Shown here piece by piece: positions 1 to 26,420 of a stretch of DNA of 26,420 bases (position 1 is the stretch's first letter; each line of letters starts with the position of its first letter). The position numbers were made by a program, and so were the translations under genes. The DNA is from a virus (Duplodnaviria; Caudoviricetes), in IMG/VR virus record IMGVR_UViG_3300032270_000262, positions 1 to 26,420 of that record; one strand, written 5' to 3'. The notes under the pieces were generated by a model, which ran no database searches, was not told the DNA's origin, and was given only the letters and a program-made list of their open reading frames with translations.

Positions 1-910
1 CATCCGCTCCCCCAAATGCTGCGGCTTCATTAGTCGCTGTAACAAGAGATAGGGTTTCAGGATTTCCATTTCCAGGAATAAATGTAATTTCTTGAATAGC
101 ATTGGCAATAATGTTTCCAGCAATACCTGTACTTGTTTTATATAGTGCACTGATAAGTTGGTTTGTTGGTGGAACATATCCGTTAACACCATCACCAAAG
201 ATAACAGATGTAGTTCCATCTGTATTTAAACTTGTAGTAAACACAAGATCATTTGGTCCTGAGTTAACAAGGCTGTCTACATATTTCCATGGAGAGAATG
301 CAATACCTTGACCTACATATACAACCAAAGTGTTGTCTACAATACCAATATCAAATAAAGAGAACTCTTGATTAGCCGTACCATCAGAACTTCCTAAGCT
401 AACTGGAAGTGGCTTGTATGTCGTAGGGCTAATTAAGTCTGGACGATCTGTGTTAGCTGTTTTTCCTTCTCGTGCTGTAACTGTTATGGATTGACCAGCC
501 TGTAGCTGTACTACAGCTTGAGTAGTTTCATAATAAATTTCTGTGTAGTCACCGTAGGTTAGAGGTGCCATAACCTGAGTTCCTATAGGTAGGTCTATGT
601 TTGCATCACTATTGTTTGTAAAAGAAACAGAGACTTGTGCGGGTGTAGGGCCAGAAGGTTTGTATCCATAAAGCTCAGCAAATCTCAATAAGGTGTCTGT
701 TTTAACCGCAGTCTCAATAGAAGTTTCGTTAGCAACACGATCTAGGTAATAAGACATGATGTCGCCCATATACGCAAAGGACTCAACCATTACTGATCCT
801 AGATCTGATGGATCGTCTGCTTCCCATTGATACCCGGTACGAGTATTGATGAGGTTGATGATGTCGGCTTTTAAGCCTTCATAGTCTCTAGAGGTATAGT
901 CGATCTGCAT
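1..910 (-). CDS. Baseplate wedge protein (T4 gp6 / baseplate J-like), runs off the window edge
   Basis: Not in the ORF track. Manual translation from ATG at 910 gives MQIDYTSRDYEGLKADIINLINTRTGYQWEADDPSDLGSVMVESFAYMGDIMSYYLDRVANETSIETA...VIFGDGVNGYVPP. The DYTSRDY, D-x-SDLG and FGDGVNG motifs are typical of wedge proteins. TAATG-coupled to gp25. Confidence 0.9.
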   Translation of the reverse strand, partial: MQIDYTSRDYEGLKADIINLINTRTGYQWEADDPSDLGSVMVESFAYMGDIMSYYLDRVANETSIETAVKTDTLLRFAELYGYKPSGPTPAQVSVSFTNNSDANIDLPIGTQVMAPLTYGDYTEIYYETTQAVVQLQAGQSITVTAREGKTANTDRPDLISPTTYKPLPVSLGSSDGTANQEFSLFDIGIVDNTLVVYVGQGIAFSPWKYVDSLVNSGPNDLVFTTSLNTDGTTSVIFGDGVNGYVPPTNQLISALYKTSTGIAGNIIANAIQEITFIPGNGNPETLSLVTATNEAAAFGGAD

Positions 911-1305
911 TATGCTCCCGCTCTTTCTATCATTCCGTTGGCCCCAAAGATTGCTGTATTAATGGTTAGAGATGTTATTTTAGCTCCTGGAAGCTCAACA
1001 ATCACCTTGATGTTGGCAAAACCTTGATCGTCTAAGTTTTCTAGCTCTAGCTTGTCTATGCGTAGCTCCGGAAGCCAAAGCGATACGGCATCGGTTATGG
1101 CGGTTCTGGCAGCTAAAAAGAAGTCTTCTTCATTTTCAAAAAGAGCTCGGGCTATATCTGTACCGTATTCAGGAAGCATAGGGCGCTGACCTACCTGGGT
1201 AGACAGCAAAGTTAAGAGGCGATCTAGATAGACCTTTGACTCTGTAGTAACAGTTTCTGCTCTACCAAAAGGGTTAAGGGTAAAGGGGAAGTTGATGGCT
1301 CTCAT
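910..1305 (-). CDS. Baseplate wedge / sheath initiator, gp25-like
   Basis: AINFPF...LLSTQVGQRPMLPEYGTDI..LFE...ITDAVSLWLPELRI is the gp25/GPW signature. Start re-called to ATG 1305 (TAATG overlap with the spike gene stop) rather than 1323. Confidence 0.88.
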   Translation of the reverse strand: MRAINFPFTLNPFGRAETVTTESKVYLDRLLTLLSTQVGQRPMLPEYGTDIARALFENEEDFFLAARTAITDAVSLWLPELRIDKLELENLDDQGFANIKVIVELPGAKITSLTINTAIFGANGMIERAGA

Positions 1306-1850
1306 TATTGGACTCCAATCCATACAGGGTATTCAGGATCTCCGGCTTCAAACATAGCCCAGACTAGCTGCCCAACTTTAGGTATCAGTCGATGCGGGGT
1401 ATGCTCCGCTACGCTAGGAGTTTGCTCTTGAGCATCATTCCAAAGTTGCGTAGTATTAGCTGCGGTTTTATGTGGATGTTTAAGGGTGTCAGCGCCCGCC
1501 TTAGCTACCACTGTAAGCGCAGGAATAGTTACAGAATGGGTGTGGGCTGTACCCGCGGAGGCTCCTCCTGAGGTTACGGATGTAGCAGTGGTCGTAAGCA
1601 GGGCGGCAATTTGAGCAGCAGTATGCTCTTGATGGTCAGGATGATTAGCTACGTTTGTAATAGGCTGCACAGATCGAGCCCACCCTGATACCTCTTGGCC
1701 TGTGGACTGCTGTACCTTTACTTTAATTCTGTTTTTCTTTAGAGGATCGTTTATATCTACGACCTTAGCGCTGTATATGCCAAAGAAACGTACACGACCC
1801 ATCGGGTCTACCATGTAACTTAATTCTGGGGAGTTGTAATCTGAGGTCAT
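1305..1850 (-). CDS. Baseplate central spike protein (gp5/gpV N-terminal OB-fold) with His-rich insertion
   Basis: FFGIYSAKVVDINDPLKKNRIKVKV...SGWA and IPKVGQLVWAMFEAGDPEYPVWIG are the two halves of the gp5/VgrG OB-fold; gene lies between hub and gp25. Confidence 0.85.
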   Translation of the reverse strand: MTSDYNSPELSYMVDPMGRVRFFGIYSAKVVDINDPLKKNRIKVKVQQSTGQEVSGWARSVQPITNVANHPDHQEHTAAQIAALLTTTATSVTSGGASAGTAHTHSVTIPALTVVAKAGADTLKHPHKTAANTTQLWNDAQEQTPSVAEHTPHRLIPKVGQLVWAMFEAGDPEYPVWIGVQ

Positions 1851-2455
1851 AGCACTTTATTACCTTTCGTAGCAGACCAAGCAGTAGTTCTTTTTACAGC
1901 TGAAAAGTCTGGGATGTCATCTTGATAAAGGTTAGGGGACGTAGGGTCCGGAGTTACTGCCGTCGCTGTTTTTTTAATATTAACAGACTTAATAGGCGGT
2001 GTGTACAGCTGCTTGTTGTTAACTGAGAAGGCATAGTCTACAAGGATAGATGGAGACGGCTCAACGGTTTGACCAGCGATCTCTGCGTTTACATCTCGGG
2101 TATCAGAAGCATTTGCTGCGTTTGGGTTTGTGTCTCCTAATACATCTGTGCCTAGCTCTACCTCAAGCATGTAGTTGGCCTGGGTTCCGCCAAAGATATG
2201 GGTGACCTTTAATACTGTCCAGTAACCCGACATGCCATTTGGCAAACCATCTAAGTAGATAGGTTCGTAAGGTTTAACGCTAGCTTCTCCAACAAGCACA
2301 GCCTTGGCTCTATACGCATAGCGCTTGGCGTCAGCCAAGTCGCTGGCAATAAACTTTGATTCGGTAAGGCTAGTGGTAACCTCGTGAACATGGTGGCGCT
2401 TGTACTTTGCTTTAGGTTTGCTGCTAGAGCTTACTTTTGAAAATCTAGATGCCAT
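1847..2455 (-). CDS. Baseplate hub (gp27/gpD/Mu gp44-like), C-terminal half as a separate gene
   Basis: AKAVLVGEASVKPYEPIYLDGLPNGMSGYWTVLKVTHIF matches the C-terminal barrel of gpD/VgrG-type hubs. Likely start ATG 2455, preceded by AGGAG with 7-nt spacing. Confidence 0.75.
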   Translation of the reverse strand: MASRFSKVSSSSKPKAKYKRHHVHEVTTSLTESKFIASDLADAKRYAYRAKAVLVGEASVKPYEPIYLDGLPNGMSGYWTVLKVTHIFGGTQANYMLEVELGTDVLGDTNPNAANASDTRDVNAEIAGQTVEPSPSILVDYAFSVNNKQLYTPPIKSVNIKKTATAVTPDPTSPNLYQDDIPDFSAVKRTTAWSATKGNKVL

Positions 2456-3296
2456 CAAAGTACTCCTGGTTCGGAACAACTTTTCCTCGGCTTTGAGCAG
2501 TATCAAAAACTTTATTTGGATGTGTTGTAGTGATAGAACCGCCAGATGTTCCACTGATTCCGCTCATGACGCGATCTACACGTACGCCTAGCTCAATAGC
2601 ATCATCTGAAACTACAGGTCTAAATTCTAGGCAGGTTCCTACAGAACGCTGTTGTTTAGTGATTCCATCTTTGTATTTAAAGTATGGTGCTTTGTTTTTT
2701 TTATCTTGAAAGATCTTATTCTTAGACATAAAAAAGATAGTTGTGTTTTCGGCTTTAAGTGCAAAGCCAGTTTGCTTAGCAAGCCTACGAAGAAGCTGCC
2801 AGTCTGTTTGCCCAGCTTGAACTACAGTTTCTCTTAAACGTGGGTGTCTTTGAGTAACAGCTTTTAACCCTTGACGTTTAGCAATCTTTGCTACTACCTG
2901 ATCAGCGGTTACTTTTTTATAGATCTCTTGAGTACTATCTTTTAATACAGAAGACGCAGAAACACACCACACCTGGGTTACATGAGCCATCATTGTTGAG
3001 GCAGGATCGATTTCGTACACGTAGCCTTCAAAGGTAGATTTGTTAGGCCCACTACTATATGTAAATTGAACAGGGTCGCTAGAAACAATTGTTGTCTCAT
3101 CTTTTCTTGGCTTACCTTTAAAAGTTAAGATAAGAACATCATGAGTTTCTATCTCTTGATGTAACTCAGCCCCAATAAGTAACAATTCAAAGTTAGGAGT
3201 TTTAGGAAAGTAAACACTAAAGTCAGAGCTGTATACGGAACCGGTAGATTCCTTAGCGTAGTTTTCAGATATCGTGTATAGATTATCTACTGACAT
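2445..3296 (-). CDS. Baseplate hub (gp27/gpD-like), N-terminal half
   Basis: FEGYV...TADQVVAKIAKRQGL...VQAGQTDWQLLRRLAKQTGF matches the Q-x-x-E/Q-T-D-W-x-L-L-x-R-L-A motif of gpD/VgrG-like hubs. Confidence 0.85.
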   Translation of the reverse strand: MSVDNLYTISENYAKESTGSVYSSDFSVYFPKTPNFELLLIGAELHQEIETHDVLILTFKGKPRKDETTIVSSDPVQFTYSSGPNKSTFEGYVYEIDPASTMMAHVTQVWCVSASSVLKDSTQEIYKKVTADQVVAKIAKRQGLKAVTQRHPRLRETVVQAGQTDWQLLRRLAKQTGFALKAENTTIFFMSKNKIFQDKKNKAPYFKYKDGITKQQRSVGTCLEFRPVVSDDAIELGVRVDRVMSGISGTSGGSITTTHPNKVFDTAQSRGKVVPNQEYFDGI

Positions 3297-3573
3297 ATGG
3301 AACTCTTATCTCTGTACCTGGCTCAATAGAAAACGGATCAGTAATTTCTGGGTTTACTTCCATAATCTGCCACCACAATAATGGGTTTAGTAGATACTTC
3401 TTAGCCAAAGAAGACAGATTATCGCCGTATACCCAGGTGTGAGTCAAGAAAGTAATTGACCCTAAAGACGTAAACTCTCTGTAGACTGCAATGTCATACT
3501 CACCGGTAGTCTTATTTGGAATCTGTGCGAGAGGCCCTTCAAAGTAACGAGAGGTTCTTGTTATATTGCTCAT
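3283..3573 (-). CDS. LysM-like baseplate protein (P2 gpX / T4 gp53-like)
   Basis: HTWVYGDNLSSLAKKYLLNPLLWWQIMEVNPEITDPFSIEPGTEIRVP is a LysM-like pattern; canonical position upstream of the hub. Confidence 0.85.
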   Translation of the reverse strand: MSNITRTSRYFEGPLAQIPNKTTGEYDIAVYREFTSLGSITFLTHTWVYGDNLSSLAKKYLLNPLLWWQIMEVNPEITDPFSIEPGTEIRVPYVSR

Positions 3574-5450
3574 TGTGCGCTCGCCGCCTTCTTAATTCCC
3601 GCTACATACTTTGTCTGCTTTTCAGAGAACGCCTTCTGTACTTCATCACTAGTTTCACTAATAACTGGGTAACGAATCATAGTAACGTCTACTGTACTGA
3701 ACATAGGAACCATAAGCTCATTAAAGATTACGTGGTTAACTGACACCGAAGCTACAGAACCTTTGTACCTAAGGTTGTTGTGAATCTTAAGCCATACAGG
3801 TGTTCCGGTAATATAACCAAAGTCAGATGTCTCCGCCGGTTTTCCAGAAACTGTGTAAGTCAACAAGGTGTTATTGCTTGGCTTAGGATCGCCATTTAAG
3901 ACTCTGTACAAAAACTCAATGTCATATTCTGTACCTCTATTTAGAATACCTTGGATCTCTTCTTCACGAAGTTCTCTAGGATAGTTTTTACCGTAGACTC
4001 CTGACTTGCCTTTCATACCGGCAAGTTCAGTCATATCAGGCATTCTATTTAAGTAAAGAGTAAAACCTACTGATACGTTTCCACCAATATAGTTAGCTGG
4101 ATCTTTATCGGCTAACATCCAGTCAATAGATGTATCCATAGCTGTGCTATAAGAGATGGTAGTAGGGTTATAATTAAACCTAAATCCCCAAGGCTTGTCG
4201 GCGTTTCCCGGCCCATTCAATGCGGTAGCTGAAGCTTTGTCTTGAAAAATCATTCCAAGTCTTCCAGCTTTTGTTACCTCAGCATTTAAAAGATCGATCT
4301 TGTCATAGGCAATAATGTACCCAGAAGCAGCTCTTGGTTTACCCAAATCTTTCTGTATATTATCTTTTACCTTATTAAAGAAACTTACGTCTCGTGATAC
4401 ATAATGGTTTGGCGGGTTGGTGCGTGTAGTTTGATCTATGTCAATTGGTTTAGATGACGAATATGGAGACGGTTCAGTAGAACCATTATCTACAGCAGCA
4501 CCACAGGTGCTTGTTTTAATAGCTAGCAAAGCATTGATTGCATCTTGCTTACTATCTTTTTTATCTGAACCCTTAAAGTCTTTATTGACGTTAGCCGGAT
4601 TATCTAAGTTAAGGTCAAAGCCAATAAACTGATCAGGACCCAAAGCTCCCAAACCAGCAGCTAATTTTTCTGCGGTATTAGCTCCAGTAAAGGTAGACTG
4701 GATACCATCTAAAGACCATCGTCGTAAGTAGTAGTTGGTAAGCAAGGGATTAATGTCCCCAGATCTAACGACAGCAACCCATTGGTTTGGGGTGCTGCAT
4801 TTATCTAAAGTAATATAGCTTTTATTCCAGGCAGCCTCTAAAACTTGATTAGGGATTGTAGGATCCATACGAGCCCCTGTCCACTTTACGACAGGTATAT
4901 TCTCTGCTGGCAATACTTCAAGATCTACTGCTCCTGGGTTCTCATCTGAGTACGGTTTAAGTCTTACATAGATTCTAGGAGTTACGGTTACGTTTGCCTT
5001 TTTGGCAAGCAAATTAAAGTAAAAAATTTCTTTAGAGTCTTGAGTAGAATTGTCAACGTAGTACGGAAACTTAGAAGCAGTGTTTTTAACAAACACTCTT
5101 TGACTTCCAGAGCTAGTTTGTACTATATCTCCAATACTTACTTGGTCTGCAACTTCGGTTCTCCAAGACTGTAGCAATAGAACTTGAACCCCATCACCGT
5201 CATACAGTGGCTCGGCAGGGTTAGCAACACTAGGTTCTACATAACTGTTTCCTACCCTTTTCTTTTTCCATACACGAATTGCATAGCGAACTTCGTAGTC
5301 TTTGTAAACAGCTTTAGAGTCTGAATTGATTAAGACATAGTCTTTTGTATCAGAACCTTTTTGAGTCTTAACCTGTTCGTAAGCATCAATAGTCCAAAAG
5401 TATTGAGACCCCGCATCTTGAGTACCAGATATGTTCTTATAGTTTGTCAT
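3570..5450 (-). CDS. Probable tail tube initiator (tube-like C-terminal domain) with a large unknown N-terminal region
   Basis: C-terminal WGFRFNYNPTTISYS...YKGSVASVSVNHVIFNELMVPMFSTVDVTM resembles tube-initiator proteins; lies between tape measure and LysM genes. Confidence 0.6.
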   Translation of the reverse strand: MTNYKNISGTQDAGSQYFWTIDAYEQVKTQKGSDTKDYVLINSDSKAVYKDYEVRYAIRVWKKKRVGNSYVEPSVANPAEPLYDGDGVQVLLLQSWRTEVADQVSIGDIVQTSSGSQRVFVKNTASKFPYYVDNSTQDSKEIFYFNLLAKKANVTVTPRIYVRLKPYSDENPGAVDLEVLPAENIPVVKWTGARMDPTIPNQVLEAAWNKSYITLDKCSTPNQWVAVVRSGDINPLLTNYYLRRWSLDGIQSTFTGANTAEKLAAGLGALGPDQFIGFDLNLDNPANVNKDFKGSDKKDSKQDAINALLAIKTSTCGAAVDNGSTEPSPYSSSKPIDIDQTTRTNPPNHYVSRDVSFFNKVKDNIQKDLGKPRAASGYIIAYDKIDLLNAEVTKAGRLGMIFQDKASATALNGPGNADKPWGFRFNYNPTTISYSTAMDTSIDWMLADKDPANYIGGNVSVGFTLYLNRMPDMTELAGMKGKSGVYGKNYPRELREEEIQGILNRGTEYDIEFLYRVLNGDPKPSNNTLLTYTVSGKPAETSDFGYITGTPVWLKIHNNLRYKGSVASVSVNHVIFNELMVPMFSTVDVTMIRYPVISETSDEVQKAFSEKQTKYVAGIKKAASAQ

Positions 5451-8449
5451 TAGTTACCTCCAATACCCTTGATCTTAAGTTCGTTATTGATAGCACTTCG
5501 TAGCTCACTTGCTACACGTTGTACTTCAAAGGTGCCCAGCTTAGCAACAGATACCTGCATGTCTACCTTTACATTAATGTTAGATGTTGCGTGTACAGAT
5601 CCTCCGCCTGCTCTTCCCATAGCTTGAGACATGTTGTTTACAGTTTCCATAGCCATACCTGGATTGTCTCCACCAACACCTGCAGCTCTAGCAGCTGTGT
5701 TTGCGTCATCTAAGTACTTAGTAAAGGAACCGTTAGTAAACGTAGCCCATTGTTTCCACCAGCTACCCTTATTAGAAACTTCAAATGCTGCAGCAATATT
5801 CTTTTTAGCGTTAAATAACTCTTTGTTATTTGAGATACCAAACTGCTTACGACGATTTCTACCCATGTTTGGAGAAGCAGGGTCGTCATCCTTCATGTTA
5901 ATCTGGAACAATCCGTAAGATAGATCTCTGTTCTTTCCATTAAACGCATTGGCTCTACCACCGGACTCAGCAAGCGCTACAGCAAAAGCTGTCTCAAGTC
6001 CTTTGCCTCTAAAGCCTGCACTGTGAAGCATACGAATCAAACCTTCGCGGTTACCTCCAGCCATACCTACGCTGTCACCGGATACTTTGTCCATCTTGTT
6101 ATTGATATATACAGAGCCGTTGCTGCCTTTAATACCTTTGCCAATTGCGCTTTGTGGAAACTCATTTTTAAATGATGCAAAGTCAATAGGGCCACCAGAC
6201 ATTAACGCATTACTTAAAGATTCACTTAGAGGAATGCTGCTAAGTACTGATGCGCTTGAACCTCTAAAGTTTAGGCCTGCACCAGGGGTTACACGTGCAC
6301 CCTTACTAGGGGCATCGTCACCAATACCTAGTGCCTTACCAACAGACTTAAATAGGTTAGATACAGTGCTGATAAGTCGACCAAACCAACCTCTAGGGTT
6401 TTCACGTCCTCTAGCACCAACGCCACCGTTATCACGTACTTCAAAGTGAAGGTGAGGACCAGTAGAAGTTCCTGCTCCAGGAGCACCCTTCTTACCACCG
6501 GACTTACCAATCATTTCTCCAGCGCTAACACGTTGTCCTACCTTAACTAAGATCTTAGATAGATGGCCGTACAGCGTAGATTTCTTTCCGTGTTTAATAA
6601 TTACATAGTTTCCGTATTGACGATGTAGACCGGCGTGAGTAACAATACCGTTAGCCGCAGCAACAATCTTTGTTCCAACTGCTACGCCGTAGTCAATACC
6701 GCTGTGATTGCTAGAGATCTGTGGATTCTTTGAGTTGTCACGTGGACCAAAGTTTGATGTAACCGGTGTACCAGCAGGTACAGGCATCTGAAGAGTCATA
6801 CCCTTTGTGTCTTGATTGCCGCCTGCAAACCCTTGCTGTGGGCTTACAGCATTAGACATTCCTGGGTTATCTCCACCCTGTCCACATGCGTGGCTTCCAA
6901 TATTGCCGTGGCTACAACCATCTCCGCCTCGTCCATAAGGGTTTGTTGCAGCACCGATTGTTCCAGCAACACCACCGGCAATTGCTCCGTAACCACCGCC
7001 AGCAATAGCGCCTGTTGCAATGCCTTGTCCCATATCAAACATAAAGTTTCCACCGGTACGTAACCACGATGGAACGTTTGCTTTATTTAAAAATCCTTGT
7101 AACTTCTCCATGCCAAAATAGGCACCTGCCGCTAGTGCCCCTTTACCAAGAAGTTTTCCAGCTCCCTTTAATCCGCCGCCCTTACTCATAAGTCCACCTA
7201 AGAAGCCAGGACCTTTTAAACCGCCACCTGCGCCACGAGTAAGAACGCTGTGCATCATTTTAAGTTGAAGCAAGTCCATACCAAGTCCGGCAGCACCACC
7301 TCCAATACCAGCGATTGTTGCACCAGTATTGCCTGCACCAGGTAACGTTTGCATAACGCCACGTAGTCCAGCAAAAGCTTGAGTTAATAAATCTGCTTGT
7401 TCTGCAAGAGAACTAAAACCATTGTTTACTGCAGCTGTAGTATTAAGCGCAGTGTTGTAACCACCTACTAATCCTTTTTCAGTGGCTTGAAGCTTACGAG
7501 CCTCACTAGTGTTGTAATTAAAGTTAGCACGAAGAGGGCTTTCTTTACCAACACCTAGAAGGTCTAAAGACTTTTGTGCGTTTCCTAAGTCACCCTTCTT
7601 AAGGGGGCTTCCACTTCTAGCTCTAGCAATAACACCCATTTGGATGATATTCATAAGATTTGGATCGCCACCAGCAATAGCGGAGATGGTTGCGTAACCC
7701 TTTGATCCAGGGTTTAATACCATTGCAGCTTGCTCTGGAGTTACCTTACGACCACCGTATAAGAAACGATAGGTGTCATTGATAATCTGGTTAGGTGGCT
7801 TTAGGTTTCCTTGAGCGTCACGAGCCTGCACACCTATTCGCAAGAAACGCATAGCGTTAACGCCAGCAAGTCCTGCAGCAACTTGTTCGTTACTAGACCC
7901 AGTGATTGCGCTTAGGCCACCAACCTGGGGCATAACGTTTTTAAATGTCTGACTTGTAGCTGTGTATCCGCCACCGTACATAAGTGACATAGTTGCCATG
8001 GTTGGGCCCATAGCACTTGTGGCTCCATTACCTACAGCTTTGTTAGACCGTAGGATAGCTTGGCGGGCATTTATTCCGCTGATGCCAGCTACAGCATCAG
8101 CAGCAAGACGTTGAGTCACGGCGGCGCCAGTATTTGGCATCATTCCCATGCCAATACCGGCAGCTACCACTCCACCCATTGCTACCTTTTGACCAGTACT
8201 AAATCCTCCGAACTGATCACGGAATCTAGGCATTTCGCCCATACCGATTTTAGAGTCACCCTTGCCGGTAGCAGAAAGCATGTTCTTTCTGATTTGATCA
8301 GTGAGCTCTGCAATTTCTTTCATTAACTTTGCAGTCATACCAAGACCTGCATTACCGTTAATTATTTTAAACATCTTTTCGGTATCAGAAGTAGCCCCTG
8401 CTAGGATATTGTCATCCTGTGAGGGGAATAGGCTTTCGTATCCTGCCAC
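5450..8449 (-). CDS. Tape measure protein with M23 peptidase and SLT-like lytic transglycosylase domains
   Basis: Ala/Gly-rich N-terminal half directly after the chaperone. M23 motifs HSGIDYG, YGHLS, STGPHLHFEVR. Transglycosylase motifs AVALAESGG and SYGLFQIN. GTG start. Confidence 0.9.
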   Translation of the reverse strand: MAGYESLFPSQDDNILAGATSDTEKMFKIINGNAGLGMTAKLMKEIAELTDQIRKNMLSATGKGDSKIGMGEMPRFRDQFGGFSTGQKVAMGGVVAAGIGMGMMPNTGAAVTQRLAADAVAGISGINARQAILRSNKAVGNGATSAMGPTMATMSLMYGGGYTATSQTFKNVMPQVGGLSAITGSSNEQVAAGLAGVNAMRFLRIGVQARDAQGNLKPPNQIINDTYRFLYGGRKVTPEQAAMVLNPGSKGYATISAIAGGDPNLMNIIQMGVIARARSGSPLKKGDLGNAQKSLDLLGVGKESPLRANFNYNTSEARKLQATEKGLVGGYNTALNTTAAVNNGFSSLAEQADLLTQAFAGLRGVMQTLPGAGNTGATIAGIGGGAAGLGMDLLQLKMMHSVLTRGAGGGLKGPGFLGGLMSKGGGLKGAGKLLGKGALAAGAYFGMEKLQGFLNKANVPSWLRTGGNFMFDMGQGIATGAIAGGGYGAIAGGVAGTIGAATNPYGRGGDGCSHGNIGSHACGQGGDNPGMSNAVSPQQGFAGGNQDTKGMTLQMPVPAGTPVTSNFGPRDNSKNPQISSNHSGIDYGVAVGTKIVAAANGIVTHAGLHRQYGNYVIIKHGKKSTLYGHLSKILVKVGQRVSAGEMIGKSGGKKGAPGAGTSTGPHLHFEVRDNGGVGARGRENPRGWFGRLISTVSNLFKSVGKALGIGDDAPSKGARVTPGAGLNFRGSSASVLSSIPLSESLSNALMSGGPIDFASFKNEFPQSAIGKGIKGSNGSVYINNKMDKVSGDSVGMAGGNREGLIRMLHSAGFRGKGLETAFAVALAESGGRANAFNGKNRDLSYGLFQINMKDDDPASPNMGRNRRKQFGISNNKELFNAKKNIAAAFEVSNKGSWWKQWATFTNGSFTKYLDDANTAARAAGVGGDNPGMAMETVNNMSQAMGRAGGGSVHATSNINVKVDMQVSVAKLGTFEVQRVASELRSAINNELKIKGIGGN

Positions 8450-8607
8450 TACTTCACCGTCCTTGGTCTATTCATTGCTCTGTCTAACCAAATCATTCGT
8501 TCTCTTACGCTTAAACTTTTTAACTCAGTAAGTGACCATCCTGGGTAGTACTGAGACAGGAGATCAACAGTTTGAATTAAAAGGTCATAACTTATCTCAT
8601 GACTGAA
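8449..8607 (-). CDS. Tail assembly chaperone C-terminal extension (GT-like), probably reached by +1 frameshift
   Basis: Not in the ORF track. The +1 frame reads FSHEISYDLLIQTVDLLSQYYPGWSLTELKSLSVRERMIWLDRAMNRPRTVK*, with the GWS/T-x-x-E-x-x-x-L-x-x-x-ER pattern of chaperone extensions. No usable start codon; stop overlaps the tape measure start (TAGTG). Confidence 0.75.
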   Translation of the reverse strand, partial: FSHEISYDLLIQTVDLLSQYYPGWSLTELKSLSVRERMIWLDRAMNRPRTVK

Positions 8608-9415
8608 ACAAGTCCGCTAAAGTTAGCGGTAGCGGTACCTCCCGACCGCAATTTGGACATGCTTTCTTAATTGAACTAAGCTGCGGTCCAGGGTTGCGTT
8701 CTGCGATAGCGTTAAGAATTGTTCTGCGATCTTTTACGCTGAGCTTAAGCACAGCATTAGGGTCAAGCACAGCCTGCCCATTGATCTCAAGAACACAGCT
8801 CTTTAGTACGATGGAGTCCAATTCTGGAGCTGTTTTGTTACCTGAGTTAACTAGTTGCTTTTGTGTATTACCTGTAGGTAAGTGCACCTTTACGGAACCA
8901 ACTTTGCAAGCAACTTCAAAAGCTGGTGATCCTTCTAGCTTCTTCATCTCTACGTCTTTATCTAAGTCAATAGTTAAAGTCATATCATCAGGGCATTCTT
9001 CGCAGAACGCTCCCTGAACTGTTACATCTGGGCCAAACGTTTGTTTACGAATAGCCAATAAAAGTAGTTCACGATCTCCAGCTAACAAAGCATCAAGGAT
9101 GTCTTTGTCTGGCTTCTTATCTCCTAGCTTAGTTACGGCTCTTTCTAAGATGAGCATTAAGCCCTTAGATAGGTCGTTAACTCTTGCTACAGCTTCTTCG
9201 TCAGCTCCATTGAGCTCACGTACTTCAGCTGTTGCAATGAACTCACCGAATGGTTCTTGAAAACCGGCCAGCAGTTCAACATGCGGATCAGAAGGAGGCG
9301 TAATCGGAGTTTCTGAAAACGCCGCCTTCTGATCAGCTTGAGCTAGTGCTTGCGCCGATAGTTGATTTGCAAGGGCAGGATTATCTACTGCACTTACTGT
9401 CGTATTAGTTGTCAT
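8597..9415 (-). CDS. Tail assembly chaperone (T4 gp26-like family) with two CxxC motifs
   Basis: VRELNGADEEA, LLAGDRELLLLAIRKQTFG, CEEC and CPNCG; lies between tube and tape measure. Confidence 0.8.
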   Translation of the reverse strand: MTTNTTVSAVDNPALANQLSAQALAQADQKAAFSETPITPPSDPHVELLAGFQEPFGEFIATAEVRELNGADEEAVARVNDLSKGLMLILERAVTKLGDKKPDKDILDALLAGDRELLLLAIRKQTFGPDVTVQGAFCEECPDDMTLTIDLDKDVEMKKLEGSPAFEVACKVGSVKVHLPTGNTQKQLVNSGNKTAPELDSIVLKSCVLEINGQAVLDPNAVLKLSVKDRRTILNAIAERNPGPQLSSIKKACPNCGREVPLPLTLADLFQS

Positions 9416-9427
9416 ATTAGTTCCTTA

Positions 9428-10051
9428 TTAGAGTGATAGGTCTGCTGCTGTTGCTGTGTAGTTTGTAGCAAATGAGACGTCAAAACCTTCATGTACAAGA
9501 GTCATTTCTTCTACCATGAGGGTGTTTCCGCCTGCATCAAGGTTGCTGTATCCAATGTTTGTAATCCAAGCATTATATACCTTGAACTTGATAGAGGCGT
9601 GTTGGTCACCTGCGTAACCAACTGTAGCTGTGTCTCCTGCCTTAGCCAAAGCCTTTGGGTTTGGGTGGCTTAGTACTGCAATCTCAAGATCGCAGCGGAA
9701 GTCTGCGCCTACACCTGATTGAGCTGTACCAGTAGACATAGCGAATAGACGCTTCATCCATAGTGAGTGCTCCTTCTGTCCAAGAGAGATACCCTTAGAT
9801 AGAGTGATTGGTGTAAACGAGCTTTGTCCTGGAAGCTGGTGGAAGTTAGTGTTGTATCCACCTTCACGATAAGCAATTGATTCTGTAGCCACAGTCAAGC
9901 CAGATACAGATACAAAGCCCATCTTTCCAAAGTTATCTCCCCATTTCTTATCGTCGCCCTTAGGGAGGAACTCGACTAGGAACTTAAAGTTACGGACTTG
10001 ATCCGTAGCAATTGTACTTAGTCTATTAGTTACGATTGTGTCATCGGCCAT
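9428..10051 (-). CDS. Tail tube protein (T4 gp19-like)
   Basis: RNFKFLVEF, GFVSVSGL, YREGG, LPGQSSFTPITLSKG, VYNAW, LDA...VEEMTLVHEGF; directly after the sheath gene. Confidence 0.93.
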   Translation of the reverse strand: MADDTIVTNRLSTIATDQVRNFKFLVEFLPKGDDKKWGDNFGKMGFVSVSGLTVATESIAYREGGYNTNFHQLPGQSSFTPITLSKGISLGQKEHSLWMKRLFAMSTGTAQSGVGADFRCDLEIAVLSHPNPKALAKAGDTATVGYAGDQHASIKFKVYNAWITNIGYSNLDAGGNTLMVEEMTLVHEGFDVSFATNYTATAADLSL

Positions 10052-10065
10052 GATTATCTATCTCC

Positions 10066-11604
10066 TTACGCTGATGCGCTACCGGTTAGTTGGCTGAGCT
10101 TGATGACGATGAACTCTGCAGGGTACTGCAAAGCTACACCGACTTCGAGGTTTACTCGGCCATTTTGGATATCTGAAAACGAAGTGGTTGAAGAGTCTAC
10201 CTTCACATAGAATGCCTGTGATGCAGATGTTCCACGAAGACCACCCTGTTGCCAGAAACTTAGAAGGAAAGAACCAAGAGCTGTGTTAAGACGCTTCCAG
10301 AGACCTGGATCGTTATTCTCAAACAAAGCAAACTGACTGCGGTTTTCTAGTTCTTTCTTGATATAAATCAAAGAGCGCTGGATATTGATATAGCGTTCGT
10401 TTGAAGTGTTGCGAAGAGTACGACCACCCATAACCACAATGCCCGCACCAGGAATTTGGCGGATGGCGTTGATTGGACGTGGGTTGTCGTTTAGGTCATC
10501 AAGCTCAGCATTTGTTAAAAGCTTTTCAGTAGCTACAACATTTGCTAGAGAGTTTGTAAGACCTGCTGGAGTCTTGAAGACACCTCGTGATGCGTCGGTT
10601 GCTAAGAACTGACCCACCATTGCAGCACCTGGAGCCTGAAGACGTGTAGCTCCACCAGAAGCACGAAGTGAATCTGGGATAAGAGTCCATGGATAGTACG
10701 CTGCTGCAACGCCACCGTCAGAATCTGGAGCTGCTGTAATAACGTCTGTTATAAAGGTTTGAGCTTCATTAACAGTCAATCCACGAGGTACGTCTACAAT
10801 TGCAAACGCATCTCCACGAAGTTGAGCATAGTTAATAACATCCCCTTGAATGTTAACTGCAAGGGTGCGATCATTAGTGCTTCCACTAGGTGCATAGATA
10901 TATGCAGCTGCTGGAACGTTAAACACTAATGGGTTTTGAATTGCGTCAAAAGTATTTAGAGAATCTGAATACTGTGTGCGTGTAGGTGTTGACCCATTAA
11001 CGCCACCGCTGAGAGCCTTTAGGCCATCAACTTCTGGGCGATCATCTGGAGCAACAGATGCTGAGTTCTGATCTGCAACACGGATATATGTTGAGCTAGC
11101 ATTGATTACTGAAACCACATAACGTGGGTCTGTAGTAACCATGCTTAGATCTGTGTATTGTTCTACAACAGTTCCAGTTACATATACAAGCAGTGCAAAT
11201 CGATCGTCAGTTCCTGCAGCTTTTACTTCAACAGCAACGTTGTTACCCCATGCGCCAGCATTTTCTGCTTCAACAAGAAGGGTGTTTAATGATGCCTGAG
11301 AACGGTCAGTAAGAACGATCGAGGCCTTTGCTGATCCTGTGCCAAGTACACGCTTTACGTATAGTTGACGACCGCCATTAGCAAAGAAGTTATAGGCAGC
11401 CCAGGTTGTTGGGTATGCATCATTCAATCCGCCAAAAGTCTTTGAGAATTCTGACCATGAGCTAAGTAACGCTGGAACAGTTGATGGGCCCTTTTCTAGA
11501 GCGCCAACAAAAGCACCAATTGCACTTCCGTTATCGCCAAGAGCGATTGACTGAGGCAAAGCTACTTCTTGAATGAATACGCCAGGTCTACTGTATGTAG
11601 TCAT
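10066..11604 (-). CDS. Contractile tail sheath protein
   Basis: YSRPGVFIQE, FFANGG, AAAYYPW, RGVFKTPAG, INAIRQIPGAGIVVMGGRTL, RYINIQR, FENND, PAEFIVI; SD AAGGAG upstream. Confidence 0.96.
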   Translation of the reverse strand: MTTYSRPGVFIQEVALPQSIALGDNGSAIGAFVGALEKGPSTVPALLSSWSEFSKTFGGLNDAYPTTWAAYNFFANGGRQLYVKRVLGTGSAKASIVLTDRSQASLNTLLVEAENAGAWGNNVAVEVKAAGTDDRFALLVYVTGTVVEQYTDLSMVTTDPRYVVSVINASSTYIRVADQNSASVAPDDRPEVDGLKALSGGVNGSTPTRTQYSDSLNTFDAIQNPLVFNVPAAAYIYAPSGSTNDRTLAVNIQGDVINYAQLRGDAFAIVDVPRGLTVNEAQTFITDVITAAPDSDGGVAAAYYPWTLIPDSLRASGGATRLQAPGAAMVGQFLATDASRGVFKTPAGLTNSLANVVATEKLLTNAELDDLNDNPRPINAIRQIPGAGIVVMGGRTLRNTSNERYINIQRSLIYIKKELENRSQFALFENNDPGLWKRLNTALGSFLLSFWQQGGLRGTSASQAFYVKVDSSTTSFSDIQNGRVNLEVGVALQYPAEFIVIKLSQLTGSASA

Positions 11605-11648
11605 AGGTATTTCTCCTTGGGTTTAGGTTGTTTTCTAGTGAGTCCAAA

Positions 11649-12248
11649 TTATGTTTGAATGGTAGTGAACGGAGTTGGTTGGTATTCGAGAGAGATATTT
11701 GGATCTTGGGTAACAGGGTAAACCTGTACGAATTGATCTCTGAATAGTTCAGAGCTTATTCTTACCGTATAGATGTTTCTAAACAAGCGCTTGTCCTGTT
11801 CAGTAGTATCTCTTTTGGTAAACCCAAGCATATCTAGACGACGGATCGTTCCGTCCTCAGGTATTTCTAGGCCACCAAATCTAAGAGGCAGACGGGTTGG
11901 TCGTGTTAACTCGTACATGAGCTGCCGATCATGTCGAGGCTGACGAGCATATGTAGTAATCTGATAGTCAAGGTTGACTGGGATAGGTGCATCTGTCATA
12001 AAATCTTCATCAGGATCTACTCCCTCAGGTGTATACCCTAGTGGAATGTATCCGCGATACTCTCGCTCTTGCGCTACAGCTAAATTAATTAAGTCAATAG
12101 TTATATATGGATACGATTGAAAACGAATTTCAGCATCAGGTTGTCCAAACCATACGCCAACAGGACGGGCTGGATTACCAGAATCAGCCACAGTGATTCC
12201 TGTCAAGGCTGCTTTAAGTGCTTTATCTTCATTAAGAATAAATGGCAT
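11649..12248 (-). CDS. Tail terminator / tail completion protein
   Basis: YPYITIDL...PIPVNLDYQITTYARQPRHDRQL pattern and position immediately upstream of the sheath gene. Confidence 0.7.
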   Translation of the reverse strand: MPFILNEDKALKAALTGITVADSGNPARPVGVWFGQPDAEIRFQSYPYITIDLINLAVAQEREYRGYIPLGYTPEGVDPDEDFMTDAPIPVNLDYQITTYARQPRHDRQLMYELTRPTRLPLRFGGLEIPEDGTIRRLDMLGFTKRDTTEQDKRLFRNIYTVRISSELFRDQFVQVYPVTQDPNISLEYQPTPFTTIQT

Positions 12249-12568
12249 TAGATAAGACCAGCCTTTCTTAAGACCTTATCAAAGTGTGCCACAGATTCTG
12301 TGTCATTAATACCGGCAATAAATTGACGCACTATTGGGTTAGGTGGGGTGGACTCTGTTCCAAATTCCGCATCCTCAATAGCATTTGCATGCCTCTTTGG
12401 GTAGGCAACCTGGTACTTGCTCTCTGTAGATACGACGCGAAGATGTCTAGATGCGTCAGTAGACCACCCGGACTCGTACGCTTTTCTGCGGAGTTGGGCG
12501 GTAAGTTTATTTGATGAGTGCTGCTGTCCCTGTTCTAATGACTTTACGATGAAGTTATGTATCTTCAC
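12248..12568 (-). CDS. Putative neck / tail-completion protein (HK97 gp10-like)
   Basis: AEFGT....P.P..R motif; position before the terminator gene; GTG start overlapping the upstream TGA. Confidence 0.5.
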   Translation of the reverse strand: MKIHNFIVKSLEQGQQHSSNKLTAQLRRKAYESGWSTDASRHLRVVSTESKYQVAYPKRHANAIEDAEFGTESTPPNPIVRQFIAGINDTESVAHFDKVLRKAGLI

Positions 12569-12726
12569 TTTTTCCTGATTTTCGAGGAGAGTAGGTATCC
12601 GGCTACGAATCCCACAGCTGTGGCTTTACGTCCCTTTTCAGGCGTAGCGCCAATCAGTCCTCGGACAAACTCTTCTTTATCGACGTCTGTCTCAGCTTGC
12701 AATAATTTTCTAGCAAGGTTAATCAT
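12565..12726 (-). CDS. Small hypothetical protein (53 aa) with hydrophobic C-terminus
   Basis: MINLARKLLQAETDVDKEEFVRGLIGATPEKGRKATAVGFVAGYLLSSKIRKK. Strong GGAGG at 12734-12738 supports ATG 12726 over the track start at 12789. Confidence 0.7.
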   Translation of the reverse strand: MINLARKLLQAETDVDKEEFVRGLIGATPEKGRKATAVGFVAGYLLSSKIRKK

Positions 12727-12800
12727 CGTAAATCCTCCAAATGAAGGTGCAGGGTAAAGCAGCAGGGTTCCGGATTTCTCCGGCGTCAAGATAAAGGATA
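12727..12800 (-). promoter_or_regulatory. Candidate promoter and structured 5' leader of the tail operon
   Basis: TATCCT (-10-like TANNNT, 12795-12800), hairpin CCGGA-GAAA-TCCGG (12770-12783), ACCCTGC twice (12762-12768, 12749-12755), then SD GGAGG. Confidence 0.4.
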
Positions 12801-12803
12801 AAT

Positions 12804-12827
12804 GAAAAAGCCCCCATTTAGGGGGCT
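12804..12827 (-). terminator. Rho-independent terminator
   Basis: AGCCCCC-TAAAT-GGGGGCT followed by a T-run, just after the stop of the 84-aa gene. Confidence 0.8.
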
Positions 12828-12833
12828 AAGTCA

Positions 12834-13088
12834 TTACTTCTTTTTGGACTTCTTCTCTCGCTTGTCCTCGGCCTTTTCACCCTTCTTGCCTTCCTTGGCT
12901 TCGTGGCGCTTTTCCATAGCCTTAATCTTCTTTACGTTTTTGACGTCCATCTTACGGTCGTCTTCCTGGGACTTAGGCTTACGGTGCTTCTTGTCCATCT
13001 TTTCAAACTTCTCTTTTTGTTCTTTATCAAGACCCTTAGTTGTCTTGGCGTCCTGCTTCTTATCTGAAGCTTTTGTGTATTTAGACAT
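12834..13088 (-). CDS. Small Lys-rich highly charged protein (84 aa)
   Basis: ORF track; K/D/E-rich; TAATG-coupled to the upstream peptide; ends before the terminator. Confidence 0.75.
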   Translation of the reverse strand: MSKYTKASDKKQDAKTTKGLDKEQKEKFEKMDKKHRKPKSQEDDRKMDVKNVKKIKAMEKRHEAKEGKKGEKAEDKREKKSKKK

Positions 13089-13231
13089 TACATTCCCTTC
13101 TTTCTAACCATATTGGACTTCTTGGCCTTGCCTTTGGAATCCTTCTTTTTAGCGTACTTCTTATTGGCAGCGGCTAGAGTCTTTTCGCCGTGCTTATCTT
13201 TTGGCTTCATGCAGCCACAGGTGGCGCACAT
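13088..13231 (-). CDS. Small Lys-rich peptide with N-terminal CxxCxC (47 aa)
   Basis: Manual translation MCATCGCMKPKDKHGEKTLAAANKKYAKKKDSKGKAKKSNMVRKKGM; TAATG overlaps at both ends. Confidence 0.75.
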   Translation of the reverse strand: MCATCGCMKPKDKHGEKTLAAANKKYAKKKDSKGKAKKSNMVRKKGM

Positions 13232-13392
13232 TACTTCTTCTTCTTTCGGAGGGCAGCAAAGTCTGAGCCTTCTAGCTTGCCGTCTTTGTCTGTATCAAGC
13301 TTCTTCTGCTTAGGAGATAGTTTCTTAGAGCCCTTCTTGCAAGTACCCTTACAGCCTGGCTTTGAACATCCGCATCCACATGATTTACACAT
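13231..13392 (-). CDS. Small Cys/Lys-rich peptide with EF-hand-like loop (53 aa)
   Basis: Manual translation MCKSCGCGCSKPGCKGTCKKGSKKLSPKQKKLDTDKDGKLEGSDFAALRKKKK; TAATG overlaps at both ends. Confidence 0.75.
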   Translation of the reverse strand: MCKSCGCGCSKPGCKGTCKKGSKKLSPKQKKLDTDKDGKLEGSDFAALRKKKK

Positions 13393-13532
13393 TATTTTTT
13401 ACCTTTCGTAGTTTTCTTCTTAACTTTCTTTGGTAGATCTTTACCCTTTGGGGTTTCCTTTTCCCAACGTTTAGCCATCTCAGGCTTGTTGACGTGCATC
13501 CATTTCCTTTGGTCATCTGACTTAAACGGCAT
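13392..13532 (-). CDS. Small basic peptide (46 aa)
   Basis: Manual translation MPFKSDDQRKWMHVNKPEMAKRWEKETPKGKDLPKKVKKKTTKGKK; TAATG overlaps at both ends. Confidence 0.75.
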   Translation of the reverse strand: MPFKSDDQRKWMHVNKPEMAKRWEKETPKGKDLPKKVKKKTTKGKK

Positions 13533-14149
13533 TAGACGTCACCCGGATGCCCTTCAGGATTTTCATAGAATGAGTATTGATCCCTGGCACCAAATGGTGT
13601 ATAGGAAGCGTACTCTGCAAACTGTGGGTCGTTGACCAGCTCTTCTGCGTTTACTTGGTGTAGAACAACTCCAAACAAAGTGTAGTCGTTAGTAATAATT
13701 CCTTTAGGAAGAATTTGACGTGGGCTAAAGACTTCATTCTTAAAGACAACTCGGTCTCTTAAGAAAGCATCTGGGTTGGTTGGTAGGGCACGTAGCTCAG
13801 GAATTGTAATTGCGTCTGAAGTCGACAAATGACTACCTTCAGATATATCCATGTTAACTGTAACGGTAAGTACGTCAGTATTGTAGAAACCTCGGTCATT
13901 AGGAACTGTCATACCCTGAGTCAGGGTGGCGTTGATCACAGGTATGTGATACGGACCCTTCCAACGACGACCGCCGGTATTAGAACCTACATCGTAGATT
14001 GGATCTACCACAGTAGCGACTGGGTCATACAGCCACCACTCTAGTTCGTAACCTACTGTACGTACTATTTCTTTTGTGGTGCCGTGAATGATAGATGATC
14101 TTTCATGGTTGATAGTAAACCTAGACCCCTCAACACGTTCACCTCTCAT
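13532..14149 (-). CDS. Probable head closure / neck protein
   Basis: VDPIYDVG...RRWKGPYHIPVI...GFYNTDVL...DRVVFKNEVF suggests a beta-rich head-closure fold; position upstream of tail completion genes. Confidence 0.55.
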   Translation of the reverse strand: MRGERVEGSRFTINHERSSIIHGTTKEIVRTVGYELEWWLYDPVATVVDPIYDVGSNTGGRRWKGPYHIPVINATLTQGMTVPNDRGFYNTDVLTVTVNMDISEGSHLSTSDAITIPELRALPTNPDAFLRDRVVFKNEVFSPRQILPKGIITNDYTLFGVVLHQVNAEELVNDPQFAEYASYTPFGARDQYSFYENPEGHPGDV

Positions 14150-14151
14150 GG

Positions 14152-14376
14152 CTACTCCTTTTCAGGCTTTGTAAAAGTAGATGTTTCTGGGTCGTAAGTA
14201 GCGTTAGGGACAAGGTTTGACAGATCTTCGTTTGAAGTACGGTCGGTTACGTCAAGGATTAACGGTTCGCTTAAAAAAATAGCAGCAAGACGTTCGTCTG
14301 TATGTAGGATATCTGTTACTACATTATCAATAATAAATGCCAACTTAATAGGTGGCAAAGGTTTTTCTTCGGCCAT
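14152..14376 (-). CDS. Hypothetical protein (74 aa), possibly fibre-associated
   Basis: ORF track; ends ATYDPETSTFTKP, reminiscent of small tail-fibre assembly proteins; TAATG-coupled. Confidence 0.65.
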   Translation of the reverse strand: MAEEKPLPPIKLAFIIDNVVTDILHTDERLAAIFLSEPLILDVTDRTSNEDLSNLVPNATYDPETSTFTKPEKE

Positions 14377-14612
14377 TACATTTCCTCCTTATAGGATACT
14401 TGTACTGCTTCCCACTTGTGTAAAGGACAGGACGCATTTGGAAGCTTTGTCTTAAGCTTCATAATGCAACCACACTCTTTGCATTGAGAGGTTGCTTTAA
14501 TAAATTTGTCGCACCCACGGCAGATGTCAAGCCGTTGTGAAGCAATGTCTGTTTCTACTCGTCCAATATTTTTATTGAACAAATCCCATGGTCTAGCCGG
14601 TCTGTCGCTCAT
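14376..14612 (-). CDS. Small six-Cys putative metal-binding protein (78 aa)
   Basis: CRGC-x9-CKECGC-x12-CPLHKW. Confidence 0.75.
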   Translation of the reverse strand: MSDRPARPWDLFNKNIGRVETDIASQRLDICRGCDKFIKATSQCKECGCIMKLKTKLPNASCPLHKWEAVQVSYKEEM

Positions 14613-14620
14613 ATGCTCTC

Positions 14621-16390
14621 CTAAATAGTAGCCAAGAAGTTATCGGTTGTAGAGCCCTGACTTCCTGTGGAAGGGCCCTTAATTATACCCACAGATGTTC
14701 CCCTGGTTGGGTTGGATGCTGTAAAGCTTAGAGTAGATCCTACCTGGGATCCGGTCAAGTTAGACCCTGAGTAGGCAGAAGAAGTTATTACGCTGCCTAC
14801 GGTGGTTACGTATACAGACCCTACGGTAGAGAATCCAGAGGTGTTAGTAGCCAAGTTTAAAGTAGAAGCTACAGCAACAGTTCCAGACACAGAGCTAACC
14901 AATACAAGGTCGCTAGTATAGGTAGTTACGCTTCTAGTAGATGTAAAGCAAGAGTATGTAGGGACATTCCTAGTTGCTGTAAAACAAGAGTAGAAGGTAG
15001 GTTGTACTACTTGAGAAGTAAAGCAGCTGTAGGTAATCGGGTTGTTAACTGAGCGTGTTGAGGTATAGCAGCTGTAGGTAATTGGATTATTAACTAAACG
15101 AGTAGAGGTGTAGCAGCTATAAGTAATTGGATTAGCCACGTTGCGAGTAGAGGTGTAGCAATAATATGAAGTGTAGGTAAACGGTACTGTCGTAGTGTTA
15201 CAAGACCAAGATCCCGCTGTAGTAGTTGTTGTTGCACAGTAGCTATAGTTAGCTCCAGCGGTGGTTCCGTTACAGGTTTTTTGTTGAACTTCACTACCAG
15301 TACAATAACCACTAAATAAGTTAATAAGTCTACAACTTGTACTTGTAGATCCTGCACTTTGAACAGGAATATCACAGCACCCTGAAAGGTCAAAAATATT
15401 AGCTGCGGTTCTTACACCTCCGGAACAATAGCTAGAGTTTACAGTCTGGGAGAACTCTCCAGAACAAGCGTCTAATGGGCAACCAAAACCATAGGTCTCT
15501 ACACGACCTTGGTCGCAAACAGGAGTTGTACCACCTCCGCCTTGGCTAACTCCAGAACAACATTGATTTGATGGGGGGTTGCTAGAGCTAGTTACCTGAC
15601 TCTGGTCGCAAACATTGCTTTGACCACCTCCGCCTTGGCTAACTCCAGAACAACATTGATTTGATGGGGGGTTACTAGTACTTGTTACTTGGCTTTGGTC
15701 GCAAACAGTGCTGGTACCGCCACCGCCTTGGCTAACTCCAGAACAACATTGATTTGATGGAGGGTTGCTAGTACTTGTTACTTGGTTTCCTGTACAGGTT
15801 GATCCGCCTCCGCTCGTAGTTACTCCAGAGCAACAGTTAGGTGAAGGAGGGTTGTATTGAGTTGTTACCTGAGTTTGATCACAAACAGCCTGCGAACCAG
15901 TAGTTACTCCAGAGCAACAGCTAGCAGAGGGTGGGTTATTAAAGTTAGTTACTAAACCTTGATCGCAAAATGTATTTGTAACAGATGTATATCGTGGGTA
16001 GCTTGCCCACCAAGATCCTGAATCTGTAACCCAAAACGCTGGACCTACACCGCCAGTAGTATCAGTCTGAATCTTTACATCAGTATTACCTAAGTTAATA
16101 GAAGCTAAGGGATAACTAGATTCAGCATCGTCTGAGATAGCGCTGTTAGATCCACTAATACGCCAGTTGCCACGAGTAGCATTCCATGCTTGACCTGAAT
16201 CAGCTGTTCCTAGCCCTGTTGCTGTAGAGGCTCTATTAAAAGCATCTTGTATTTTAGATGCAAACCATTGTTTCCAAGCGCCACCAACTTTAATGTAGCC
16301 AGAAGTAGCGGTCTTCCATTGACCGCCAACTTTTACAGAAAGACTAGTAATAGTCTTCCAGGCACCATTAACTTTGGATTGACCAGGCAT
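14621..16390 (-). CDS. Cys-rich putative adhesin / receptor-binding protein
   Basis: N-terminal KVxGxWK x3; beta-rich N- and C-terminal segments (possibly one lectin-like sandwich) interrupted by a ~340-aa insertion containing 32 Cys. Confidence 0.7.
   Translation of the reverse strand: MPGQSKVNGAWKTITSLSVKVGGQWKTATSGYIKVGGAWKQWFASKIQDAFNRASTATGLGTADSGQAWNATRGNWRISGSNSAISDDAESSYPLASINLGNTDVKIQTDTTGGVGPAFWVTDSGSWWASYPRYTSVTNTFCDQGLVTNFNNPPSASCCSGVTTGSQAVCDQTQVTTQYNPPSPNCCSGVTTSGGGSTCTGNQVTSTSNPPSNQCCSGVSQGGGGTSTVCDQSQVTSTSNPPSNQCCSGVSQGGGGQSNVCDQSQVTSSSNPPSNQCCSGVSQGGGGTTPVCDQGRVETYGFGCPLDACSGEFSQTVNSSYCSGGVRTAANIFDLSGCCDIPVQSAGSTSTSCRLINLFSGYCTGSEVQQKTCNGTTAGANYSYCATTTTTAGSWSCNTTTVPFTYTSYYCYTSTRNVANPITYSCYTSTRLVNNPITYSCYTSTRSVNNPITYSCFTSQVVQPTFYSCFTATRNVPTYSCFTSTRSVTTYTSDLVLVSSVSGTVAVASTLNLATNTSGFSTVGSVYVTTVGSVITSSAYSGSNLTGSQVGSTLSFTASNPTRGTSVGIIKGPSTGSQGSTTDNFLATI
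15010..15160. repeat. Tandem 45-bp coding repeat, about 3 copies (YSCYTSTRxVNNPIT)
   Basis: gcagct(g/a)ta(g/a)gtaat recurs at 15023, 15068 and 15113. Confidence 0.9.
15510..15790. repeat. Tandem 93-bp coding repeat, about 3 copies (CDQSQVTSxSNPPSNQCCSGVSQGGGGxxxV)
   Basis: cttggctaactccagaacaacattgatttgatgg recurs at 15541, 15634 and 15727. Confidence 0.93.
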
Positions 16391-16626
16391 TATACGTATT
16401 GCACCCAGATATCTCCATCAGAGCCCTGACCTGAGGTAGGGGCGCTAGTGGATACGGTGATGTTACGCACTACAGTTTGTGAAGTACTTGCAGTAGTTAC
16501 TGCACCATTTACTACGTTTACCGCACCAATAGCTGTTGGGTTAATACCTAAGCTAGCTGGATTTAGCTGTGGGCTACCAAATGATTCCCATTGAGCGGTA
16601 CCAGAGTTCCATCGTTTTACTGCCAT
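16390..16626 (-). CDS. Short fibre adapter protein (78 aa)
   Basis: N-terminal KRWNSGTAQW and C-terminal STSAPTSGQGSDGDIWVQYV, both motifs typical of phage fibres. Confidence 0.7.
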   Translation of the reverse strand: MAVKRWNSGTAQWESFGSPQLNPASLGINPTAIGAVNVVNGAVTTASTSQTVVRNITVSTSAPTSGQGSDGDIWVQYV

Positions 16627-17198
16627 TAGTTAACTCCATACACTAGGGCTGTTCCACCGGTGAAGGTACCTGTAGAAACAGAAATAGTCATCTTTGTAAG
16701 TGCTGTGGTTTGGGTGTAAGCATTAGTGCTATCAAGAATAGTAACTGTGTTTGAGGCGTTTGTGTATACGCCTTTGAGGTATCCCCACGCAAAGCTTGCT
16801 GTATCTTGAGTGTCCACAATGTCTAGTGTCCAGTGGTTAGTTGTTACTGCAGATTTTACGTTTGCAATGCTAAAGAGAGAAGTTCCGGTTACGTAGTTAG
16901 AACTATTGTCATTAAGAGTTATGTTTACAGTTGCGTTTGCTGAAGTCTGAACTCCACGGAATACAACGTATACATCTTTATACTCAGTTACGATTGATAG
17001 ATCTCTTGAAGAAAAAGTGTTTAGGGATACGGTAGAGATCAGGTTCTTTCCAGCATTATTAAGAACGTCTGAGTCAAACCATATATCTCCATCTACCGGA
17101 GTGGTTGGGGTGTTAGGCCCCATAAAAAGGCGCTTGCCTGGTCGGTCATCTGTAAAGACAACAGGACCTGTAGGCTGACCGTTATTTTGTACGGCCAT
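16626..17198 (-). CDS. Putative virion fibre / appendage protein (190 aa)
   Basis: PTTPVDGDIWFD motif; Thr/Ser-rich beta domain ending GTFTGGTALVYGV. Confidence 0.65.
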   Translation of the reverse strand: MAVQNNGQPTGPVVFTDDRPGKRLFMGPNTPTTPVDGDIWFDSDVLNNAGKNLISTVSLNTFSSRDLSIVTEYKDVYVVFRGVQTSANATVNITLNDNSSNYVTGTSLFSIANVKSAVTTNHWTLDIVDTQDTASFAWGYLKGVYTNASNTVTILDSTNAYTQTTALTKMTISVSTGTFTGGTALVYGVN

Positions 17199-17200
17199 AG

Positions 17201-17536
17201 TTACGCTACCTCAGAACCAAAAGCCTGGAATGTTAGGTTAGCTGTTGATGCCACCACAGTAACGCTGTCAGTAGCTGACAAAGTAATACCTAATGTAAAG
17301 GTAGTGGTGGTATTAGCTGGGACAGTTGTGTCATAGGCTAGGTATTGCTTGTTGTCTAGAGCTGCGTTATCTTCACGAAGCGCAATACGGTAGGTTGCTG
17401 CGGTAGTTCCGCGGTTGCAGATCACGATTGTAGACACAACGGCTGAGGTGTTGGATGGCACTGCGTATAGCTGGCTGCCTCCCACTACGTTAGCTGCTGG
17501 CGCAACCTGACCTAGAATCTTATATGTCGTTGCCAA
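17201..17536 (-). CDS. Putative virion structural protein (111 aa)
   Basis: MATTYKILGQ...LYAVP...VVSTIVICN...FQAFGSE; small beta-rich protein within the fibre cluster. Confidence 0.65.
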   Translation of the reverse strand: MATTYKILGQVAPAANVVGGSQLYAVPSNTSAVVSTIVICNRGTTAATYRIALREDNAALDNKQYLAYDTTVPANTTTTFTLGITLSATDSVTVVASTANLTFQAFGSEVA

Positions 17537-18584
17537 GAGATTGCTCCTTCAAATAGAAAGCTAGATTAGCTGTAAGGCGAGGATCCTGTGGGCTTAATTC
17601 TACAGCTTTGCGCCCGTATTGTAGGGCTTTGTCAAACTTTCCTAGGCGGTAATAAGAGATAGCTGCAAAGTCCCAGGGTGCTGCTCCCCAGGCAAATTCT
17701 TCACATAGATACTCCAGAGGCTTTTCTTTTATAGCTAACGCCTTTTCTGCAGCCTGATAGCAGGCAGTCCAACGTTTGTTTTGATAGTAATAGTCCGCTA
17801 GGTCTACTAAAGCTTCTCGTCTATCAGGACATTCATCATGTGCCTTTAGTAACCAATCTTCTTTTTCTGAAACCATCTTAGCGATATAACGCATGGAAGC
17901 TGCCCGCTCCGGCTTCCAGGTGGCTTTTGGCAATGAAAGATGGCGCATAAACTCTTGTGTGGCTTCTTCAAAACGACCGTGAAAGAACAACTCGCGGGCG
18001 TAGTAAAAAGTGTTTCTATCATCATATGGGTCTTCTTGAACAGCCTGAGCTAGCAAAGGCATGTACTGACTACGAGACTTAGAGTGGTCTGGATAGTGAT
18101 GGATTTCTAGAGGGATCCAATCCTGAACCTCAATAGATTGATTGGTAACTATAACTTCGTGTACGGGGTGCTTCCAACGATAGCCCTTACGAGCATGGAT
18201 CTTATCCCCGCCATACTCAAGTCCGGGTGTCCCATCCTCTTTCCAACTCCACGTGTATTTATATCGTGGTCTGGTTACGGCTGGGTTTATATTGTCAAAG
18301 CCTGAACGCCAACCCTCAACCAGTACTTCATCCATATCAAGGGCGATGCAGTAGTCAATGTCAGCTGGAATTGCAGCTAGGGAAGCGTTGCGGGCATCAT
18401 CAAAGCGCCAAGGTTTAATACTAATATCTATGACGTTAATTCCAAGGGATTTAGCTAGCTCTATGGTTCCATCAGTGGATCCAGTATCAGCTATGAGGAT
18501 ATAGTCCGCTTCTTTGGCAGACTGATACCAGCGCTCAACAAAATGCTTTTCGTTTAACGCGATTGTGTAAACCGCTATCTTCAT
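17520..18584 (-). CDS. GT2 (GT-A fold) glycosyltransferase with C-terminal TPR repeats
   Basis: IAVYTIALNE, IADTGSTDGT, FDDARNASL, DxD-type LDMDE, WKHPVHE, then TPR-like helices (FYYAREL..., YYRLGKFDKALQYGRKAVELSP); SD GGAGG. Confidence 0.9.
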   Translation of the reverse strand: MKIAVYTIALNEKHFVERWYQSAKEADYILIADTGSTDGTIELAKSLGINVIDISIKPWRFDDARNASLAAIPADIDYCIALDMDEVLVEGWRSGFDNINPAVTRPRYKYTWSWKEDGTPGLEYGGDKIHARKGYRWKHPVHEVIVTNQSIEVQDWIPLEIHHYPDHSKSRSQYMPLLAQAVQEDPYDDRNTFYYARELFFHGRFEEATQEFMRHLSLPKATWKPERAASMRYIAKMVSEKEDWLLKAHDECPDRREALVDLADYYYQNKRWTACYQAAEKALAIKEKPLEYLCEEFAWGAAPWDFAAISYYRLGKFDKALQYGRKAVELSPQDPRLTANLAFYLKEQSLGNDI

Positions 18585-18600
18585 TAGCCCTCCAGCTAGA

Positions 18601-18714
18601 TTATTCTTCAGTGAATACTAGATCGTATCCAACCAAGTTTCCTTGGTCATCCTGGACTTCAAACTTCTCTGCTCCGGTCTCTGGGTCAATGCCTAAGCTT
18701 ACTTTAGTTGTCAT
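18601..18714 (-). CDS. Small acidic peptide (37 aa)
   Basis: Manual translation MTTKVSLGIDPETGAEKFEVQDDQGNLVGYDLVFTEE; ATGA overlap with the fibre gene stop; fills the gap. Confidence 0.6.
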   Translation of the reverse strand: MTTKVSLGIDPETGAEKFEVQDDQGNLVGYDLVFTEE

Positions 18715-20690
18715 GATAGTCGTCCCCACGGTGCGATAGCTGTTGCTGTAAATGAGTTTGAGGTAGAAGGTAGGTCAGTCTGTGACGCTACATAACCTGA
18801 TAGACGAGGTCCTAGGCTGGACAACGCCGCTGGAATATTTGCAAACGCTGTGTATACGGTAGGGGCTGTTGTTCCTACGTAGATCACAGCAATCGCATAT
18901 CTAGTTCCAGCCTGTAATGTGTAAGTAGATGGGTATCCACCTGTGGTGCTGAAGGCACGGGTAAAGACTGTGTTAGTAGTGCCTAGAAGTGTTACATCAC
19001 TGTCTGTGCGAGCAACCAACGTAGCAGTAGTACCATCAAATGTATAGAGACCTAGGCGTACAGTCTGAGCTCCAGTAGCCGCAGTGTTTGCTGAAACTAC
19101 TGTGAGGCTATTGATAGTTGCAGACCACATAGGGCTAAAGAATGTGAAGTATGCGTTTCCGCTTGACAACACGCCGCTAGAGTTTGTAATACGTGGATAT
19201 ACGTCAACTATGCTCGTAGTTTGATTTAGGTTTCCTGCAATATCCTGGAAGATATCCTTCCAGACCAATCCGGTAGTTTGAGCAGAGTCTGCAACCAAAG
19301 CACGACCATTTACTCCAACAGTTAACTTATCTAAAGTTCCAGTACCTGTTCCAGCTAAAAGATCTCCCTTTGCTGTGTACTGGTGGCTTCCTAAAAGAGT
19401 TGTAGTGCTTGTAGGTAAAGTAAGTGTACCTGTGTTAATAATACTAGAGATCACAGGAGAGGTAAGAATCAACCCATTTACTGTAGTAGTAGTTGATCCT
19501 AAAGTAAGTGTACTGTTAGCAAGCGTAATAGTTGAGTTTGCTAGCTTAGCGTTGGTTACGTTAGCGTCAACAATCTTTACTGTAGTAACAGTTCCGTCGG
19601 TAGGTGTGCGGGTATTTGTAAGTCTTGTGTCAGTTCCGTATACAACCTGAGAGTTAGAGGCATCTCCCGAAGCCGGCACATCTTTTGTTGATGCTGTACC
19701 TAGACCAGTAATCTGGGTGTTTGCAAGTGACAGTACGCTTTGGTTAAGACCTAATACAGCAGAGGTAGAGGTACCTGTATTTGTTATAGGACCTGTTACA
19801 GATACAACTCCTGAAGGCCCAGTAGGTCCTGTGCTAGAAGGCCCTGTTGGTCCGGTGATTCCTTGTGGACCGGTAGGACCAATTGGACCAACAATTTGAC
19901 CTACACTTGTCCAAGCTGTGCCGTTCCATACGTAGAGATCTCCGTCGGCATCGACAATGTATGCGTCATTGACTTCATTTCCTGAGGAAGGTAGATTTAC
20001 AACAGCAGCTACGCTTCCTTTAAAATCAATTGAAGTTCCTTGTGGGCCTGTAGGACCTGTTATTCCAGCTGGTCCTGTAGGACCTGTCTCACCCTGAGGA
20101 CCAGTTGGTCCTAGGCTTGATACGATAATACCGCCAGCCATCATTGGGTGGTACTGGCAAACGTAGTAAAGCTGTGGAGCATCGAACGGTACTTCAAAGA
20201 TAATAGTTCCGTTTTGAGTTCCACCGTTTGTAATTCCAGTTGTGTAAACATTTCCTGCACTATATCCGCCAGAAACAGTTTGAATCCAGAATGGGTGGCC
20301 AGTAGCGTTAACGTTTATTACGTAACGATGTCCACGAATAAAATAAAGGGTTGGGTTGCTAGCACCGTTAATTAGATATGCGCCTGAACCAGAGTTAGTT
20401 ACGTTAAGTACGATACCACCACTAGATCCTGTAGGGCCAGTCGCACCAACGGCCCCTGTTGGGCCAGTAATACCTTGCGGACCTGTTGGTCCTGTAACTG
20501 ATAATCCTTGTGGGCCTGTTGGGCCAGTTGTACCAGAAGAATATTGAAGGCTGTTCCAAGCACTAACGCCGTTACCGATCTTAAACTTACCGGTGTCGTG
20601 TTCATATCCCGCTTCACCTTGTGATAACACAGGGTTAGCAGTAGTCCACTCTGTTGCTGTGCCGCGTCTAAATTGAACCTTAACAGCCAT
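18711..20690 (-). CDS. Collagen-like fibre protein with Mtd_N-like anchor and cupredoxin-like domain
   Basis: VQFRRGTATEWTTANPVLSQGEAGYEHDTGKFKIGNG (Mtd N-terminal-like); three GPT/GPQ triplet tracts; GHPF...YYVCQYHPMMAG. Confidence 0.85.
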   Translation of the reverse strand: MAVKVQFRRGTATEWTTANPVLSQGEAGYEHDTGKFKIGNGVSAWNSLQYSSGTTGPTGPQGLSVTGPTGPQGITGPTGAVGATGPTGSSGGIVLNVTNSGSGAYLINGASNPTLYFIRGHRYVINVNATGHPFWIQTVSGGYSAGNVYTTGITNGGTQNGTIIFEVPFDAPQLYYVCQYHPMMAGGIIVSSLGPTGPQGETGPTGPAGITGPTGPQGTSIDFKGSVAAVVNLPSSGNEVNDAYIVDADGDLYVWNGTAWTSVGQIVGPIGPTGPQGITGPTGPSSTGPTGPSGVVSVTGPITNTGTSTSAVLGLNQSVLSLANTQITGLGTASTKDVPASGDASNSQVVYGTDTRLTNTRTPTDGTVTTVKIVDANVTNAKLANSTITLANSTLTLGSTTTTVNGLILTSPVISSIINTGTLTLPTSTTTLLGSHQYTAKGDLLAGTGTGTLDKLTVGVNGRALVADSAQTTGLVWKDIFQDIAGNLNQTTSIVDVYPRITNSSGVLSSGNAYFTFFSPMWSATINSLTVVSANTAATGAQTVRLGLYTFDGTTATLVARTDSDVTLLGTTNTVFTRAFSTTGGYPSTYTLQAGTRYAIAVIYVGTTAPTVYTAFANIPAALSSLGPRLSGYVASQTDLPSTSNSFTATAIAPWGRLS

Positions 20691-20833
20691 TAGCAGTCAC
20701 ACTTCCTTTTCTTTTTCATCTTCCACCACATCCATAAGTGGTGTGCCGCCATTAACCCCATCAAAATCCACATGACGGTCATTTCACTTATTCCACCGCC
20801 AGTAGTTAACACCATATTCTCATGATCATGCAT
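20690..20833 (-). CDS. Met/His-rich single-pass membrane peptide (47 aa)
   Basis: Manual translation [47 protein letters not shown]; TAATG overlaps at both ends. Confidence 0.7.
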   Translation of the reverse strand: MHDHENMVLTTGGGISEMTVMWILMGLMAAHHLWMWWKMKKKRKCDC

Positions 20834-21123
20834 TAGTCGTTAACTCCTCCACAATCAATTGGGGTAACTCCACCATAGACTGAGCCTGGAGTTCCGCAAT
20901 CTACGTTCTGGAATATAGGGCCAGTAGGTCCTGTTGGCCCAGGCGCACCTGTAGGGCCAGTAACCTGTGGTCCAGTTGGGCCTGTGGGACCTAAAGGACC
21001 GGTAGGTCCGATCGGACCTAAAGATTCTTTAATAAGCCATTTTGTTCCATCCCACTTCCACGTGGTTAACCCAGCCGTAAACTCTTGATTAAGAGTCGGG
21101 GAGTTGGGAAAGTCAATAGGCAT
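20833..21123 (-). CDS. Short collagen-like virion protein (96 aa)
   Basis: [15 protein letters not shown]...WKWDGTKW followed by Gly-Pro-X triplets and two DCG motifs. Confidence 0.8.
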
Positions 21124-21136
21124 GTTCTACAGTTTA
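21124..21136 (-). promoter_or_regulatory. Candidate -10 box for a leaderless transcript
   Basis: TAAACT (21131-21136) lies 7 nt before ATG 21123, with no SD in the 21-bp gap. Confidence 0.45.
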
Positions 21137-21144
21137 CAACAAGA

Positions 21145-21846
21145 CTAGTCGTAAGACTTCTTAACCCAAAGATGCTTTTTGTACCCTCCGTAAAGGTAGC
21201 GAGAGACATTAAATAGTTGGGTCTTAATAAAACCTTGGTTATGTGGAAGTACCTCAGACTTCCAAGAGTCCCTCTTAATCGGGATAAGCTGGGCTATAGG
21301 TGTTCCAGCTGGGATAATGCCTGTGAAATCTTTTTGTAAAAAGAACGGGATTTGCCCGCCAAGGGAAAAGTTGTCAGAATCCATAAGTCCAGCAGTGGTT
21401 GTAAAGGGAAGTTCAAACCTATTTAAAGGGTGGGTTACAAGCAAGCTGTACCCAGGAGGCGTAATTGTAGCCCAGTGGAAAGTCCAGGCGTATAGGTCTT
21501 GATCATGACCATGAGGTCTGGGAAGAGTTACCGCCATGTCTTTAGGGCGCACATCTATAGGGCCGGGCTCCTCATTCCAGAAGAACCCGACCCCACGTTC
21601 GTCACGTTGAACGAGAAGATCAGCAGGAAGTTCTAATACGTATCCTGCAGTTAATCCATCCAAAAATGGCACACAAAGTTTTAGGTCTTTGTTAATACCC
21701 GCACCTTCCGGCAAGACTTCCATCTTTCCAGTTCTAAACCTTTTTGCGCTCTTATACCAATCGGGTACGTAAGCCTTTGCTGGTTTTGGTTTTGGGTACT
21801 TGTCCTCAACTTCTTGGGACATTGCCATAAATTGGATTTTTTTCAT
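21145..21846 (-). CDS. Conserved phage hypothetical protein, possibly dUTPase-like beta fold
   Basis: PKPAKAYVPDWYK, KLCVPFLD, TPPGYSLLVTHP, IPAGTPIAQLIP; the last motif resembles dUTPase-fold proteins, but canonical dUTPase catalytic motifs are not evident. Confidence 0.55.
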   Translation of the reverse strand: MKKIQFMAMSQEVEDKYPKPKPAKAYVPDWYKSAKRFRTGKMEVLPEGAGINKDLKLCVPFLDGLTAGYVLELPADLLVQRDERGVGFFWNEEPGPIDVRPKDMAVTLPRPHGHDQDLYAWTFHWATITPPGYSLLVTHPLNRFELPFTTTAGLMDSDNFSLGGQIPFFLQKDFTGIIPAGTPIAQLIPIKRDSWKSEVLPHNQGFIKTQLFNVSRYLYGGYKKHLWVKKSYD

Positions 21847-21847
21847 G

Positions 21848-22798
21848 TTACAAGTCTAGCCCCATAAAGTACAAAGCCGAACCAACAAGAATCAAAGGAA
21901 TAGCTAGTAAAGCAATAGCCTTGTAGTAATCCTTTAGAGGTGTCTTGAAGTAGGTCTTGCCTACTACCAAACATTTGTGGGTAGGTGAGAGCATGTAACC
22001 TGCGTAGTCAAACGCAAAGAACAATGGGAGTGTGCCCACGCCAAATACGCTTGCTGACAAAGCTACAAAGCCTGCAAACTTACCGCTGCTACCCAATGCA
22101 AAGCTTGCTAGGAAACCTACCAAAGCCACAAGAATGATGAGGTTATGGTCGTGTGCAGACTTAACCCACTCATTGATTGCATCAAAGTTTGCTTTCACAA
22201 CGTTACCGGCAACAATTACAAGAGCTGTGAATACTAATACCTTGGCATACTCTGTAATCTGACGACGGTCTGACTTAGCATCTGCATGCTTCTGCCATTC
22301 TTCTTTGTCCTTCTTTGTAAGCTTCTCAGGGATTACAATTTCAATATCGTCTTCCTTAAGAACCTTAAAGATGTAGAACAAGATTACAATTGCAGCGGTA
22401 GCAAGCAAAGGCCAGATCTTACCGATGAAGCCCCAGTAACTAAGTCCTAAGACAGCCATAGGGGTAATTACTGTAGCCTCCAAAGGAGACCAGAAGTAAA
22501 AATGGTGTGTAGATAAGTAATCGATGATTCCGAAGTTCTTACGCTTCTTGACATCGGTTGGGGCGATTGTATCTAGAGCACCTGCTGACACGGCGACGCG
22601 ACCGGAGATAGGCAGGATACCTGATACAAACGAGATAATAGCTACGACAGCACGCTTAGACTTAACAGTCTGAGCAATCCAGGCGTAAAACGGCAAGAAG
22701 ACCTGAGTCTTTTTTGCAGTAAATGAGATAGCCATAACTACGGCTAGTAGTAAAAGATATTGTTGGTTTTTAAGCAACAACGATGATGTAAATTCCAT
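21848..22798 (-). CDS. Multi-pass membrane protein, ion-transporter superfamily / DUF401-like
   Basis: Many hydrophobic segments in two halves; SGILPISG helix break and GYMLSPTHKCL resemble DUF401/IT-superfamily motifs. Confidence 0.65.
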   Translation of the reverse strand: MEFTSSLLLKNQQYLLLLAVVMAISFTAKKTQVFLPFYAWIAQTVKSKRAVVAIISFVSGILPISGRVAVSAGALDTIAPTDVKKRKNFGIIDYLSTHHFYFWSPLEATVITPMAVLGLSYWGFIGKIWPLLATAAIVILFYIFKVLKEDDIEIVIPEKLTKKDKEEWQKHADAKSDRRQITEYAKVLVFTALVIVAGNVVKANFDAINEWVKSAHDHNLIILVALVGFLASFALGSSGKFAGFVALSASVFGVGTLPLFFAFDYAGYMLSPTHKCLVVGKTYFKTPLKDYYKAIALLAIPLILVGSALYFMGLDL

Positions 22799-24407
22799 TC
22801 CACCAGTCCTTTTCTGATTCGATACTATTTAGTACCTTTTTAGAATAGATAGGGGTAAGTCCCCCATCCTTTACTGCCTGGTCTGCAGCCATCACCGTGT
22901 CTGTCCAATTCGCGTCATCGAACACCAGGATCGCCTGCTTAGCAAAGCAGTTCCTATAACGGATCACGGTCTTGTATATATGCTCGTACTCGTGAGGCCC
23001 ATCATAGAAAAATAAGTCTACCTCATTAATTGTTGAGGTATCTACCTCGTACATATCCTCATTAATGATGTGTACGTTGTTATCCCCAATATAAGGGGCA
23101 ATATTCTTTTCAAATTCTGCCTGGCTATTAGGAGGCAAAGTTAAATCATCCCGCACAGGGTGTAGATCCTGCTCCCACATATCAATCACGTAAGCATCAA
23201 GCTTATTGTTTGCTAGCGCAGCAGCGGTAGTAGCGCCTAGGTATGCCCCAATTTCCAAGTAAACCTTAGACTGAGAGGCCAGTCCGTTGAGAAGTTTTTG
23301 GATCCTAGAACTAGTAAGGCCGGGGATATTTATATCTAACTCTCTATTAACAGAGTCGACAAGCTCTCTTGTTACAACCATTGTTCGTGGCTGACGCTTA
23401 TCTCCATACTTAGCCGACATGATCTTGTCGCAATAACCACAGTCCCAGCAGTCAAACTTACAGGTCTTAATCTTTTTACGCCAGATATCAATAGGCTTAT
23501 CAACTAAATTAGTCTCTTCAATAAAGTCTTTGAAGTGTTGGAAAAGTATCTCTTTATTGTCAACGTAGTTTCGGATAATCTGCATAGTCTCACGAAGACG
23601 GCTAGTAGACTCACGGCCATGCATCTTGATTACGTCAATACCAAGTTCGTTTAGGAATTGATCCCAGTCTTCCTTCCATGGAGGGAAATTGGCTGTCTTA
23701 AGAGGTACAGCTTGATCTTCGTAATCCCACTTCATGCAGGAAACTCGACTGATTGGATCTGTGAAGTACTGAGGCCCATCACCACGTTCGTTATTAAAGT
23801 GGTAGTGCTCGTCCATCATAATGCAGCCACCCATACAGCCTTCGTTAGCAAGAAGGGATAGCTTTACTCCGTACTTTTCCTTAGCCTTCTTAAACCTTAA
23901 AAGTTTTTCGTGATCTCGCATAAGGTCTCGATCTAGGTTTATATATTTAAATCCCGCCTTAGCCAATTTCTCAATATCACGAGGTTCGCTTACATTTCTA
24001 AGGATGGTGTTCTTAATAAAGAGGTCTGGAAATGCTGCTTGGATTTGTCCAGTAGCAACCCAGTGAGTATGTGGGATAGTTGCAGAGCGAATCCCAGAAT
24101 CGTAAAGCGGTTTAAAGTTCTCAATGAATAGATCAAGGTTATCTTGAGTTGGTCTAACGTATATGTTGTTAAACACGGCAGACGCAGTAATGCCCGTAAA
24201 CTCTTGAATCTCAAGAGCAAGGTTATTTAAGTAGTCGTGGTCCTCTTCACCCTCAAGAAATACGTCTCCCATAGCATCCTGTGTAAACGGGGCAATTCGA
24301 CACGTAAAATAAAAGTCGTAAATTACTTCTTTACAGTCGTTTAAAAATTGTACGAAGTCGTCCAAGCTTTTCACGTCTAGCTTGGGATTTAAGGGCACGC
24401 TGAACAT
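22770..24407 (-). CDS. U32-family Fe-S protein fused to a class I SAM-dependent methyltransferase
   Basis: INLDRDLMRD, LLANEGCMGGC, IDVIKMHGR, CKFDCWDCGYC (U32-like); YLEIGAYLGAT, DLFFYDGPH, LVFDDANW (Methyltransf_24-like). Start re-called to ATG 24407 (MFSVPLNPKL). Confidence 0.8.
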   Translation of the reverse strand: MFSVPLNPKLDVKSLDDFVQFLNDCKEVIYDFYFTCRIAPFTQDAMGDVFLEGEEDHDYLNNLALEIQEFTGITASAVFNNIYVRPTQDNLDLFIENFKPLYDSGIRSATIPHTHWVATGQIQAAFPDLFIKNTILRNVSEPRDIEKLAKAGFKYINLDRDLMRDHEKLLRFKKAKEKYGVKLSLLANEGCMGGCIMMDEHYHFNNERGDGPQYFTDPISRVSCMKWDYEDQAVPLKTANFPPWKEDWDQFLNELGIDVIKMHGRESTSRLRETMQIIRNYVDNKEILFQHFKDFIEETNLVDKPIDIWRKKIKTCKFDCWDCGYCDKIMSAKYGDKRQPRTMVVTRELVDSVNRELDINIPGLTSSRIQKLLNGLASQSKVYLEIGAYLGATTAAALANNKLDAYVIDMWEQDLHPVRDDLTLPPNSQAEFEKNIAPYIGDNNVHIINEDMYEVDTSTINEVDLFFYDGPHEYEHIYKTVIRYRNCFAKQAILVFDDANWTDTVMAADQAVKDGGLTPIYSKKVLNSIESEKDWWNGIYIIVVA

Positions 24408-24783
24408 GTGGCTCCATCTTTTGTCCGAAAGCAATTCCTTGCTCTATGTCTTCTTGTGTCATTGTATACTTGTACCGCATAGGCTTTAATATTGGTTTGC
24501 CAGTAACCTTATGCTTTTTAGGATGTTCTACCCACTTATCAAAAGGTATTTGATCAAACAGGTTTGATCCCTCGTAAACAGTTATATAGCCTCTGTTAAC
24601 TCCTTTAAATTTCCAACCCATAGCCTCATACTCAGTTAGTGTAACATAAGACCAAGATTTAGATACGTTTTTTATAGGCATAACTACCCAAAACATAAAA
24701 GAACCACAGATCTGCAGTCTATCCCAACCCGCTGGGTCTGACTGTAGGTGTGCTATATCGTCAACTTTTACTGCCGCGTACAT
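24331..24783 (-). CDS. Hypothetical protein (150 aa)
   Basis: ORF track; TAATG-coupled to the upstream gene; 3' end overlaps the U32 gene start. Confidence 0.65.
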   Translation of the reverse strand: MYAAVKVDDIAHLQSDPAGWDRLQICGSFMFWVVMPIKNVSKSWSYVTLTEYEAMGWKFKGVNRGYITVYEGSNLFDQIPFDKWVEHPKKHKVTGKPILKPMRYKYTMTQEDIEQGIAFGQKMEPHVQRALKSQARREKLGRLRTIFKRL

Positions 24784-25583
24784 TACTGTAGTTCTTTTGG
24801 TGTTACGGTGGGACTGTTTAATTTCAAATCAAAATCTCTACCATCACTTAACTGTTTAACTGCATCAGCCTGTATAGTTTCTAATGCAGTATTTACCCGT
24901 AAAGACCAGTCCATAGCTACATTTAAGGCATATACAACATCTTCTTCGCCCATCATTGTGATGGCATCCATGTTTCCAGTACCGATTTTTCCAGTAGTAA
25001 GTATATCTAGAGCCGCTTGTTTTCCTAAACGGTTACGCCATAGGTCACGCTCATACTTCTCAGTCAACTCTGGGTTATTCATAATATCTTTAAGGTCAGT
25101 TCCATCTGGAAGAAACGCTTCACCAGTCTCGTACATCTCTCGCATAGCTCGTAAAAAGTTTTCACGTTCAGCGTATGCTGAAGAAAGTCGTCTGTGAATC
25201 TTAATTAGGTCGTTACGGTTTGTAACTAAATCAAACTCTTTAAGTTTTGCACGTGCAGGCGTTGTTGCTTCTGCTAGTTCTTCTCTAGTAACTTCAATTT
25301 GAGCCTCTTGCTTAGCAATATTCATAAGCAAGTTTTCAATGATCTCTTCACGAGAGCGGATTTCAAGTAGAAATTGACGATACTTTGCATATGGGGTGAT
25401 TTGAGCATCACCAACAAAGTGCTTAATTTTAAAGTAAGGGGTGTTGTGATCGGTGTGTAGTGCTAAATCTAATATCTCTTTTGAGCGATCATCAAGCCCT
25501 TCGGTGTTACTTGATACCTCTTTAAGAAGTTGGTTGTAACGTTCTTGTGCAGAGGTCATCTCGTAGCTTGTTTTGTTTTCCAT
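24783..25583 (-). CDS. Coiled-coil hypothetical protein (266 aa)
   Basis: ITPYAKYRQFLLEIRSREE...; long amphipathic E/K/L-rich helices. Confidence 0.7.
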   Translation of the reverse strand: MENKTSYEMTSAQERYNQLLKEVSSNTEGLDDRSKEILDLALHTDHNTPYFKIKHFVGDAQITPYAKYRQFLLEIRSREEIIENLLMNIAKQEAQIEVTREELAEATTPARAKLKEFDLVTNRNDLIKIHRRLSSAYAERENFLRAMREMYETGEAFLPDGTDLKDIMNNPELTEKYERDLWRNRLGKQAALDILTTGKIGTGNMDAITMMGEEDVVYALNVAMDWSLRVNTALETIQADAVKQLSDGRDFDLKLNSPTVTPKELQ

Positions 25584-25598
25584 GTAGTGATCCTATCA

Positions 25599-26420
25599 TT
25601 AGTCGCGCCAGAAGCCTACTCCCGATGAGCGGCCTCCAATTGGGGAACCAGCACTAGAGCCTGTTCCCGATTGTGTTCCTGAAGGGTCAAATGACCCTCT
25701 AATTCCAGAGTCTGTTGCGTAAGTAAACTTAGCAGAGTCATTTGTTTGACCACTTCCTGATGCGTTACCGCCAGCAGTGTCGGTGTAAGCCCCGAGCATA
25801 TACCCGTTAGTCTGACCCGCAATAAAGTTTTCTTCCCCGCACCACCACACTCCCTTTTGAGGAGTAGAAACAGTCACCTCTGTAGTGTAGTTCCATTTAC
25901 GGAAATAACGACCAGAGCCGTAGTTTCCTTCGTTACCGCCATATCCAAATCCAGTTTTGGCGACCATTCCCTTTTGTTGACCGTGAAAACCTGGAGCCGC
26001 ACTTGGCGTAGCTTCAGTCTCTGTAGCAAAAGTAAATTTTCTACCAGTGTTGTCGTCAGTCCACCAAAACCCTGTGTTCTCTCCCCAGTGAGCGCCAGCG
26101 GTTCCTTGGGTCATAGAAGAGGAGATAGTTCCAACATAGCTTTCTGTGGTCATGTTAAATTTTTGGTTAAAAGCGCCAGTGTTGTTGCCGTTAACGTAAG
26201 CAAACAAGTACTCACCAGTTGGTCCAGTAGATTGGATTGTTGATGCGTCTCCAATAGCTGTGCCAGAGTTCATGTTGTTGTTCTTAGTCATGGTGGTGTT
26301 ATTACGCATGTTAAAGCAAGAAGTAGAGGTAAATGCACCAACGCCCTGACTACCAGTGCCCTGAGTAGCAAAGACATAAGCTGTATTTTTAGTCTGGGCG
26401 CCTTTGGTGTAGTTAGCTGC
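25599..26420 (-). CDS. Beta-propeller (Kelch-like) repeat virion protein, 5' end outside the window
   Basis: Frame is open to the window edge. Repeated blade motif: CFNMRNNT, KFNMTTES, KFTFATET, KWNYTTEV, KFTYATDS, mostly preceded by an aromatic strand (AYV, GFW, GYG, GYM). Confidence 0.7.
   Translation of the reverse strand, partial: AANYTKGAQTKNTAYVFATQGTGSQGVGAFTSTSCFNMRNNTTMTKNNNMNSGTAIGDASTIQSTGPTGEYLFAYVNGNNTGAFNQKFNMTTESYVGTISSSMTQGTAGAHWGENTGFWWTDDNTGRKFTFATETEATPSAAPGFHGQQKGMVAKTGFGYGGNEGNYGSGRYFRKWNYTTEVTVSTPQKGVWWCGEENFIAGQTNGYMLGAYTDTAGGNASGSGQTNDSAKFTYATDSGIRGSFDPSGTQSGTGSSAGSPIGGRSSGVGFWRD

Follow-up and report, generated by a model that had tools for sequence, protein, structure and literature searches.

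The window, meaning the whole stretch of 26,420 nucleotides of viral DNA analysed here, is a fragment of a contractile-tailed phage, with baseplate, tube and sheath genes at its left and collagen-like fibre genes at its right. On the minus strand, an open reading frame at 14621-16390 encodes a 589-aa protein, P0001, which carries a 355-residue insert with 32 Cys within a predicted lectin-fold base. The gene, its parts and its neighbours are as follows.

14621-16390, minus strand: P0001 gene (open reading frame), with a Trp cap, a split lectin-fold base and a nested Cys-rich insert
16259-16390, minus strand: residues 1-44, a beta-hairpin repeated three times with Trp at each tip (W11, W25, W39), a likely docking cap (sequence; strands in both models)
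15986-16258, minus strand: residues 45-135, N-terminal half of the predicted ConA-like lectin/CBM beta-sandwich (P0050 model and fold search)
15374-15967, minus strand: residues 142-339, outgoing arm of seven three-Cys loop modules, six C-x15-CC and one C-x11-C-x4-C (sequence)
15509-15785, no strand: DNA tandem repeat of 93 bp x 3.0, 88% matches, coding for modules 3-5 (repeat detection)
15215-15355, minus strand: residues 346-392, tip with four Cys (sequence)
15014-15134, no strand: DNA tandem repeat of 45 bp x 2.7, 82% matches, coding for the mirror partners of modules 3-5 (repeat detection)
14948-15202, minus strand: residues 397-481, returning arm of seven single-Cys units, mostly Y-x-C-Y/F-T (sequence)
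14621-14920, minus strand: residues 491-589, C-terminal half of the predicted lectin-fold base (P0050 model and fold search)
16390-16626, minus strand: 78-aa gene whose product ends in GDIWVQYV, a motif of tail-fibre C-termini, and is the likely docking partner (residues 54-78 match phrog_14064 tail fiber protein at E 6e-6)
14376-14612, minus strand: 78-aa six-Cys DUF6171 gene directly downstream (PF19668, E 8.8e-7); candidate folding or redox helper
14152-14376, minus strand: 74-aa acidic gene, third of the conserved cassette, no match in family searches

The insert consists of 32% Ser+Thr, 9% Cys, 5.6% Pro and 3.4% Ala, and has no His. Neither a signal peptide nor an LPXTG-type anchor was seen in the P0001 sequence. 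P0001 matched no Pfam or NCBIfam family, and its PHROG matches were confined to residues 4-66. The search of 50,697 GenBank phage records gave zero matches, cultured phages included. PDB sequences gave no match to P0001 or its cap, returning rows only at E ≥ 0.05 for the 78-aa upstream protein and alignment A3; the ESM Atlas held no usable match to P0001, and no RNA holder was listed at a useful share. WhiB genes were found in all five related genomes (88-102 kb each), which points to actinobacteria as the likely hosts.

Elsewhere in the window, a tape-measure-like protein (5450-8449, minus strand) has M23 peptidase and SLT lysozyme domains. Amid the fibre genes, the segment 21145-26309 (minus strand) encodes phrog_7084, a DUF401-like membrane protein, phrog_1458 (with a methyltransferase domain), phrog_1409 and phrog_1417; phrog_7084-like genes also adjoin DUF6171 in two other loci (L063 and L076). 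Within the structural module, 17520-18584 (minus strand) encodes a glycosyltransferase with TPR repeats. Given also the Ser/Thr-rich insert, glycosylation of the virion is possible.

Cysteine pattern of P0001

All 32 Cys of P0001 fall at residues 142-481 (14948-15967). Those of the outgoing modules are 142/158/159, 170/186/187, 199/215/216, 230/246/247, 261/277/278, 292/304/309 and 322/338/339, those of the tip are 353, 363, 373 and 385, and the single Cys of the returning arm are 397, 411, 426, 441, 456, 469 and 481. A residue count bore out every number that the preliminary description had given for this layout, namely seven three-Cys modules, a four-Cys tip, seven single-Cys units and 32 Cys. 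The outgoing first-Cys spacings are 28, 29, 31, 31, 31, 30 and (31), with linkers of 11, 12, 14, 14, 14 and 13 between modules, and the returning spacings, counted inward from the C-terminus, are 12, 13, 15, 15, 15, 14 and (12). Our recount also confirmed that the outgoing spacing exceeds the returning one by 16 in six intervals and deviates only beside the tip, where 31 faces 12 and the difference is 19. The six return spacings can be put in 120 distinct orders, only one of which yields a constant difference, and reading the spacings in parallel order gives differences of 14-18. As a general rule the value of 16 was rejected, since it becomes 17-20 in relatives with an extra Cys pair per module.

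Three relatives that are 87-90% identical to P0001 (P0002-P0004) have the same gap pattern, and contigs from run X1, which may be the source sample, match 14400-15559 and 15731-16600 with zero differences, no listed piece covering the whole gene. An assembly artefact is thus unlikely to be the origin of the Cys pattern. The depth of run X1 was 32 over the repeat core compared with about 10 alongside.

Base fold and structure models

The base was examined in a model of P0050, a 340-aa homologue (pTM 0.73), in which cap and base are confident (base pLDDT 96-98), the insert has pLDDT <50, and strands exit and re-enter the base at the insert. A fold search with the base gave 127 chains at Z ≥ 8, with CBM66 in the top row and ConA-like domains in most top rows. 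The matches included CBM66 (4b1m; Z 17.4, rmsd 2.4, 148 aligned residues), the receptor-binding domain of TM4 gp23 (9n6a, Z 15.9) and a Douge baseplate chain (8zdo_a, Z 15.2). Across these ConA-like domains the shared fold (Z 15-17, rmsd 2.4-3.0 over 148-169 residues) comes with 5-11% identity, and the alignments cover the base alone. The base is therefore predicted to be a two-sheet ConA-like lectin/CBM beta-sandwich. The earlier proposal that the insert projects from a loop of a beta-sandwich agrees with this model and fold match, which place it in one loop of the predicted sandwich.

The AlphaFold2 model of P0001 itself was weak (mean pLDDT 57.6, pTM 0.30, 20 sequences), with long strands at residues 127-150 and 473-501. 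In BFVD the full-length model retrieved three uncharacterised phage proteins at E ≤ 0.001. Against the PDB it retrieved none at E ≤ 0.001, only weak long-hairpin rows. The best Z in a fold search was 6.5, and the model is too poor to show a new fold.

Mirror register among relatives

We collected 68 homologues of similar length. At 50% identity, 475 clusters share the N-terminal base half. Unrelated multi-domain proteins are among them, and the best 150 clusters were examined. In 113 of these best 150 (both base halves, ≤700 aa), Cys made up 11.1% of the insert compared with 0.41% elsewhere; the Cys count was even in 105 of the 109 inserts that contain Cys.

For a register test, 38 of 79 proteins could be parsed as N-arm modules, giving 15 distinct patterns and 71 intervals. 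The return spacing equalled the inter-module linker (from the last Cys to the next first Cys) plus one in 50 of the 71 intervals, and was within one residue of it in 63. Shuffles within proteins gave a mean of 20.8 and a maximum of 34 in 20,000, and the parallel order satisfied the relation in 16 intervals. It was missed in 21 intervals, and cross-protein pairing alone reaches 40% because the relatives share ancestry. The relation holds despite extra Cys pairs within modules, which break the value of 16; this indicates that the stalk is measured by the linker and not by the module, which is likely a side loop. In addition, the length between base and first Cys goes along with the length between last Cys and base (Spearman 0.62 over 124 representatives, which fall into discrete classes).

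The preliminary description had asked for repeat numbers in homologues, uncorrelated numbers being what would speak against it; we found covariation in mirror order for the unit counts, for the spacings and for the presence of Cys. Matched arm counts span 1+1 to 8+8 for the module type of P0001. In L089, 11 four-Cys modules accompany 11 Y-x-R returns, with nine of ten irregular gaps mirrored, and other unit types are matched as 6+6 in L006, 2+2 in ten proteins, 3+3 in P0041 and 4+4 in four proteins with CPxGGxLSG returns. By strict motif, which misses variant modules, the counts were equal in 23 of 50 proteins and within one in 37 (Spearman 0.92); motif counts were 8 versus 7 in P0069 and unequal in 6 of 13 further four-Cys-module proteins. 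P0020 has five modules and seven returns. It is known from a single contig, whereas its sibling P0070, from an eight-contig cluster, and L015 are 7+7, so the mismatch is likely a repeat collapse. Plain mirror equality of Cys gaps was weak across the family, most stalks being asymmetric; it held in 145 of 932 cases, compared with a shuffle mean of 113. Taken together, the covariation among homologues supports the earlier claim that the chain runs out and folds back antiparallel, and it makes a nested hairpin pairing of the two arms in three dimensions very likely.

Several relatives depart from this layout. P0113 and P0157 carry Cys-free inserts rich in Tyr, Pro and Ala on the same base, with a mirror-like look, as a stalk without disulfides. 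Symmetric inserts with palindromic Cys spacing in P0103, P0158, P0138 and P0169 are likely plain two-stranded ladders; in P0103, twelve gaps of 12 flank one gap of 18. In P0053 and P0109 the Cys/Pro-rich part is not nested between the base halves, and in P0109 it comes after a complete base.

Covariation of cysteines

Cys covariation was followed in 101 of 250 anchored proteins, walked inward by the register rule, which gave 328 units. Below, C1, Ca and Cb are the Cys of an outgoing module in order, and Cr is the returning single Cys. The presence of a spare Cys in the module was consistent with that of a facing return Cys in 300 of the 328 units: modules with an odd number of Cys faced a Cys at the mirror site in 243 of 257 units, and those with an even number in 14 of 71. 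Among 50%-identity representatives the figures were 45 of 50 and 2 of 24 (Fisher p 5e-12). The exceptions were mostly arm-swapped proteins and P0020. Ca and Cr are both missing in three sequence classes, namely the four-Cys modules, P0024/28/31, and P0155 with, by eye, P0126; C1 and Cb are both missing in P0067/P0077. These joint absences suggest the bonds Ca-Cr and C1-Cb, the assignment of C1-Cb resting on one event.

Arm swap and tip exchange

At least 14 relatives are arm-swapped (P0030, P0033-P0045 less P0031/32, and L006 with near-copies), having loop modules on the returning arm and single Cys on the outgoing arm. In all ten proteins tested, the outermost pair resembles module 2 and return 2 of unswapped relatives; this test used eight reference proteins, for one of which, P0032, the search pattern took a later module as 'module 2'. 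A linker of 13 faces a gap of 14 in all four swapped proteins with two flipped rungs, and the mirror partner of the swapped single Cys is Ca, the first Cys of the CC pair. The swapped outer units fit the prediction for an end-over-end flip of an antiparallel segment. Trees of the two base halves (52 rows; 90 and 99 columns) had too little resolution to show how often the arm swap or the changes in unit number arose. They placed P0013/16/17 differently, which hints at recombination within the gene.

Among 15 relatives, conservation is lowest in the tip and module 7, with a mean identity of 54% compared with 88-91% for the base. In five of these 15 close relatives (P0008, P0011, P0013, P0016 and P0017) the tip is wholly replaced, with 9-21% identity. 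One knob motif stands on differing stalks, in P0016, P0024/28/31 and the arm-swapped P0035. Exchange of a contiguous inner cassette through crossovers at mirror positions would alter both tip and length while the counts stay matched.

Cap, fibre end and downstream cassette

Co-occurrence of the cap with the fibre end encoded upstream was scored in 52 distinct pairs, two loci without an upstream open reading frame being dropped. Cap and GD[IV]W end occurred together in 19 pairs, the cap without the end in 0, the end without the regex cap in 7 and neither in 26; by eye, those seven ends precede a divergent three-Trp cap. This association suggests that P0001 is an adhesin of the gp38-like kind in an actinophage of ~100 kb, and we regard a position at the fibre tip as fairly likely for it. 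Adhesins without the Trp cap (L024-L030, L065-L110) begin with different N-terminal peptides and are preceded by fibres with different C-terminal motifs, which suggests that several matched docking pairs exist among adhesins and fibre ends.

In 26 of 27 loci the DUF6171 gene comes next after the base gene, a contig end accounting for the one miss, and 67 of 80 DUF6171 loci, which overlap and are related, have a base gene ≤350 nt upstream. It also follows base genes with merely 6-8 Cys. In the ESM Atlas the six-Cys protein matched DUF6171 clusters only. Two divergent DUF6171 copies can occur in one locus (L083:2986-3681; L105:720-947 and 2983-3234), and L100 and L105 each have a copy that stands behind glycosyltransferase/epimerase genes instead of the adhesin. 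P0022 is recorded as a single 668-aa chain in which the adhesin runs on into the DUF6171 protein, and P0007, P0047 and P0070 extend a few residues beyond the usual stop, with Q at that site. Records of the P0022 type could be read-through of the stop by the gene caller (TAG as Gln) or a real fusion.

A proposed model of the stalk

We propose, with a probability of roughly 0.6 for the reading as a whole, that P0001 is a monomeric fibre-tip adhesin of an actinobacterial myovirus with a disulfide-stapled out-and-back stalk and an exchangeable tip. One loop of the predicted lectin-fold base would run out and back as an antiparallel stalk, each rung being made of two sequence-distant halves, an outgoing module (C1...Ca-Cb) and the one Cys of a return unit (Cr). 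Beyond Cb, the linker would likely pair in register with the returning strand, and the segment from C1 to Ca would bulge sideways as a loop that is shut by C1-Cb, while Ca-Cr would staple the arms. The predicted bonds are 142-159/158-481, 170-187/186-469, 199-216/215-456, 230-247/246-441, 261-278/277-426 and 322-339/338-397, with 292-309/304-411 less sure. If fully extended, the returning strand would span 28-32 nm and hold the tip up to about 30 nm off. The three-Trp cap may dock the monomer onto the trimeric end encoded upstream. Whole rungs or the inner cassette would be gained, lost or exchanged, changing length and tip, and only matched arms would persist.

Alternative explanations

The preliminary description had allowed either two disulfides or one metal site for the four Cys of each unit. 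The same nested hairpin could have Cys4 Zn/Fe nodes as rungs, or could bind metal in the cytoplasm and be oxidised only after lysis, and there are indeed four Cys per rung in P0001. With no signal peptide, P0001 is made in the reducing cytoplasm, the five related genomes yielded no Erv1-type oxidase (the control was blank too), and the neighbouring gene encodes a six-Cys CxxC protein. Cys change by twos, however, as in the five-Cys modules, the loss of Ca with Cr and the one loss of C1 with Cb; insert Cys counts modulo 4 (36 zero, 34 two, 11 odd) are not enriched in multiples of four; and His makes up 0.3% of insert residues across the family, indicating that lost Cys are not substituted by His. 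The pairwise change, the counts and the scarcity of His favour two disulfides per unit over a metal site, and we consider disulfide rungs probable and metal rungs unlikely. Thioredoxin, present in all five related genomes, was set aside as evidence for disulfide formation; ribonucleotide-reductase-like genes in related loci could explain it. Disulfides in phage virions are documented for Pam3 (PMC9942802) and for a siphovirus tail tube (PMC13576161).

A different question is which part touches the host. With the stalk real, the lectin base may be the receptor binder, and the Ser/Thr-rich stalk and tip a spacer, shield or secondary adhesin, possibly glycosylated, that does not determine host range. 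The base resembles actinophage receptor-binding domains and is far better conserved than the tip, the glycosyltransferase gene lies four genes upstream of a gene whose insert is 32% Ser+Thr, and two representatives have Cys-free inserts. Against this, tips are swapped as cassettes among differing stalks, as with the shared knob motif, and mosaic variation at the distal end is typical of host-contact parts. We hold this alternative to be possible, if on the unlikely side, and give host contact by the tip about an even chance. Pairing of the arms between chains of a domain-swapped, interwoven oligomer is improbable. Covariation cannot separate pairing within a chain from pairing between chains, and passages of PMC9603124 describe the T4 needle as an interwoven out-and-back trimer; yet a chain with three tandem Trp hairpins fits a monomer seated on a trimer, which is how parts of PMC6851490 describe S16 gp38, and bulky side loops would pack poorly on a threefold axis. 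That the outgoing modules are independent beads, with numbers matched by shared ancestry or chance, is hardly credible. The homologues are related, P0020 is unmatched and the full-length model has low confidence, but matching recurs in at least four unit chemistries, in irregular gap series and after arm swap, and a three-Cys module has one Cys left without a partner at just those places where there is a mirror Cys.

Comparison with known systems

The T4 gp37 needle has a His-iron core. In the account given in parts of PMC9603124, its chain leaves a globular domain, reaches the tip and turns back over about 20 nm, forming a phage receptor-binding out-and-back insertion as proposed for P0001; the same parts present an interwoven homotrimer and mention neither Cys repeat rungs nor repeat-wise length change. 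Another comparison is with streptococcal antigen I/II proteins (SpaP, Bsp), in which, as passages of PMC7732690 describe, unlike outgoing and returning repeats intertwine to form a stalk that raises a variable domain, by over 50 nm in SpaP, and that varies in size among homologues. P0001 would share with them an out-and-back stalk of paired unlike repeats and a variable apex, as judged by covariation only. According to those passages, antigen I/II proteins have Ala-rich and Pro-rich repeats with Tyr/PxxP interlocks and are secreted and LPXTG-anchored, whereas P0001 would have beta strands, Cys rungs and side loops in a lectin-loop insertion and is phage-encoded, with no signal peptide and no sequence match. 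Membership in antigen I/II was rejected, as neither the Ala/Pro repeats, the signal peptide, the LPXTG anchor nor a Pfam match was found.

In bovine ultralong CDR-H3, a disulfide-rich variable knob sits on two beta strands, one rising from a loop of a beta-sandwich and one descending to it (parts of PMC5994613 and PMC8602281). There the insertion is described as at most about 70 residues on an Ig domain, with knob disulfides and no repeated rungs, whereas the insert of P0001 has 355 residues with Cys mostly in the stalk. An Ig V scaffold was rejected for P0001, its base matching ConA-like domains. Adhesin gp38 of the S16/T2 type, in the parts of PMC6851490 that deal with it, docks singly on the trimeric fibre through three Trp and has a modular host-contact end; P0001 has the W11/W25/W39 repeats and the co-occurring upstream GD[IV]W end, and may dock in a similar way. 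The same source gives gp38 three helices, a beta-helix and a polyglycine sandwich, where the predictions for P0001 are hairpins, a base of lectin fold and a stalk with Cys; neither the helical attachment domain, the polyglycine sandwich nor a gp38 family match was found in P0001. F-type TraN is portrayed in passages of PMC9246713 as a Cys-rich extended adhesin with a C-terminal part that folds back, a variable tip that sets receptor choice and all Cys predicted in disulfides; unlike P0001, it is an outer-membrane conjugation protein with a beta-sandwich tip. TraN membership was rejected, with no Pfam TraN match in P0001 or 30 relatives, including P0068, which a source had named TraN, and no NCBIfam TraN match for P0001, P0068 or P0069.

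The statement that the design resembles no described phage family stood in part. Full-text literature, mostly open-access main texts, held no description of the P0001 family or of DUF6171, and none of a beta/disulfide stalk with split, extendable, flippable rungs in phage; the out-and-back principle itself has conceptual precedents in the T4 gp37 needle, antigen I/II and the stalk and knob of bovine CDR-H3, and TraN too folds back beneath its variable tip. Thus the principle is known, and the beta/disulfide version with such rungs in phage was not found described.

Implications

These results raise the questions of how two distant half-repeats are gained jointly and how many disulfides are made on a cytoplasm-made phage protein, for which DUF6171 is a candidate. 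A bolder reading, which we consider speculative and rather doubtful, is that the stalks form a new nested-repeat class with split, flippable rungs of multiple chemistries, in which the apex knob would set host range and DUF6171 would be a dedicated factor for at least 16 disulfides (32 in L006). The 475 clusters that share the N-terminal base half point to a large undescribed family of putative phage host-recognition proteins, found here in phages whose hosts are likely actinobacteria. For this family, the proposed stalk would amount to natural design rules for a rod that is monomeric, tunable in length and stapled by disulfides and whose tip can be exchanged, together with bond predictions at the level of single residues.
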